The position numbers and the translations under genes are program-made. Shown here piece after piece: positions 1 through 64,000 of a stretch of DNA of 64,000 nucleotides. This DNA comes from Escherichia phage LYE-01. The first letter of the stretch is position 1; every line of letters starts with the position of its first letter. The stretch is from the sequence record PQ303785.1; one strand, written 5' to 3'. Below the pieces are notes generated by a model. The model did no database searches and had not been told where the DNA came from. It saw nothing but the letters and a program-made list of their open reading frames with translations.

Positions 1-111
1 AATGTTGATGACTTCAAAACAAAAACTGAAGATGATTTTATGAGCTCAAGCTCTGGCAGTTCATCTAGTGCTGATGACACGGACCTGGATGACCTTTTGA
101 ATGACCTTTAA
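1..111 (+). CDS. 32: ssDNA-binding protein gp32, C-terminal fragment (5' end outside window)
   Basis: Frame 1 reads ...[22 protein letters not shown] then TAA at 109-111; acidic Ser-rich tail typical of T4 gp32. Confidence 0.8.
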
Positions 112-133
112 TAGATTATATTACTAATTAATT

Positions 134-160
134 GGGGACCCTAGAGGTCCCCTTTTTTTT
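134..160 (+). terminator. Rho-independent terminator after gene 32
   Basis: GGGGACC / GGTCCCC stem followed by an 8-T run. Confidence 0.7.
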
Positions 161-257
161 ATTTCAAATTTTTTTCACAAAACAGTTTACATCCTTGCTC
201 TTCTATGGTACTATACAACTATCGGCAATACTGCTGATGATTAAAGAGGAAAATAAC

Positions 258-485
258 ATGGCTAAAGTTGATATTGACATCGTTGATTTTGAATATATTG
301 AAGAAATTATTCGTAATCGTTATCCTGAACTTAGAATCACAAATGTACAAGATTCTAAGTTTTGGAGTATTCAAATCGTTATTGAAGGTCCTCTTGAAGA
401 CCTCACCCGCTTTATGGCTAATGAATACTGTGATGGCATGGATTCTGAAGACGCAGAATTTTACATGGGACTGATCGAACAATAA
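258..485 (+). CDS. hypothetical small protein (frd.3 position), 75 aa
   Basis: ATG at 258 with AAGAGGA RBS; the six-frame ORF from 132 runs through the terminator so the internal ATG is preferred. Confidence 0.55.
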
Positions 486-528
486 TTATTAAGGGGCTAT
501 CAAGCCCCTATTAAAATGAGGAAACATT

Positions 529-909
529 ATGTATACTGGTAGAAAGTATGAACTTGTTCCAAGACTTATTGATACATTTATTAATTATAGCCCACGTTCT
601 AATTCATCAATAGTTAAAGCTATTCGAGATAATGGCGGATGGTTTGAAGTTAAAGAAGTTTCCGTCGCTAATGGATATAAAGCAGTAAAACACATTGAAT
701 GCGCAAATGGAAAACATTTTTACCTCAAAGATAGACTTTTAGAAATTTGTGAAGACGAATTTCATTGTTTTCGTGAGTATAAAGAACCGACTTCTGAAGA
801 AGATGAAGTCGAAGACAAGATTTCTGGCGTAACAAAAATTCACTGCATTGTTGACGAAAACAATGTAGATGAAATCATTGAACTTTTGCGAAAAACTTTC
901 AAAAAGTAG
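529..909 (+). CDS. hypothetical protein, 126 aa
   Basis: ORF with GAGGAAA RBS upstream of ATG. Confidence 0.55.
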   Translation: MYTGRKYELVPRLIDTFINYSPRSNSSIVKAIRDNGGWFEVKEVSVANGYKAVKHIECANGKHFYLKDRLLEICEDEFHCFREYKEPTSEEDEVEDKISGVTKIHCIVDENNVDEIIELLRKTFKK

Positions 910-938
910 TTTACAGAAGGGTAGTAGTGTGATACTAT
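909..938 (+). promoter_or_regulatory. T4-type early promoter (sigma70-like)
   Basis: GTTTACA -35 at 909, 17-nt spacer, TACTAT -10 at 933; imperfect inverted repeat GGGTAGTAG/CTATTACCC overlaps the -10. Confidence 0.5.
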
Positions 939-963
939 TACCCTATCAATTAAGGAGAATAAA

Positions 964-1206
964 ATGAGATTACAACGCCAGAGCATCAAAGATTCAGAAG
1001 TTAGAGGTAAATGGTATTTTAATATCATCGGTAAAGATTCTGAACTCGTTGAAAAAGCTGAACATCTTTTACGTGATATGGGATGGGAAGATGAATGCGA
1101 TGGATGCCCTCTTTATGAGGATGGAGAAAGCGCAGGATTCTGGATTTATCATTCTGACGTCGATCAGTTTAAAGCTGATTGGAAAATTGTGAAAAAGTCT
1201 GTTTGA
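964..1206 (+). CDS. hypothetical protein, 80 aa
   Basis: ORF with AAGGAGA RBS. Confidence 0.55.
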   Translation: MRLQRQSIKDSEVRGKWYFNIIGKDSELVEKAEHLLRDMGWEDECDGCPLYEDGESAGFWIYHSDVDQFKADWKIVKKSV

Positions 1207-1216
1207 GGAAAATATT

Positions 1217-1552
1217 ATGTCTGACATTCACGTAACTGGAATTGCCCAAGTAAACATCCGTTGCCAATTTAAAACTGTACCTGGGGTGACTCATATTACT
1301 TTATCACACGACCCATATTCTCGTGGAAGACAGATAACTGGCGTAATTAAGTTTTTCGGTGGAATTGGCGGAAACGAATTTACTATAGGCGATGACGAAA
1401 TTGTTGGCTGTAAACTAAAAGTTCAAAAGGGCGTGTTAGAACTTTTTAGTGATGAAGTTTTTGATGAAATCTCACGAGCAGTTAATAAAGGAATGTTAAC
1501 GTTAATCAAAATGATTAAAGCCAGTGGATATGTTCCCGATCCTTTATATTAG
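1217..1552 (+). CDS. hypothetical protein, 111 aa
   Basis: ORF tightly packed after upstream gene. Confidence 0.5.
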   Translation: MSDIHVTGIAQVNIRCQFKTVPGVTHITLSHDPYSRGRQITGVIKFFGGIGGNEFTIGDDEIVGCKLKVQKGVLELFSDEVFDEISRAVNKGMLTLIKMIKASGYVPDPLY

Positions 1553-1560
1553 GAGATAAT

Positions 1561-2387
<827 letters not shown>

Positions 2388-2407
2388 AATAACGCGTGGC
2401 GGAAAAT

Positions 2408-2755
2408 ATGAACTTTAATTATTATCCTATTCTATTAGAAAAAGACGCAAAACAACCAAAATGGCAGGGTCCTCAGTTTATTAAAGGCGTCTATCAATTA
2501 GTAGTTCCTAAAGACAAGATTTATAGTAGTTGTTTCACTGAATCCGCTTGCAGTATTTTCGGTAATAGTTCTCCGTATTGGAATTTTGATATAAAGCTGG
2601 ATAGAAATATTGATATTTGGTTGAAAGCTATGGATATTGACAATATCACGTTTGATGAGAATAATTATCATATTATTGGTCGTTTTTCCAAACGTGGTAA
2701 AGAATTATATTTCACGCCTGAAATTGAAAGAAAATTTGACGCTAAACCGTATTGA
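2408..2755 (+). CDS. hypothetical protein encoded by frd-td insertion, 115 aa (119 aa from GTG at 2396)
   Basis: ORF fills a 417-bp segment absent from the overlapping T4 frd/td junction; no motif recognised. Confidence 0.5.
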   Translation: MNFNYYPILLEKDAKQPKWQGPQFIKGVYQLVVPKDKIYSSCFTESACSIFGNSSPYWNFDIKLDRNIDIWLKAMDIDNITFDENNYHIIGRFSKRGKELYFTPEIERKFDAKPY

Positions 2756-2800
2756 TTATTTAGCTTCATAAAATGTATTATAATTTATATAAGGTACTAA

Positions 2801-3661
2801 ATGAAACAATACCAAGATTTAATTAAAGACATTTTTGAAAATGGCTATGAAACTGATGACCGAACAGGCACAGGAACAATTGCTTTGTTCGGTACTAAAT
2901 TACGCTGGGATTTAAGTAAAGGTTTTCCTGCAGTAACAACTAAGAAGCTCGCCTGGAAAGCTTGCATTGCTGAGCTAATATGGTTTTTATCAGGAAGCAC
3001 AAATGTCAATGATTTACGATTAATTCAGCATGATTCATTAATTCAAGGCAAAACAGTCTGGGATGAAAATTACGAAAATCAAGCAAAAGATTTAGGATAC
3101 CATAGCGGTGAACTTGGTCCAATTTATGGAAAACAATGGCGTGATTTTGGCGGTGTAGACCAAATTATAGAAGTTATTGATCGTATTAAAAAACTGCCGA
3201 ATGATAGGCGTCAAATTGTTTCTGCATGGAATCCAGCTGAACTTAAATATATGGCATTACCGCCTTGTCATATGTTCTATCAGTTTAATGTGCGTAATGG
3301 CTATTTGGATTTGCAGTGGTATCAAAGAAGTGTTGACGTGTTCTTGGGCTTGCCATTCAACATTGCATCATATGCTGCATTAGTTCATATTGTAGCTAAG
3401 ATGTGTAATCTTATTCCAGGAGATTTGATATTTTCTGGTGGTAATACTCATATCTATATGAATCACGTAGAACAATGTAAAGAAATTTTGCGTCGTGAAC
3501 CTATGGATTTATGCGAATTACAATTAAAATTTCCAGATGAATTTGATGAATGGGACACAGAATCACAGGTATTTTGGTTGAGTCAATTCGCAAAGCCGCA
3601 TAATTTTGTTCTTAACAACTATGTATCTCACCCTCCTATTAAAGGAAAAATGGCGGTGTAA
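2801..3661 (+). CDS. td: thymidylate synthase, uninterrupted (no group I intron)
   Basis: 286 aa continuous ORF, MKQYQDLIKDIFENGYETDDRTGTGT..., ends HPPIKGKMAV. Confidence 0.95.
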   Translation: MKQYQDLIKDIFENGYETDDRTGTGTIALFGTKLRWDLSKGFPAVTTKKLAWKACIAELIWFLSGSTNVNDLRLIQHDSLIQGKTVWDENYENQAKDLGYHSGELGPIYGKQWRDFGGVDQIIEVIDRIKKLPNDRRQIVSAWNPAELKYMALPPCHMFYQFNVRNGYLDLQWYQRSVDVFLGLPFNIASYAALVHIVAKMCNLIPGDLIFSGGNTHIYMNHVEQCKEILRREPMDLCELQLKFPDEFDEWDTESQVFWLSQFAKPHNFVLNNYVSHPPIKGKMAV

Positions 3662-3684
3662 TTAATTATTAATTGTGAGGATAT

Positions 3685-3948
3685 ATGATTTTACGATTTA
3701 AAGATACTTCTGGTGTAGTTCTTTTTACACTTCCTAACCCAAGCGAGTTAGAAGTTCCAGGACCAAATCAGCCTATTATAATTTATGGCAAAAAATATTA
3801 TACTCATAAAATGACTCGTGAGTATTTTGATAATAAAATTTCTACGGTTAAAACTTCTTCAGATTGTTATTATGATATTACTGTTTTAACGGAAAAACAA
3901 TATGACGAATTATTACCGCGCGGGCCGTCTATGCCAAGTAGTGAATAA
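3685..3948 (+). CDS. hypothetical protein, 87 aa
   Basis: ORF between td and nrdA; overlaps next ORF by 47 nt. Confidence 0.45.
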
Positions 3949-4228
3949 ATATAAATCCGACTTTGATGTTAATATTCACCGTGGTACATTTTGGGGAAAT
4001 TACGTCGGTAAAGATGCTGGCAGCCGGGAGGCTGCCATTGAATTATTCAAAAAAGATTTTATACGTCGAATTAAATCCGGAGAAATAACTAAAGCACATT
4101 TAGAGCCTTTACGTGGAATGAGGCTAGGATGCACATGTAAACCAAAGCCGTGTCATGGTGATATAATAGCTCATATAGTTAACCGATTGTTTAAAGACGA
4201 TTTTCAAGTTGAGGACTTATGCAATTAA
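3902..4228 (+). CDS. hypothetical Cys/His-motif protein, 108 aa
   Basis: ORF with C-x-C-x5-C-H-G-D motif; stop overlaps nrdA start. Confidence 0.5.
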
Positions 4229-6483
4229 TTAATGTTATCAAAAGTAGTGGTGTTTCTCAAAGCTTTGACCCGCAAAAAATTATTAAAGTTTTATCTTGGG
4301 CAGCTGAAGGAACATCTGTAGATCCTTATGAATTATATGAAAATATTAAATCATATCTCCGTGATGGAATGACAACTGATGACATTCAGACTATTGTCAT
4401 TAAGGCTGCTGCGAATTCTATTTCAGTTGAAGAGCCTGATTATCAATACGTAGCTGCACGCTGTTTAATGTTTGCTCTTCGTAAACATGTGTACGGACAA
4501 TATGAACCACGTTCATTTATTGACCATATTTCTTACTGTGTAAATGAAGGTAAATACGACCCTGAACTGTTGTCAAAATATTCAGCAGAAGAAATTACAT
4601 TTTTAGAATCAAAAATTAAGCACGAACGGGATATGGAATTTACTTATTCCGGGGCGATGCAATTAAAAGAAAAATATCTCGTTAAAGATAAAACCACTGG
4701 TCAAATTTATGAAACTCCACAGCTTGCATTTATGACTATTGGAATGGCATTGCATCAAGATGAACCTGTTGACAGATTAAAACATGTTATTCGTTTTTAT
4801 GAAGCAGTATCTACTCGACAGATTTCATTGCCAACTCCTATTATGGCTGGTTGTCGTACTCCAACTCGGCAGTTTAGTTCATGCGTTGTTATTGAGGCAG
4901 GTGATTCGCTGAAGTCTATCAACAAAGCTTCTGCTTCAATTGTTGAATATATCTCCAAACGAGCTGGAATTGGCATTAACGTTGGTATGATTCGTGCCGA
5001 AGGTTCTAAGATTGGCACAGGTGAAGTGCGTCATACTGGTGTTATTCCTTTTTGGAAACATTTTCAGACTGCTGTTAAATCATGTTCACAGGGCGGAATT
5101 CGTGGCGGCGCTGCTACTGCTTATTATCCTATTTGGCATTTGGAAGTTGAAAATCTTCTCGTTTTGAAAAATAACAAAGGCGTAGAAGAAAACCGTATCC
5201 GTCATATGGATTATGGTGTCCAGCTGAATGATTTGATGATGGAACGTTTTGGAAAGAACGACTACATTACTTTGTTCAGTCCGCATGAAATGGGTGGCGA
5301 GCTTTATTATTCTTATTTTAAAGACCAAGACCGTTTCCGTGAATTATACGAAGCAGCAGAAAAAGATCCTAATATTCGTAAAAAGCGTATTAAAGCTCGT
5401 GAACTATTTGAATTGCTCATGACTGAACGCTCAGGAACAGCAAGGATTTATGTGCAGTTCATTGATAATACGAATAACTATACTCCGTTTATTCGTGAAA
5501 AGGCACCTATTCGTCAGAGTAACTTGTGTTGTGAAATTGCTATTCCAACAAATGATGTGAATAGTCCTGATGCTGAAATTGGATTGTGCACGTTATCTGC
5601 ATTTGTGTTGGATAACTTCGATTGGCAAGACCAAGATAAAATTAATGAATTAGCAGAAGTTCAAGTTCGCGCTCTTGATAATCTTTTGGATTACCAAGGA
5701 TATCCAGTTCCTGAAGCAGAAAAAGCTAAAAAGCGTCGAAATCTTGGTGTAGGTGTTACCAACTATGCAGCTTGGCTGGCAAGTAACTTTGCTTCTTATG
5801 AAGATGCTAACGATTTAACACATGAACTATTTGAGAGATTACAGTATGGACTCATTAAAGCATCCATTAAGCTCGCCAAAGAAAAAGGACCTTGCGAATA
5901 TTATTCAGACACTCGTTGGTCTCGAGGCGAATTACCTATCGACTGGTACAATAAAAAGATTGACCAAATCGCAGCTCCAAAATACGTTTGTGACTGGTCG
6001 GCGCTGCGGGAAGACCTTAAGCTCTTTGGCATCCGTAATAGCACATTATCAGCACTTATGCCATGTGAGTCATCTTCCCAAGTTTCTAACAGTACAAACG
6101 GTATCGAGCCTCCACGTGGACCAGTCTCTGTTAAAGAATCAAAAGAGGGTTCCTTTAATCAAGTCGTGCCCAATATTGAACATAACATAGACCTATATGA
6201 TTATACGTGGAAATTAGCTAAGAAAGGTAATAAACCTTATCTTACGCAGGTAGCTATTATGCTGAAATGGGTATGTCAATCAGCTTCAGCGAATACATAT
6301 TATGACCCGCAGATTTTTCCAAAAGGAAAGGTTCCAATGTCTGTAATGATTGATGACCTTTTGTACTTTTGGTATTTTGGCGGAAAAAATTTCTATTATC
6401 ATAATACCCGTGATGGTTCTGGTACTGATGATTATGAAATAGAAACTCCAAAAGCTGAAGATTGTTCATCCTGTAAATTATGA
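4219..6483 (+). CDS. nrdA: ribonucleotide reductase large subunit
   Basis: 754 aa, T4 NrdA length, class Ia RNR features, position. Confidence 0.95.
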   Translation: MQLINVIKSSGVSQSFDPQKIIKVLSWAAEGTSVDPYELYENIKSYLRDGMTTDDIQTIVIKAAANSISVEEPDYQYVAARCLMFALRKHVYGQYEPRSFIDHISYCVNEGKYDPELLSKYSAEEITFLESKIKHERDMEFTYSGAMQLKEKYLVKDKTTGQIYETPQLAFMTIGMALHQDEPVDRLKHVIRFYEAVSTRQISLPTPIMAGCRTPTRQFSSCVVIEAGDSLKSINKASASIVEYISKRAGIGINVGMIRAEGSKIGTGEVRHTGVIPFWKHFQTAVKSCSQGGIRGGAATAYYPIWHLEVENLLVLKNNKGVEENRIRHMDYGVQLNDLMMERFGKNDYITLFSPHEMGGELYYSYFKDQDRFRELYEAAEKDPNIRKKRIKARELFELLMTERSGTARIYVQFIDNTNNYTPFIREKAPIRQSNLCCEIAIPTNDVNSPDAEIGLCTLSAFVLDNFDWQDQDKINELAEVQVRALDNLLDYQGYPVPEAEKAKKRRNLGVGVTNYAAWLASNFASYEDANDLTHELFERLQYGLIKASIKLAKEKGPCEYYSDTRWSRGELPIDWYNKKIDQIAAPKYVCDWSALREDLKLFGIRNSTLSALMPCESSSQVSNSTNGIEPPRGPVSVKESKEGSFNQVVPNIEHNIDLYDYTWKLAKKGNKPYLTQVAIMLKWVCQSASANTYYDPQIFPKGKVPMSVMIDDLLYFWYFGGKNFYYHNTRDGSGTDDYEIETPKAEDCSSCKL

Positions 6484-6534
6484 TATAATTTGACTCACGG
6501 ACGAGTCACTATCTATTAACTAAGTGGAAAATTT

Positions 6535-7713
6535 ATGAGCACAGTTTTTAATACAAATCCAGTTGATGTTTTAAAAGAACCTATGTTCTTCGGTTCAGGT
6601 CTTGGTATTGCGCGTTACGATATTCAACGTCATAAAGTTTTTGAAGATTTAACTGAAAAGCAGTTGTCATTTTTCTGGCGTCCTGAAGAAGTAAACTTGA
6701 TGATGGATGCTGCGCAATTTAACAAGCTTCCTCAGTATCAGCAAGATATTTTTACTAATAACCTGAAGTATCAATCACTTCTAGATAGCATTCAGGGTCG
6801 TGCACCGTCTGCAGTACTTATGTCATTAATTTCAGATCCAAGTCTTGATACATGGGTTGCTACATGGACTTTTAGTGAAACTATTCACAGCCGTTCATAT
6901 ACTCATATCATGCGAAATCTTTATACTGATCCATCAAAGGTATTTGATGAGATTGTACTAGATAAAGCTATTATGAAACGTGCTGAGTCCATTGGTCGCT
7001 ATTACGATGATGTTCTTAAAAAGACCCGTGAATGGGAAAATGCTAAAGAATTTGTAGAACTAGCTAAAGAATCTCCTGATGCTGATTTTCGTTTAAATCG
7101 AGCTATTAAACAAGAAGCCGAAGCTAAACGAGCACTAATGAAATCTCTTTATCTTTGCCTCCATGTAATCAATGCATTGGAAGCTATTCGTTTTTATGTA
7201 TCTTTCGCATGTACCTTTAACTTCCATAAGAACATGGAAATCATGGAAGGTAATGCTAAGATTATGAAGTTCATTGCGCGTGATGAGCAACTTCATCTTA
7301 AAGGCACTCAATATATTATTCGTCAACTTCAACTTGGCACTGACGGTGATGAATGGGTTAAAATTGCTCAAGAGTGTGAACAAGAAGCAGTTGATATTTT
7401 CATGGAAGTTAACCGTCAAGAAAAAGACTGGGCAGTTCATTTATTTAAAGATGGCGATGTTCCCGGATTAAATACAAATAGCATGTGGAGCTTTATTGAT
7501 TACTTAACTGTATCTCGTATGAAACATTGTGGTCTTCCATGTCCAATTACCGATGCTCCGGTTAAACATCCATATCCTTGGATTCGTGAATACCTTAATT
7601 CTGATAATGTTCAATCCGCGCCACAAGAAGTAGAACTGTCATCTTACCTTGTAGCACAGATTGATAATGATGTTGATGATAAAGTTATGATGAGTTTTAA
7701 AAAATATTTTTAA
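6535..7713 (+). CDS. nrdB: ribonucleotide reductase small subunit, uninterrupted (no intron)
   Basis: 392 aa continuous ORF starting MSTVFNTNPVDV... Confidence 0.95.
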   Translation: MSTVFNTNPVDVLKEPMFFGSGLGIARYDIQRHKVFEDLTEKQLSFFWRPEEVNLMMDAAQFNKLPQYQQDIFTNNLKYQSLLDSIQGRAPSAVLMSLISDPSLDTWVATWTFSETIHSRSYTHIMRNLYTDPSKVFDEIVLDKAIMKRAESIGRYYDDVLKKTREWENAKEFVELAKESPDADFRLNRAIKQEAEAKRALMKSLYLCLHVINALEAIRFYVSFACTFNFHKNMEIMEGNAKIMKFIARDEQLHLKGTQYIIRQLQLGTDGDEWVKIAQECEQEAVDIFMEVNRQEKDWAVHLFKDGDVPGLNTNSMWSFIDYLTVSRMKHCGLPCPITDAPVKHPYPWIREYLNSDNVQSAPQEVELSSYLVAQIDNDVDDKVMMSFKKYF

Positions 7714-7718
7714 GGAGT

Positions 7719-7740
7719 GGGCCGCAAGGCCCATTTTATT
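7719..7740 (+). promoter_or_regulatory. hairpin between a Shine-Dalgarno-like AGGAG (7713-7717) and the denA ATG
   Basis: GGGCC GCAA GGCCC stem-loop followed by ATTTTATT; could act as terminator and/or bring the SD close to the start codon. Confidence 0.4.
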
Positions 7741-9328
<1,588 letters not shown>

Positions 9329-9331
9329 GCT

Positions 9332-9361
9332 GTTTACAAGTCCCTCGTGTTGTGTTACAGT
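9332..9361 (+). promoter_or_regulatory. T4-type early promoter
   Basis: GTTTACA -35, 17-nt spacer, TACAGT -10; the 54-nt element 9332-9385 is nearly identical to 25151-25204. Confidence 0.5.
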
Positions 9362-9389
9362 AGTCTTACTGACATAACATGAGGACTTT

Positions 9390-9896
9390 ATGATGGATTT
9401 ACAGCTTATTACTACTGAAATGGTCGTTGAAGCATATGGTGATACTACAGATGGGATTTCTGTATTTAAAGGAAATCGTCGAGTTGGATATATCACCGAT
9501 CTTAAGAAAGATTTAGCTAAGCAAGTTAAGCGGAAAACGACCATCAAAGAATATCGAAATCGTCGTCTTGAGCAAGCCCGTGATATGCTTCCTGATGCAG
9601 TTGAGGAGATGAAAGTCTTTTTAGAAAATCAGCTTGCGAAATATGATTGTGAAGTATTCATTAATCAGACTCAACCTAATGTTCATATTAATAACTGTAA
9701 ATGCTACATCATTGTTAATCCTTTGACAGAAAAGCATCGTCTTGGAATTAGTAATCCAAATCGTAGCGCATCAGATATGGCAGAAGATGTTGAGGCATGC
9801 TTTAAAATTTCTAAATCTCCAGCTGAACATCATATTTTAATTAACGGTCTTTCTCAAGACGATATTGTAGAGGTTATTAAAACTTTATGCATGTAA
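9390..9896 (+). CDS. alc: probable Alc (host transcription shutoff protein)
   Basis: 168 aa, size and position between rnlA and pseT as in T4. Confidence 0.6.
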   Translation: MMDLQLITTEMVVEAYGDTTDGISVFKGNRRVGYITDLKKDLAKQVKRKTTIKEYRNRRLEQARDMLPDAVEEMKVFLENQLAKYDCEVFINQTQPNVHINNCKCYIIVNPLTEKHRLGISNPNRSASDMAEDVEACFKISKSPAEHHILINGLSQDDIVEVIKTLCM

Positions 9897-10240
9897 GTAA
9901 TTTTACAGCTGGATTGCTATTACTTGTAATAGCATTTGGCGGAACATCTATTATTTTAAAAAATAAGGTAGAAAGATTAGAAACATCGGTTACTGAAATT
10001 ACAAAAACGGCCAATGAAAACGCTTTAGCATTAGATAATTTGCGAATTCAGTATAATTATATTGATGCGATGAATAATAAAAATCGTGAGGCAATTGCTG
10101 CTATTGAGCGTGAAAATGAAAAACTGCGCAAAGATGCAAAGAAGGCGGATGTGGTGGCTCATAAGCCAGGATTGGTTGAAAAACAAATCAACAACTCCTT
10201 CAACAAGTTCGCAGAAGACATCCAGGACCTTTCTAAATGA
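9887..10240 (+). CDS. hypothetical membrane-anchored coiled-coil protein, 117 aa
   Basis: N-terminal hydrophobic helix (FTAGLLLLVIAFGGTSIIL) then charged coiled-coil-like region. Confidence 0.5.
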   Translation: MHVSNFTAGLLLLVIAFGGTSIILKNKVERLETSVTEITKTANENALALDNLRIQYNYIDAMNNKNREAIAAIERENEKLRKDAKKADVVAHKPGLVEKQINNSFNKFAEDIQDLSK

Positions 10241-10536
10241 TTAAACTATCGGCAGTAATATTATCTATTGGTCTTCTAGTTGGTTGTTCGACAAAGCCTC
10301 TAGAAGTAAAGAAAGAAACAGTTCATCCTAATTGGCCTGTGCAAATAAAGTCATATGATGAAGCTAAACTATCTTGGCAAGTTAAAGTCATTGATGGTAA
10401 AGCTTGGGTCGGTATGCCATTTGAAGATTCCCAGGAATTTCGTATTTGGCTTAATGATGTAAAACGATATGTACATGACCAAAAAACTATGATATGTTAT
10501 TATCGTCAAGAGCTAAAAGAGGATAAATGTAAATGA
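10237..10536 (+). CDS. hypothetical lipoprotein, 99 aa
   Basis: Signal peptide with lipobox LLVGC. Confidence 0.5.
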   Translation: MIKLSAVILSIGLLVGCSTKPLEVKKETVHPNWPVQIKSYDEAKLSWQVKVIDGKAWVGMPFEDSQEFRIWLNDVKRYVHDQKTMICYYRQELKEDKCK

Positions 10537-10759
10537 TTTCATGGCATCAATTTGAACATCTCAAAGGATTGATTTATGAATCTGAGATGGCTGCAATGAT
10601 TTATGGACGCCAGATTCAACGATTAGAATCTTTGCCTCCAACTAATGATGTTTTATTAGCTCAATCACGTGCTAATCTCAAAAATGAATACCAAAATAAG
10701 TGGGGTAAAGCATCTAAAGACCTGCATGATTATATTCAATCATTAGTTGAGAAAAATAA

Positions 10760-10763
<4 letters not shown>
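10533..10763 (+). CDS. hypothetical protein, 76 aa
   Basis: ORF, translationally coupled (overlapping stop/start). Confidence 0.45.
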
Positions 10764-11984
<1,221 letters not shown>

Positions 11985-11985
<1 letters not shown>

Positions 11986-12182
11986 TGGCTTTGCATCATG
12001 AAACTTGGGCTATTGTTATTGTAAATAGTGGTTTAGTTGGTACTAGTAATGGGCAATTTTGTGTTTTCACTAGTGAAATCAGAGCTTGGGAGGAATGCCT
12101 TAAATTAAGAGAAAAGAATCCTGATGTTGAACTAACAGTAAAGAAAACTAAACTGCCTTTACCATGGAAAACTTATGAATAA
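11985..12182 (+). CDS. hypothetical protein, 65 aa
   Basis: ORF. Confidence 0.4.
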
Positions 12183-12375
12183 CATAGAAAAGATTTATCG
12201 TCTTTGTGATAAAATTGAAAAAGAAAAGAAATATCTATTTTGTCTATGGCCTATTGTTGACGGAAGAGTAGGCTTAGATGTTATTGATTATGAAACAGAA
12301 GACAAAGTAGATGGTTCAATTTTTGATAACGCTTTGGATGTTATTGATTGGCTTGAAGAAAATTATGTGAGGTAA
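12175..12375 (+). CDS. hypothetical protein, 66 aa
   Basis: ORF. Confidence 0.4.
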   Translation: MNNIEKIYRLCDKIEKEKKYLFCLWPIVDGRVGLDVIDYETEDKVDGSIFDNALDVIDWLEENYVR

Positions 12376-12377
12376 AT

Positions 12378-12653
12378 ATGTTTCCGACTTACTCTAAAAT
12401 CGTAGAAGTAGTGTTTAGCCAAATTATCGCTAATAATATGTTTGAAAAACTTGATAACGCAGCTGAGCTTCGAATTCATGCTCAAGTGACTCATGTATTG
12501 AACACTTTGCTTCCAGACCAGGTGGATTCTATCGCCATTACACTGTATCCAGGTTCTGCGCATATCATTGTTGTATTTGGTCTTGATGCTGAGTTAGTTA
12601 TCAAGGGCGATATTCGCTTTGAATCGCAGACATCAGAATTCAAAGCAATTTAA
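12378..12653 (+). CDS. hypothetical protein, 91 aa
   Basis: ORF. Confidence 0.4.
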   Translation: MFPTYSKIVEVVFSQIIANNMFEKLDNAAELRIHAQVTHVLNTLLPDQVDSIAITLYPGSAHIIVVFGLDAELVIKGDIRFESQTSEFKAI

Positions 12654-12655
12654 CA

Positions 12656-12694
12656 GTTTACTTTACGGTAGAGTTGTGATATTATAGCTCTACC
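12656..12694 (+). promoter_or_regulatory. T4-type early promoter with stem-loop
   Basis: GTTTAC -35 at 12656, TATTAT -10 at 12680, inverted repeat GGTAGAG/CTCTACC flanking the -10. Confidence 0.5.
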
Positions 12695-12715
12695 AAAACA
12701 AATGAGGAAATTGAA

Positions 12716-13243
12716 ATGAGCGAATGGTTTGAAGAAGATAAGGTTTATCGCTTTAAAGCTGGATATAAAGATATTTTTAATGAAACTTGCGGAGCTAATA
12801 AACGAATTGCACAGTTTATTGGGGAAAATTCATTTAAAGTAAAAATAGATCCTGCGAAAAATGTTATTAGCATTAAACGTGAAATTGATGATTGCTGGTA
12901 TAAAGCTGTTGATGTAATGGGTGAATCCTATAAAGTTAGTCCGTTATTTTCAATTGCTTATATGTTAGAATATTCTTTTTTCGAAGAAGTTCAAAAAGAT
13001 GATTCTGTCAGTAAATTTGAAATTAAAGCTGATAAAGAAATTAAATGGAAAGTAGTAGGTATTACTGGTTGTATGTTCTATATCTATGCTCAAACTGATA
13101 CGAAGGAAGAAGCTAAAAAGAAAGCTCTAGAATATCTTGAAGAGTATGAAGAAGGTCCGGTAATGATTACTCAAGATGCCGAATTAGTTTCTGTCAAATT
13201 AGTTAAAAACGTTGAAAGTAAGGAGCTTGGATCAACATGCTAA
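12716..13243 (+). CDS. hypothetical protein, 175 aa
   Basis: ORF with GAGGAAA RBS. Confidence 0.5.
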   Translation: MSEWFEEDKVYRFKAGYKDIFNETCGANKRIAQFIGENSFKVKIDPAKNVISIKREIDDCWYKAVDVMGESYKVSPLFSIAYMLEYSFFEEVQKDDSVSKFEIKADKEIKWKVVGITGCMFYIYAQTDTKEEAKKKALEYLEEYEEGPVMITQDAELVSVKLVKNVESKELGSTC

Positions 13244-13473
13244 GCGAAAAACCAATTACTGTTAAAGAATTCCAAGAAAAAGTTAAACTATTTGCTCAGG
13301 AATTGGTAAATAAGGTTTCTGAACGATTTCCTGAAACATCGGTTCGTGTTATTACCGAAACTCCTCGTTCAGTATTAGTAATTGTGAATCCAGGTGATGG
13401 TGACCAAATAACACATCTCAAATTGGATTTTGATGGATTAGTTGAAGCACAAAGGGTGTATGGCGTACTATGA
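13237..13473 (+). CDS. hypothetical protein, 78 aa
   Basis: ORF. Confidence 0.45.
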   Translation: MLSEKPITVKEFQEKVKLFAQELVNKVSERFPETSVRVITETPRSVLVIVNPGDGDQITHLKLDFDGLVEAQRVYGVL

Positions 13474-13808
13474 TGAATTTAACTGATATAATTGATAATT
13501 GTCTTGAAAATGATACTGGCGATCATAGAGCGCTTGATTCTGAAACAGCACAGTTCATTAGAATAACTTTAATGAATGATACTCTAGTGAATAGTATTCA
13601 TCCTTCTGTGTATGATGCTATTATTGTGACGAAGTATCCAGTTGAGCTTCACAAAAAGATGGCTGGTGCAATTTTTATTGATAAGAAAAACCGCTTTAAA
13701 GATGGGCAGAATATAATTAGTTCTGTTATTAAAAGTATAACTAAACTTCGTCACGAAATTTATCGTGTTGAAACTGCTAAATCTGCTTATCTGGTGATTA
13801 TGAAATGA
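13470..13808 (+). CDS. hypothetical protein, 112 aa
   Basis: ORF. Confidence 0.45.
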   Translation: MMNLTDIIDNCLENDTGDHRALDSETAQFIRITLMNDTLVNSIHPSVYDAIIVTKYPVELHKKMAGAIFIDKKNRFKDGQNIISSVIKSITKLRHEIYRVETAKSAYLVIMK

Positions 13809-14386
13809 AAGCGAGTACAGTACTTCAAATTGCATATTTAGTATCACAAGAATCAAAATGTTGCTCCTGGAAGGTAGGAGCAGTAATTGAAAAGAATGGA
13901 CGTATTATTTCTACTGGGTATAATGGTTCGCCTGCAGGTGGTGTGAATTGCTGTGATTATGCTGCTGAGCAAGGTTGGTTGCTGAATAAGCCTAAACATA
14001 CTATCATTCAAGGTCATAAGCCTGAATGCGTATCATTTGGTTCAACTGATCGTTTTGTCTTAGCGAAAGAACACCGCAGCGCTCATTCTGAATGGTCGTC
14101 TAAAAATGAAATTCATGCTGAACTAAATGCAATTTTGTTTGCTGCACGAAATGGTTCTTCAATTGAAGGTGCTACTATGTATGTAACACTTTCTCCTTGC
14201 CCAGATTGTGCAAAAGCGATAGCTCAATCTGGAATTAAAAAGCTGGTTTATTGTGAAACATACGATAAAAATAAACCTGGCTGGGATGATATTCTGCGAA
14301 ATGCGGGTATTGAAGTGTTTAATGTTCCTAAGAAAAACTTGAATAAGTTAAACTGGGAAAATATCAACGAATTCTGTGGTGAATAA
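13805..14386 (+). CDS. cd: dCMP deaminase
   Basis: 193 aa; cytidine/dCMP deaminase zinc motifs HAE...PCxxC (HAELNAILFAA...SPCPDCAKAI). Confidence 0.9.
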   Translation: MKASTVLQIAYLVSQESKCCSWKVGAVIEKNGRIISTGYNGSPAGGVNCCDYAAEQGWLLNKPKHTIIQGHKPECVSFGSTDRFVLAKEHRSAHSEWSSKNEIHAELNAILFAARNGSSIEGATMYVTLSPCPDCAKAIAQSGIKKLVYCETYDKNKPGWDDILRNAGIEVFNVPKKNLNKLNWENINEFCGE

Positions 14387-14622
14387 TGAAATTTCGTTTG
14401 GTACAACTCACAGCAATTAGTTCTTATTCCAACGAGAACATTTCATTTGCTGTAGAGTATAAGAAATATTTTTTCTCTAAATGGAAACAGTATTATAAGT
14501 CAGACTGGGTTTGTATTGATAGACCGTATAGTTGGAAATCTGATTTAGAAAAATGCCAAAAACTGCTTTCCACTCTTAAAGAACGTGGAACAACTCATAT
14601 TAAAACTGTGATAGGTAAATAA
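14386..14622 (+). CDS. hypothetical protein, 78 aa
   Basis: ORF. Confidence 0.45.
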   Translation: MKFRLVQLTAISSYSNENISFAVEYKKYFFSKWKQYYKSDWVCIDRPYSWKSDLEKCQKLLSTLKERGTTHIKTVIGK

Positions 14623-14931
14623 ATGAAACTGACGACTGAACAGAAAGTAGCAATTCGTGAAATTTTGAAAACTAAATTGTCCATGGGTATTTCAAACGTA
14701 GTTTTTGAAAAGTCTGATGGTACTATTCGTACTATGAAAGGTACTCGTGATGCAGACTTTATGCCAACCATGCAAACCGGTAAATTGACTGAATCAACTC
14801 GGAAAGAATCTACTGATATGATTCCAGTATTTGATGTTGAGCTTGGTGCATGGCGAGGTTTTTCTATTGACAAATTGATTTCTGTTAATGGTATGAAAGT
14901 TGAGCATTTGCTTCAATTTATTGGTAAATAA
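14623..14931 (+). CDS. hypothetical protein, 102 aa
   Basis: ORF. Confidence 0.45.
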   Translation: MKLTTEQKVAIREILKTKLSMGISNVVFEKSDGTIRTMKGTRDADFMPTMQTGKLTESTRKESTDMIPVFDVELGAWRGFSIDKLISVNGMKVEHLLQFIGK

Positions 14932-14932
14932 A

Positions 14933-14957
14933 TGCTTTAAGAATTATTTGTTATTAT
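14933..14957 (+). promoter_or_regulatory. candidate MotA-dependent middle promoter upstream of gene 31
   Basis: TGCTTTA MotA-box-like at 14933, about 12 nt, then TATTAT. Confidence 0.35.
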
Positions 14958-14987
14958 TAATTCATCTGTTAACAAAAAGGAAAAACG

Positions 14988-15323
14988 ATGTCTGAAATAC
15001 AACAGCTACCAATTCGTGCTGTCGGTGAATATGTTATTTTAGTTTCTGAACCTGCGCAAGCCGGTGATGAAGAAGTTACAGAATCAGGACTTATTATCGG
15101 TAAACGTGTTCAAGGTGAAGTTCCTGAACTGTGTGTAATTCACTCTGTCGGTCCTGATGTTCCTGAAGGTTTTTGTGAAGTTGGTGATTTGACTTCTCTT
15201 CCAGTTGGTCAAATTCGAAACGTTCCGCATCCTTTTGTAGCTCTGGGTCTTAAGCAGCCAAAAGAAATTAAACAAAAATTCGTTACCTGTCACTATAAAG
15301 CTATTCCATGTCTTTATAAGTGA
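14988..15323 (+). CDS. 31: co-chaperonin gp31 (GroES-like)
   Basis: 111 aa, [39 protein letters not shown]... Confidence 0.9.
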
Positions 15324-15331
15324 TATAAATA
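15324..15331 (+). promoter_or_regulatory. late promoter motif TATAAATA
   Basis: Exact TATAAATA overlapping the gene 31 stop, upstream of rIII. Confidence 0.35.
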
Positions 15332-15470
15332 ATAATATGAATTGGGTGTCGGAATAATAAGTTAACCGAACAATTCTATGTGGTAGTCTACAACTGAGAG
15401 ATCTGTCGAAAGAAGATGAAATTCAGAAGAACGTGACTACCGAGTTTTAATCTCTAACGAGAATTTTTAA

Positions 15471-15719
15471 ATGATTAAACAATTACAACACGCTCTTGAA
15501 CTGCAACGAAACGCATGGAATAATGGTCACGAAAACTATGGCGCATCTATTGATGTTGAAGCCGAAGCTCTTGAAATCCTGCGTTATTTCAAACATCTGA
15601 ATCCTGCTCAAACTGCATTAGCTGCTGAGCTTCAGGAAAAAGATGAACTTAAATATGCTAAGCCTCTGGCTTCTGCTGCACGAAAAGCAGTTCGTCACTT
15701 TGTGGTAACATTGAAGTAA
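15471..15719 (+). CDS. rIII: rIII lysis-inhibition accessory protein
   Basis: 82 aa, position downstream of gene 31 as in T4. Confidence 0.75.
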   Translation: MIKQLQHALELQRNAWNNGHENYGASIDVEAEALEILRYFKHLNPAQTALAAELQEKDELKYAKPLASAARKAVRHFVVTLK

Positions 15720-15964
15720 TTTATTGGAGATTCACTGCCTTAGTGTGAGCTAAAATCGAGGAGCCGTCGAACTGTCTGATTAATGATTTGCGAATCATTA
15801 TAGTTTTAAGACCCCGGCAGTTTTACGGTGTACCTCTTGAATGTGAATGATGACGGGTTTATGGTTATCCTGGTCGTTAAATATCCAAAAACCTATGTTC
15901 CCCTTGAGGGCTTGCGCAGGCAATGCCAATAAGTCCTGCATTTTCATTTAAAAGAGAATTTATA

Positions 15965-16141
15965 ATGGCAAAACAAGCTAAAGCAAAGAAAGCAGTTGAA
16001 AAGAAAGTTGGTGATTCTAAACGCGCTGGTTACAAGCGTGGGTCGAACTCTCGTATCAATCAAACTGTTGAGAAGATCATGCGCCGAGCACGTGCGGTTC
16101 TTCGAGATGATGCTTCTCGTTTTGGTAAGCAGAAAGCATAA
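15965..16141 (+). CDS. small highly basic protein, 58 aa (30.9 position)
   Basis: MAKQAKAKKAVEKKVGDSKRAGYKRGSNSRINQ...; an alternative ATG at 15923 gives 72 aa. Confidence 0.5.
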   Translation: MAKQAKAKKAVEKKVGDSKRAGYKRGSNSRINQTVEKIMRRARAVLRDDASRFGKQKA

Positions 16142-16144
16142 GTT

Positions 16145-16172
16145 GAGGACTCCTTCGGGAGTCCTTTTTTAT
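16145..16172 (+). terminator. Rho-independent terminator
   Basis: GGACTCC TTCG GGAGTCC hairpin plus T6. Confidence 0.7.
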
Positions 16173-16194
16173 TTTCCAAAGATTGCACAAAGTT

Positions 16195-16243
16195 GTTTAC
16201 AGTATAGTTCCTTTGTGATAGTATTATCTTACACAAACAAAGG
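16195..16243 (+). promoter_or_regulatory. T4-type early promoter with stem-loop
   Basis: GTTTACA at 16195, 17-nt spacer, TAGTAT; CCTTTGT/ACAAAGG inverted repeat. Confidence 0.45.
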
Positions 16244-16251
16244 AGAATAAA

Positions 16252-16584
16252 ATGAAAACGATTAATCTGAACGCTGCGGTTAAAGCTAAATGTTTCAATG
16301 GTGAATATAACGAAACTATGTGGTTCTTAATGGCAGTTGAAGGTGATATTATTGAAGTAGAAACAACAGAAGGTATGGGAACAGATTTCACCTTTACAAT
16401 TCAAGTTCATAATTTCTTTACTGGTTGGATTTATGAATTGAATACAGTAATCGTTGGAAAAATTGAACAAAATGAATTAGGTGAATGGTATTATGTTACA
16501 GCTCGCCAACGTGCAGAACGCTTAATTGAGAAGATGAAAAAAGTTGGCAAACTTGACATGCAGCACTGGAAAGTAGTAAAATAA
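16252..16584 (+). CDS. hypothetical protein, 110 aa
   Basis: ORF with AAGGAGA RBS. Confidence 0.5.
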   Translation: MKTINLNAAVKAKCFNGEYNETMWFLMAVEGDIIEVETTEGMGTDFTFTIQVHNFFTGWIYELNTVIVGKIEQNELGEWYYVTARQRAERLIEKMKKVGKLDMQHWKVVK

Positions 16585-16586
16585 TT

Positions 16587-16626
16587 GTTTACTTTGGTAC
16601 AGGATATGATATTATATACCTGTACC
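16587..16626 (+). promoter_or_regulatory. T4-type early promoter with stem-loop
   Basis: GTTTAC at 16587, TATTAT at 16610, inverted repeat GGTACAGG/CCTGTACC. Confidence 0.5.
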
Positions 16627-16652
16627 GCAATTAAACATCTTGGAGAATAAAA

Positions 16653-17018
16653 ATGAACTACATCAACTTTGAACGTAAATATGTTTCTAACGGTATTGCA
16701 GGTTCTATTGATACTATTTGCCTTTGGAAACATCAAAATGGATCAGTATGCGAAATTGAACAGTATATGACTCCTAACTACGTTTATATGCGATTTGAAA
16801 ATGGCATCACGGTTTCAATCACGAAAGAAGGTTCTTCTTTTAAAATCGCATTAGATGATGATTTCCGTCAACGCGATTTAGGTACTCATCCTTGCTGGAA
16901 TGGCGTCAATCGTAAGCTTCTGGTTAAAACTTGGATTCGTCATATTCTGAGTAACAGAGCTAAACCTGAGCATCTTGAAGCGATCTTTGATGTAGTTCTT
17001 AATGAATTTGATATTTAA
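16653..17018 (+). CDS. hypothetical protein, 121 aa
   Basis: ORF with GGAGAA RBS. Confidence 0.5.
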   Translation: MNYINFERKYVSNGIAGSIDTICLWKHQNGSVCEIEQYMTPNYVYMRFENGITVSITKEGSSFKIALDDDFRQRDLGTHPCWNGVNRKLLVKTWIRHILSNRAKPEHLEAIFDVVLNEFDI

Positions 17019-17026
17019 AATAAAAT

Positions 17027-17042
17027 AGGGGCTTCGGCCCCT
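17027..17042 (+). terminator. GC hairpin (UUCG-type tetraloop), probable terminator or RNA stability element
   Basis: GGGGC TTCG GCCCC. Confidence 0.45.
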
Positions 17043-17058
17043 TACTGAGGAAAATACT

Positions 17059-17346
17059 ATGTTTATGACTACTTATTTTGATACTCGTAAAAATTTTTGC
17101 GAAGTAGTTTTCTCTAAGGCGCCTAAAGACCTTCCTGCTCATTTGCAGCCTACCAGTGAATCGATTAAAAACTACGTTAATGTAGTATGTCCTTTAGAGT
17201 TCCGTACTGTAAATGGGCGTGATACTCTAGCTATCGCTAAACTCAATCGTGAAATTGACATTGACCCTTCAATTGCGCGTGAAATTAACATTTCTGATAT
17301 TGACGGCGGTAATGTTAAATCGCATGGTTTTCAGATGAGGTTCTAA
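17059..17346 (+). CDS. hypothetical protein, 95 aa
   Basis: ORF with GAGGAAAA RBS. Confidence 0.5.
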   Translation: MFMTTYFDTRKNFCEVVFSKAPKDLPAHLQPTSESIKNYVNVVCPLEFRTVNGRDTLAIAKLNREIDIDPSIAREINISDIDGGNVKSHGFQMRF

Positions 17347-17543
17347 TGAAATTCTTTTTGGGTCAAACTGTTGAATTAAAGGGAGTCGGTATACCTGGAT
17401 TAATTTCTAAGGTTCTACCTCCATTTAAATGGAGTGGTATTCAAATAAAAGAGGCTTATATTGTTTCCTGGGTAGATGGAAATGAAGACCTTCGTATGGG
17501 TGATGAATTATCTCCTATCTATGGATTAAAGGAATTAGTATGA
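17346..17543 (+). CDS. hypothetical protein, 65 aa
   Basis: ORF, TAATG overlap with upstream gene. Confidence 0.45.
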   Translation: MKFFLGQTVELKGVGIPGLISKVLPPFKWSGIQIKEAYIVSWVDGNEDLRMGDELSPIYGLKELV

Positions 17544-17746
17544 ATATAATTAATAAGATTTTTGGAATTCAGTACATTAAGGTCACATATAAAGTAACGT
17601 ATAAAGGTCCGTATACCGATGAACATGAAGAACCACAAGTTAAGTCTATTATATTAGAAAAGGACCCTAACTGGCCAGTTGAATTTCGTCTTCCTTGCTA
17701 TGGTCATTGGGCTGATGTTGAAATTATAAGTATTGAAAATGTCTGA
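17540..17746 (+). CDS. hypothetical protein, 68 aa
   Basis: ORF, ATGA overlap. Confidence 0.45.
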   Translation: MNIINKIFGIQYIKVTYKVTYKGPYTDEHEEPQVKSIILEKDPNWPVEFRLPCYGHWADVEIISIENV

Positions 17747-18197
17747 GCTAGAAATAAGAAGCAATTTTAGATGGCCATCATGTGCATTAAGCAATTTCGC
17801 CCAATGGCCTTTCGTTATGGATGGTATCCAATTTGGAGGTCTCGAAGGATTCCTTCAAGGATGTAAGGTGAAAAATGCTGAACAACAACGTCGTATATTT
17901 GGGTTATCCGGGCTTGCCGCCCAACAAGCTGGAAGGTCTTATGCTAGAGCTCAAGACCGTGGGACCCTCTTCTGGCTTGGAGTTCCGTTTTCAAGATACT
18001 CTCCAGCGTGGAAAGAATTATACACAAATGCATACTTTGAAGCAGCGATCCAAAACAAGGGCTTTCGTGATGCATTACAAGCCTCGAAAGGAAAAGTTTT
18101 GAAGCACAGCATGGCTAGTGGTCTAACAAAAGATGATACAATACTAACCGAAGCTGAATTTATTGATGTGTTAAACCTATTAAGAGACTCTCTATGA
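17739..18197 (+). CDS. NADAR/YbiA-like (DUF1768-like) domain protein, about 152 aa
   Basis: LSNFAQWPFVMDGIQFGGLEGFLQGCK resembles the core of E. coli YbiA as I recall it (FSNFAAWPIKVDGKTWPTSEHYFQAQKF); ATG 17739 preferred over TTG 17733. Confidence 0.55.
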   Translation: MSELEIRSNFRWPSCALSNFAQWPFVMDGIQFGGLEGFLQGCKVKNAEQQRRIFGLSGLAAQQAGRSYARAQDRGTLFWLGVPFSRYSPAWKELYTNAYFEAAIQNKGFRDALQASKGKVLKHSMASGLTKDDTILTEAEFIDVLNLLRDSL

Positions 18198-19033
18198 AGC
18201 CTACTATTTTAACTGATATTGATGGAGTATGTTTAAGCTGGCAATCAGGTCTTCCTTATTTTGCTCAAAAATATAATCTTCCATTAGAACATATTTTAAA
18301 AATGATCCAAGATGAGAAATTTATTTCTCCAGGTAAACTCTTTAATTGTGACGAAGAACTTGGCGTCAAGTTAATTGAAAAATACAATCGTTCAGATTTT
18401 ATTCGTTACTTGTCTCCGTATAAAGATGCCCTGTGTGTAATTAACAAATTAAAGGAAGATTATAATTTTGTAGCTGTTACAGCATTGGGCGATTCTATTG
18501 ACGCTCTGTTGAATCGTCAATTTAATTTGAATGCTCTTTTTCCTGGTGCCTTCTCAGAAGTAATGATGTGTGGTCATGATTCTTCAAAAGAAGAGCTGTT
18601 CAAAAAGGCAAAAGAGAAATATAACGTAATTTGTTATATTGACGATCTCGCTCATCACTGCGATCATGCAAGTGAAATATTAAATGTTCCTGTTTATTGG
18701 ATGGCTCGAGGGGAGCGTGATAATATTCCAAAAACTGCTCAGCGAGTTTATACATGGAATGATGTAGAAAATAAGCTTTTTTCGCCGAAGGAAAATAAAG
18801 AAAGTTTTGATAGTGAAAAAGCTATAAAAGATTTAATTGAGAAGATGGTTAAAAACGATTCTTTTCCTTGGAACACTACCTGGAGAACGCCTGGATTAAA
18901 TCCTTATAATCATCTATATCATCCATATCAGACACATCCGTTTCAGACATGGAACTATATTAAACCTGGTGGCATAGAGTATTTGTATAATAGACCTACT
19001 AGTGGTGATAATATTTTTCAAGGAGCATTCTAA
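18194..19033 (+). CDS. hypothetical protein with HAD-like N-terminal DxDxV motif, 279 aa
   Basis: LTDIDGV at the N-terminus; ATGA overlap with upstream ORF. Confidence 0.5.
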   Translation: MKPTILTDIDGVCLSWQSGLPYFAQKYNLPLEHILKMIQDEKFISPGKLFNCDEELGVKLIEKYNRSDFIRYLSPYKDALCVINKLKEDYNFVAVTALGDSIDALLNRQFNLNALFPGAFSEVMMCGHDSSKEELFKKAKEKYNVICYIDDLAHHCDHASEILNVPVYWMARGERDNIPKTAQRVYTWNDVENKLFSPKENKESFDSEKAIKDLIEKMVKNDSFPWNTTWRTPGLNPYNHLYHPYQTHPFQTWNYIKPGGIEYLYNRPTSGDNIFQGAF

Positions 19034-19302
19034 TGTTTGTTGTTCATACTATTTATGAAAATGAAGGTAATACTACACGTGATTACGGTCACGTAAATCA
19101 ATTTTTTAGATGCAATCCAGAATTCCGTGCTCAAAAAGACGAACGAATTTTTAAAAAATGTGTAGAACAAGGTTTCATTTACGTCAAGCACTGGATGCAA
19201 GGAAATAAAGTTAGAACTACATATCATAGGTCTTTGCCTGAGCTTAATGATGAATTGATTTATAATAGAGCTGTAAACCAAACCTTGAAGGATGAGCAAT
19301 GA
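19033..19302 (+). CDS. hypothetical protein, 89 aa
   Basis: ORF, coupled to ligase gene. Confidence 0.45.
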   Translation: MFVVHTIYENEGNTTRDYGHVNQFFRCNPEFRAQKDERIFKKCVEQGFIYVKHWMQGNKVRTTYHRSLPELNDELIYNRAVNQTLKDEQ

Positions 19303-20759
19303 TTCTTAAAATTCTGAATGAAATAGCATCTATTGGATCAACTAAGCAGAAGCAAGCAATTCTTGAAAAGAATAAAGATAATGAATTGCTTAAACGAGTA
19401 TATCGTCTGACTTATTCTCGTGGGTTACAGTATTATATCAAGAAATGGCCTAAGCCTGGTATTGCTACCCAGAGTTTTGGAATGCTGACTATTACCGATA
19501 TGCTTGACTTCATTGAATTCACGTTAGCTACTCGGAAATTGACTGGAAATGCAGCAATTGAGGAATTAACTGGATATATCACTGATGGTAAAAAGGATGA
19601 TGTTGAAGTTTTGCGTCGGGTTATGATGCGAGACCTTGAATGCGGTGCTTCAGTATCTATTGCAAACAAAGTTTGGCCAGGTTTAATTCCTGAACAACCT
19701 CAAATGCTGGCAAGTTCTTATGATGAAAAAGGCATTAGTAAGAATATCAAGTTTCCAGCCTTTGCGCAGTTAAAAGCAGATGGAGCTCGGTGTTTTGCTG
19801 AAGTCCGAGGCGATGAATTAGATGATGTTCGTCTTTTATCGCGAGCTGGTAATGAATATCTAGGATTAGATCTTCTTAAGGAAGAGTTAATCAAAATGAC
19901 TGCTGAAGCCCGCCAGATTCATCCAGAAGGTGTGTTAATTGATGGCGAATTGGTATACCATGAGCAAGTTGAAAAGGAACCAGAAGGCCTAGATTTTCTT
20001 TTTGATGCTCCTGAAATCAGTAAAGCTAAAGAGTTTGCCGAAGTAGCTGAATCTCGTACTGCTTCTAATGGAATCGCTAATAAATCTTTAAAGGGAACTA
20101 TTTCAGAAAAAGAAGCCCAATGTATGAAGTTTCAGGTCTGGGATTATGTTCCGTTGGTAGAAATATACGGTCTTCCGGCGTTTCGTTTAAAATATGATGT
20201 ACGTTTTTCTAAACTAGAACAAATGACATCAGGATATGATAAAGTAATTTTAATTGAAAACCAAGTAGTAAATAACCTAGATGAAGCTAAGGTAATTTAT
20301 AAAAAATATATTGACCAAGGTCTTGAAGGTATTATTCTCAAAAATACCGATGGATTGTGGGAAAATGCTCGTTCAAAAAATCTCTATAAATTTAAAGAAG
20401 TAATTGATGTTGATTTAAAAATTGTAGGAATTTATCCTCACCGTAAAGACCCTACTAAAGCGGGTGGATTTATTCTTGAATCAGAGTGTGGAAAAATTAA
20501 AGTAAATGCTGGTTCAGGCTTAAAAGATAAAGCCGGTGTAAAATCACATGAACTTGACCGTACTCGCATTATGGAAAACCAAAATTATTATATTGGAAAA
20601 ATTCTAGAGTGCGAATGCAATGGTTGGTTAAAATCTGATGGTCGCACTGATTACGTTAAATTATTTCTTCCAATTGCGATTCGTTTACGTGAAGATAAAA
20701 CTAAAGCTAATACATTCGAGGATGTATTTGGTGATTTTCATGAGGTAACTGGTTTATGA
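19299..20759 (+). CDS. 30: ATP-dependent DNA ligase
   Basis: 486 aa, MILKILNEIASIGSTKQKQAIL...; adenylation lysine motif KADGAR. Confidence 0.95.
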   Translation: MILKILNEIASIGSTKQKQAILEKNKDNELLKRVYRLTYSRGLQYYIKKWPKPGIATQSFGMLTITDMLDFIEFTLATRKLTGNAAIEELTGYITDGKKDDVEVLRRVMMRDLECGASVSIANKVWPGLIPEQPQMLASSYDEKGISKNIKFPAFAQLKADGARCFAEVRGDELDDVRLLSRAGNEYLGLDLLKEELIKMTAEARQIHPEGVLIDGELVYHEQVEKEPEGLDFLFDAPEISKAKEFAEVAESRTASNGIANKSLKGTISEKEAQCMKFQVWDYVPLVEIYGLPAFRLKYDVRFSKLEQMTSGYDKVILIENQVVNNLDEAKVIYKKYIDQGLEGIILKNTDGLWENARSKNLYKFKEVIDVDLKIVGIYPHRKDPTKAGGFILESECGKIKVNAGSGLKDKAGVKSHELDRTRIMENQNYYIGKILECECNGWLKSDGRTDYVKLFLPIAIRLREDKTKANTFEDVFGDFHEVTGL

Positions 20760-20944
20760 AAGCTTACTTAGAAACAATTGTCGTGGCTCAAAAAGAAGGT
20801 GGAGATGTTTCTACTTCGGTATCACAAGTCATTCTCGAATTTGTAGATGCATATGCTTATAATAAATTTACAGAAACATTTGATGCCTACGAAAAAGGTC
20901 CAAAGTTTGAAATATATCGTACTCTCTTACCACTAGATTATTAA
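20756..20944 (+). CDS. hypothetical protein, 62 aa
   Basis: ORF overlapping ligase stop. Confidence 0.45.
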   Translation: MKAYLETIVVAQKEGGDVSTSVSQVILEFVDAYAYNKFTETFDAYEKGPKFEIYRTLLPLDY

Positions 20945-20966
20945 AGGCCTTCGGGCCTTTAATTTT
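20944..20966 (+). terminator. Rho-independent terminator closing the early gene block
   Basis: AAGGCC TTCG GGCCTT hairpin then T-rich tract. Confidence 0.6.
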
Positions 20967-20973
20967 ATAAATA
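20966..20973 (+). promoter_or_regulatory. late promoter TATAAATA upstream of Alt-like genes
   Basis: Exact TATAAATA 24 nt upstream of ATG 20997. Confidence 0.5.
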
Positions 20974-20996
20974 GAATAAACACTAGAGAGGATATG

Positions 20997-23090
20997 ATGG
21001 AACTCATTACAGAATTATTTGACGAAGATACTACTCTTCCGATTACAAACTTAAATCCAAAGAAGAAAATACCACAAATTTTTTCAGTTCATGTTGATGA
21101 TGCAATTGAACAACCAGGCTTTCGTTTATGTACCTATACATCTGGAGGTGATACTAATCGCGATTTAAAAATGGGCGATAAAATGATGCATATTGTTCCT
21201 TTTACATTAACTGCTAAAGGTTCAATTGCTAAATTAAAAGGTCTCGGTCCAAGTCCAATTAATTACATCAATTCAGTTTTTACTGTTGCAATGCAGACGA
21301 TGCGTCAGTATAAAATTGATGCCTGTATGCTTCGTATTCTTAAGTCTAAAACTGCTGGTCAAGCTCGACAAATTCAAGTTATTGCTGATAGACTTATCCG
21401 TAGTCGTTCAGGTGGCAGATACGTCCTTCTTAAGGAACTCTGGGATTACGATAAAAAGTACGCATATATTCTTATACATCGCAAAAATGTATCACTAGAA
21501 GACATTCCAGGAGTTCCGGAAATTAGTACCGAGCTTTTTACTAAAGTCGAATCGAAGGTCGGCGATGTTTATATCAATAAAGATACTGGAGCTCAAGTAA
21601 CTAAAAATGAAGCAATTGCAGCATCTATTGCGCAAGAAAATGATAAACGTTCTGACCAAGCTGTAATCGTTAAAGTTAAAATTTCCCGTAGAGCAATTGC
21701 GCAAAGTCAATCATTAGAATCTTCTAGATTTGAAAGCGAATTATTCCAGAAGTATGAATCTACCGCAGCCAATTTTAATAAGCCTGCTACTGCTCCTTTA
21801 ATTCCAGAAGCAGAAGAAATGAAGCTTGGAATTAATTCATTAGCTTCTAAAACTAAGGCAGCAAAAATCATTGCCGAAGGAACCGCAGATGAACTTCACT
21901 ATGACTATAAATTCTTTTCAAAAAGTGAGGTTAATGAAGTTTCTGAAAAAATTAAAGATGTAATTCTTAATGCGATTAAAAATGAACCAACTACTTCAAT
22001 AAAATGTTTAGAGAAATACGCAGCAGCTGTTAATCAATTCTTTGAAGAATATAAAGATAATTGGCTTGATAAACATAATAAAACTCGTAAAGGACAGCCA
22101 GATGAAGTCTGGGAAGAAATAACTAAAAATTCCTGGAACGCAGCAAAAACTAAATTCCTCAAACGAATGATTTATAGCTTTTCTGGAATTGGTGCAGGTC
22201 CAATGATTGATATTACCATTGCCCGTGATGGTTCTAAATACACTCCATCGCAAAAGCGCGGAATTAGAGAGTATTGCGGATCAGGATATACTGACATCAA
22301 TAATCTTCTTTTAGGCCGCTACAATCCAGAACGATATGATGTAATGAGTGAAAAAGAAATTGAATCTGCGATAAATAATTTAGATTCAGCTTTTGAAAAT
22401 GGTGACCGTATACCAGAAGGCATTACAGTTTATCGTGCTCAAAGTATGACTGCTCCTATATATGAAGCACTAGTTAAAAATAAAGTGTTCTATTTCAGAA
22501 ATTTTGTATCTACTTCTTTAACTCCTATCATTTTTGGACGTTTTGGAATTACACATGCTGGTATCGGTCTTTTAGAACCAGAAGCTCGCAATGAATTAAC
22601 AGTTGATAAAAATGAAGAAGGAATAACTATTAATCCAAACGAAATAAGAGCGTATAAAGAAAATCCTGAATACGTTAAAGTTCAAATAGGATGGGCTATT
22701 GATGGAGCTCATAAAGTTAATGTTGTATATCCAGGAAGTCTCGGAATAGCAACAGAAGCTGAAGTTATTCTACCACGCGGATTGATGGTCAAAGTTAATA
22801 AAATAACTGATGCTTCTAATAATGATGGAACAACATCTAATAATACAAAACTCATTCAAGCTGAAGTTATGACTACGGAAGAACTCACCGAATCGGTAAT
22901 TTATGACGGTGACCGTCTAATGGAAACTGGTGAATTGGTTGCAATGACAGATGATATTGAAATAGAAGACAGAGTTGACTTTGCATCATTTGTTTCATCA
23001 AATGTTAAACAGAAAGCAGAATCATCTCTCGGAATTATTGCGTCTTGCATAGATATTACAAACATGCCTTACAAGTTCGTTCAAGGATAA
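20997..23090 (+). CDS. Alt-like ADP-ribosyltransferase paralog A (R-S-EXE type), about 697 aa
   Basis: N-terminal MELITELFD... region shared with the downstream paralog; C-terminal motifs VYRAQ, FVSTSL, EAEVILPRG. Confidence 0.8.
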   Translation: MELITELFDEDTTLPITNLNPKKKIPQIFSVHVDDAIEQPGFRLCTYTSGGDTNRDLKMGDKMMHIVPFTLTAKGSIAKLKGLGPSPINYINSVFTVAMQTMRQYKIDACMLRILKSKTAGQARQIQVIADRLIRSRSGGRYVLLKELWDYDKKYAYILIHRKNVSLEDIPGVPEISTELFTKVESKVGDVYINKDTGAQVTKNEAIAASIAQENDKRSDQAVIVKVKISRRAIAQSQSLESSRFESELFQKYESTAANFNKPATAPLIPEAEEMKLGINSLASKTKAAKIIAEGTADELHYDYKFFSKSEVNEVSEKIKDVILNAIKNEPTTSIKCLEKYAAAVNQFFEEYKDNWLDKHNKTRKGQPDEVWEEITKNSWNAAKTKFLKRMIYSFSGIGAGPMIDITIARDGSKYTPSQKRGIREYCGSGYTDINNLLLGRYNPERYDVMSEKEIESAINNLDSAFENGDRIPEGITVYRAQSMTAPIYEALVKNKVFYFRNFVSTSLTPIIFGRFGITHAGIGLLEPEARNELTVDKNEEGITINPNEIRAYKENPEYVKVQIGWAIDGAHKVNVVYPGSLGIATEAEVILPRGLMVKVNKITDASNNDGTTSNNTKLIQAEVMTTEELTESVIYDGDRLMETGELVAMTDDIEIEDRVDFASFVSSNVKQKAESSLGIIASCIDITNMPYKFVQG

Positions 23091-23093
23091 ATC

Positions 23094-25151
23094 ATGGAAC
23101 TTATTACAGAATTATTTGACGGCGCTTCGGCGCCGGTTGTTAACTTAAATCCTAAGCATAAAATACCTCAAATTTTTGCTATTCAAGCAGGCGAAGAAAG
23201 CGTGCTTCCTGGATTTAGATTTTGTACATACACCTCTGGCGGTGATACAAATAAAAACGTTAAGCCAGGCGATAAAATGATGCATATCGTAATGATAGGT
23301 GTCAATGAGAAACTATCATTAGTTAAACTTAGAAACTTGGGTGGAAATCCAATTGGTGTCATTAATGCGGTTTTTGATACTGCTCTTCAGACAATGAAAC
23401 AATACAAAATTGACGCATGCTTATTCCGCGTACTAAAGAGTAAAACAAATGGTGCAGCTCGTCAAATGCAAGTTATTGCCGACCGTTTAGTACGTACTAA
23501 AGGAGCAGGTCGATATGTTCTTTTAAAGGAAATCTGGGATTACGATAAAAAGTACGCATATATTATGGTTTACCGTAAAAATGCTAATTTAGAAGACATT
23601 CCAGGTGTACCTCCTATTTCAACTGAGTTATTCACAAAAGTTGAATCAAAGGTTGGTGATGTTTATGTAGATGTTAAAACAGGTAATGCTGTTCCTAAAG
23701 CTGTTGCTGTTGCTGCTTCTATTGCTTTAGAAAATGATAAGCGCACGGATCAAGCTGTTATTCAGAAAACTAAAATTAGTCGTCGGTTAGCAGCACAAGC
23801 TCAATATTCTACTGTCGATGCTTCACTTCAGGGTGATAGCTTCGCTGCTAAGAAATATCAAGAGTTTGAATCTAAAGTTCCGGTATATAAAGCAGAAGGA
23901 CCAATGAACTCTGGCGTTATTCAGGTTGGTTCAAACTTCAGCAAAGGAGCTATCGGTGGTATGAGAAGTGCTTCCCGTTTTAAATCTAGTGATTATGAAT
24001 TAGAAAGCTTCCGAAATCATATTGCATTGGCTCATGCGCGTTTACGTGATCCATCTATCAAGTTACAGAGCGATATATCATATCAAGGTTCTCAAGAATA
24101 TTTAAAGAATAAAGAATTTTTTGATTATAAAACTGATAAAATTTTAAGTGATCTTGCTGACATTAATATTTCTAATAGCTTTGATGTTATTAAGAAAATT
24201 GTCAATGATTTAGTTAAAGGTTCTAAAGCCACACCAGATGAAAAGGTAGCTATTGTTCAATTTGTCATGAATGGCGTTTATAAATTGATTAATGAGTCTG
24301 CTTCTCAAGCGTATGAATATGCAAGTACTGAAGTAACTCCAAAAGGATTAACTCAGGCTGAGTCTGATGTAATTGAAGATTATTGTGCAGATTCATATGT
24401 TGAAATGAACTCGTTCCTTTTAGGTAAACCGGATTCTACTCGTGAAGAATACATGGAACGAGCTATTAAACACATCGAGACAATGGATTCTGCCTTTGCC
24501 AAAGGATCAGTTCTTCCTCCAGGAACTACACTTTACCGTGGACAAGAAGTTACCTTTAAAACTTTACGTCATAATATTGAAAATAAAATGTTCTACTTCA
24601 AGAACTTCGTATCCACATCGCTTAAACCAAATATCTTCGGTGAGTATGGTAAAAACTATATGGCTCTAGATGATTCCGGCGCAGTATTTTCTGGTGAAGG
24701 AGAAGGTTCAGTTGACGCAGAAGATTTGATGCATATGGGCAGTCACTCTGCTTATGCGAATGAAGATGCTGAAACTAGCGTGGGTATGGTAATTAAAGGA
24801 GCTGAGCGAATCAAAGTTATCGTTCCAGGACATTTATCAGGATTTCCATCAGAAGCTGAAGTTATTTTACCGCGTGGAATTTTGCTGAAGATTAATAAAG
24901 TGAGTACGTACATGATGAAAGAAACTGCTTATAATAAGTATCTAATCGAAGGCACAATCGTTCCTCCTTCTGAACAATTAGAAGAATCGGTATATGATGG
25001 CGACCATCTAATGGAAACTGGTGAAGTTCGTCCAATGGCTGGATTTAATCAATTCCTTGTAGAAGAATCAAAAGAAGAGGAAAACGAAGTTTCTCAAATC
25101 TTGGCTTCTTTGGTTAACATCAACGGAATGTCTAAAAAGTTCAAGATGTAG
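23094..25151 (+). CDS. alt: Alt-like ADP-ribosyltransferase paralog B (probable alt), 685 aa
   Basis: MELITELFD... N-terminus; LYRGQ, FVSTSL, EAEVILPRG motifs; adjacent to gene 54 as T4 alt. Confidence 0.75.
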   Translation: MELITELFDGASAPVVNLNPKHKIPQIFAIQAGEESVLPGFRFCTYTSGGDTNKNVKPGDKMMHIVMIGVNEKLSLVKLRNLGGNPIGVINAVFDTALQTMKQYKIDACLFRVLKSKTNGAARQMQVIADRLVRTKGAGRYVLLKEIWDYDKKYAYIMVYRKNANLEDIPGVPPISTELFTKVESKVGDVYVDVKTGNAVPKAVAVAASIALENDKRTDQAVIQKTKISRRLAAQAQYSTVDASLQGDSFAAKKYQEFESKVPVYKAEGPMNSGVIQVGSNFSKGAIGGMRSASRFKSSDYELESFRNHIALAHARLRDPSIKLQSDISYQGSQEYLKNKEFFDYKTDKILSDLADINISNSFDVIKKIVNDLVKGSKATPDEKVAIVQFVMNGVYKLINESASQAYEYASTEVTPKGLTQAESDVIEDYCADSYVEMNSFLLGKPDSTREEYMERAIKHIETMDSAFAKGSVLPPGTTLYRGQEVTFKTLRHNIENKMFYFKNFVSTSLKPNIFGEYGKNYMALDDSGAVFSGEGEGSVDAEDLMHMGSHSAYANEDAETSVGMVIKGAERIKVIVPGHLSGFPSEAEVILPRGILLKINKVSTYMMKETAYNKYLIEGTIVPPSEQLEESVYDGDHLMETGEVRPMAGFNQFLVEESKEEENEVSQILASLVNINGMSKKFKM

Positions 25152-25180
25152 TTTACAAGTCACTCGTGTTGTGTTATAAT
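25151..25180 (+). promoter_or_regulatory. T4-type early promoter (near-identical copy of the alc promoter element)
   Basis: GTTTACA -35, 17-nt spacer, TATAAT -10; 54-nt element 25151-25204 differs from 9332-9385 at about 5 positions. Confidence 0.55.
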
Positions 25181-25211
25181 AATCTTACTGACATAACATG
25201 AGGAACACAAA

Positions 25212-25502
25212 ATGAAATCTTCTTTGCGCTTTTTAGGTCAAGAACTCGTAGTTGAAGGCGTTATTCCTGCTGATAACGCTTTTAATGAAGCGGTTTACGA
25301 CGAATTTATCAAAATTTTTGGAACAGATAAAAAGTTCGGAATTTTTCCTTCTGAAAATTTTTCAAAGCCAGAACAGACTGAAAGCATTTTCCAAGGTGTA
25401 GTAACAGGTAAATTTGAGTCAGAAGCTCCGGTAAAAATTGAAGTTTATATTGAAGACAGTTTAGTTGCTTCAGTTGCTGCTTTTATTTCATTCCGTAAAT
25501 AA
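25212..25502 (+). CDS. hypothetical protein, 96 aa
   Basis: ORF with GAGGAA RBS directly downstream of the early promoter copy. Confidence 0.55.
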   Translation: MKSSLRFLGQELVVEGVIPADNAFNEAVYDEFIKIFGTDKKFGIFPSENFSKPEQTESIFQGVVTGKFESEAPVKIEVYIEDSLVASVAAFISFRK

Positions 25503-25506
25503 AAAT

Positions 25507-25528
25507 ATGGGGACCTTTCGGTCCCCAT
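25507..25528. terminator. bidirectional hairpin terminator between convergent genes
   Basis: ATGGGGACC TTTC GGTCCCCAT between the + strand ORF and gene 54. Confidence 0.6.
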
Positions 25529-25530
25529 TG

Positions 25531-26496
25531 TTATATTGCTCCTAATATTTTACTTTGCGAATTGACAATTCCTGTCATAGTATTAATGTTTGAAATGCTT
25601 CCTGCAGTTCCTCCTAATCTACTAAGTCGTGAAAGCGAATTAGATAGTCCAGTAACACCTCCACTATTTCCGAGAACGCTTTGAATACCGTTTATAGCAG
25701 CAGATTCAAGCCATTCAAGAGCAGCTTGTCTATCAACCGCTCCAGCCTGCATGACTCTATACGCAAAAGTAACATCAAATGTAGTTATTTGGTTATCTCC
25801 ATCGTATGATAACTCAGGAGCGCTCACTGACACTGGAATGCATCCAGTGAACATCACCGCAGTATGAGGCAATCCATTGCGAGCATGAAGATTAACTTGA
25901 ATATCTGCTTCAACATCTTGTGGTAAAGCACGTAATCCAGTTACTGGGTCTTGAACAGCGTTAACCCAGTCTTGCATCGCACGATAATTACACGACTCTG
26001 AATCCATTCTAAATGAAATAACCAAAGGGTCTAATTCTCTTCCGGTTATGCGAATATTAGGAGAATTATAGTTCCAGTCAGTTTCATAGGATAATCTATT
26101 CTCTGGCATTTTTACGGAGTATATCATCAATCCAGATGAGTTATATGCCATGTTAAAGAAGTCAATTAAATATGTACCAACTGTAAATGAGCCTAATAAA
26201 CTTTGAACTGTACGTTGACTCATGGCACCAATAAGATATTTACTAACCCCTGATTTTCTTATCAGTTTTTGTGTGCCAGCAGTAATTAGCGTAGTAATTC
26301 CCTGATTAATATCGCCTTGAGTTAATCCTAACCAATCTGAATTTAGGCCCAAGTTATTATAAGAAAAGTTGCTAATTGAACTTATCAACGAAGAGCTTTT
26401 AGTTGATGGAGTTGTCGCAAAAACGCAGCTAAACATATTATTACGTTGGAAATCTGCGTTTATTGCTTGATTATTAAATTCCTCTAAAGAATACAT
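25531..26496 (-). CDS. 54: baseplate tail-tube initiator gp54
   Basis: 321 aa, size and synteny with T4 gp54. Confidence 0.85.
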   Translation of the reverse strand: MYSLEEFNNQAINADFQRNNMFSCVFATTPSTKSSSLISSISNFSYNNLGLNSDWLGLTQGDINQGITTLITAGTQKLIRKSGVSKYLIGAMSQRTVQSLLGSFTVGTYLIDFFNMAYNSSGLMIYSVKMPENRLSYETDWNYNSPNIRITGRELDPLVISFRMDSESCNYRAMQDWVNAVQDPVTGLRALPQDVEADIQVNLHARNGLPHTAVMFTGCIPVSVSAPELSYDGDNQITTFDVTFAYRVMQAGAVDRQAALEWLESAAINGIQSVLGNSGGVTGLSNSLSRLSRLGGTAGSISNINTMTGIVNSQSKILGAI

Positions 26497-27590
26497 TAAA
26501 AAGTCCCCGCATATAAAGAAGCACGGTTTAACGTGATAATTTCTCTCATAGTAATCTCAAGAGTAAATGTACTAGGGAGGTTTGGAGCAATAGCTAATCC
26601 GTTAAAGTTACCATTAGGTGTTTTATCAAATCTGATGCTCTGTATTTGGCATGGGCCAAATATTTCCGTTTTTCCATCAAACTTAGATGTTGCACCAAAG
26701 TTTTTCACCATCCAAATTGTCGGGTTTGAAACTACTAGAACGTTAGTTAAACTCGATGTCATTTTCTCAAATAGTGTTTTATTTTTAGCTGCGTCTTCCG
26801 GAGATAAAGGTTCAATTAACGTAGAACGATACCAATCATCTAAATACCCCTTTATTTCAGCAGCATATTGAGATTTGCCCGTTTCACCATAAGAAAAATA
26901 GTTAAAATATTGATAGATATTAATAATAGCCATTAAATCTTCTGTGGAACGTGGAGTCAAATCCCATGTAAACACTTTAGTTCTATTTTCAGCGCCGCCA
27001 TACATACTTCTGGCTGTCGTATAAATCTGTTCATTATTATCAGCCATTATACCTTGTGTTATACTTTCCAGTGCTCCAAATACTGCAGTTGAAGCAATAT
27101 TACTTAGCACACCAGTAGCAGTACCTCCGCCTCTGCTGATAAGACTTTCTTGAACATCATTAAATCTATGTGATGATGTATCAACATCGGATTTAGATCT
27201 TGGTAAAAGAATATTTGCAACAGGGGCTTTACTTATTGTTCCTGAATTATTATCTGATATTAATCCATTTGACAGTTTTGATACTGTATTACTGATAGTG
27301 TTTCTGGCTGTACGTAAAATACTCGAAGATGAAGAAGAGTAGTTAGATCTCATCGATCTAAGACTTCCAGAATCCCTAGATGACATATTGTACGCAGTAA
27401 ATAATAATCCATTCTTATATAGATCTGTTACCTGGAAGTCCCCTGTAGTGTCATTACCACTAGCACGCCCAGTTGGAAACTGGGCAGTGTATGTTTTAGT
27501 TGCTACTTCTGATTTAGTACTCTGTCCGGCTGAAATTTTCTCACCGGACTTTTTAATTAAATCAGCAGTTATTTCTTTAACAATTGCCAT
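26496..27590 (-). CDS. 48: baseplate tail-tube cap gp48
   Basis: 364 aa, size and synteny. Confidence 0.85.
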   Translation of the reverse strand: MAIVKEITADLIKKSGEKISAGQSTKSEVATKTYTAQFPTGRASGNDTTGDFQVTDLYKNGLLFTAYNMSSRDSGSLRSMRSNYSSSSSSILRTARNTISNTVSKLSNGLISDNNSGTISKAPVANILLPRSKSDVDTSSHRFNDVQESLISRGGGTATGVLSNIASTAVFGALESITQGIMADNNEQIYTTARSMYGGAENRTKVFTWDLTPRSTEDLMAIINIYQYFNYFSYGETGKSQYAAEIKGYLDDWYRSTLIEPLSPEDAAKNKTLFEKMTSSLTNVLVVSNPTIWMVKNFGATSKFDGKTEIFGPCQIQSIRFDKTPNGNFNGLAIAPNLPSTFTLEITMREIITLNRASLYAGTF

Positions 27591-27598
27591 ATTATTCC

Positions 27599-29371
27599 TT
27601 AATTAACTCCAGTCGCATCAAATACACCAGGAGCAGTCGTGCTCGTAACAGGTGTCATATTATGAACGACAGTATTTTTCTTAATAACATTATTAGTATT
27701 ATTGATCGAAGGAGATACTTGTTGAACAGGAGCTTGCTGTGCTTTGTTCTTTTCAATAACCTGGACTTGTTTTGCTTCTGGCGATTTAGCAGAAGTTTCA
27801 GGCTTGGCGTTAGGCTGATTTTTCTTAAGCTCTTGATAAGTAGCATCAATTTTAGAAAATCTAGCAGCAAGTTCTTTTTTAACTGCCGGTGAATTATTTA
27901 AATCCGGGTCATCCATCCGTTTTTTAAGGTCTTCATAGGCAGCTTCAACTGATTTAACTGTTGAGTCTTTACTCATATCAGCTGAATCGGCATATTGATC
28001 AAAACGATTCATAGCAGCACGAGCTTCATTAGCTTTCATTAAAGCAATTTTAGCTTCCTCCGGAGAAAGTTGCTTTAATTTTTCTTCTTCCTCTGCCCTC
28101 TCTTCATCAGTCGTTAGTGCTTCTTTATTATCAACACCACGAATCCAGTTAGATGCACGAGTTTTCCAGTTCGCAATTTTGTCTAGTCCTTTTGCTATCG
28201 GACCAAGTTCTCCATTCATTCTTTTATATTGATAGTTTGCAACTTTTTCTTGGTCTTCTTTGTTAAGAGAAGCATTTGTAGTATTTTGGAAATTTTCTAG
28301 TGCTCTTCCTTCTACTTCATCAGCGGTATCCTTCATGCCAGGAATGACTCGAAGAATTGCAGCAGATAATTTAGCCATACCTAATTGAATAAGCTCTCCT
28401 AAATTAAAAAGAACCTTTCCAAGCCCTTCTACAATAGCTACAGTCAAACCACCCCAGTCTCCCGCTTCCCAGAATTTTTTAATTTCATCGATAGAACTAA
28501 AGATGCTTTGTAATAAAGGACCCCATGTTCCGGTTTCGCTAGAGAATTTAGTAAAGTCTGTACTAAACAAATCCCAAGCCTGTGAAAATTTATCTGACCA
28601 ATATTTGAAATGAACCATCAACAGGTCTATTCCGACAACAACAGCCAATATCATTGCTGTCATTTTAGCAGCTTCAATAGCAGCACTGACGGTATACTTA
28701 AATAGCATGCTTGATATTTTATCAGTAATTGAAATAGATTTCTTAAATCCGAAATCAACAGTCTTTGTTAATTTATCTAAAGCTTGAGATAATTTTAAGT
28801 TAAATGCGTCTTTTTTCTGTTTTTCTTCTGGCGATTCTTGTTTGGGCTCAACTGGCTGAGGGGTAGGGAAAAAATCAGCATCAGGATCATTATTAACTGC
28901 TTCAGGAGCCGGTAATAAAGGACCCACAGATTCAGCTGTATCATCCTCAACAACTTTAACAGGAATAGCGCTTTCAACCGTGGCTAAACTAGTTCCCGTC
29001 TGTTGAATTCCAGCTGTCTGAATTTTTTGCTCTAGTAAACTTGTTAATTTATCTAATTTGCTCCCGAGCGATTCACCAATTTCTTTATTAATATTGTTGC
29101 CAATTTCGACAGTTTCAGCAATTAATTCAGAACCGGCAGTAGTATCACTCACTGCGCTTTCTACATTATCAATTGCTCCAATTATTTCATTTGATTTTTC
29201 TTCGACCGTTTGAGCAATTAATTCAGAAGCAGCTTGAGCATCATCCAATTTCGTAGATATATCGTTAAGTCCAGATAAAGTGTTAGAAGCGGATTTAGCC
29301 GCTTCCTGTGTTGGTTTATTATCTGAAATAACTTTTCTACGCATCGTTTGCATTTCTTGTGGCTTTTTCAT
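27599..29371 (-). CDS. 29: baseplate hub / tail length determinator gp29
   Basis: 590 aa, size and synteny. Confidence 0.85.
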   Translation of the reverse strand: MKKPQEMQTMRRKVISDNKPTQEAAKSASNTLSGLNDISTKLDDAQAASELIAQTVEEKSNEIIGAIDNVESAVSDTTAGSELIAETVEIGNNINKEIGESLGSKLDKLTSLLEQKIQTAGIQQTGTSLATVESAIPVKVVEDDTAESVGPLLPAPEAVNNDPDADFFPTPQPVEPKQESPEEKQKKDAFNLKLSQALDKLTKTVDFGFKKSISITDKISSMLFKYTVSAAIEAAKMTAMILAVVVGIDLLMVHFKYWSDKFSQAWDLFSTDFTKFSSETGTWGPLLQSIFSSIDEIKKFWEAGDWGGLTVAIVEGLGKVLFNLGELIQLGMAKLSAAILRVIPGMKDTADEVEGRALENFQNTTNASLNKEDQEKVANYQYKRMNGELGPIAKGLDKIANWKTRASNWIRGVDNKEALTTDEERAEEEEKLKQLSPEEAKIALMKANEARAAMNRFDQYADSADMSKDSTVKSVEAAYEDLKKRMDDPDLNNSPAVKKELAARFSKIDATYQELKKNQPNAKPETSAKSPEAKQVQVIEKNKAQQAPVQQVSPSINNTNNVIKKNTVVHNMTPVTSTTAPGVFDATGVN

Positions 29372-29901
29372 TCAAATAATCCAATAATATTGCCAATTCC
29401 GGTTATTGGACCATTAGGGCCAGGAATTGCTAAAGTTGTAAAAATGTCATTTGCCCATTTTAAAACGAATGCTGGCATCTCAAGAAAATTAATTTCTTTA
29501 ACTTCATCATTGACCTTAAGCAAGCACTTGGATAACATATCGCTCACAGTTAAAAATTGTTCAAATTTTCCAGGCGGTCTAAAATAAAATGTATTTCCTT
29601 GGTATTGAAATTCCAATCTTTGGCATACATAAACATCATTAATGTCATAAGTATAACCATCTATTTCTTTACGAGATTTAATCTTTCCATTAAATTCCAA
29701 TAAATGAATAGAAACGAAATCAACTTCTGCCGGTGATAAATTCGGACAAATAGAATCAATAAGAAGTTTTAAATTTTCATCAGGACCTTTAACATCTTTT
29801 AAAATGTTATAATGTTTAAGACCCATTTTAGGAATAGAAACTTCTTTATTGCTTATTGGAAGAACTACTTTCTTCAGTGGTAGTATCAGATTTAAATTCA
29901 T
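29368..29901 (-). CDS. 28: baseplate hub distal subunit gp28
   Basis: 177 aa, size and synteny. Confidence 0.8.
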
Positions 29902-31021
29902 TTTTAACCTTAACTGGGTCTATTGTTTCCAGTTTCGTTGCATTAGTGAACATATATAGATGAGTTACTGAATTATTATTGGATAATTCATGAATAACTT
30001 CATCAACGTAAAATTCTGTTTTAAATTGGTTTTTACTATCATTAAAAATAATTTTAACGCCAGGAGTCAAGTTAAAATTACCGACAGTAGAACATTTAGC
30101 ATAGCCATCGTATTGCGCCATAGTTTGAAGACGAATAGCTTCTTCATATCCATTCCTATAAGTCATTTCAGAATAAGCACCTGACCTTGACACTACAATA
30201 GAGTTTTCGCCCTTTCCTGTAGTAATCATTGGCAATGAAGAATCTAAAAATGAATGAGCATAGATAGTAGCGTTTTTCATTGGGTTACGTTTGTGAGGAT
30301 TCGATTTAGTCAACCAAACGAAATCATATGCCAATGGATATTTTAATTCTTGGATGAATTGACCTATTAAAGATGGCTCACCGACAATCATTGGATACGG
30401 TTCTTGATTTATCATCATATCATAGTCCATCATGTTAACTCCCATGATGTCTTGCCATACAAATACAAATTTGTCACTTCCTACAGCTAGAGCAACTTCT
30501 CTGACATACGACAAATAGTTTTCAAATGTACTAGTCCACGGAATATCAGGAACATAAGCATTTATAGCATTTATTGCTGGAGTCAATAGCGTACGGTCTT
30601 GATAAATGACGCCAAGCATTTCCTTTATAGATTCACCTGCATCAGGAAAAAACGGTCTGCCAAATTTAAGATTTTCTATAGAATGAATAGTTCCCAATTC
30701 AATAGCAATGATGTTATCACCTTTTGAATCTACTGACACGGAAAAATGCTTACATCCATAAATTCTTGTTTTAACATTATTAATATCGTTTGCATTAGCT
30801 ACAGAAATCTGAATTATTTCATTTCCATCCATTTTTGTATGGATGTTTTTAGAATCATAAAACTGCAGCATTCCTTCATTTCGGCCATAAAGAGAATCCC
30901 GCATAGTTAATGTGGTAATAGTAGCAGCTAATTCAACAAATCTATTATTACTCCAAGCGTCGTAGCTATCAAATAATTTAACGCTGAGATTTGGATATCC
31001 TGGGCGTTGCAACATACTCAT
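29846..31021 (-). CDS. 27: baseplate hub subunit gp27
   Basis: 391 aa, size and synteny. Confidence 0.85.
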
Positions 31022-31770
31022 TATTGTTTATCCTTCTCAATCAGTTTTAATACGAATCCGCGCTCGGCAGGAATCATTTTCATTATTGAATTTAAGCTAT
31101 AATTACTTTTTACGAGTGTGTGATTAATTTGATAAAAAGTAAATATTTCATCTGGGTTAACTAATAGCTTAAACACATCTACTATATCAGTGTATTTTTT
31201 TACATACTTATCACAGCAGGACATATGTAGCGTTAAATTAATAGGATTCAATGCATCGAGAATTTTTTCTAATGTTTCTATCTCGATGGCATCAACAAGT
31301 TCTATTTGACTTGATTCACTAATTTCCTTCCAATCATACCATGTTTCATCTACTTGAACAGAATGAATATTTTCAGTAATCATCTTTGCTTTATTTTCAT
31401 AAAACTCAGAAGGAAACTTTAATTTAATTTTAACATTAGCTACATCGAAAACAGGTTCCTTTAATTCTTTTTGATATATTTCAAATGGAACTGTCTTTTC
31501 TTTTTTACATTTTGGACATACAAATGTGACCGGTACTTTAGTTTTACCTATTGATCCTACAAATACCTGCAAAAATATAAATGGTTGCCAAGTCTTCGGA
31601 TAGTCTCCAAAATAATCGGCAATTAAATCAGCAATTATTTCTTTTTGTTCTTGTGGTGACCGATGTTCTATATCGTTTCGAACTAACAAAAAATCTCGAT
31701 AATCTTCTACCGTAAATGGTTTAAAACGATGAACACCATCTGGTAATTTACAACGAATAATGTTTGCCAT
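31021..31770 (-). CDS. 51: baseplate hub assembly catalyst gp51
   Basis: 249 aa, size and synteny. Confidence 0.85.
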
Positions 31771-31787
31771 AGATGCTCCTTTTATTC

Positions 31788-31799
31788 TATTTATAAATA
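31788..31799. promoter_or_regulatory. palindromic bidirectional late promoter TATTTATAAATA
   Basis: Contains TATAAATA on both strands between divergent genes 51 (-) and 26 (+). Confidence 0.5.
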
Positions 31800-31820
31800 T
31801 GATAAATAAAGGAGCTAAAT

Positions 31821-32447
31821 ATGTATGAATACAAATTTGACGTGAGAGTTGGTTCTAAAATAATCAACTGTCGCGCATTTACTCTTAAAGAATATCTAGA
31901 ACTTATTACTGCTAAAAAGAACGGTTCAGTCGAAGAAATTGTTAAAAAGCTAATTAAAGACTGTACAAATGCAAAAGATTTAAACCGTCAAGAATCAGAA
32001 CTCTTGTTGATTCATTTATGGGCACATTCTCTTGGAGAAGTTAATCACGAAAACTCCTGGAAGTGCACCTGTGGAACTGAAATACCAACCCATATAAATC
32101 TATTACATACACAAATAGATGCACCAGAAGACCTCTGGTATACACTGGGTGACATTAAAATTAAGTTCCATTACCCTAAAATTTTTGATGATAAAAATAT
32201 AGCCCACATGATAGTATCATGCATAGAAACGATTCATGCTAACGGGGAAAGCATTCCAATTGAAGACTTGAATGAAAAAGAGTTGGAAGATTTATATTCT
32301 ATCATCACAGAGTCAGATATTGTAGCTATAAAAGATATGCTTTTAAAGCCTACTGTTTATTTGGCTGTTCCAATTAAGTGTCCAGAGTGTGGAAAATCTC
32401 ACGCTCATGTAATAAGAGGACTCAAAGAATTCTTTGAGCTATTGTAA
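31821..32447 (+). CDS. 26: baseplate hub subunit gp26
   Basis: 208 aa, size and synteny. Confidence 0.85.
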
Positions 32448-32845
32448 TGGCAAATATTAATAAGCTTTATTCTGACATTGACCCAGAAATGAAAATGGAT
32501 TGGGACAAAGACGTTTCCAGATCTCTTGGATTAAGGTCAATTAAAAACAGTCTTTTAGGAATTATTACAACCAGAAAAGGGTCGAGACCGTTTGACCCAG
32601 AATTTGGTTGCGATTTATCTGATCAACTTTTTGAGAATATGACTCCTCTTACTGCTGATACGGTTGAGCGTAACATTGAAAGCGCAGTAAGAAACTACGA
32701 GCCGCGTATTGATAAATTAGCAGTTAATGTAATACCAGTTTATGATGATTATACTCTGATAGTAGAAATACGCTTTTCGGTCATCGATAACCCTGATGAT
32801 ATTGAGCAGATAAAACTGCAACTGGCTTCTAGTAACAGAGTATAA
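32447..32845 (+). CDS. 25: baseplate wedge subunit gp25
   Basis: 132 aa, size and synteny. Confidence 0.85.
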   Translation: MANINKLYSDIDPEMKMDWDKDVSRSLGLRSIKNSLLGIITTRKGSRPFDPEFGCDLSDQLFENMTPLTADTVERNIESAVRNYEPRIDKLAVNVIPVYDDYTLIVEIRFSVIDNPDDIEQIKLQLASSNRV

Positions 32846-32871
32846 TGCTTCACGTATAAACGTGGTATAAT
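32846..32871 (+). promoter_or_regulatory. MotA-dependent middle promoter of uvsY
   Basis: TGCTTCA MotA box at 32846, 13 nt, TATAAT at 32866. Confidence 0.5.
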
Positions 32872-32912
32872 GAATCTAAGTCCAATCCAATAACAATTGA
32901 ATAGAGAACAAT

Positions 32913-33326
32913 ATGAAATTAGAAGATCTTCAAGAAGAATTGAAGAAAGATGTGTTTATAGATTCGACTAAATTACAGTATGAAGCAGCTAATAATGTGA
33001 TGTTATATAGTAAATGGCTTAATAAGCATTCAAGTATTAAAAAGGAAATGCTTAGAATTGAAGCACAGAAAAAAGTTGCTCTTAAAGCTAAATTAGACTA
33101 CTACTCGGGACGAGGAGATGGTGATGAATTTAGTATGGATCGTTATGAAAAATCAGAAATGAAGACAGTTCTATCAGCTGATAAGGATGTTTTAAAAGTT
33201 GATACTTCATTACAATATTGGGGAATTTTATTGGATTTCTGTAGCGGAGCTCTTGATGCTATTAAATCGCGTGGATTTGCTATTAAGCATATTCAAGACA
33301 TGCGAGCATTTGAGGCTGGAAAATAA
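32913..33326 (+). CDS. uvsY: recombination mediator UvsY
   Basis: 137 aa, size and synteny. Confidence 0.9.
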   Translation: MKLEDLQEELKKDVFIDSTKLQYEAANNVMLYSKWLNKHSSIKKEMLRIEAQKKVALKAKLDYYSGRGDGDEFSMDRYEKSEMKTVLSADKDVLKVDTSLQYWGILLDFCSGALDAIKSRGFAIKHIQDMRAFEAGK

Positions 33327-33550
33327 TGAAATATAGCATTGATGATGCTTTTAATTATGAAGAAGAATTCGAAACGGAAATTCAATTCTTAATGAAAAAG
33401 TATAATCTCAAGCGTCAGGATATTCGTATCCTGGCTGACCACCCATGTGGTGAAGATGTACTTTATGTTAAAGGAAAATTTGCCGGATATCTTGATGAAT
33501 ATTTTTATTCTAAAGATATGGGCATTGATATGCATATGAGAGTTATATAA
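33326..33550 (+). CDS. hypothetical protein (uvsY.-1 position), 74 aa
   Basis: ORF with ATGA overlap to uvsY. Confidence 0.55.
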   Translation: MKYSIDDAFNYEEEFETEIQFLMKKYNLKRQDIRILADHPCGEDVLYVKGKFAGYLDEYFYSKDMGIDMHMRVI

Positions 33551-33553
33551 ATA
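33546..33553 (+). promoter_or_regulatory. late promoter TATAAATA
   Basis: Exact motif 26 nt upstream of the small ORF at 33579. Confidence 0.4.
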
Positions 33554-33578
33554 GATATATAATTTAGAGGAGACAATC

Positions 33579-33746
33579 ATGTCAGATAAGATTTGTGTTG
33601 TCTGTAAAACTCCAATCGATTCTGCATTGGTTGTTGAAACAGACAAAGGTCCTGTACATCCTGGGCCTTGCTATAATTACATTAAAGAACTACCAGTTTC
33701 AGAAAGTTCGGAAGAACAATTAAATGAAACACAACTTTTGCTATAG
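33579..33746 (+). CDS. small CxxC-containing protein (uvsY.-2 position), 55 aa
   Basis: ATG with GAGGAGA RBS; MSDKICVVCKTPIDS...; too short for the ORF track. Confidence 0.5.
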   Translation: MSDKICVVCKTPIDSALVVETDKGPVHPGPCYNYIKELPVSESSEEQLNETQLLL

Positions 33747-33802
33747 TGTGACCTTTAGTCTATAGTTTTGGCCCTTCCTTTTTTGGTTGGGCCTTTTTTA
33801 AT

Positions 33803-34045
33803 TTAAAAGCTTTCTTCTACTTCATCGTCTGAATCTTCTAATTCAGCTCTTTTTCCTGCCAAAGCATCTCTCACAGAGATGTCATCAGTATCTTTTAATT
33901 CAGTTTCTTTAACTCTTTTCTTATAATAAGCTTCAAGTTCTTCTAGACCTTCTAATGTTTGGCATGATGCAATTTTACCCATAAATTCATCAATAGAAGC
34001 TTCATAAAGAAATTGTTTAAATTCTAGTAACATCTTTTTCTCCAA
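33803..34045 (-). CDS. UvsW.1 small protein
   Basis: 80 aa ORF immediately downstream of uvsW. Confidence 0.6.
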   Translation of the reverse strand: MEKKMLLEFKQFLYEASIDEFMGKIASCQTLEGLEELEAYYKKRVKETELKDTDDISVRDALAGKRAELEDSDDEVEESF

Positions 34046-34058
34046 AGGGCCGAAGCCC

Positions 34059-35570
34059 TTATAAATTAACTGTTTTCATTACGTAATTAAATTTTTCATC
34101 TGCGTAGCGCTGAATACGATCAATGCCGTGTTTTAAAAGATAGTTCAAATGAACATATTTCTTTTTCGTATTAGCAGATTTTGGCTTGACGCCACAATCA
34201 TCAATGAGGTCCCAGACCGTTGCGATTGTTTTAGAACCATGCTTACGTAATACGCGACCTATTGTTTGCAATACAATAATTTTAGATTTAACACCATGCG
34301 CTAAAACAACGTGATGCAGATTTTTAACTGAAATACCAGTAGAAAATACACCATAACTAGCTACTATAATTATTCCTTTACCGTTTTCAGCTAAGGTTTT
34401 CATTACATTACGGGTTTCGGTATCAACTTCCCCTGATACGTAATAAACTTTATCGTATTCATTTTTAATTAAATCGAAAATAGCTTTACCATGTGATACA
34501 TGCTTAAACATGACAAAAGCGTTTTCATCTTTTTGCGCAAGTTTAATAGCTAATTTAGCGATCCATTTATTTCTTTTACTGAGTCCAGTAATAATTTTTA
34601 TTTCTTCTTGGTAAGTTTTTCCCTTTAATTTAGTAGTGAACTCATCGGGATAGCGAAGAAAAATACTATTAATTTTTAGCTCAGTTACTTGTCCATCTTC
34701 CATTAATTTAGAAGTCGTTACTGGCTTAAATATTTCACCAAACATTCCAACATACTGCATGATATTAGCTTTGCCATCACGCAATGAACCTGATAGACCA
34801 AATTTAAACATGCAGTTATTTAAACCTGATATGATAGATGAAATACTTTTTCCTGTGGCAAGATGGCATTCATCATTCATCATCATTCCAAACTGTGAGA
34901 ACCATTCTTTTGGTTGTTTTACTACAGTTTGCCATGTACCAACAATTACCGGTGCATCATTTTTATATTTATCATCTTTTGATGCTCCGCCGCCAATTTT
35001 CTTTATCATTGCATGACTGAATAAACGATAATCAACAAAGTCATCAGCCATCTGAGTTGTCAGAGCAGTTGTTGGAACAATGATAAGAATTTTACCTTCA
35101 TAATTTTCCAAATAATAACGTGCAAGCAAAGCTTGAATTAAAGATTTACCTGCGGATGTTGGAAGATTAAGAATTCTACGACGATTAACTAATCCTTCGA
35201 ACACTGCATCTTTTTGATACCAGTGCGGTTCAATTCTTTTATTTCCTGAATAGATTTCTAATTTAGAAAGCCATTCATCAAAATCTTTTCTTGATAATTC
35301 TTCTTTTTCGTTAATTTGTGGGTCAATCCAGGCTTTATAGCCAAAGTTGTCGCAGAACTTTTTAATTTGCCCGACTAAGCCAAACGGAAGAAGACGATTA
35401 TAATCTAAAAGACGGATTCGTCCATCCCAGTGACCATATTTGTATTTCGGATTAAAACGATACCCATCAGCTTCAAAGCTAAAGAAATCACGGAGTTCAT
35501 GAAATGTACTTTCTTCACAATCAATTCTCACGTGACTAAAATCATAAAAATGTACTTTAATGTCAGTCAT
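34059..35570 (-). CDS. uvsW: UvsW RNA-DNA / DNA helicase
   Basis: 503 aa; SF2 helicase motifs (Walker A PTSAGKS, DECH box). Confidence 0.9.
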   Translation of the reverse strand: MTDIKVHFYDFSHVRIDCEESTFHELRDFFSFEADGYRFNPKYKYGHWDGRIRLLDYNRLLPFGLVGQIKKFCDNFGYKAWIDPQINEKEELSRKDFDEWLSKLEIYSGNKRIEPHWYQKDAVFEGLVNRRRILNLPTSAGKSLIQALLARYYLENYEGKILIIVPTTALTTQMADDFVDYRLFSHAMIKKIGGGASKDDKYKNDAPVIVGTWQTVVKQPKEWFSQFGMMMNDECHLATGKSISSIISGLNNCMFKFGLSGSLRDGKANIMQYVGMFGEIFKPVTTSKLMEDGQVTELKINSIFLRYPDEFTTKLKGKTYQEEIKIITGLSKRNKWIAKLAIKLAQKDENAFVMFKHVSHGKAIFDLIKNEYDKVYYVSGEVDTETRNVMKTLAENGKGIIIVASYGVFSTGISVKNLHHVVLAHGVKSKIIVLQTIGRVLRKHGSKTIATVWDLIDDCGVKPKSANTKKKYVHLNYLLKHGIDRIQRYADEKFNYVMKTVNL

Positions 35571-35599
35571 GTCTAAATACCATGTAATAAATATATCTA

Positions 35600-35607
35600 T
35601 ATTTATA
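35600..35607 (-). promoter_or_regulatory. late promoter for uvsW
   Basis: TATTTATA on + strand (TATAAATA on -), 30 nt upstream of the uvsW start. Confidence 0.45.
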
Positions 35608-35620
35608 CTGAGGAAATATT

Positions 35621-36301
35621 ATGATAGATAAAGATTATATTGCAGAGCTGAAGGCTCTTGATGATAATAAAGAAGCTAAGGCTAAATTAGCTGAATATGC
35701 TGAACAGTTTGGTATAAAGGTCAAAAAGAATAAATCTTTTGATAATATCGTTGTTGATATTGAAGAAGCCCTCCAGAAGCTCGCTAGTGAACCTATGCCA
35801 GAGACTGATGGGTTATCTATTAAAGACTTAATCGATGCTGCTGATGCCGCAGAGGGATTAAAATATGACGATGAAGAAGTCAATCCAGAAGCAGCACTTC
35901 TGATTGATTCTCCGGTTAAATCTGACATTAAAATTGAAGTAGTAGAAACGGATAAAATTCCTGAAAATACCGATGTTTTGATTGAAGATACTCCTTTTGT
36001 TGAAGAAAAATTCGAACAGGCTGTAGCTGAGATTATTGAATCTGAAAAGTCGTCTGTATTTACTCTTCCGGAAAACTTTAGTCCGAATCTTCAGCTGATT
36101 GGAAAAAATCCAGGATTCTGTACGGTTCCTTGGTGGATTTACCAGTGGATTGCTGAAACTCCGGATTGGAAATCTCACCCAACTAGTTTTGAACATGCGT
36201 CGGCGCATCAAACTTTGTTTAGCTTAATTTACTACATTAATCGTGACGGATCAGTTCTAATTCGTGAAACACGTAATTCTTCTTTCGTAACATTAAAATA
36301 A
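35621..36301 (+). CDS. inh: Inh, inhibitor of prohead protease
   Basis: 226 aa, size and synteny. Confidence 0.8.
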   Translation: MIDKDYIAELKALDDNKEAKAKLAEYAEQFGIKVKKNKSFDNIVVDIEEALQKLASEPMPETDGLSIKDLIDAADAAEGLKYDDEEVNPEAALLIDSPVKSDIKIEVVETDKIPENTDVLIEDTPFVEEKFEQAVAEIIESEKSSVFTLPENFSPNLQLIGKNPGFCTVPWWIYQWIAETPDWKSHPTSFEHASAHQTLFSLIYYINRDGSVLIRETRNSSFVTLK

Positions 36302-36310
36302 GGATAACTT

Positions 36311-37441
36311 ATGGCTTTTACAGTTGATATAACTCCTAAAACACCTACTGGAGTTATAGATCAGACTCAGCAGTTTACTGCTACACCCAGTGGTGAAACT
36401 GGAGGTGGAACTATTACCTATGCTTGGACTGTAGATAATGTTCCACAAGATGGGGCTGAAGCAACTTTTAGTTATGTACTAAAAGGACCTGCCGGTCAAA
36501 AGACTATTAAGGTGGTTGCAACAAATACAATTCCAGATACTGATGCTGAAACAGCAGAAGCTACTACAACTATCACAGTTCAAAATAAGACACAGACAAC
36601 TACCTTAGCTGTAACTCCTAATAGTCCTCCAGAAGGAGTAATCGGAACAGCCGTTGAATTTACTGCTGCCTTAGCTTCACAGCCATCGGGCGCATCTGCT
36701 ACGTATCAGTGGCATGTAGATGGTTCTCCTGTGAGCGAAGCAACTAGCGCTACATTCAATTACACTCCTACTACAAGCGGAGTTAAAAAAATTAAATGTG
36801 TAGCTCAAGTAACCGCGACAGATTATGATGCAAAGGAAGTTACTTCTAATGAAGTATCATTGACGGTTAATAAGAAGACAATGAATCCACAGATTGCATT
36901 GACTCCTCCTTCTATTAACGTTCAGCAAGATGCTTCGGCTACATTTACTGCTAATGTTACTGGCGCACCTGACGCAGCACAAATTACTTACTCGTGGAAG
37001 AAAGATTCTTCTCCTGTAGAAGGGTCAACTAACGTATATACTGTCGATACCTCATCTGTTGGAAGTCAAACTATTGAAGTTACTGCTGTCGTTACAGCGA
37101 CTGATTATGATAGCAAAACAGTTAAAACAACAGGTCAAGTTCAGGTAACTGATAAAGTTGCTCCGGAACCAGAAGGTGAATTGCCTTATGTTCATCCTCT
37201 TCCACATCGTACTTCAGCTTATATCTGGTGCGGTTGGTGGGTTATGGATGAAATCCAAAAAATGACTGAAGAAGGTAAAGATTGGAAAACTGACGACCCA
37301 GATAGTAAGTACTACTTGCATCGTTACACTCTTCAGAAGATGATGAAAGACTATCCAGAAGTTGATGTTCAAGAATCGCGCAATGGATACATCATTCATA
37401 AAACTGCTTTAGAAACTGGTATCATCTATACCTATCCATAA
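36311..37441 (+). CDS. hoc: Hoc, highly immunogenic outer capsid protein
   Basis: 376 aa; three Ig-like repeats (Y.W.VD..P) then C-terminal capsid-binding domain. Confidence 0.9.
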   Translation: MAFTVDITPKTPTGVIDQTQQFTATPSGETGGGTITYAWTVDNVPQDGAEATFSYVLKGPAGQKTIKVVATNTIPDTDAETAEATTTITVQNKTQTTTLAVTPNSPPEGVIGTAVEFTAALASQPSGASATYQWHVDGSPVSEATSATFNYTPTTSGVKKIKCVAQVTATDYDAKEVTSNEVSLTVNKKTMNPQIALTPPSINVQQDASATFTANVTGAPDAAQITYSWKKDSSPVEGSTNVYTVDTSSVGSQTIEVTAVVTATDYDSKTVKTTGQVQVTDKVAPEPEGELPYVHPLPHRTSAYIWCGWWVMDEIQKMTEEGKDWKTDDPDSKYYLHRYTLQKMMKDYPEVDVQESRNGYIIHKTALETGIIYTYP

Positions 37442-37445
37442 TCTA

Positions 37446-37472
37446 AGGGGCTTCGGCCCCTTTCTTCATTTT
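37446..37472 (+). terminator. Rho-independent terminator after hoc
   Basis: GGGGC TTCG GCCCC then T-rich tract. Confidence 0.6.
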
Positions 37473-37529
37473 GAAAGCACACAAAACACAATCAGAAAAC
37501 GATGTATATAATGGCACCAACTCGATAAC

Positions 37530-37745
37530 ATGAGATTGATTATGAGAACTGAGGTTGTGGTGTTTACACTCCATGAGTCTGGAAAGTCATTCATTGAAAT
37601 TGCTCGTGAATTGAACTTACATGCAAAGGAAGTGGCTGTATTATGGGCTCGAGCTATGACTGCTAAGAATAAATTTGAGACTCGAGAAAAAGTTGTCTAT
37701 AGAAAAAGACATATTAATAAAAGGGTGAAAAATGGAACAGTATGA
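37530..37745 (+). CDS. hypothetical small protein with putative HTH, 71 aa (or 67 aa from ATG 37542)
   Basis: ORF; ESGKSFIEIARELNLHAKEV helix-turn-helix-like segment. Confidence 0.45.
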   Translation: MRLIMRTEVVVFTLHESGKSFIEIARELNLHAKEVAVLWARAMTAKNKFETREKVVYRKRHINKRVKNGTV

Positions 37746-38010
37746 TCTTTATGAAAATGAATCTTTTGCTAATCAATTACGCGAAAAAGCACTTAAAAGT
37801 AAACAGTTTAAACTAGAGTGTTTTATTAAAGATTTTTCGGAACTTGCTAATAAAGCAGCTGAACAAGGTAAAACATATTTTAGTTATTATTGCACTGCTC
37901 GCGATAAATTGATTACTGAAGAAATTGGTGATTGGCTGAGAAAAGAAGGATTTAGCTTTAAAGTCAATAGTGATCAGCGTGATGGTGATTGGTTAGAAAT
38001 TACATTTTGA
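37732..38010 (+). CDS. hypothetical protein, 92 aa
   Basis: ORF overlapping upstream stop. Confidence 0.45.
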   Translation: MEQYDLYENESFANQLREKALKSKQFKLECFIKDFSELANKAAEQGKTYFSYYCTARDKLITEEIGDWLRKEGFSFKVNSDQRDGDWLEITF

Positions 38011-38019
38011 GGATTAATT

Positions 38020-39024
38020 ATGTTTAAAAAGTATAGCAGTCTTGAAAATCATTACAATTCTAAATTCATTGAAAAACTTTACAGTTTAGGATTGACTGGC
38101 GGCGAATGGGTAGCTCGTGAAAAGATTCATGGCACAAATTTCTCACTGATTATTGAACGCGATAAAGCAACTTGTGCTAAACGTACTGGACCGATTCTTC
38201 CTGCTGAAGATTTCTTTGGGTATGAAATTATTCTAAAGAATTACGCTGATTCCATTAAAGCAGTACAAGATATTATGGAAACTTCGGCAGTTGTATCTTA
38301 TCAAGTCTTCGGCGAATTCGCTGGACCTGGCATTCAGAAGAATGTCGATTATGGCGATAAAGATTTTTATGTATTTGACATTATTGTTACTACCGAAAGT
38401 GGTGATGTGACTTATGTCGATGATTATATGATGGAATCATTCTGTAATACATTTAAATTTAAAATGGCTCCACTTTTGGGTCGCGGTAAATTTGAAGAGC
38501 TTATTAAATTGCCAAATGATTTAGATTCTGTCGTCCAAGATTATAATTTTACAGTAGACCATGCTGGATTAGTTGATGCAAATAAATGCGTTTGGAATGC
38601 CGAAGCAAAAGGCGAAGTATTTACTGCTGAAGGATATGTATTGAAACCTTGTTATCCTTCTTGGATGCCTAATGGCAATCGTGTAGCTATTAAATGCAAG
38701 AACTCTAAATTTAGCGAAAAGAAAAAGTCTGATAAGCCTATTAAAGCTAAAGTTGAGCTGTCAGAAGCTGATAATAAATTGCTGGGAATTTTAGCTTGCT
38801 ACGTTACACTGAACCGAGTAAATAACGTTATTTCTAAAATTGGTGAAATTGGTCCAAAAGATTTTGGAAAGGTGATGGGACTAACTGTTCAAGATATTTT
38901 GGAAGAAACTTCTCGTGAAGGTATTACTCTAACTCAAGCGGATAATCCTTCTTTGGTTAAAAAGGAATTAGTTAAAATGGCACAAGATGTACTTCGTCCG
39001 GCTTGGATTGAATTGGTAAGTTAA
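38020..39024 (+). CDS. rnlB: RNA ligase 2
   Basis: 334 aa; nucleotidyltransferase motif KIHGTN; position next to gene 24. Confidence 0.9.
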
Positions 39025-39058
39025 ATAAAAAGGGACCGAAAGGTCCCTTTGTTTTATT
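39024..39058. terminator. bidirectional terminator between rnlB and gene 24
   Basis: AGGGACC GAAA GGTCCCT hairpin flanked by an A-run and a T-run. Confidence 0.6.
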
Positions 39059-40337
39059 CATCAACGATAATTTTTGGTAGCTTAACACCTAATAAAACAG
39101 ACAAATCTGAACGACCCGCCATTTTATCCATGTCTCCACCATCAATTATTCTTGCTTCTTTTTCATCTTTTGCTACAGTGTAAGGATTTGCAGATAAAGC
39201 ATATCTAACTAATAAACCGATAGATGGCTGCAAACTTTCTGGATCAACTACAACTTTAAATGCACCTACATGTTCAGGGTCATCTAAGTCAAGACCTTCT
39301 GTATACGGAGCATAGAAAATTGATCCAACAATTTCTTTTTCGCCGATATTTTCTACTACACCAACGATTACATAATCTAATGGGCTGTTAGTATCGCAAT
39401 AAAGCGGTAAACCATTAGCTAAGAACCCGTAGGCATTTTGTGAAAGATATTTATCATCTTCTGGTTTATGTTTTAACCAACCTGATGCAGCAAGAATCGC
39501 GGCGGCACGAGCTGAAGCAACACAGAACGTTGCTGTATAAGTTGATTCTTTTTGGATATGCGAAACCATTTCACACACCATTCGGTATAATGAACGACCA
39601 GCTTCAGGTGCAGATGCATAACTCAAATCAATGAATCCAGTGTCAGTAATTCCTGTAACTTTATAGCGTTTTGATACTGTAATCAAAGACTGTAGAATAT
39701 CTTTATTGATTTCATCCGCCATTTCAGTTGCAAGCAAATCTTCCAAGAAATTAGGAGCATCGAATCCATTTGCTTCTAAATCTTGTGCTAATTCAACTGT
39801 GATACCAGTTTTAAGTTTACGAGATTTAACTGCGGTTTGCCATTTATTAATCTGGAATCTAGCATCAGCAATTTCGCTATCAGAGCTTTCAAATTTGCTT
39901 GTTGACGCTGCGTCAGAAAATAGACGAACTTTTAAAAGAACAATTGCAATCTGAAGAGCTAATTCTAAATCGCTTTCTTCAATGGTAGCAAATGGTGTAT
40001 CTTCTAATACTTTATAAACGATATTATTATATTTGAATAAATCGCCTTTATTGAGATTTAATTTAGACTCTTCTGTTAATTCAGTGATTTGTTCTCGGTC
40101 TACATATCCAGCTTCACCAGCGTAAGTAGCACCAGTTTTAAATGTAAATTCGTTATCTGGGTTAAGGTATTTGATACCGTAAAAAGCAGCAACAGGTTGA
40201 TTAGTTCTTTGCGTTGCTACAATGTCAGAATATATTAATTTAGTGGTAGCGCGAGTCAAAGCAACGAGATTTGGGCGACCGATTGAGTTGCTATTCGTTG
40301 TGCTTGATTCGCGCAGAAGTTCGTTGATTTTAGCCAT
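39054..40337 (-). CDS. 24: capsid vertex protein gp24
   Basis: 427 aa, paralog of gp23, synteny. Confidence 0.9.
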   Translation of the reverse strand: MAKINELLRESSTTNSNSIGRPNLVALTRATTKLIYSDIVATQRTNQPVAAFYGIKYLNPDNEFTFKTGATYAGEAGYVDREQITELTEESKLNLNKGDLFKYNNIVYKVLEDTPFATIEESDLELALQIAIVLLKVRLFSDAASTSKFESSDSEIADARFQINKWQTAVKSRKLKTGITVELAQDLEANGFDAPNFLEDLLATEMADEINKDILQSLITVSKRYKVTGITDTGFIDLSYASAPEAGRSLYRMVCEMVSHIQKESTYTATFCVASARAAAILAASGWLKHKPEDDKYLSQNAYGFLANGLPLYCDTNSPLDYVIVGVVENIGEKEIVGSIFYAPYTEGLDLDDPEHVGAFKVVVDPESLQPSIGLLVRYALSANPYTVAKDEKEARIIDGGDMDKMAGRSDLSVLLGVKLPKIIVDE

Positions 40338-40364
40338 TGCGCTTTCCTTTTGGTTTATATGATT

Positions 40365-40372
40365 TATTTATA
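40365..40372 (-). promoter_or_regulatory. late promoter for gene 24
   Basis: TATTTATA on + strand, 28 nt upstream of the gp24 start. Confidence 0.45.
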
Positions 40373-40384
40373 CCATAAAAACAA

Positions 40385-40410
40385 CTAAAGGGACCCGAAG
40401 GTCCCTTAAA
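40385..40410 (-). terminator. hairpin terminator after gene 23
   Basis: GGGACC CGAA GGTCCC; on the - strand followed by a T-rich tract. Confidence 0.5.
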
Positions 40411-40420
40411 TCGTCAAAGA

Positions 40421-41986
40421 TTAGATACCTTTAACATATACACGGCGGAAGTAAGCGTTTTTACCAAGGCTATTCAGAATAGAAGGCATACCGCTCTGGA
40501 TGCGAGAAGCCGGAGCCTGAGCAGCGGATTCTGCAAATGGGTTGATACCGATACCGTAACGAGTTTTGAATCCCATTACTGGTTGGAAGTTCTTCGGATC
40601 GGAACCACGCAGCGGAGTCAGAGCTACATATGGAGCATAGTAAATACCAGCATCCATTTCGTTCGGACCTTTATAACCTACAGTGAAATAATCCTGTTTA
40701 GCATACTGGTCGATATATACACGGTATTTACCACCCAGAACACCCGCAAATACTGACTTGGTAGTATCAGTGTTAAAGCCGGTAGCCAGACCCTGTGCAG
40801 CATAAGAAATGCCAGTATCAACTGAAGCCAGAACGTTAACTACGTTACGGGAAGCGATAATGAAGTTACCTTCACCACGACCGGTCTGACGAGCAATTTC
40901 AACTGCTTCTTTGTCAATCTGGAACAACAGAGCTTTAAAGGATTCACCCGCCCAGCGAGCACCACGAATATCAATCGGATCCTGGAAGTCAAATACACCA
41001 GCTTTAGAACCCGGAGTCAGGGTCATACCAGATTTACCAACCTGAGCCGAGTAGTTAATCCAATCAACAACTTCACGGTTGATTTCCAGCATGATTTCTG
41101 TAGCCAGAATACCAGACAGTTCAGCATCAGCATCCATACCGTGAACAGCGCGGAGGTCTTGTGCTAATTCGATAGAGTAAGCAGCTTTCAGCTGACGAGA
41201 TTTAGCTTCGATAACTTGTTTATCGATACGGAAGCCCATTTCATTCCATGGGTTATCGGTAGAACCGTTGAAACCTTCCTGAAGTTCAGCGATAGAAGTA
41301 GCCATACCTTCAGCGATTTCTACCAGTACACCAGCTTCCATTTGTTTCTTAATTTCAGCATCCAGTTTAGTTGCATCGTTAGCACTAGCATCGATTGTTA
41401 CTACAGCGGAAGCTTGCAGATACACAGTACCAGTTTCCTGGAAGAAGTGAGTATAGATATCACCTACAACGGTTTGTGTGCTAGCAGCCAGAGCTGGGAA
41501 TTTCTTAGCAGCACCCTGACCAGAGAACATTGCATCTGGACCATACATTGGATGGAATGCTTCTTTAGCATCGGCAGCGATTGGGTCTTTACCATATACT
41601 GCACGCAGTGCGAATACCTGGCCAGTCGGGCTGTTCATCGGCTGAACACCACAAATATCGAAAGCAATCAGGTTAGGAATAGCACGACGTACCATACCCA
41701 TAACAGCTGGGCCAATCTGAGTTACTGCGCCAGAAGTCTGACCAGCAGCGATGTTAGTAGCATTGTAACCGTGGTCACCACCGATTTCAGCTTCTGTTAA
41801 GAAAGAACCGAACGCCTGAGCGATTTTTTCGTCTTTGTACTCTGGAGCTGTCTGGAAATCTTTTTCCTGGTTTTCAAAGATTTTAGCGATAATCGCTTGT
41901 TTGCTATTAGCAATTTCCGGTAAACCTTCACCTTCCAGTAATGGCTTCCATTTGTTCAAAAGTTCAGCTTTAGTTTTGATAGTCAT
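40421..41986 (-). CDS. 23: major capsid protein gp23
   Basis: 521 aa, size and synteny. Confidence 0.95.
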   Translation of the reverse strand: MTIKTKAELLNKWKPLLEGEGLPEIANSKQAIIAKIFENQEKDFQTAPEYKDEKIAQAFGSFLTEAEIGGDHGYNATNIAAGQTSGAVTQIGPAVMGMVRRAIPNLIAFDICGVQPMNSPTGQVFALRAVYGKDPIAADAKEAFHPMYGPDAMFSGQGAAKKFPALAASTQTVVGDIYTHFFQETGTVYLQASAVVTIDASANDATKLDAEIKKQMEAGVLVEIAEGMATSIAELQEGFNGSTDNPWNEMGFRIDKQVIEAKSRQLKAAYSIELAQDLRAVHGMDADAELSGILATEIMLEINREVVDWINYSAQVGKSGMTLTPGSKAGVFDFQDPIDIRGARWAGESFKALLFQIDKEAVEIARQTGRGEGNFIIASRNVVNVLASVDTGISYAAQGLATGFNTDTTKSVFAGVLGGKYRVYIDQYAKQDYFTVGYKGPNEMDAGIYYAPYVALTPLRGSDPKNFQPVMGFKTRYGIGINPFAESAAQAPASRIQSGMPSILNSLGKNAYFRRVYVKGI

Positions 41987-42004
41987 TTGTGTTAACCTTT
42001 AAAA

Positions 42005-42814
42005 TTAGAAACGAGATGCGACTTTCGCATATACACTTACAATATCTTCTGCACCAGGTGCAGCTTTATCTTCTACAGCTTCAGTGACGAAATTCAGTCC
42101 GGCTGCTTCAGTATCAGGAGTATTTATACCCTCAGTAATAGTGCTTTCATCTTTATTAGACTTCTTCACCATTTCTACGATGGCACTCAATTTATTTGAG
42201 AATTCATCTGAATAATCCATACCTTCGACCAGAGCAGAGACTTTTTCTTTTTGAGACTCAGTCAGATCTTTAGTACTTTCGCTCAATGCCACTTCACGCT
42301 GCACATAATTGATATATGCGTCGCGCATATTGAGTTCTTCGAACAGACGAGCTGATTCTTCTTTATGTTCTTGCAGCTCTTCTTCCATTTCAGCCACAAC
42401 ATCAACTGATTCTTCTGGAACAACAACGTTGTGTTCAACAAAGAGCTCTTTTAATCCACCAAGCATGGATTCAAACAGTTCGGCTTTGATGCCTTTATCA
42501 ACTGCTAATTTATTTTCAGCGAGCCATTCTTTCGCAAGATGGTCGATGAATTTAGAAGCTTGCTCAGCGATTTTCTTCTCAGCTTTTTCTTCGGCTTCTT
42601 CTTTATTTTTTTCTACTTCTTCTTCTGCTTTTTCAGCAATTTTAGCGATATGAGATTCAGCTAATTTAACGGCGTGCTGCTTGACGGTAGCTTCGAATAC
42701 AGTGCCGAAAGTTTCTTTTGCTTCCGGAGAAATATTAACTGATTCGAAAATACTATCAAGAGCAACGGAAGCATCAATTTTTTGCGCTTCAGCAATCAGT
42801 TGTTCTTTAAGCAT
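42005..42814 (-). CDS. 22: prohead scaffold core protein gp22
   Basis: 269 aa, highly charged coiled-coil. Confidence 0.9.
   Translation of the reverse strand: MLKEQLIAEAQKIDASVALDSIFESVNISPEAKETFGTVFEATVKQHAVKLAESHIAKIAEKAEEEVEKNKEEAEEKAEKKIAEQASKFIDHLAKEWLAENKLAVDKGIKAELFESMLGGLKELFVEHNVVVPEESVDVVAEMEEELQEHKEESARLFEELNMRDAYINYVQREVALSESTKDLTESQKEKVSALVEGMDYSDEFSNKLSAIVEMVKKSNKDESTITEGINTPDTEAAGLNFVTEAVEDKAAPGAEDIVSVYAKVASRF
42121..42128 (-). promoter_or_regulatory. late promoter motif inside gene 22 3' end (candidate gene 23 promoter)
   Basis: TATTTATA on + strand, about 135 nt upstream of the gp23 ATG. Confidence 0.35.
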
Positions 42815-42844
42815 TTTGTAGTCCTGTTGTTTAGATAATAATAT

Positions 42845-43483
42845 TTATAACGCTTTTTTCATGGCCTCTGCGAGAGCCATATAGGCGTCATCGGCACTTG
42901 TATCGGCTTCCGCCGTCTGTGATTCGGTAATTTCCTTAGGAGTTACCCATGCATCTGGAGCACTTGGACCCCATACTGCATCAACACCTACAGTTAATTT
43001 GAATCCTTCGTTTACGATACGATAACCTTTATTTGTGTCAGTCAATGAACCTAATCCACGAGAAGAAACTCCTGGAATCCATCCGGCACGAATATTAGCT
43101 GCTAATTTATCTCCAGGACCGTGGTCACCTTCAATAACACGAGCTCGTCCGTATACGTCATTTCCTTTCCACCACATATCTTCTATAATGATAGCGGCTT
43201 GCATCGGGTCAACATTAGCGCGTGGAGGATGATTTAATTCTCCGAGAGCTTGTTTAGTTAAAACTTGCTCATTAATATAGTCTTTTACCGCTTTTTCTAA
43301 TATGCGTTTTGGATAAAGACGTTTATTTCTATTGACGACTTCTGCTTGCATGAATATTCCTTCGATGTATAAACCCGGTTTTAAACCTAAGTCTTTTCCA
43401 TCGTGGGATTCAAGCATTGGCACACCATCAATAATTTCGCCAGGTTGACCCCAAGTTTCAATTAGTAATTGGGGTTCATTCAT
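42845..43483 (-). CDS. 21: prohead protease gp21
   Basis: 212 aa, size and synteny. Confidence 0.9.
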   Translation of the reverse strand: MNEPQLLIETWGQPGEIIDGVPMLESHDGKDLGLKPGLYIEGIFMQAEVVNRNKRLYPKRILEKAVKDYINEQVLTKQALGELNHPPRANVDPMQAAIIIEDMWWKGNDVYGRARVIEGDHGPGDKLAANIRAGWIPGVSSRGLGSLTDTNKGYRIVNEGFKLTVGVDAVWGPSAPDAWVTPKEITESQTAEADTSADDAYMALAEAMKKAL

Positions 43484-43908
43484 TAGCTTAATCCTAATGC
43501 TTTACGGCGTTTAAGAGCTTTTTTACGCTTACGCTGAGCACGAGATTGACCTGCTGGATTGGCAATCTTCGTTTTGGTAGCTTTGCGAGCAATTTGTCTA
43601 CGTTTTGCTTTAGACAGCCCAGTGGTTTGAAATGCATTACGTTCGCGTGTTTTGCGGTCTTTAGTACGTGTAATTTCACCACGAGCTGAAACGTGCTTAA
43701 CAATGAATTCATTTAACGGCATATTTTCATTAATAGAAGCTAATGCAACTGCTAAATCAGTTTCATCATCAAGCATATTCTCGACAATTGTATTTATATC
43801 GTCTTTATTTAAAGCAGAAGACAATTCGTCAAAGCGACCCTGTGCTTCAGGAATAAGTGCTTCGACATTCTCGAGAACTAATTCATGAGTTTCAGGGATC
43901 AGAAGCAT
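43483..43908 (-). CDS. 68: prohead core protein gp68
   Basis: 141 aa, size and synteny. Confidence 0.8.
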
Positions 43909-44110
43909 TATTCATCATCCTCGTCTTCGTCATCACCATCTTCGTCATCCTCGTCGTCTTCAGGTTCTTCACCTTCGATTAAGAAATTACGAGCGATAGC
44001 GATTTTTTCTTCTTTAATTAAATCAATCGTTCTTGCAGCCATGGCTTCAGCAAATAATTTACGAGCGGCTACGAGGTCGTTTGATTTAATAGCTTCAATT
44101 AAACCTTCCA

Positions 44111-44111
<1 letters not shown>
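43908..44111 (-). CDS. 67: prohead core protein gp67
   Basis: 67 aa with acidic D/E tail. Confidence 0.8.
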
Positions 44112-45736
<1,625 letters not shown>

Positions 45737-45768
45737 TTAAGCAGGATGGGGATTTCTCCCCATTCATT

Positions 45769-46260
45769 TTATTCCCAATAATCGAGAGCAAGAGTTACTT
45801 CAAAGGTTTGGATTTCATTGTTTGAATCCCAATCTAACTGAAGTTCACCCACGTTAGTAGGCCACAGGCCTTTAATTTCGACTTCTTTTGTTACAGTTTT
45901 AGCGTCACGAGCATATTGGCGTACAATAGCACTCTTTTTATACTCTGCTGGTTTTCCACCAGTAATTTCGTTTCCTTGCCCAGCAGCAATGCTTTGCCAG
46001 TCAACAAACTTCTGACGTGCATCATGCGCCTCATCATTCATTACTGTAATAGTCCAGTCATCGAATGTACGATCGCCTGCTACGTTAATTTTACGGTTCA
46101 TAAATCCGACTGGAATTTTTTCTACAATACCAGCTGGTAAAGCAGTGGCTTTACACTGAAACGTAAAATTTTGTCCAAGATAAGAAATTTCTACTTGGAA
46201 TAAGTTAGGTCGAGCAAAATCACCAGATTCAAACGCTCGTGTTACATCATCTACAAACAT
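45769..46260 (-). CDS. 19: tail tube protein gp19
   Basis: 163 aa, size and synteny. Confidence 0.95.
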   Translation of the reverse strand: MFVDDVTRAFESGDFARPNLFQVEISYLGQNFTFQCKATALPAGIVEKIPVGFMNRKINVAGDRTFDDWTITVMNDEAHDARQKFVDWQSIAAGQGNEITGGKPAEYKKSAIVRQYARDAKTVTKEVEIKGLWPTNVGELQLDWDSNNEIQTFEVTLALDYWE

Positions 46261-46274
46261 ATTAGCCTCTGTAG

Positions 46275-46282
46275 TATTTATA
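46275..46282 (-). promoter_or_regulatory. late promoter for gene 19
   Basis: TATTTATA on + strand, 15 nt upstream of the gp19 start. Confidence 0.4.
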
Positions 46283-46333
46283 TCCCTATGTTTAACCTAG
46301 GGCATATAGAATTAAAGAATTAAGGATATAGTG

Positions 46334-46341
46334 TATTTATA
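46334..46341 (-). promoter_or_regulatory. second late promoter motif just downstream of the HNH gene
   Basis: TATTTATA on + strand next to GGCCTG..CAGGCC hairpin. Confidence 0.35.
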
Positions 46342-46367
46342 TGGCCTGCCGAAACAGGCCTTTAGAA

Positions 46368-46985
46368 TCATTCTAGCAAATCCCAAAGATCTACACTATT
46401 TCTTTTTGACTTTTCTCGGTTAGATTCCCAAGTGATTATTTCTAAATTATTAATACCGCCAATTATTTTAGCAGGAATTAAATTATCAAAACCGTATTTG
46501 ATAGATACCTTATGATCAAGTTGGTAAGCACCTTCTTTACCACACACTCCTATCTTATCAGCATTCGGCCATTTTGACCAAATTTTCTTATGCTTACGAG
46601 TTTCTCTATATACCGATGAAATATATTCACGCATTTCAGATTTATTTGGGTTCCATCTTGGATGATTTACGCCATGCATACATTCTACGGTTTTTCCTTT
46701 ATTCGCTGAACCATATGAATTATTATGCATTTTATCTTTATGACGGCAATCACAACAAATATCAGTGTTTCTTCCAATGCGTTGATTATATTCAATTCCA
46801 CATTTATCGCAACGACATTTTACATACGCGGTACTACCTTTAATGTCTTCAACTTTAACATCAATTTCATAATACTTAAATCCGTGTTTAACCGCTCCAA
46901 GAGGTGTTAATTTATATCCCTTTGACTGATAATGTTTAAAATTTGATGGTACAATTTTTACTTTAATGAATTTAGAAATAATCAC
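46368..46985 (-). CDS. HNH homing endonuclease-like protein, 205 aa
   Basis: GTG start with GAGGA RBS; Cys-rich zinc-finger-like segment (CRCDKCG...CCDCRH) and HNH motif (LDHKVS...NNLEIITWESNREK). Confidence 0.75.
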   Translation of the reverse strand: MIISKFIKVKIVPSNFKHYQSKGYKLTPLGAVKHGFKYYEIDVKVEDIKGSTAYVKCRCDKCGIEYNQRIGRNTDICCDCRHKDKMHNNSYGSANKGKTVECMHGVNHPRWNPNKSEMREYISSVYRETRKHKKIWSKWPNADKIGVCGKEGAYQLDHKVSIKYGFDNLIPAKIIGGINNLEIITWESNREKSKRNSVDLWDLLE

Positions 46986-47023
46986 TTGATTCCTCGAGAA
47001 CAGGGGCCGAAGCCCCTTATCAA

Positions 47024-49003
47024 TTAACCTGCAAGACCAGTTAACTCATCGAAATCTGCACCAGTAGCAGTTGCGACGAAATTCAAAGTAATATAATTTA
47101 TACTGCGCGCCGGTTGGATGTAGAATGTTGCAACAAACTCATTTCTATCAATTACTGACGGAGTGTTATTTGTTGTATCGCAAACTACACGATATTCATA
47201 AATTCCACCGAGAGCTTTAATTCCCTGTAAGTATTGGGCAGTTTCTGTGCGGAATGATGAACGAGTAAACGCGTTGTTTAATTCGAACAAACGATATTTT
47301 GAACTACGTCCGATATTCGTTTTCAACATATTAAACAGACGACGAACGTTAATACGATCAAATGGAGAAGGAACAGAAGTAGCTGTTTTATCACCATATA
47401 ATACGTAACCATCACCACCTGTACCAGTTACTGGGTTGATAGCTTCTTGATATAAACGGTCGCGCTGAGCTTGGCGAGTTTCAATAGCAAGTTTAATAAC
47501 GTTAAGAATCTGGCCGCGATTATAACCAGCTGGAGACATCCAAGTCTGAGAAACGTTATCGGTTCTTGCACATAAACCGGCAATATCAGCTGCTAATGGA
47601 ACCCAGCGATTGACATCATTATATTTGTCATACTGATATTTGTAGTTACCATCAATTGCTGCGTAGGTTGAACTGATATTAAAGTTATTATCAGTGTATG
47701 AACCTGTTGCGGTTCTCCAATTGACTAAGTTATCGACAGCACGAGTTACAGGAATTCCAACTACAGTTTCACGCGGTGGTGAGCACAATACTAAGCAATC
47801 CTGGCGAGCATCCCCAATTGAAACAACGTGTTTTTGGACAGTAGATGCTGTTTCCAAAGATTCACCGGCGCAAGAACCAGCAATAAACAGCTGAACGTCA
47901 ACAGATTCACGGTCAGCAAAGAAGTCCCAGGCTTCCATTAAATCTCCTGCTGTTACTTCAGCATTTGATGATAATCCACCAGACAGAGTTAAAATTCCAG
48001 AGAATCCTTCTGGCCAGTTTTGTGCAGTTGCGAAAATATATTCTGAACCACCTTTTGCGAAAAAGTCATCAATGTAGATGTTACTATCGTAAATATCTTT
48101 TTCACCACGCTTTGTTGAAAGAACAATACTTTGAACAATAGCATCATTGCGACGAACTATAATAGCGTATTGTGAATCAGTTTGTGGTCCATATCCAAAC
48201 ACCGCTTTGGCAGTAGATGCACGTGTTCCGCCACCTGGATAAATTGGGAGTAATGCAGAAGCACCTTTTGCGTAGTCAGCTTTAGATACGATTTCAATTT
48301 CGATTTTATCGCCCAACTCGCCTGGGTAAAGAGCTACTACTCCTGGAATTCCATATTTTTCGAGATTTGCTTGAAAGTCAACAGCTGTCATAGCAGCTTC
48401 AGCATTTTCAATTTCAGCTAATAAAATACCAGAATCAGTAATAATTTTTCCAAGAGTTATTACTGCAGCTAAACCAGAGGAAGACGAAGAAATTTCCGCG
48501 GTCCAGTTAGAACCTAATGCTGGATATTCACCGACTTCTTTCGCTTTAGCGATAATTTTTGCGGTAGGAATATTAATTTTCTTAATTTTTCCATCAGCAT
48601 CTACTTCGGTAATTTTACCTTCCGTTTCAATGTCTTCTGAAACATACTTAACTGTGATTTTATCTCCAACCGCGTAGTTACTACCTGGGGTAGAAATAGT
48701 GTATTCAATATTACCAGCAATCGGAGATGAGTTTTTAGCGGTATCTCTATCGACAGCACGCACAACTCGCAAATCATTTCCATATTGTAAGAAATTCATT
48801 GCAGACATAAAATAGTCAGCAGTTTCAGCTGTAGGTTGACCAAAAGTATTAACTAAATCTACTTCATTTGTAACCTGTTTGATCTGAAAAGCAGGACCCC
48901 ACTGGAATTTACCGGCCAAAGCTGCTGTACCAGTAGAGTTATTAACCACGGTGCTTTGAACCGTAGTTTCTTTGAGCTCAATGCCCGGAGATAATAAAGT
49001 CAT
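47024..49003 (-). CDS. 18: tail sheath protein gp18
   Basis: 659 aa, size and synteny. Confidence 0.95.
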   Translation of the reverse strand: MTLLSPGIELKETTVQSTVVNNSTGTAALAGKFQWGPAFQIKQVTNEVDLVNTFGQPTAETADYFMSAMNFLQYGNDLRVVRAVDRDTAKNSSPIAGNIEYTISTPGSNYAVGDKITVKYVSEDIETEGKITEVDADGKIKKINIPTAKIIAKAKEVGEYPALGSNWTAEISSSSSGLAAVITLGKIITDSGILLAEIENAEAAMTAVDFQANLEKYGIPGVVALYPGELGDKIEIEIVSKADYAKGASALLPIYPGGGTRASTAKAVFGYGPQTDSQYAIIVRRNDAIVQSIVLSTKRGEKDIYDSNIYIDDFFAKGGSEYIFATAQNWPEGFSGILTLSGGLSSNAEVTAGDLMEAWDFFADRESVDVQLFIAGSCAGESLETASTVQKHVVSIGDARQDCLVLCSPPRETVVGIPVTRAVDNLVNWRTATGSYTDNNFNISSTYAAIDGNYKYQYDKYNDVNRWVPLAADIAGLCARTDNVSQTWMSPAGYNRGQILNVIKLAIETRQAQRDRLYQEAINPVTGTGGDGYVLYGDKTATSVPSPFDRINVRRLFNMLKTNIGRSSKYRLFELNNAFTRSSFRTETAQYLQGIKALGGIYEYRVVCDTTNNTPSVIDRNEFVATFYIQPARSINYITLNFVATATGADFDELTGLAG

Positions 49004-49031
49004 TTTTAATCCTCTTTAATATGCTTTAATA

Positions 49032-52172
<3,141 letters not shown>

Positions 52173-52213
52173 GATTTCTCCTAATCTGGGCTTTAATTAG
52201 TTTATAATATTTA

Positions 52214-53915
<1,702 letters not shown>

Positions 53916-53946
53916 TTAAAATCCTTTGGGGCCTTGCGGCCCCATG

Positions 53947-55404
53947 TTATGCTGGTGATAAAAAGGTAGAAAGTAGTACCCATTCGCCGTCTTTACGAAC
54001 GTAAGCTTGGCCATCTTTTGGAGCTTCAGGGATATAACCTGCTTCCTGTAAAGTCTGAACATCCCCCTGTAATGAAGATACATTACTTTTAATACTACGC
54101 ATTTCTTGATTAATAGAAGAAATGTTAGTTTCATTAGCTTTTATTGAATTAGTTAATCCGCGCTCTTCTACCGTTGAACCATTTGGATTTGTGCCGCTTA
54201 CTAGTTTATTTAGTGCAACAACTTGGCCTTTAATTCCAGTAGTGTTATTACCAATTTCAACTTGTAAGTTTTGAACATCATTGTTCAGTCTATTAACTGA
54301 AGTTTCAACAGTTGAAACCCTATTTAAAAGAGACCCAGGAGGAGAAGGCTGACCTCCACTAGAATCAGTTCCAACGATTTGGTTTAGCCATGAAACGTTT
54401 GCTCGTAGTCCAGATGAAGTGTTTTCACCAACAATTCCATTTAAAAACTCAATTGATGTGGTATTATCTTTAATTTGACCCTTAATACTAGAAGGAATAT
54501 CATCTGAGCCAATTGACGTTTCAATGACAGTCAATCGTTGTTTAATACCTCCGCTTTTATTTAGTTCATCATTTAAAGCTGAAACTTCTCGTGTATTAGT
54601 GTTAACATCTGTGATTATTGAAGTATTTCCTGGATATCCAATAGAAGTTTTGATAGATTTAATTTCGGAACTAAGATTAATCTGAGATTGATCTAAATTA
54701 TGCACACGTGAATATATGCTTTCACTGAATGAAGATGGTCTTTGTCCAAGTTCTTGTCTAAGATTTCCGACTTCAATTGTCAGTGAACCTACATCAGATT
54801 CAATAAATTTTTCTTCCAAATCACTTAGACGTATTCCTTGGGAAGTTATAGCATCTGTATTATTAATGATACGGTGCTTCATCCCCGTGCTGCTATTTCC
54901 TACAACAGGAAGACCATTAATGTCTTGCCCAGCATATTGTCCTAATTCTCTTTTAATCCATAACAAATCATTTCTAATCGTTCTATAAACTGAATTTGCT
55001 TGCGAATTAAATGGACCAATATCAGAAAGAATATTATCAACCGTGGTATTTGTACCATTTAATATATCAGTGTGTTCATTCGTGAGTGTCTTTAAATTTG
55101 ATATATCATTTTTATTAATGCTGATCTGTGATAGCGCTTCTATATCTCCTGATACATCTAAAATGCCTTGAATGGTTTTAATATCTTCCTGAGATGTTTC
55201 AATGGCAGTTTTAAGAATTCCTACATTTTCATCGAGAACCTCGACATTTTTAAACACGGAAACAGTTGGTCTATTCATTGACCCATCGCTTCCATACTTA
55301 GTACTAGCTCCTAGTATTTCTTCACCGTTTTTAATCCATGAAATACGTTCCTGGCCTTCGCCAGGAACGCTATCAACAAAAGGTAACTCTTTTAATTCAA
55401 TCAT
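53947..55404 (-). CDS. wac: fibritin (whiskers)
   Basis: 485 aa, segmented coiled-coil repeats, C-terminal foldon-like end ([27 protein letters not shown]). Confidence 0.9.
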
Positions 55405-55413
55405 TTGTAATCC

Positions 55414-56970
55414 TTAGTAATGAATTTTAATAATATAGTTTAATGATATATTCCATGGTCTAGTTTCATAACCAATTAATCCTTCACGGTTTAACGTGCC
55501 AAACGAGTCACGAGCACCACCCATTTCAAATCCGTCGTTAGTAAAGAACAAATGGTTGTCCCAGTCGGCGCTTCTACCATTGCCTAAATATCCATTGCCA
55601 TTAGACGCGCCAAACGGTGCATAACCTCTGTTATTTCCATTTTCCCCCCAGGCACCAACATGTTTATGGTATGACATTTGTTGTGCCTGAACACCACCAA
55701 CATGCATTCCGTCACATCCTACACCAAGTCTATCCTTCCCGTAACCATCTTGTCCTCGTTGATTTAAAATATGACCTCCTGTGCCAGCTCCTCTGACGAA
55801 AAGACCTCGCATATCAGGAATGCCAGGGTTATTCCAATCACCACCAAATCTTGTTCCAACTGTGTTTCTATAATCAGGATATTGATCTCCTGACACGGTT
55901 CCGCCGTGGCACATAACCCAACCCGGAGGTGCTGAATCACCCGCAAACATCATAATAGTTCCAACTGGAACCCTTTCGGACGCATATCTTTCAGTGGCAA
56001 CAGGTTGATCGCCATTTTTCCACATACCGCCGCGTGACCAAATTCCATTTGCTGTAAGATGGTCTAAATTTAAAGAACCATTAATAGTTTGTCCACCACG
56101 AGTATTAATTACATCTGCGTTCCATGCTAATGCTCCAGAGCTATCACCTTCAGGGGCAATACCGGCTTGCGTCGTTAATTTAACTACTCCACGCATAGAA
56201 CCAGTAGCTCCTCGACCATTTAGTGTTTCGCCCGTTACTGCAACATCTCCCAAATTACTGTTAATTTCTGATTGTGTTCCTAAACGTATAACACCCTTAT
56301 ATTCTTGTGTTGCAACAGAATTCATAAAGGTATACGGAGAAATTGCATATCCTTCGCGGAGAGTTCCTTGACGAGTTTGCGCAACAGTAGATAATTGAAC
56401 TACACCTCTCACAGATTCTGATGCAGTATCTTCAGAAGGAGCTATTTGTGAAATTAATTTTATTGCAAGTTTTTGTGTTTTTAATGGAGTCATTGCCGTA
56501 GTATCATCTACTCCAGCTAAAGCTGCAGGTGTAGATGATATTTTAATAACCCCGTTTGATGACTCAGACGAATATCTATTTTGGAACACATCGTCAGTAT
56601 GGTATTTCAGTTTTTGCGGCGTTATTGATGAATTATTATCTGAACCTTCTAATGTTTCTTCATTTGTTGAATAACGCGTTAAACCATATTTAGTTTCAGT
56701 AGCATTTGGATACAATAATCTTGTTGCTAATGTAGCTGGCGTAACGATTTTAGAATTATTAGTTCCATCTAAAACCTCTTGCTCTGACGCAATCATTGCT
56801 ATTCCTTTAACTTCCATAGTTGCATCAGGAATACCGTTTACGCCGATATTACTTATTTTTGATAATGCAGACTGCACTGTCGTGACAGTGTCAGGAAAAT
56901 TCGATCCTACTGGATCGAATTTAACATATTTTGATTCATTTGATACGTGCTGATATGTATTGTTACTCAT
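55414..56970 (-). CDS. 12: short tail fiber gp12
   Basis: 518 aa, size and synteny. Confidence 0.85.
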
Positions 56971-57626
56971 GCTATTCTCTCAAAATAATAAAATACCGTA
57001 GGTTGTGTGTGACTATCTAGCGTGACAGTTTGCGCACCTAATAATTGCCAAGTTCCGTATCCAGGTTTAGAAGGAGAAATTATTTCTTGTTTGAAAGTAA
57101 TTCCTTTATCAGAGTATTGTTCTAAGATATGTTCTTGGTTATCTAAATACTTAACTTGTATTTTATTTCCTATGGTAGGATGGTCTTCAAATGAATCAAT
57201 TGCAATAAATTTTGCAACCATTTCCTGCAGAGCTGTTCTAACGGCACTGGTAAATTCGATTGAAGTCATTCCGTTAGTAGCTTTAACAGGAATGCCAAAC
57301 ATGTTAACAATAACTGGGTCACCTGGTTTGGCTGAAGTATCATTGACAGTTCCTTCAAATGACCAATAGTCTGTTTGCTGCACGCCAGTAGGAGATACGC
57401 CGCTTATATTAACTAATACAGCTCCAACTTGTTGCTCTGCCATATTTCTAACATCATTGATAGCAGATTCTACATTTGGGTCATAAAAACCTTTTGCTAT
57501 TTGTGAAATTGTTACAGCGCCTACTGGCTGATTATTCATAACCGAAATATCATTTTTCTTAGTTCTAAAACCAAGAAAATCTGCTAAGCGGGAAATAACT
57601 CCCGCTTTATTATTAAGTAAACTCAT
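56967..57626 (-). CDS. 11: baseplate wedge / STF attachment protein gp11
   Basis: 219 aa from ATG at 57626 ([20 protein letters not shown]...); the TTG at 57644 is rejected. Confidence 0.85.
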
Positions 57627-59431
57627 TATGCAATCCTTATCCAACGGTATACAGTAATAGACGGTTGAATATTACTAATATTAGCAGGAGGAGTATGTGA
57701 AGAGTTTGTTGTTGCGTAGTCTTCACGGTATTTTGTATATATAGGACCAGTTTCATCTGGGTCATATTGGCAACCTCCAATAATAACTGATCCGTTTTCG
57801 TCTTCAATTAAAACTCTTTCATCGGTTTTAGTCGCAGGAAGATTTGCATTCTCAAGTGTTACTGATGTTGTTCCAACTGTTCCACCGGCAGTATGTGAAG
57901 GATTTCCGCTAGAATCTAAATCATTATTGTTTAAAGCAAAGTTTGGATCCGTAACATCATCATTCCATCCTACTAAAACTTGTCCTTTACCAAATAATTT
58001 CCATGAACCAAATCCCATATAAGTCACCGGATTATTTGGATTTATAGCATTTTCATAAATTGAACCAACAGGATAAATGCTGTCGAAAATAGATGATATT
58101 GAATTATACATTCTAGTATAAGAATCAACTTTTTCAACATTTGGCCAACCGATTTTATCAAAATCTGTTAAGGCTACATCACCAGTAACTTCGGTAGATG
58201 ATCCTTTGCTAACATAACGGTCATCCGTTAATTCAATAATGTCATCTTTTTCTAAAAGAGTTCCTAAATCATTATTGAACCACGTTATAACGATTATATC
58301 ACCTGATTCAAATTTTCTATCAAATAAAAGACTGGTAGGTTTTCCATCTTCATATTCTATAGAATAATCTGTGTTTGATTCTTTCCATTCACCACCAAGA
58401 GATATACAACCTTCTCGCGTATCTGAACTAGCGCCTTCACACAAAAACAGAGGATATCCAGCGGTTCCAGCCTGCTGCTGTAAAATTCCATTAAAACGAA
58501 CCTCAAGAGAATTAGGATTAATGGGTTCACCAGGAATTAATCCAAATGCAGAAAATGGAATTGATTTCATCGCCGATAAATCAGTAACATAAATGCTTCC
58601 TTCTAAAGAAGTCTTTGATGTTAGTTTTGAATCTAGTACTTTTATTTGGCGTCTTGTATATGAACTTCTCCATTGTGATACACCATCCATAAATGTTTCA
58701 ATTTGAACGGTGTCACCAATATTACAAGGCTGTCTTAATCGAATATTAAATCCATCAAGAGGAACTAATTCGCCTTCATTTTCGCCCGGAGAGCCAAAGT
58801 CACTATTTTCGCTAAATACATCACCGTAATACAATTCGTTACCACGATGTTTTACTCTGATGTTATTGACATTATAACTAGTTCCATTGAAAACATCTAA
58901 AAAGTCTGTTTGCCCTTGAACTTCGACTAAAAATTCTTTGCGAGCTACATTACTAATATCTGAACTAATAATTTTGTCAATTTGTTTATTTTTGACATAT
59001 TCCCAACGTCCTGGAGCGCAATAAACGAGCTCTAAATCACTAAATTGAATATTAATTTCAACTGACGATGACGACCCTTTAATTGTATCTCCGGAAGCAG
59101 CTACTAAAGTAACTGGATTGATGTTCCATGTAGCGAATACGTCTCTAGCTCTAATTACCTTGTTGTAATCATTAACAGTTCCTTTAGGAAGTTGTAGAGT
59201 TACTCTTCCAGAAGAGGTATTAATAGCGTATGATTTTCCCCATTCTGCCGTTAGTGTTTGTCCAGATGAAGCATCATAAGTTTTCCAGGCACCGGCTGAA
59301 TATGGAACATCTCCATCACCAAGTTCATAATAAAGTTCATCAAAGTTTTCATTTATTTTTATACCACCTTTACGCAGGTAGTCACCGGTACCATCATCAA
59401 CAACATTACCGATATTAATATTTTGTTTCAT
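57626..59431 (-). CDS. 10: baseplate wedge protein gp10
   Basis: 601 aa, TAATG overlap with gene 11. Confidence 0.9.
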
Positions 59432-60297
59432 TATTGAGCCACCCCGATTTTCTGCGTAGCGATAACTTTAACTGCTGCTCTCATACCGACAGTTGAAGAA
59501 CTTATAGTCGCCGTTACATAATTTTCTTTAATACTAAATGCAATATTAGCGATTTCGTCTTCTTCGGTTTCATTCCCAACCCGCATGACAGCATATTCAG
59601 AAGAAATGACCGTTGAATTAACAGTATCTACAAGAATATTTATTTCTGCTGTTTTAATTTTTCTTCCATCTACCGATTGGCAAGTAACTAACAATTTAGC
59701 CATGTTATATTCAGTACGATGAAATAATGGAATGTCAACTGATCCGGATGTAGAAATATTCCATGTACCTTCAGCCGGTGATTCCTTTTGGCCAAACATA
59801 CTTTCAATAGAATAATTCCAAACTGACGTAGAATTATCAGATGAAATACAACGTAAAGTAACTTTACTATATGGGCTAGTTACTACCAAATTACCTGAAA
59901 CACCTTTAATTGAATCAATCGCTTGAATCGTTAAAGGATTGGTAACTGATATAGATCCATTTGAGTTAATAAATTCAACGCAATCACCAAGTTCGCCTCT
60001 TTCAATGATAACTTTAACACCTACAGCAGAGGTATCAATATCATGTCTAGTACCAACTTTCACCGGAGTTGCGTACTCTGTGATAGAATGCTTTTGATAA
60101 TATCCAGTAGCATGGATAATTTGGCCGTCAGCACCAGTACCATTTGCTACTGCCATTTTACGCTGATCGCCAAACGCGTTATAAATTGCATTAAAATCAC
60201 TATTAATTTTATTACCACCGTCGAATAAGATATCACCAGTAGAAGCGTTACCAATTTCGCCGGTATCAATCAATTTCTTTGGTTCTTGAATGAACAT
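59431..60297 (-). CDS. 9: baseplate wedge / long tail fiber socket gp9
   Basis: 288 aa, size and synteny. Confidence 0.9.
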   Translation of the reverse strand: MFIQEPKKLIDTGEIGNASTGDILFDGGNKINSDFNAIYNAFGDQRKMAVANGTGADGQIIHATGYYQKHSITEYATPVKVGTRHDIDTSAVGVKVIIERGELGDCVEFINSNGSISVTNPLTIQAIDSIKGVSGNLVVTSPYSKVTLRCISSDNSTSVWNYSIESMFGQKESPAEGTWNISTSGSVDIPLFHRTEYNMAKLLVTCQSVDGRKIKTAEINILVDTVNSTVISSEYAVMRVGNETEEDEIANIAFSIKENYVTATISSSTVGMRAAVKVIATQKIGVAQ

Positions 60298-60321
60298 AGC
60301 GGTTTCCTTATGAGTTTATAG

Positions 60322-60329
60322 TATTTATA
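60322..60329 (-). promoter_or_regulatory. late promoter for gene 9
   Basis: TATTTATA on + strand, 25 nt upstream of the gp9 ATG. Confidence 0.45.
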
Positions 60330-60332
60330 AAG

Positions 60333-60357
60333 AAAAAGGGAGCCCATGGGCTCCCTT
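60333..60357 (-). terminator. terminator after gene 8
   Basis: Palindrome GGGAGCCCATGGGCTCCC followed on the - strand by T5. Confidence 0.55.
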
Positions 60358-60360
60358 AAT

Positions 60361-61365
60361 TTAAAATGTAAACAGAATATTGATTTCTTCCGTTTGATCC
60401 ATTGCCATAATAATAGGTGGCCTATTTTCCATATAAATCATTTCGCCCGAATGCCTCATTAAATCTTCCGGATCATAGTAATCCTTTTCAGCTTTAACGT
60501 TTGGGTCATTTGGATGAACTTTAGCTTCAAGAGGATTCGTGATTATCGATATTTGTCTAAATCCTTTATTTCCTGGCAATGCAGCTTCAGGAAAATAAAC
60601 TGAATCTAAGTATGCTTTAAAACGAATAGTATTTGCCTTAACCCGGTAAATTAATCCAAAATCATCTTGCTGCCAAGTGAGGTTATCTTCATACCCCCAT
60701 CTAGTCGGATCTTCTTTTAATTCCTCAGGCCAAGGAACCACGATATATTCATTCGTGCATCTGTTTATAGATACATCAGGCGGAATCTCAAAAAGATATT
60801 CCCATACATACCCGTCTCCAGGTTCGATTGTTCCTTCCGCGTCTCCTCGACCTTCAGGAGGAGTCATTGACCTAACAGAAGGAGTCCATTTTCCACCTAA
60901 CTTAAGGCATTCATCCTTATTAGTTAAAGACTCAATTGAACACATTCCGGTATCAGGAACATCTAAACAACGATATACTAACCAGCCTGCGCCTGATTCG
61001 GTAGCGTTGTAAGGAGCTGAGTTACACACTACAATATCGTTAATTCTAAATGTGTATGGATCCGGATATCTAGTATCTCCCCAATCTCGACGAGGAATAA
61101 CTGCATCAAGCATAGATGGAAGAACCTTCACGGTTCCCATCATATGAGTCCACATGTCAGTTACACCTAACACAGAATCGGTGGGATAAGGTGGGGCAAA
61201 TCCCACCTCATTTTCGTTTGATGACCACGGTTCTGATCTTCCAAATGTAATAAAGATAGTGTTTTTATCCGGACCACTTCCAATTGAATTATAAAAATTC
61301 AACATTTTTTCTGTTCTAAATTTTGAAGTAACTATCGCACGATAGATAACACTTGAATCATTCAT
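60361..61365 (-). CDS. 8: baseplate wedge protein gp8
   Basis: 334 aa, size and synteny. Confidence 0.9.
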   Translation of the reverse strand: MNDSSVIYRAIVTSKFRTEKMLNFYNSIGSGPDKNTIFITFGRSEPWSSNENEVGFAPPYPTDSVLGVTDMWTHMMGTVKVLPSMLDAVIPRRDWGDTRYPDPYTFRINDIVVCNSAPYNATESGAGWLVYRCLDVPDTGMCSIESLTNKDECLKLGGKWTPSVRSMTPPEGRGDAEGTIEPGDGYVWEYLFEIPPDVSINRCTNEYIVVPWPEELKEDPTRWGYEDNLTWQQDDFGLIYRVKANTIRFKAYLDSVYFPEAALPGNKGFRQISIITNPLEAKVHPNDPNVKAEKDYYDPEDLMRHSGEMIYMENRPPIIMAMDQTEEINILFTF

Positions 61366-64000
61366 CTATTTTAACCTGTGTTGGATTTTCAGGGTCTCTT
61401 GGATTTCCTATATTATCTTTTAGACGTTTATTAACTAAATCCCTAAATTGTGCAAATGTTGTTCCAGATGCATCAAATAGAGGACTCATTAATTTACGTC
61501 GTTCAGAAGGCAATTGACCTTGAAATATTGAATTATTATTTTCAGCATTATAGTCATCAGGAAGAGGATATTCTACGCCAGCCATTGGGCCAGGTTCATA
61601 AATTGCTTCGCCTGTTACTGAATCATGCTCAATTTCACCGGTTGGAGTCAATTTAGCTACTCTATCAGCGTATTCAGTAGGCAATCCAGAATCCCATTTA
61701 TAGTTTTTGTATTTATTAATTATAGTCTCTGTATGTTTAAGAGTTAAACCAACATTAATAAACATTGTTAAAAGAGTAATTGCTATAAATCCAAATCCTA
61801 CTGGATGAACAAAACGAATAACGTCAGATTTCCAGCGGGAAGAAGGTAAATTGGATTTAATTTTCATTACATAATATGATCTACTTCTATTAATATAGTC
61901 TATATTATTTTGAAGCAAATCCTTTCCTTTAACCCCGCGAATAATTTCGCCTTCGAAACTAGGGAGTCTTTCTGCTTTAACTTCTTGACCGGCAATTAAT
62001 CTTCCTAAAAGATTATGAATAGTTACGGTCCATTGCAATTTACCATTAGAATAGCTTCTTTCTATATAAGTAACATTACATCTTCCTGTAGCTGTATAAA
62101 TCGTTTGTCCTACTAAGTCTTCGGTCAAAGAATCAGATTGAACGATTATATCATATTCAGTACCAGCCCCAGATTCAATTTCAATTTCAACTTCTTCATT
62201 ATAAAGAACTTTAAAAAGAAATTTGTATGATGCTTCAATTCCTTTAGTAGAATAAAAATCATAGCTACGTGATTCAAAAAATCTTGCAACAGCATCACGT
62301 TTATCAGCATTTAAATAAATGTTTCTTTTATATATCTCTGACCACAAATATTCCCATGCATGCTCTTCTCGCGGATATTGATTACGAATTAAATTTCGTA
62401 AATTATTATACTGAGTTCCATATCCATCAGAAAGATACTGAATATATGCTTCGCAGAATGCCTCAAAATTAGAATCCTGTAGCAAATAAGAATCAGGCAT
62501 CATTGTGCCAATCAATGGTCTTAAATCAGGATCAGCTAATCCATGCTCTTCTTCCGGTGACCAAGGAGTTTCACGCTCTTGGTTTTGTAAAAATGCTTTT
62601 AAAAATATTCCAGTTGGCTTCCAAATTATTTCAACCGTGTCTCTCACTCGATAGTTAAAATCATAGTAAGAAATTATTTCACCAGAAGATTTATAAAAAA
62701 GCATCCCAGACGCATATTTTTTAAATCCCGTGAATTTAACATTTGGCATTACTATAGTGCAATCGCCGTCATCCCAGTATTCATGAACTAATCTATCTGG
62801 CGATGTTTCTGGAAAATTTTCAATAACTTTGGTATATTTTAAATCAGCATAAACTACTACAGCTCTGTCAGAGTTGTTTATCCAACAGCGTGTGTTAGAT
62901 TTTTTAGACCAGTTAAAGAATGGTTCTGCATAGTATTTCATCGGCTGAGGCGTAAAAGTTTCCCAATCAGATTTTTCATCTGCTATAAATGCCATCATAT
63001 GATAATGCTTATCAGCTAACCATTCACGTGGAAATTCATATTTAACAGCACCGATTAACTGATATTTCACCACAGTTTCAGGGTCATTAACAATGTTATC
63101 ACTTAAAAATTTAAAATTACTCGAAGACAGAGAAACTAATTTACCATCAGTTGACATATTTGCATATCCGGGTTGAATACGTCTTCTTTCTTCTTCAGTG
63201 TTGCCAAAAACTCTTTTCCATGTTTTCGTGCCATGATTTAAAACATATATTCCTTTATCAGCAGAATCAATTATTTTTGATGTTCTAGGATTAGCATTTA
63301 ATGTTTCAACTTCTCCAATAATAAGAGCAAAAACTTTATCACCGATAGAATCCATTTTATAGCATACTGCTTTAGGATTTCCGGTTATAGTCATTGTATC
63401 AGGTTCAAAAAGTCTTTCCGAATATGTTGGAGATAATGGGTCAGAATCTATGGGCGCATTACTCGTTTTTATGTATCTAACTTTGTCTCTGGCGACAACG
63501 TAAATGTAATCATCAGTGCAAGTAATAGCTTCTGCAATGCGGTATACATTCGCTGGTAATGTAGCATAAGTACCAAATATTTCAACATCAAATCCCAAAT
63601 GAAGTTGATCTCCAAGTTTAGCAAATGTTATATCCTGCGAACTAAATCTAACATCATCAGCTGACCATCTAACATCAGTAGATTTGCGGCCGTAGAAAAT
63701 CTTGTCGTATCCTAGAACGTATGTTGTGTTTGCAGATTGGTAATATACAGTCTTAGATAAAGGATATCCTACACGATCATTGAAGAGCTTTACGGCTTTC
63801 CAGGTTTGTCCTTTATCATTAGATACTTTAACTACAGGTTGATAACGCTCAAAAAGATATAGAATCCCTTCTGATTCCATCAAATAAACTCTGTTAATAT
63901 CCTTACATACTTGCTGAATAGAACCTTGTATTTCATGATACTCATTTTCACCAATAATAAAATTACTTATTGATGAAACATCAGCATATGATGGGCTGAA
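61358..64000 (-). CDS. 7: baseplate wedge initiator gp7, partial (N-terminus beyond window end)
   Basis: Open frame continues without stop to position 64000; T4 gp7 is about 1032 aa, about 880 aa lie in the window. Confidence 0.85.
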   Translation of the reverse strand, partial: FSPSYADVSSISNFIIGENEYHEIQGSIQQVCKDINRVYLMESEGILYLFERYQPVVKVSNDKGQTWKAVKLFNDRVGYPLSKTVYYQSANTTYVLGYDKIFYGRKSTDVRWSADDVRFSSQDITFAKLGDQLHLGFDVEIFGTYATLPANVYRIAEAITCTDDYIYVVARDKVRYIKTSNAPIDSDPLSPTYSERLFEPDTMTITGNPKAVCYKMDSIGDKVFALIIGEVETLNANPRTSKIIDSADKGIYVLNHGTKTWKRVFGNTEEERRRIQPGYANMSTDGKLVSLSSSNFKFLSDNIVNDPETVVKYQLIGAVKYEFPREWLADKHYHMMAFIADEKSDWETFTPQPMKYYAEPFFNWSKKSNTRCWINNSDRAVVVYADLKYTKVIENFPETSPDRLVHEYWDDGDCTIVMPNVKFTGFKKYASGMLFYKSSGEIISYYDFNYRVRDTVEIIWKPTGIFLKAFLQNQERETPWSPEEEHGLADPDLRPLIGTMMPDSYLLQDSNFEAFCEAYIQYLSDGYGTQYNNLRNLIRNQYPREEHAWEYLWSEIYKRNIYLNADKRDAVARFFESRSYDFYSTKGIEASYKFLFKVLYNEEVEIEIESGAGTEYDIIVQSDSLTEDLVGQTIYTATGRCNVTYIERSYSNGKLQWTVTIHNLLGRLIAGQEVKAERLPSFEGEIIRGVKGKDLLQNNIDYINRSRSYYVMKIKSNLPSSRWKSDVIRFVHPVGFGFIAITLLTMFINVGLTLKHTETIINKYKNYKWDSGLPTEYADRVAKLTPTGEIEHDSVTGEAIYEPGPMAGVEYPLPDDYNAENNNSIFQGQLPSERRKLMSPLFDASGTTFAQFRDLVNKRLKDNIGNPRDPENPTQVKIDE

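Follow-up and report, generated by a model that had tools for sequence, protein, structure and literature searches.

Two early promoters of Escherichia phage LYE-01 (PQ303785.1), one in front of alc and the other in front of alt.-3, are alike far beyond their promoter elements. This raises the question of whether such repeated modules are linkers by which accessory genes are shuffled, as an earlier note on this DNA had proposed, or whether the repeated part serves the two genes themselves. The window, that is the whole stretch of 64,000 nucleotides analysed here, was recognized by megablast as the early region of a Tequatrovirus (T4-like phage), the T4 early direction being the + strand. Its identity to T4-like phages, for instance T4_ev240 and PST, amounts to 96–97%, and around 24–27 kb of the window the identity to Yersinia phage ZN18 is 99.3% (megablast). 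The gene order in Table 1 was taken from the PST and T4 annotations together with the list of ORFs.

Table 1. Promoter modules, neighbouring genes and hairpin arms in the window (positions counted from its first nucleotide) and alc hairpin arms in other genera.
Feature	Position	Strand	Remark
Module 185	185–214	+	Before a frd.3-like ORF; seventh match, absent from the earlier list
frd.2	529–909		Followed by module 909, then frd.1
Module 909	909–947	+	frd.2/frd.1 early promoter; hairpin around the -10, z -3.50; SD outside the stem
rnlA	ends 9328		Stop codon 9326–9328; followed by module 9332, then alc
Copy 1 cassette	9332–9385	+	Between rnlA stop and alc start
Copy 1 promoter	9333–9338 (-35 TTTACA); 9356–9361 (-10 TACAGT)	+	17-nt spacer with TG; read from the sequence
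Copy 1 predicted TSS	~A9368	+	Deduced position
Copy 1 hairpin, 5' arm	9338–9362	+	Covers the -35/-10 spacer and the -10, upstream of its own predicted TSS
Copy 1 hairpin, 3' arm	9367–9388	+	Holds the alc SD GAGGA (9381–9385), fully paired in the predicted read-through fold
alc (Pfam ALC)	9390–9896	+	Start at 9390/9393; conserved gene behind copy 1
cd.3	ends 12653		Followed by module 12656, ORF213, cd.2
Module 12656	12656–12694	+	Between cd.3 and ORF213; GGTAGAG/CTCTACC hairpin around the -10, z -4.84; SD free
ORF213	12716–13243		Directly behind module 12656, before cd.2
Module 16195	16195–16246	+	Between 30.9 and 30.8; weaker fold, z -3.34
30.8	16252–16584		Followed by module 16587, then 30.7
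Module 16587	16587–16626	+	Before 30.7; hairpin GGTACAGG/CCTGTACC around the -10, z -4.52; SD free
T4 late-promoter motif TATAAATA	20966–20973	+	21 nt before alt
alt	20994–23090		Preceded by gene 30 and alt.1
Second full-length alt paralog	23094–25151		Followed by module 25151
Copy 2 cassette	25151–25204	+	Has its first base in common with the second alt paralog's stop codon
Copy 2 promoter	25152–25157 (-35 TTTACA); 25175–25180 (-10 TATAAT)	+	17-nt spacer, TG
Copy 2 hairpin	25163–25202	+	5' arm 25163–25179 with 3' arm 25185–25202, including GAG of the SD
Copy 2 predicted TSS	~A25187	+	Deduced position
Copy 2 SD GAGGA	25200–25204	+	alt.-3 ATG at 25212
alt.-3 (Pfam DUF5498)	25212–25502	+	Conserved gene behind copy 2; convergent late genes 54 and 48 lie beyond
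Gelderlandvirus alc hairpin			5' arm UCUCCGUUUAGUUA, 3' arm UAACCAAACGGAGA
Karamvirus alc hairpin			5' arm UCUCCAUUUGGUUG, 3' arm UAACCAAAUGGAGA
Roskildevirus alc hairpin			5' arm UCUCCUCAG, 3' arm CUGAGGAGA
Bragavirus alc hairpin			5' arm AACCUCUCAUUUU, 3' arm AAAAUGAGAGGUU
Muldoonvirus alc hairpin			5' arm UCCUCGUUUUGAU, 3' arm AAUCAAAACGAGGA

The elements at 9332–9385 (between rnlA and alc) and 25151–25204 (between an alt paralog and alt.-3) are identical at 50 of 54 positions (93%), so that the near-identity reported in the earlier note is real, with four mismatches instead of about five. The differences fall on positions 12, 27, 29 and 32, one at the base of the stem described below and three in the -10/loop region, and the last 22 nt are identical. 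The chance expectation of such a pair is ~7e-15 for the whole window and ~5e-16 to ~1e-15 if 13 promoter positions are held fixed. All remaining pairs among the seven promoters of this kind have only 16–35 of 54 positions in common without gaps and 27–39 with gaps; the likeness of the 54-nt pair far exceeds ordinary promoter similarity. A convergence of independent strong T4 early promoters could draw on the features that all seven sites have, namely GTTTAC, a TG-extended -10 and an A/C-rich leader. It is nevertheless refuted by the identity of the pair and its chance expectation and retains next to no probability, the more so as phages outside the genus reach the same structure with different sequences.

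All six promoter elements listed previously (909, 9332, 12656, 16195, 16587 and 25151) were found at these positions on the + strand. The pattern GTTTACW-N(15-18)-TANNAT occurs six times in the window versus 0.74 expected, a number reached in 0 of 100 shuffles; it matches at 185, 909, 12656, 16195, 16587 and 25151 and misses 9332. The TA..AT -10 ascribed to all six listed elements therefore holds for five of them but not for copy 1, whose TACAGT is one off TAYWAT and corresponds to TATAGT in T4. The promoter of copy 2 agrees with the sigma-70 consensus (TTGACA/TATAAT) at 11 of 12 positions and has the TG in addition. A generic sigma-70 scan of the region returned 62 promoters versus 74.6 expected, so that the T4-specific GTTTAC pattern alone is enriched. 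Judged by the z score of the fold energy against shuffled sequences, a significant hairpin surrounds the -10 in five of the seven GTTTAC promoters (909, 9332, 12656, 16587 and 25151), and none was detected at module 185 (z -1.05). The two inverted repeats quoted beforehand, GGTAGAG/CTCTACC at 12667/12688 and GGTACAGG/CCTGTACC at 16596/16619, lie at exactly these positions, with fold z scores of -4.8 and -4.5, respectively. At module 16195, the spacer UUCCUUUGU pairs weakly with ACAAAGGAG (SD), and the spacer/leader duplex of -11.3 kcal/mol does not go beyond the 5th percentile of the controls.

What sets the 54-nt pair apart is the partner of its spacer. In both copies, the -35/-10 interval (CCUCGUGUUGUGUUA) and the leader (UGACAUAACAUGAGG), in which the Shine-Dalgarno (SD) sequence GAGGA lies, are complementary to each other. 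RNA reading through copy 1 is predicted to fold with an MFE of -28.6 kcal/mol (z -5.24), and 0 of 200 shuffles were as stable; for copy 2 the value is -21.2 kcal/mol (z -3.26), with an A.G mismatch at the base of the stem and with the closing GA of GAGGA (25203–25204) unpaired. RNA beginning at 9367 or at 25186, next to the predicted TSS ~7 nt behind the -10, is unstructured (-3.2 kcal/mol, z -0.64, and -3.3 kcal/mol, z +1.05, respectively). Because the 5' arm lies between -35 and -10, the promoter geometry implies that it is absent from transcripts of the cassette's own promoter. No U tract follows either copy, and a terminator scan flagged neither 9332–9390 nor 25151–25212. The same scan located genuine terminators nearby at 16145–16166 and 25507–25528, which look different from the cassettes. 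A search against Rfam gave no match in the window at gathering thresholds and none at E<=1 within 9200–9500.

The pairing between spacer and SD extends well beyond Tequatrovirus. The rnlA|alc intergenic regions compared here were taken from phages in GenBank and from contigs in IMG/VR. Single-protein and small-alignment searches gave few loci in IMG/VR, and the phage section of GenBank proved much more productive. Pairing of the spacer with the alc SD occurs in 11 genera, comprising Tequatrovirus, Marfavirus, Gelderlandvirus, Karamvirus, Winklervirus, Kanagawavirus, Muldoonvirus, Dhakavirus, Roskildevirus, Bragavirus and that of a Klebsiella phage (Phi_KR1), with arm sequences that differ between the genera (Table 1). 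In the predicted folds, the SD is located within the stem in 17 of 17 hairpin-bearing alc modules from these 11 genera. In an alignment-free test, duplexes of spacers with their cognate leaders averaged -20.7 kcal/mol compared to -11.8 kcal/mol for non-cognate leaders, and the own leader was the best partner for 11 of 12 spacers (permutation p<1e-5). In an ungapped alignment of seven genera, 94.9% of the cells pair and five of 14 pairs change on both sides, with a count of 0 in slid controls. Within Tequatrovirus the 3' arm is nearly invariant, and 5'-arm variants at stem positions keep the pairing (G.U to A-U, C-G to U.G). For 15 alc modules in a plain MAFFT alignment, RNAalifold returned no consensus structure; the stems are out of register between genera, and the support comes instead from the per-sequence folds, the ungapped seven-genus alignment and the alignment-free duplex test. 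A covariance-model alignment (A5) mixed reverse-strand matches and shifted registers and was left out of the pair counts.

Among 35 GTTTAC promoters of seven genomes, spacer/SD pairing is bimodal. Strong pairing, at or below the first percentile of the controls, was found for alc, for Tequatrovirus alt.-3 and for a 30.7-like gene in Melville and KaAlpha, while the remaining promoters are at background. There are exceptions at alc itself. The Mosigvirus phages RB69 and PhAPEC2 have alc without spacer/SD pairing and with a short hairpin inside the spacer, which makes the pairing dispensable, and the sampled Acinetobacter and Aeromonas phages are further exceptions. The Gaprivervirus VR25 also lacks the SD hairpin; between rnlA and the alc region it has a terminator-like GGGG/CCCC hairpin followed by a T-rich stretch, which overlaps a promoter, and a partial alc duplicate is present as well. 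This hairpin would be a different route to the same insulation.

Based on the modelled folds, the co-variation of the arms and the promoter geometry, we consider it rather likely that the 54-nt element, in which a T4-type early (sigma-70) promoter is joined to the short leader of the following gene, acts as an early-promoter version of an SD-masking gate. RNA that reads through from rnlA into copy 1, or from the late-transcribed alt genes into copy 2, would contain both arms and fold into a hairpin of ~15–22 bp that buries the SD of alc or alt.-3. RNA from the cassette's own promoter would start between the arms, without the 5' arm, and its SD would be free. The cassette would in this way tie the translation of alc and alt.-3 to their own immediate-early promoter and insulate it from upstream transcription. 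Since alt has been reported as a late gene (PMC9697503) and a late-promoter motif lies upstream of it, late read-through into alt.-3 is plausible, and the motif at 20966 is the likely source of late transcripts reaching copy 2. More tentatively, a class of T4-like early promoters may exist whose -35/-10 spacer is an anti-SD and whose genes need a proximal immediate-early start to be translated. Its members would be alc in at least 11 genera, alt.-3 in Tequatrovirus and the 30.7-like gene in Gelderlandvirus and Karamvirus, a joint assignment that we regard as possible though somewhat doubtful. It is conceivable, without our leaning towards it, that translation of these genes is blind to delayed-early, middle and late read-through, and that the cassettes can be transplanted by conversion patches.

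The alternative raised by the earlier note is that the modules are mobile promoter/stem-loop linkers that provide homology for swaps of accessory ORFs, with alc and alt.-3 as the likeliest recent acquisitions. The underlying concept is published: promoter-early stem-loops (PeSLs) were defined in phages RB49 and phi1 by Arbiol et al. 2010 (PMC2839356) and extended to T4 and PST with the consensus TTTACW-N17-TAYWAT by Comeau et al. 2014 (PMC4122927), and the modules of the window match this T4/PST consensus, 9332 closely. Insertions or deletions beside modules are also visible in places. ORF213 is an insertion relative to T4 that starts at 12710, directly behind module 12656, and is missing from T4, where the annotated Pe133295 directly precedes cd.2; T4 in turn has an 85-nt insertion with a 22-codon mini-ORF directly behind its equivalent of module 909. 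The region upstream of copy 2 is polymorphic, with one alt in PST, alt and the remnants alt.-1 and alt.-2 in T4, and two full alt genes in the window, and homology sets in again at 25132, which is 19 nt upstream of the -35 of copy 2, in about 100 records. Evidently the cassette was copied between loci once. However, several other indels relative to T4 (1229–1798, 2396–2755, 10767–11079, introns and mobE) are not beside modules, so that the association between modules and indels is partial. For the flagged pair the proposal fails. The gene alc was matched by tblastn in 1138 phage records from more than 12 genera, out to Acinetobacter and Aeromonas phages, and follows rnlA directly in 11 of 11 sampled hairpin-carrying genera; alt.-3 is present in 836 records, and in RB69, VR25, Marfa, Melville and KaAlpha it is flanked by alt and gene 54. 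Conservation of both genes in place across genera refutes the inference of recent acquisition for the pair, and the genes that follow modules 16195 and 16587 (30.8 and 30.7, respectively) are likewise conserved in T4, PST, RB69 and VR25. A 58-nt query with copy 1 hit 997 places in 499 phage records, two per genome, including T4, T2, T6, RB phages, AR1 and isolates from Yersinia and Shigella; the only record to depart from this number is a 13-kb fragment, and a third location was not found in any of the 499 records. In T4 the two copies, at ~136,283–136,336 (alc) and ~123,040–123,093 (alt.-3), differ at one of 54 positions. For seven genomes, namely the window, T4, PST, ZN18, G8 and two metagenome-derived ones, the sequences of both copies could be read. 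The TACAGT variant is common to copy 1 of the window and of G8, the CAC...TATAATAAT variant to copy 2 of the window and of ZN18, and the TTCCTTATG variant to copy 2 of PST and of L014. No variant was shared between the two copies of the same genome in the seven read. The variants thus track the locus and not the genome, and there is no sign of ongoing conversion or exchange. Recombination between the direct repeats would moreover delete 15.8 kb with genes 30 and 31, and a simple homology patch does not predict the co-variation of the arm with the SD. The pair represents a duplicated promoter/leader cassette that is fixed throughout the genus and stands ahead of old, conserved genes. The coincidence of the 3' arm with the SD region, together with the compensatory changes across genera, argues for a regulatory hairpin rather than a shuffling linker. 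PeSL shuffling fits only modules 909 and 12656, and we regard it as unlikely to account for the modules and for recent arrival of alc and alt.-3.

A somewhat less unlikely, though still improbable, reading is that the hairpins act on the upstream message, as attenuator or terminator or as a 3'-end barrier stabilising rnlA and alt mRNA, and that the overlap with the SD is incidental, a result of very short leaders. Each hairpin sits directly after a stop codon, and a PeSL stem-loop of RB49 was reported to reduce lacZ expression behind it to the same extent as the rrnB T1 terminator (PMC2839356). The three window modules whose hairpins spare the SD point to an SD-independent function, so that the hairpin may have a general role to which SD overlap is secondary. 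Against this reading stand the missing U tracts and the negative terminator scan. The leaders at module 12656 and copy 1 are similar in length (~30 nt), but only stems of the alc type reach the SD, and they do so in all alc modules with a hairpin although the arm sequences differ completely. The hairpin may nonetheless serve the upstream message in addition. Alternatively, the structure could be formed in DNA, as a cruciform or single-strand hairpin at the promoter, or be a protein-binding palindrome that modulates promoter strength, replication or recombination. The stability of sense and antisense folds is indeed balanced across genera (sense more stable in 8 of 15, Wilcoxon p 0.45), as expected from a DNA palindrome, and by this measure the selected structure could be sense RNA, DNA or the antisense strand. 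Arbiol et al. speculated about a stem-loop-binding protein (PMC2839356), and outgroup promoters have short palindromes in the spacer with a conserved GGA(A) loop. In Tequatrovirus, however, the sense RNA is 8–9 kcal/mol more stable than the antisense RNA owing to three G.U pairs, the C-G to U.G change within the genus is tolerated in the sense RNA only, and a DNA structure does not explain why the 3' arm falls on the SD. We therefore think a DNA-level role very unlikely.

Returning to the masking of the SD in read-through RNA, the comparison with five outgroup phages indicates how the second copy arose. The alt.-3 promoters of RB69, VR25, Marfa, Melville and KaAlpha have spacers without SD complementarity that hold a 4–6 bp palindrome with a GGA(A)-type loop, and their similarity to the corresponding alc promoters (56–72%) is close to the 59–75% baseline of unrelated early promoters. 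Relative to these phages, the alc-type cassette is found at alt.-3 in Tequatrovirus only, which suggests that it was probably copied from alc onto alt.-3 in the Tequatrovirus ancestor. The rnlA|alc arrangement is thus probably ancestral, and the interior of the alt.-3 promoter was probably replaced a single time by the alc cassette. In outgroup alt.-3 promoters, GTTTACAAG is already present at the 5' end, as is AACATGAGGAA at the 3' end. A likely route would be conversion of a short patch bounded by GTTTACAAG and AACATGAGGA, which were common to both promoters beforehand, and such a patch between shared microhomologies would yield exactly the 54-nt boundaries seen. Both copies would then have been retained since the Tequatrovirus ancestor. 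A conversion of the RB69 alc promoter from its own alt.-3 promoter was also considered and discarded, given that their similarity of 71% is barely above the baseline of 59–75%.

With regard to known systems, we rate the element as a variant of two kinds already described, the PeSL and the T4 promoter-embedded SD-masking hairpin. Like PeSLs, the cassettes are intergenic and repeated along early regions, consist of an early sigma-70-type promoter with the T4/PST-type -35 TTTACW and an N17 spacer (copy 1 being one off in the -10), have a stem-loop overlapping the -10 or the spacer with SD and start codon at its 3' end, and some copies adjoin indels. Unlike PeSLs, which lie upstream of ORFans or variable genes, the pair flanks conserved genes and is fixed at two sites in ~500 genomes, where only the region upstream of copy 2 varies. 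Its stem belongs to neither the GGGG/CCCC nor the AGNA/TCNT type, has the SD as its 3' arm and encloses the -10, whereas the published stems of PST lie upstream of the promoter (PMC4122927). The two PeSL papers propose roles as terminator and in recombination and never mention translation (PMC2839356, PMC4122927).

The second relationship is to T4 e, soc, 49, I-TevI and other homing endonucleases, whose SD is sequestered in long transcripts; the promoter of e, soc, 49 and I-TevI overlaps or closely follows the helix's 5' strand, which makes their own transcripts translatable (reviewed in PMC3014915). The cassettes resemble these genes in that the SD is paired in read-through RNA, here in predicted folds, that transcripts from the predicted start site would lack the 5' strand of the helix, and that the structure is conserved among relatives, here over 11 genera with co-varying arms. 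The described cases differ in using late promoters (TATAAATA), by which early translation is prevented. This motif is absent from either cassette, whose promoter is of the early sigma-70 type and whose 5' strand is the -35/-10 spacer itself, and the modelled gate would confine translation to immediate-early transcripts by blocking delayed-early, middle and late read-through. By analogy, the cassette would work like the e/soc/49/I-TevI family, as a variant and not as a member in the sense described. It shares with intrinsic terminators a stable hairpin directly after a stop codon, and differs from them by the missing U tract and the negative terminator scan. In the open-access literature we found neither a description of an alc-specific hairpin nor a mention that the alc and alt.-3 promoters are nearly identical or that spacer and SD are complementary.

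If the proposed gate operates, it would explain how products are kept strictly immediate-early although their genes are situated inside long units that are read through later, the clearest case being Alc, which turns off transcription from DNA that contains cytosine. The classic T4 mechanism of e, soc, 49 and I-TevI would be extended from late to early promoters, and PeSL-type stem-loops would gain a regulatory reason for their conservation apart from recombination. Transplants of the cassette would rewire the temporal translation of a gene without moving the gene, and regulatory cassettes, not ORFs alone, would be exchanged between loci. For annotation, it follows that a repeated promoter module by itself is no marker of recently acquired genes. 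Among the catalogued T4 early promoters, whose entries are promoters only, Pe133295 (NC_000866), between cd.3 and cd.2, corresponds to module 12656, and some GenBank records annotate the alc cassette as 'promoter'.

At the promoter of the 30.7-like gene in the phages Melville and KaAlpha, the Shine-Dalgarno (SD) sequence and the stretch between the -35 and -10 elements can form a perfect 11-bp stem, CUCCGUUGUAU / AUACAACGGAG, closed by a long loop. Judged from its predicted pairing, this promoter adds a second locus to those of anti-SD design, in which the spacer is complementary to the SD of the gene behind the promoter. The Tequatrovirus 30.7 promoter (16587) differs in this respect, as its hairpin leaves the SD free, whereas the spacer in Melville and KaAlpha pairs with it. 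In RB69, VR25, Marfa, Melville and KaAlpha, many early promoters, upstream of alt.-3 and several more early genes, carry a palindrome of 4-6 bp within the spacer. The (A/T)GGA(A) loop of this palindrome is conserved and its arms co-vary, as a comparison of ACAUCC-AUGGAA-GGAUGU, GCAC-AAGGAA-GUGC and ACCACA-CGGA-UGUGGU illustrates. A spacer palindrome with this loop is absent from all seven window promoters with a GTTTAC -35 element.

The two tandem alt paralogs of the window share 72-94% identity in segments. In T4, alt is accompanied by no more than the remnants alt.-1 and alt.-2, and PST possesses one alt gene, the 5' part of which resembles the first window copy and the 3' part the second. 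Taken from the sequences, this pattern of copies in the window, T4 and PST is consistent with unequal crossing-over. Further differences from T4 concern td and nrdB, which in T4 are interrupted by introns with I-TevI and I-TevIII, respectively, and are uninterrupted in the window; mobE/nrdB.1 is found between nrdA and nrdB in T4. Among the four window segments with small ORFs that T4 lacks, only ORF213 (175 aa, without a Pfam match) is immediately preceded by a promoter module.

Coordinates of the features discussed
Feature	Sequence	Position	Strand
Early promoter of 30.7-like gene, Melville	L045	5924-5986	
Early promoter of 30.7-like gene, KaAlpha	L046	7032-7094	
alt (ADP-ribosyltransferase) paralog 1, full-length	window	20994-23090	
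alt (ADP-ribosyltransferase) paralog 2, full-length, tandem to paralog 1	window	23094-25151	
td, no intron	window	2801-3661	
nrdB, no intron	window	6535-7713	
Small ORF(s) not in T4; PST counterpart ORF235/234	window	1229-1798	
Small ORF not in T4; PST counterpart ORF232	window	2396-2755	
Small ORF not in T4; PST counterpart ORF218	window	10767-11079	
Small ORF not in T4; PST counterpart ORF213	window	12711-13237	
Antisense ORF, 143 aa, across cassette copy 1	window	9116-9547	-
77-aa ORF, Gaprivervirus	L007	2498-2731	
77-aa ORF, Gaprivervirus VR25	L043	15352-15585	

The antisense ORF across the first copy of the 54-nt promoter cassette (between rnlA and alc) has no counterpart in the PST and T4 annotation and is probably spurious. 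Beyond the second copy, a perfect GC-rich palindrome of 9 bp (25507-25528) separates the convergent genes alt.-3 and 54; it scored as terminator-like on both strands, with a clear T run following on the minus strand (gene 54 side) only. In Gaprivervirus, rnlA and the complete alc gene are separated by a 77-aa ORF duplicating the N-terminal part of Alc; a terminator-like GGGG/CCCC hairpin overlapping a promoter lies upstream of this ORF. T4 contains an insertion of 85 nt between frd.2 and frd.1, immediately 3' of the promoter hairpin, which is missing in the window (equivalent point 949/951) and encodes a hydrophobic mini-ORF of 22 codons, MFAPYIMAAVMLVCLYLLIKAC, with its own SD.

Follow-up and report, generated by a model that had tools for sequence, protein, structure and literature searches.

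The locus examined here raises the question of whether a short open reading frame (ORF) in the 30.x gene cluster of Escherichia phage LYE-01 encodes a NADAR-type enzyme and, if so, whether such an enzyme is directed against a host defence or towards the ADP-ribosylation carried out by the phage itself. The window analysed is a 64,000-nucleotide stretch of sequence record PQ303785.1, in which the initial annotation had placed an ORF of about 152 aa with a YbiA-like motif inside the 30.x cluster; its coordinates, the quoted motif, and the T4 gene order were all confirmed (Table 1). In the ORF listing, the reading frame starts with ATG and encodes a product of 152 aa, and an in-frame TTG at 17733, two codons upstream of this ATG, gives a 154-aa alternative. 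The quoted string, LSNFAQWPFVMDGIQFGGLEGFLQGCK, corresponds to residues 17-43 of the 152-aa product.

The start of this ORF and the stop of the 68-aa ORF before it (30.4) overlap by 8 nt, and the TGA stop of this ORF shares the tetranucleotide ATGA with the ATG of the next ORF (30.2), which is followed by an 89-aa ORF matching Pfam DUF3045 (30.1) and then by the 486-aa ORF assigned to the ligase. The resulting order, 30.4-30.3-30.2-30.1-30 (DNA ligase), is the T4 order annotated in NC_000866; Bp7, MN01, and Acinetobacter phage ZZ1 share this order. Hundreds of Tequatrovirus genomes match the region at 97-99% DNA identity, the best matches being in Escherichia phages FL33/FL34 (98.8%). From general knowledge of T4 and from the initial annotation, we take the 30.x cluster to be an early cluster. 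A scan of 15500..21200 for promoters and terminators returned sites no more numerous than those in shuffled sequence and, thus, says nothing on transcription units.

Table 1. Coordinates of adfN, its catalytic codons, and neighbouring features in the LYE-01 window
Feature	Position	Strand	Basis
adfN (T4 gene 30.3) CDS, 152 aa, predicted NADAR-fold DNA ADP-ribosylglycohydrolase	17739..18197	+	ORF listing, Pfam, T4 identity, AlphaFold, Foldseek
Glu36 codon, catalytic residue	17844..17846	+	Invariant in alignment A1 (40 sequences); context GGLEGFL; aligned to Glu of YbiA SEHYFQAQK
Lys43 codon, catalytic residue	17865..17867	+	At least 90% conserved in A1; aligned to Lys of YbiA FQAQK
Nested ORF 30.3', 75 aa, +1 frame inside adfN	17875..18102	+	ORF listing; preceded by AAGGTG-N5-ATG
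His123 codon, last strand	18105..18107	+	Invariant in A1 (40 members); context VLKHSMA
C-terminal helix, residues 138-152	18150..18194	+	Intact; helix 138-151 in AlphaFold model
Gene 30.2, HAD-superfamily phosphatase-like, 279 aa	18194..19033	+	ORF and ATGA junction, DxDG motif, AlphaFold, Foldseek; context only
DNA ligase (gene 30), 486 aa	19299..20759		Place in T4 order and 'DNA ligase' annotation of matching phage records
Two tandem Alt-like ADP-ribosyltransferase paralogs after the ligase gene, 698 and 685 aa, 41% identical	20994..23090, 23094..25151	+	

The identity of the product was established by profile and sequence comparison. Pfam PF08010 (Phage_30_3, 'Bacteriophage protein GP30.3') was matched over its full length (profile positions 1-138 of 138) at 234.1 bits (E = 5.2e-70) against a curated gathering score of 36, and the product also matched PHROG 652, to which no function is assigned there. 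T4 gp30.3 has the same length and is identical at 150/152 residues (99%); the two differences, V47A and I125M, are conservative and neither falls at a catalytic position. At position 125, Met is the commonest residue in that column of the family alignment (A1), which comprises 40 diverse gp30.3 family members down to about 35% identity. A tblastn search with gp30.3 found matches in 1510 phage records, most of them Straboviridae of Escherichia, Klebsiella, Shigella, Aeromonas, Acinetobacter, and Vibrio. The PF08010 score, the identity with T4, and this tblastn spread exclude a chance ORF. It corresponds to T4 gene 30.3, of which it is the ortholog and which now bears the name adfN (anti-DarT factor NADAR).

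Assignment to the NADAR fold followed a less direct route. The HMM check suggested in the initial annotation had a divided outcome: the single sequence of the window product gave no match to Pfam PF08719 (NADAR) at E<=1, whereas 16 of the 40 A1 members match that profile individually (best E = 1.5e-7). Searches of NCBIfam and PADLOC with the window product returned no match. In the absence of a single-sequence match to PF08719, NADAR membership rests on profile and fold evidence. The only PDB match of the single sequence at E<=10 was E. coli YbiA (2b3w), itself marginal (E = 1.3), and the relationship was further strengthened by using the A1 profile, which reached YbiA with E = 0.004 in hmmsearch and with a probability of 93.9% in hhalign (E = 1.6e-7, 91 columns), the ExxxQxxK catalytic helix being aligned. 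An AlphaFold2 model built on A1 (mean pLDDT 93.1, pTM 0.88) was compared with the PDB using Foldseek, and its top three matches were YbiA 2b3w (E = 8e-5, TM 0.67), 8bau, and 8bat, with all others at E>2. The entry 8bau is a Phytophthora NADAR (PnNADAR) bound to ADP-ribose, and 8bat is the Geobacter lovleyi NADAR; the only credible PDB fold matches of the predicted structure are, therefore, the three solved NADARs. The YbiA/NADAR resemblance noted from the letters alone was in this way recovered by sequence, profile, and structure, and the assignment of gp30.3 as a small single-domain NADAR-fold protein is supported through several independent routes.

The comparison with YbiA also bears on what the active site may do. 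In the hhalign alignment, LEGFLQGCK (E36, Q40, and K43, with Q40 invariant in A1) lies on YbiA SEHYFQAQK; the alignment stops at K122 and, when extended by one residue, places His123 opposite the Glu of YbiA ...AKLVEH.... In the published signature of the last strand, Glu marks the YbiA family, Asp the DarT1-linked BC4488 family, and His the phage gp30.3 proteins (PMC11125620). His123, standing in place of the third acidic residue, is neither the Glu of the narrow YbiA family nor the Asp of DarG1/BC4488. A housekeeping role of the YbiA type, in which gp30.3 would be an N-glycosidase acting on riboflavin-pathway intermediates, could be read from the position of YbiA as the best sequence and fold match and from the annotation of the E. 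coli gene as 'N-glycosidase YbiA', assigned to riboflavin intermediates. However, the Glu that defines the YbiA family is replaced by His, identity to YbiA is about 18-24%, the published tree puts the gp30.3 group nearest the DarT1-linked NADARs and not with the YbiA group (PMC11825919), and damage control of riboflavin would serve no evident need of a lytic phage. The motif SNFA..P...DG....E..FQ..K is common to YbiA and the window product. Unlike phage adfN, ybiA lies on the chromosome, in a LexA-controlled cluster together with dinG, and its product also hydrolyses guanosine-ADPr in vitro (PMC11125620). We regard the riboflavin role as extremely improbable.

The integrity of the allele was considered in light of known mutants. 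E36A and K43A each impair AdfN(T4), and in the RB69 allele a frameshift removes the last 15 residues, leaving activity reduced or defective (PMC11825919). Residues 126-152 of the window product are identical to those of T4 gp30.3, so a truncation of the RB69 type is not present. With catalytic E36/K43 kept and the C-terminus intact, the window allele of adfN looks functional at the sequence level. Beyond the shared residues and length, it has in common with AdfN(T4) its neighbours (30.4 upstream; 30.2, 30.1, and ligase downstream), E36/K43/H123, and the C-terminal helix, and it differs, apart from the two substitutions, in being carried by another Tequatrovirus (closest to FL33/FL34, 98.8% DNA identity) with two Alt paralogs. 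Orthology, NADAR fold, catalytic residues, and the intact C-terminus were all obtained in the present analysis.

The function of the T4 protein has been described in two studies. Cihlova et al. (Toxins 2024, PMC11125620) reported that, in vitro, purified T4 gp30.3 cleaves ADP-ribose off the guanosine of a DNA substrate but not off thymidine, and that every NADAR assayed acted on guanine-ADPr in DNA, whereas thymidine-ADPr was a substrate for none of them. Rescue from DarT toxicity by expression alone, suggested as a check in the initial annotation, had already been attempted there, and T4 gp30.3 failed to rescue uninfected E. coli from DarT1 (PMC11125620). Methods section 4.2 of that paper gives the T4 construct as 'gp30.3; residues 1-208', a discrepancy with T4 gene 30.3 and the window ORF, both of which encode 152 aa. 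Using RB69 x T2/T4 chimeras, Johannesman et al. (Nat Commun 2025, PMC11825919) mapped DarTG1 resistance to gene 30.3 and renamed it adfN. T4 and T2 lost the ability to plate on DarTG1 hosts once adfN was deleted, so that the sensitisation the initial annotation had looked for was found; plating of RB69 on such hosts was restored by ectopic adfN, and this restoration was impaired by E36A, K43A, or an RB69-like truncation (PMC11825919). [quoted passage not shown] The proposal of an anti-defence hydrolase that reverses DarT-type DNA ADP-ribosylation has, thus, been demonstrated for a protein 99% identical to the window product (PMC11825919, PMC11125620). Since the anti-DarTG1 function of gene 30.3 was published in 2024-2025, nothing is new in the identity or function of the gene. 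By analogy with the T4 protein, the same enzymatic activity and anti-DarTG1 phenotype would be expected for the window product, and we infer that the V47A/I125M allele behaves like T4 AdfN.

Taken together, the window ORF is very probably an adfN ortholog encoding a NADAR glycohydrolase that reverses DarT1 guanine ADP-ribosylation of phage DNA. Under this explanation, adfN, lying in the 30.x cluster and transcribed toward the DNA ligase gene, would give rise to a free-standing NADAR glycohydrolase. When a DarTG1-carrying host is infected, the DarT1 toxin would ADP-ribosylate guanine bases of the phage DNA and block its replication; AdfN would then hydrolyse the ADP-ribose-guanine bond via Glu36, Lys43, and probably His123, so that unmodified DNA would be restored and replication could proceed. 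AdfN would in effect be an orphan, phage-domesticated relative of a DarG1-type antitoxin.

The other function offered by the initial annotation, regulation of the phage's own Alt/Mod ADP-ribosylation, would have gp30.3 reverse or tune the modification of the protein or RNA targets of Alt, ModA, and ModB and not counter a host defence. The two Alt-like paralogs about 3 kb downstream speak for such a role, but Alt and Mod enzymes modify arginine, a linkage other than guanine-ADPr. The restriction of full AdfN(T4) activity to T-even infection can likewise be read in its favour, whereas the reported deletion phenotype is a specific loss of plating on DarTG1 hosts (PMC11825919), every NADAR tested is specific for guanine-ADPr in DNA (PMC11125620), and the gp30.3 family also occurs in other phage families, beside unrelated genes. 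The regulatory proposal found no support in the analysis and is considered very unlikely. A separate observation concerns alt itself: the stretch of the T4 record that was compared has a single alt gene, at that stretch's edge, versus two Alt paralogs in the window.

The kinship of AdfN with bacterial antitoxins and with other phage NADARs was further examined by comparing their properties. The DarG1/DarT1-associated NADAR antitoxins (BC4488 family, e.g., 8bat) have the fold predicted for the window protein, and they share with AdfN(T4) both the removal of guanine-ADPr in DNA and the opponent DarT1 (PMC11825919, PMC11125620). They differ from the window protein in carrying Asp and not His in the last strand and in their length (219 aa in 8bat versus 152 aa), the window protein having no N-terminal extension and starting about 15 residues before the SNF motif; there is also no darT adjacent to the window gene. 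Neither flanking gene is ADP-ribosyltransferase-like, since 30.4 is a 68-aa ORF without a Pfam match and 30.2 is HAD-like, and PADLOC gave no match. A further difference is that AdfN(T4) cannot serve as an antitoxin in uninfected cells (PMC11125620). AdfN(Bas32) and AdfN(Bas60), from T5-like and Vequintavirinae phages, are, like AdfN(T4), phage-borne orphan NADARs countering DarTG1; they fall into other NADAR clades, stem from independent acquisitions, and are active without any T-even factor (PMC11825919).

Beyond the Straboviridae, the gp30.3 family is present in a Rhizobium phage (Pootjesviridae, P10VF) and a Ralstonia phage (Ackermannviridae, RSP15), and metagenomic homologs of 35-45% identity lie on phage-like contigs, some of 300-400 kb, amid small unannotated genes. 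In one of these, the 308-kb, jumbo-phage-sized contig ENA ERZ12302817 NODE_6, a homolog of 39% identity (5001..5468) lies near NUDIX and Thg1-like genes, which shows that the family extends beyond the T4 group to phage-like genomes of very large size. No DarT-like gene was found beside gp30.3 homologs at any locus examined (metagenomic contigs, ZZ1, P10VF, and RSP15), which fits an orphan antitoxin status for the family. The breadth of the tblastn result, with hosts ranging from Escherichia to Acinetobacter, Aeromonas, Vibrio, Rhizobium, and Ralstonia, also suits a wider reading, raised by the authors themselves in their Discussion, in which anti-DarTG1 activity is one role among several and the main natural targets are other guanine- or RNA-directed ADP-ribosylating defences (PMC11825919). 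Tests so far have shown no other substrate, and DarTG2 is not countered (PMC11825919); this wider reading is possible though doubtful, and it would extend the explanation given above and not contradict or replace it. Among the annotations of these homologs, most T4-like database records label gene 30.3 'hypothetical protein', and in the Rhizobium phage record (KM199770.1), P10VF_077 is annotated as a 'putative homing endonuclease'. Database annotations of gp30.3 homologs trail the AdfN literature.

The reading of AdfN as an anti-DarT1 glycohydrolase leaves one aspect of its activity to be accounted for. AdfN(T4) reaches its full activity only in the course of a T-even infection, for which the authors propose a T-even factor, and it rescues T5 and Bas25 only weakly (PMC11825919). 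Since it fails to neutralise DarT1 in uninfected E. coli and the rescue of T5/Bas25 is weak, the picture of a free-standing antitoxin is incomplete, and a T-even factor or context is needed. Hydroxymethyl/glucosyl DNA modification as the cause of this specificity was rejected by the authors, as T4-GT7 behaved like the wild type (PMC11825919).

The neighbouring gene 30.2, usually annotated as a 'hypothetical protein', was considered as a source of such a factor. Sequence searches of Pfam and PDB with gp30.2 gave no match, but its N-terminal DxDG motif is invariant (D8/D10/G11), and AlphaFold gave a confident HAD-superfamily domain over residues 1-195, followed by a low-confidence C-terminal tail of roughly 80 residues. 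Foldseek returned HAD hydrolases; among them, 5'(3')-deoxyribonucleotidases gave the most compact matches. The gene occurs in 1452 phage records, its host counts come close to those of 30.3, and it adjoins 30.3 even in remote Straboviridae, Acinetobacter phage ZZ1 among them. In three metagenomic phage lineages, no significant tblastn match to 30.2 was found within about 5 kb of the gp30.3 homologs, and none is annotated beside the homolog in Rhizobium phage P10VF or Ralstonia phage RSP15. Joint occurrence of 30.2 and gp30.3 outside T4-like phages, as a sign of coupling, was accordingly rejected, the adjacency being confined to Straboviridae, where ordinary T4-like synteny could explain it equally well. 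The ATGA overlap of the adfN stop and the 30.2 start may couple the translation of the two genes, and the fact that the Bas32/Bas60 NADARs, which work without the factor, lie outside the gp30.3 clade has a bearing on the proposal. That gp30.2 is the T-even factor required for full AdfN(T4) activity is judged unlikely; if it were, AdfN would be one half of a two-protein counter-defence module.

A second ORF, 30.3', is nested within adfN itself. The AAGGTG that precedes it is Shine-Dalgarno-like, with its AAG being the codon of the catalytic Lys43, and the T4 record annotates 30.3' as being translated internally in another frame. In T4, Bp7 (Dhakavirus), and MN01 (Gaprivervirus), this frame is open and has a common start and stop; the main-frame proteins of Bp7 and MN01 are about 85% identical to that of the window, yet the 30.3' frame stays open. 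As the missing T-even factor, 30.3' was ruled out because it lies inside a gene that has already been expressed ectopically.

The value of the present finding is mainly the correct annotation of a gene mostly called 'hypothetical protein'. In the T-even phages, adfN accounts for resistance to the DarTG1 toxin-antitoxin defence, and with an allele that looks functional, phage LYE-01 should likewise resist DarTG1.

What the first reader, a model, noticed from the sequence alone, without database searches (positions are those of the whole stretch)
20966..25151. Tandem Alt-like ADP-ribosyltransferase paralogs behind a late promoter
Two adjacent about 690-aa ORFs share a conserved N-terminal about 230 aa (MELITELFD..., roughly two-thirds identical by eye). 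The 31-nt stretch CTGGGATTACGATAAAAAGTACGCATATATT is identical in both (21440-21470 and 23534-23564). Both carry complete arginine-specific ART signatures (R: VYRAQ / LYRGQ; S-T-S: FVSTSL; EXE: EAEVILPRG) in otherwise divergent C-terminal domains (about 22260-22790 and 24380-24880). An exact TATAAATA late promoter sits at 20966, consistent with T4 Alt being a late, capsid-packaged protein injected with the DNA. Two distinct injected ARTs would imply two different target specificities. I cannot say from memory whether the T4 reference carries the second full-length paralog.
Basis: partly seen in the sequence, partly recalled or inferred. Interest (0 to 1): 0.55.

Follow-up and report, generated by a model that had tools for sequence, protein, structure and literature searches.

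The report
Two tandem injected Alt ADP-ribosyltransferase genes
This T4-like phage carries two adjacent, intact genes for Alt-type ADP-ribosylating enzymes that are probably packed into the capsid and injected with the DNA; the arrangement is real, but it is already annotated in hundreds of T-even phage genomes and only the job of the second enzyme is still unknown.

Summary
Two co-oriented ORFs (20997-23090, 697 aa; 23094-25151, 685 aa) sit 3 nt apart behind TATAAATA at 20966. Their first 238 residues are 67.5% identical. A 32-nt stretch is identical in both. Both keep the R / S-T-S / E-x-E triad of arginine-specific ADP-ribosyltransferases (ARTs).

The window is a Tequatrovirus. Gene 1 is the T2-type allele of alt. 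Gene 2 is the gene that GenBank records call Alt2, altB or full-length alt.-2. It occurs at full length in about 400 of 543 matching phage records, including T2 and T6.

The T4 reference lacks it. T4 alt.-1/alt.-2 is what remains after a 1.69-kb internal deletion.

The duplication is old: dS between the copies is saturated, and the same tandem occurs in Dhakavirus. Both copies are under strong purifying selection (omega about 0.02-0.09).

Both keep the two prohead-protease (gp21) cleavage motifs mapped by mass spectrometry in T4 Alt. Packaging and injection of both is therefore the best inference, though it is not shown. Different substrates are likely but untested.

Two points I did not find in the papers I searched: the ART domains behave as exchangeable cassettes on a conserved N-terminal domain, and the 32-nt repeat is the crossover site of a natural Alt1/Alt2 fusion gene (phage ECML-134).

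Verdict: real, ordinary, already known.

The parts
20940..20963 (+). Stem-loop (10 bp, UUCG loop) followed by U-rich tail, just after alt.1; probable intrinsic terminator that insulates the alt operon from upstream early transcription
   Evidence: RNA fold -13.5 kcal/mol, z -3.5, 0 of 200 shuffles as stable. It was not flagged by the simple terminator scan. Nolan 2006 (PMC1524935) reports a terminator upstream of alt conserved in 5 of 6 T4-like genomes.
20966..20973 (+). T4-type late promoter TATAAATA for the alt operon
   Evidence: Sequence read directly and motif search. The same position is annotated 'T2 late promoter' in X69893.
20997..23090 (+). alt (Alt1), T2-type allele, 697 aa (an in-frame ATG at 20994 gives 698 aa). 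N-domain residues 1-238 (20997-21710), variable helical middle, ART domain about residues 411-632 (22227-22892), C-terminal propeptide 633-697 (22893-23087). R480 at 22434-22436, STS at 22509-22517, EAE at 22755-22763.
   Evidence: 96.5% nt identity to the T2 alt record X69893 over window 20964-23138; 95.9% (T2) and 96.5% (T6) over the middle/ART part. 72% aa identity to T4 Alt.
23094..25151 (+). Second paralog (Alt2 / altB / full-length alt.-2), 685 aa. N-domain residues 1-238 (23094-23807), helical middle 239-415, ART domain 416-631 (24339-24986), predicted C-terminal propeptide 632-685 (24987-25148). R482 at 24537-24539, STS at 24612-24620, EAE at 24852-24860.
   Evidence: Its 90%-identity cluster has 772 member sequences. 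GenBank notes call it 'ADP-ribosyltransferase Alt2'.
23083..23087 (+). AAGGA Shine-Dalgarno for Alt2, inside the last codons of Alt1. The stop of Alt1 and the start of Alt2 are 3 nt apart.
   Evidence: Sequence read directly. No terminator-like site was called between 22200 and 25500, and the promoter-like matches there were no more frequent than in shuffles.
21439..21470 (+). 32-nt stretch identical to 23533-23564 (codes ...LWDYDKKYAYI...), Alt1 copy
23533..23564 (+). 32-nt stretch identical to 21439-21470, Alt2 copy; site of the crossover that made the single hybrid alt gene of phage ECML-134
   Evidence: in ECML-134 the left flank is Alt1-type and the right flank Alt2-type, and the switch falls inside this run.
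21006..21014 (+). I-T-E(6) prohead-protease (gp21) cleavage motif at the N-terminus of Alt1. The identical motif in Alt2 is at 23103-23111.
   Evidence: Cleavage at ITE-6 was mapped by mass spectrometry in T4 Alt (PMC5694885).
22884..22892 (+). L-T-E(632) C-terminal gp21 cleavage motif of Alt1, aligned with T4 LTE-619. The aligned L-E-E(631) of Alt2 is at 24978-24986.
   Evidence: T4 cleavage at LTE-619 is reported in PMC5694885. My numbering reproduces the published 68.2 kDa mature mass.

Best explanation
The region is a late operon that encodes two capsid-delivered arginine-specific mono-ADP-ribosyltransferases.

Expression: transcription starts at the gp55-type late promoter TATAAATA (20966). 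It runs through alt and Alt2, which are separated by 3 nt and probably translationally coupled.

Architecture, the same in both proteins:
- a 6-residue N-terminal propeptide ending in I-T-E;
- an alpha/beta N-domain of about 230 aa, found only in Alt-family proteins;
- a variable helical middle;
- a C3/VIP2-type R-S-ExE ART domain;
- a disordered C-terminal tail of about 55-65 aa that begins at an L-x-E motif.

Inferred mechanism, by analogy with T4 Alt: both proteins are built into the prohead scaffolding core, trimmed at both ends by the gp21 protease (predicted mature sizes 70.1 and 69.1 kDa), kept in the filled head and ejected with the DNA. There they ADP-ribosylate arginines of host proteins before any phage gene is expressed. 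The two enzymes share the delivery parts but differ in the parts that contact substrate, so they most likely modify different host targets.

Shown here: gene structure, homology, conserved catalytic and cleavage motifs, purifying selection, age and distribution.

Inferred, not shown: packaging and processing of Alt2, its enzymatic activity, and its targets.

The tandem state is ancestral for Tequatrovirus and Dhakavirus. T4 is a derived deletion variant.
For: Family membership:
- Pfam ADPrib_exo_Tox matches both proteins, and both match phrog_802 over their full length.
- An AF2 model of Alt2 (pLDDT 73) finds Vis, Certhrax, C3bot, CDTa, iota and VIP2 ARTs by Foldseek.
- A family profile aligns YRG and E-A-E with the catalytic motifs of solved ARTs.
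- R482, S507, S509, E587 and E589 are at least 90% conserved in 59 family representatives.

Operon: late promoter as annotated for T2, a 3-nt gap, and no terminator-like site or notable promoter match between the genes.

Packaging logic:
- T4 Alt is cut by gp21 at ITE-6 and LTE-619 (PMC5694885).
- Both motifs are kept at the aligned positions in Alt1 (ITE6, LTE632) and Alt2 (ITE6, LEE631) and in Dhakavirus altA/altB.
- E6 and E631 are at least 90% conserved across the family.
- The Alt2 model is disordered from residue 629 on.
- The N-domain occurs in only 69 clusters among 1.84 billion representatives, nearly always at the N-terminus of proteins of 600-712 aa. 57 of 59 of these carry the ART domain.

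Functional maintenance:
- omega is 0.03-0.06 for Alt2 orthologs and 0.02-0.09 for Alt1 orthologs.
- Alt2 is present at full length in 401 records.

Different specificity:
- The ART domains are 36% identical and the middle regions unrelated.
- The ARTT-loop residue at -3 from the first Glu is aromatic in Alt2/altB (F/Y, as in C3 YPGQYE) but Ile in Alt1 and Pro in T4 Alt.
[quoted passage not shown] Alt variants are therefore not interchangeable (10.1101/2025.11.20.689424).

Age:
- dS between the paralogs is 1.3-1.5.
- The same tandem sits in the same gene order in JS10 and dhabil.
Against: - I found no direct evidence that Alt2 protein is in virions, is cleaved, or is active. No paper in the searched library deals with it.
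- Alt2 has been lost at least twice independently (T4/slur03-type deletion, sutha-type deletion), and the Alt1 catalytic part was lost once (ECML-134). Each copy is therefore dispensable on some hosts.
- Different targets are inferred from sequence divergence only.
- The AF2 model is of moderate confidence (pLDDT 73, pTM 0.58), built from a shallow alignment of 24 sequences.
Confidence: 0.8

Rival explanations
1. Alt2 is a redundant or decaying duplicate. It adds dosage of the same activity as Alt, or nothing, and is on its way to the pseudogene state seen in T4.
For: T4 and slur03 carry only a stop-riddled N-terminal remnant. Phage sutha has an independent deletion. About a quarter of matching records lack the Alt2 body (401 of 543). 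T4 grows well without it.
Against: The ORF is intact in about 400 records. omega is 0.03-0.06 with dS up to 0.25-0.35 between orthologs. All catalytic residues are kept. An ortholog is kept in another genus. The ART domain is only 36% identical to Alt1 and has a different ARTT loop, which is not what dosage redundancy predicts.
Confidence: 0.1
2. Alt2 is made late but is not packaged. It acts inside the producing cell late in infection, as an intracellular ART comparable to ModA/ModB.
For: Expression from a late promoter is compatible with this reading. No proteomic evidence for Alt2 in capsids was found.
Against: Alt2 keeps the whole Alt-specific N-domain, the identical first nine residues MELITELFD with the ITE-6 site, and the C-terminal L-x-E site with a disordered tail. 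These features are shared with the packaged T4 Alt, and the two termini are processed by gp21 in T4 (PMC5694885). The natural ECML-134 hybrid (Alt1 N-part plus Alt2 body) is the only alt gene of that phage.
Confidence: 0.08
3. The similarity of the two N-terminal regions and the 32-nt identity reflect recent gene conversion or an assembly artefact, not two long-standing genes.
For: The 32-nt run is longer than expected (24 of 5000 shuffles). N-domains group by genome rather than by ortholog, which suggests some past homogenisation.
Against: The same arrangement is found at 93-99% identity in hundreds of independently sequenced genomes. N-domain dS between the copies is saturated at 1.47. The run differs by only 1-3 synonymous changes between the copies in other phages, so it is a conserved patch, not an artefact of this assembly.
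Confidence: 0.02

Closest known systems
Bacteriophage T4 Alt (gpAlt, NP_049811), the capsid-packaged NAD+:arginine ADP-ribosyltransferase
   Same: Gene 1 of the window has the same position (between alt.1 and gene 54), the same late promoter, an N-domain identical but for one residue (99.6%), a C-terminal tail 92% identical, the same R/STS/ExE triad and the same two gp21 motifs. Gene 2 has the same architecture and motifs.
   Different: Gene 1 carries a different middle-plus-ART cassette (34% and 66% aa identity; dS above 1 there against 0.11-0.15 in the flanks). It has E-A-E where T4 has E-M-E. Gene 2 is only 42% identical overall, and T4 keeps it only as the alt.-1/alt.-2 remnant.
Alt of phages T2 and T6 (X69893; AP018814; PV648364)
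   Same: Gene 1 is this allele: 96.5% nt identity to the T2 alt record and ART-domain aa identity of 100%. T2 and T6 also carry the full-length second gene directly downstream.
   Different: Nothing of substance. The window's closest full match is vB_EcoM_NBG2 at 98.3%.
'Alt2' (BASEL phages Bas41, Bas45), 'altb' (JS10), full-length 'alt.-2' (RB14, RB51)
   Same: Gene 2 is this gene: same position and 93-99% nt identity within Tequatrovirus. JS10 altB is the Dhakavirus ortholog, with 57% ART identity against 38% to Alt1.
   Different: None of these has a published function that I could find.
T4 ModA / ModB
   Same: R-S-ExE mono-ARTs of the same clade, which also act on host proteins (PMC5512222).
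   Different: By established knowledge of T4, ModA and ModB are small proteins of about 200 aa, expressed early, not packaged, and encoded elsewhere in the genome. No comparison with them was run here.
C3 exoenzymes and the enzymatic components of binary toxins (VIP2, iota Ia, CDTa, BECa), Vis, Certhrax
   Same: Same catalytic fold and motifs (Foldseek E 1e-7 to 1e-5, probability 1.0; profile alignment of YR and ExE).

Membership tests
R-S-ExE (C3/VIP2-type) arginine-specific mono-ADP-ribosyltransferases (Pfam PF03496) | Significant match to the family profile | tested here: met
   Alt1 129 bits and Alt2 73 bits, against a cutoff of 23.4.
R-S-ExE (C3/VIP2-type) arginine-specific mono-ADP-ribosyltransferases (Pfam PF03496) | Catalytic Arg, Ser-Thr-Ser and Glu-x-Glu in the right order and aligned with those of solved enzymes | tested here: met
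   Alt1 R480/S505-S507/E587-E589; Alt2 R482/S507-S509/E587-E589. The profile aligns the Arg and the ExE with C3cer QYE and BECa EYE. The STS was not covered by that alignment and is assigned by motif and family conservation.
R-S-ExE (C3/VIP2-type) arginine-specific mono-ADP-ribosyltransferases (Pfam PF03496) | ART fold | tested here: met
   Alt2 model: Foldseek hits with probability 1.0 to Vis, C3bot, CDTa, iota and VIP2, TM-score on target 0.55-0.70 for single-domain ARTs. The model has moderate confidence. Alt1 was not modelled.
R-S-ExE (C3/VIP2-type) arginine-specific mono-ADP-ribosyltransferases (Pfam PF03496) | NAD-dependent transfer of ADP-ribose to arginine | not testable with these tools
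   Needs an enzyme assay. E-x-E (rather than Q-x-E) predicts arginine, from established ART biochemistry.
Alt family of T4-like phages (phrog_802; N-domain + ART) | Full-length architecture: Alt-specific N-domain, middle region, ART domain, C-terminal tail | tested here: met
   Both proteins match phrog_802 end to end (E 2e-272 and 1e-254). Homologs found with the Alt2 query carry the precomputed domains PF26846 + PF03496.
Alt family of T4-like phages (phrog_802; N-domain + ART) | Genomic position between gene 30/alt.1 and alt.-3/gene 54, late promoter | tested here: met
Alt family of T4-like phages (phrog_802; N-domain + ART) | gp21 cleavage motifs at both ends (ITE-6, LTE-619 in T4) | tested here: met
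   The motifs are present at aligned positions in both proteins. Actual cleavage was not tested.
Alt family of T4-like phages (phrog_802; N-domain + ART) | Presence in the virion and ejection with the DNA | not testable with these tools
   Known for T4 Alt (PMC9958956, PMC9026906). I found no data for the second paralog.
Alt family of T4-like phages (phrog_802; N-domain + ART) | ADP-ribosylation of RNA polymerase alpha and other host proteins | not testable with these tools
   Experimental. The literature covers T4 Alt only.

The most novel reading that the evidence does not exclude
The alt locus is a two-slot delivery platform. A conserved, genome-specific chassis (N-domain plus two gp21-removed propeptides) carries ART cassettes that are swapped within and between genera. 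Under this reading Alt2 is a second injected enzyme with its own host targets, plausibly a counter-defence effector, whose presence or absence and allele shape host range.

Patterns that fit this reading:
- ART domains group by ortholog while N-domains group by genome.
- The Alt1 ART domain is 93.5% identical to Dhakavirus altA, against about 60% for flanking genes.
- T4-type and T2-type cassettes sit in otherwise near-identical genes.
- A natural crossover occurred at the 32-nt repeat.
Probability: 0.5. Interest if true: 0.5.

Novelty: already known. Interest (0 to 1): 0.25.

Why it matters
T4 is the reference for this group of phages, and T4 happens to be the member that lost the second enzyme. 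Work on injected ADP-ribosyltransferases has therefore looked at one enzyme, while most natural T-even phages (T2 and T6 among them) deliver two.

If Alt2 has its own targets, it is an unexplored part of the first seconds of host takeover. It may also contribute to defence evasion, since a preprint reports that T4 Alt helps evade the Mokosh type I defence system and that another phage's Alt does not substitute for it.

None of this makes the present finding new. The gene pair is annotated and has been noted in the literature since 2006.

Tried and rejected
- phmmer of Alt2 against PDB sequences found nothing at E <= 0.01. A family profile was needed.
- NCBIfam has no model for either protein.
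- The local Pfam copy does not hold the N-domain family PF26846 that the precomputed annotations list, so I could not read its name.
- I tested whether the N-domain is a general delivery module fused to other effector types. It is not: 57 of 59 representatives carry the same ART family.
- Literature searches for 'Alt-like', 'Alt2', 'alt.-1/alt.-2' and virion proteomics found no functional study of the second paralog.
- The simple terminator scan did not call the hairpin upstream of the promoter. Folding supports it.
- I considered a recent duplication or an assembly artefact and rejected both (saturated dS; hundreds of independent genomes).
- The published inactive T4 mutant is named E577A (PMC11404850). 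In my numbering of NP_049811 the motif is E574-M-E576. I could not resolve this offset of one.
- I did not determine whether Bas37_0033 of the HIDEN-SEQ preprint is the first or the second gene of that phage.

Full report
**What is there.** The window is a stretch of a Tequatrovirus (T-even) genome. Around the finding the gene order is as follows:

| Feature | Coordinates |
|---|---|
| gene 30, DNA ligase | 19299-20759 |
| alt.1 | 20756-20944 |
| hairpin | 20940-20963 |
| TATAAATA | 20966-20973 |
| first ART gene | 20997-23090 |
| second ART gene | 23094-25151 |
| alt.-3 | 25212-25502 |
| genes 54 and 48, opposite strand | 25531-27590 |

A 4.9-kb query covering the region matches 543 phage records. 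374 of them match over at least 80% of the query. The best is vB_EcoM_NBG2 at 98.3%. Many records annotate 'Alt-like RNA polymerase ADP-ribosyltransferase (x2)'.

**Check of the observation.**
- The two proteins are 41% identical overall (E 4e-157).
- Identity is 67.5% in residues 1-238, about 18-21% in the middle, about 36% in the ART domain and about 39% in the tail.
- The 31-nt string occurs exactly twice, at the stated places. The identical run is 32 nt and is longer than codon-column shuffles give (24 of 5000).
- Both proteins match Pfam ADPrib_exo_Tox. Both have R, S-T-S and E-A-E at Alt1 480/505-507/587-589 and Alt2 482/507-509/587-589.
- A profile built from the family aligns the Arg and the E-x-E with the catalytic motifs of solved C3-type and binary-toxin ARTs.
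- An AlphaFold model of Alt2 finds these same enzymes by Foldseek.
- The TATAAATA at 20966 corresponds to the site annotated as 'T2 late promoter' in the T2 alt record.
- The first gene most likely starts at the second ATG (20997), as annotated in T4 and PP01.

**Relation to T4, T2 and T6.** The first gene is the T2/T6 allele of alt: 96.5% nt identity to the T2 alt record, with an ART domain 100% identical in protein. Compared with T4 Alt, the N-domain is 99.6% identical and the C-terminal tail 92%. Residues about 240-637 are a different cassette, with 34% and 66% identity. dS exceeds 1 there, against 0.11-0.15 in the flanks. In the phage collection the T2-type cassette is found in 316 records and the T4-type in 175.

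The second gene is absent from the T4 reference. T4 alt.-1/alt.-2 translate to the first ~55 residues of the window's Alt2, after which frame shifts and stop codons set in. The nucleotide alignment shows that T4 and slur03 lack the equivalent of window 23442-25131. The T4 GenBank note already calls alt.-1/alt.-2 an old duplication of the first part of alt. T2 and T6 carry both full-length genes. The Alt2-specific part is present over at least 80% of its length in 401 records.

**Age and selection.** Between the two paralogs dS is saturated (1.3-1.5), even in the conserved N-domain. The same tandem, annotated alta/altb, sits in the same gene order in Dhakavirus phages JS10 and dhabil. altB is closer to Alt2 (ART 57%) and altA to Alt1 (ART 93.5%) than either is to the other paralog (34-38%).

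Among orthologs within Tequatrovirus, omega is 0.03-0.06 for Alt2 and 0.02-0.09 for Alt1. Both are thus old genes under purifying selection, not a recent duplicate or a decaying one.

Losses do occur:
- the T4/slur03 deletion;
- an independent deletion in phage sutha (window 23088-25023 equivalent);
- a single hybrid gene in ECML-134, in which the Alt1 N-part is fused to the Alt2 body.

**How it most likely works.** T4 Alt is a component of the prohead scaffolding core (about 40 copies). It stays in the head and is ejected with the DNA (PMC9958956, PMC9026906). Mass spectrometry showed that gp21 removes six N-terminal residues at ITE-6 and 63 C-terminal residues at LTE-619, giving a mature protein of 68.2 kDa (PMC5694885). 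My numbering reproduces that mass.

Both motifs are kept at the aligned positions in the window's Alt1 (ITE6, LTE632) and Alt2 (ITE6, LEE631), and also in altA/altB. E6 and E631 are at least 90% conserved in 59 family representatives. The Alt2 model becomes disordered at residue 629.

The N-domain is found in only 69 clusters of 1.84 billion representative proteins, nearly always at the N-terminus of proteins of 600-712 aa. 57 of 59 of these carry the ART domain. It has no confident structural relative in the PDB.

The two genes are 3 nt apart, with a Shine-Dalgarno sequence for the second inside the end of the first. There is no terminator-like site and no notable promoter match between them.

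From this I infer that both proteins are made late from one transcript, targeted to the prohead, trimmed by gp21 to about 70.1 and 69.1 kDa, and injected. Packaging, processing and activity of Alt2 are inferences, not observations.

**Different specificity.** This is plausible but untested.
- The substrate-facing parts differ: the middle regions are unrelated and the ART domains 36% identical.
- The ARTT-loop residue three positions before the first catalytic Glu is aromatic in Alt2/altB (F/Y, as in C3 'YPGQYE' and BECa 'YKNEYE'). It is Ile in Alt1/altA and Pro in T4 Alt. In C3-like ARTs this loop is known to take part in substrate recognition (established knowledge).
- A 2025 preprint reports that T4 Alt helps evade Mokosh type I and that the Alt of phage Bas37 does not substitute for it (10.1101/2025.11.20.689424). 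I did not establish which Alt type Bas37_0033 is.

**Points I did not find in the papers I searched.**
1. N-domains group by genome: 65-67% within a genome, against 42-46% between Tequatrovirus and Dhakavirus orthologs. ART domains group by ortholog. The Alt1 ART region (residues about 399-638) is 85-96% identical in nucleotides to JS10 altA. Flanking genes of the two phages are only 58-64% identical in protein. Together with the T4-type/T2-type dimorphism, this points to exchange of ART cassettes on a conserved chassis.
2. The 32-nt identical run is where the ECML-134 hybrid switches from Alt1-type to Alt2-type sequence. In other phages the two copies differ there by only 1-3 synonymous changes. 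The run therefore acts as a recombination site between the tandem copies.

**Known or new.** Already known.
- Nolan et al. 2006 noted T4 alt.-1/alt.-2 and full-length alt duplications in T4-like phages (PMC1524935).
- Jin et al. 2014 listed Alt duplications in Ac42, JS98 and Bp7 (PMC4177764).
- JS10 is annotated alta/altb, RB14 has a full-length 'alt.-2', and BASEL phages are annotated 'Alt' and 'Alt2'.

I found no functional study of the second paralog in the searchable library. That remains an open and easily testable question.

The interest score is low (0.25) because a specialist would not be surprised by the arrangement.

Noticed in passing
window 25152-25180 and 25212-25502: A near-consensus sigma-70/T4-early-type promoter (TTTACA, 17 nt, TG-TATAAT; 11 of 12) starts right after the Alt2 stop codon and precedes alt.-3 (96 aa, Pfam DUF5498). 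alt.-3 can therefore be expressed early on its own as well as by late read-through. In T4, C-terminal extensions of Alt.-3 are the escape mutations against the CmdTAC defence system (PMC11618068).
   Followed up: partly
window 25507-25528: A perfect 9-bp GC-rich hairpin scores as a terminator on both strands, between the convergent alt.-3 and gene 54. It is probably a bidirectional terminator ending the alt operon.
   Followed up: no
window 20756-20944: alt.1 (62 aa) matches the Pfam family 'Phage_blade' (PF24647, E 2e-29). Several GenBank records label this small protein 'siderophore-interacting protein', which looks like a propagated mis-annotation.
   Followed up: no
L005 (ECML-134) 2281-4341; L006 (sutha) 2925-5128: Natural rearrangements of the tandem. 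ECML-134 has one hybrid gene (Alt1 N-part to about residue 158, then Alt2). Sutha has Alt1 followed by a 38-codon remnant of the Alt2 C-terminus.
   Followed up: yes
L011 (JS10) 3321-5405 versus window 22190-22910: The ART domain of Dhakavirus altA is 93.5% identical in protein (85-96% in nucleotides) to the window's Alt1. Neighbouring genes (ligase, alt.1, alt.-3, gp54) are only 58-64% identical in protein. This suggests lateral exchange of the ART cassette between genera.
   Followed up: partly
window 31788-31799: Two overlapping TATAAATA motifs on opposite strands (31788-31795 minus, 31792-31799 plus), between divergent ORFs ending at 31770 and starting at 31821. They look like back-to-back late promoters in the baseplate gene cluster.
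   Followed up: no
T4 Alt residue numbering: The published catalytically dead T4 mutant is called Alt E577A (PMC11404850). In the RefSeq protein as translated here the motif is E574-M575-E576 and residue 577 is Val. The offset of one is unexplained.
   Followed up: no
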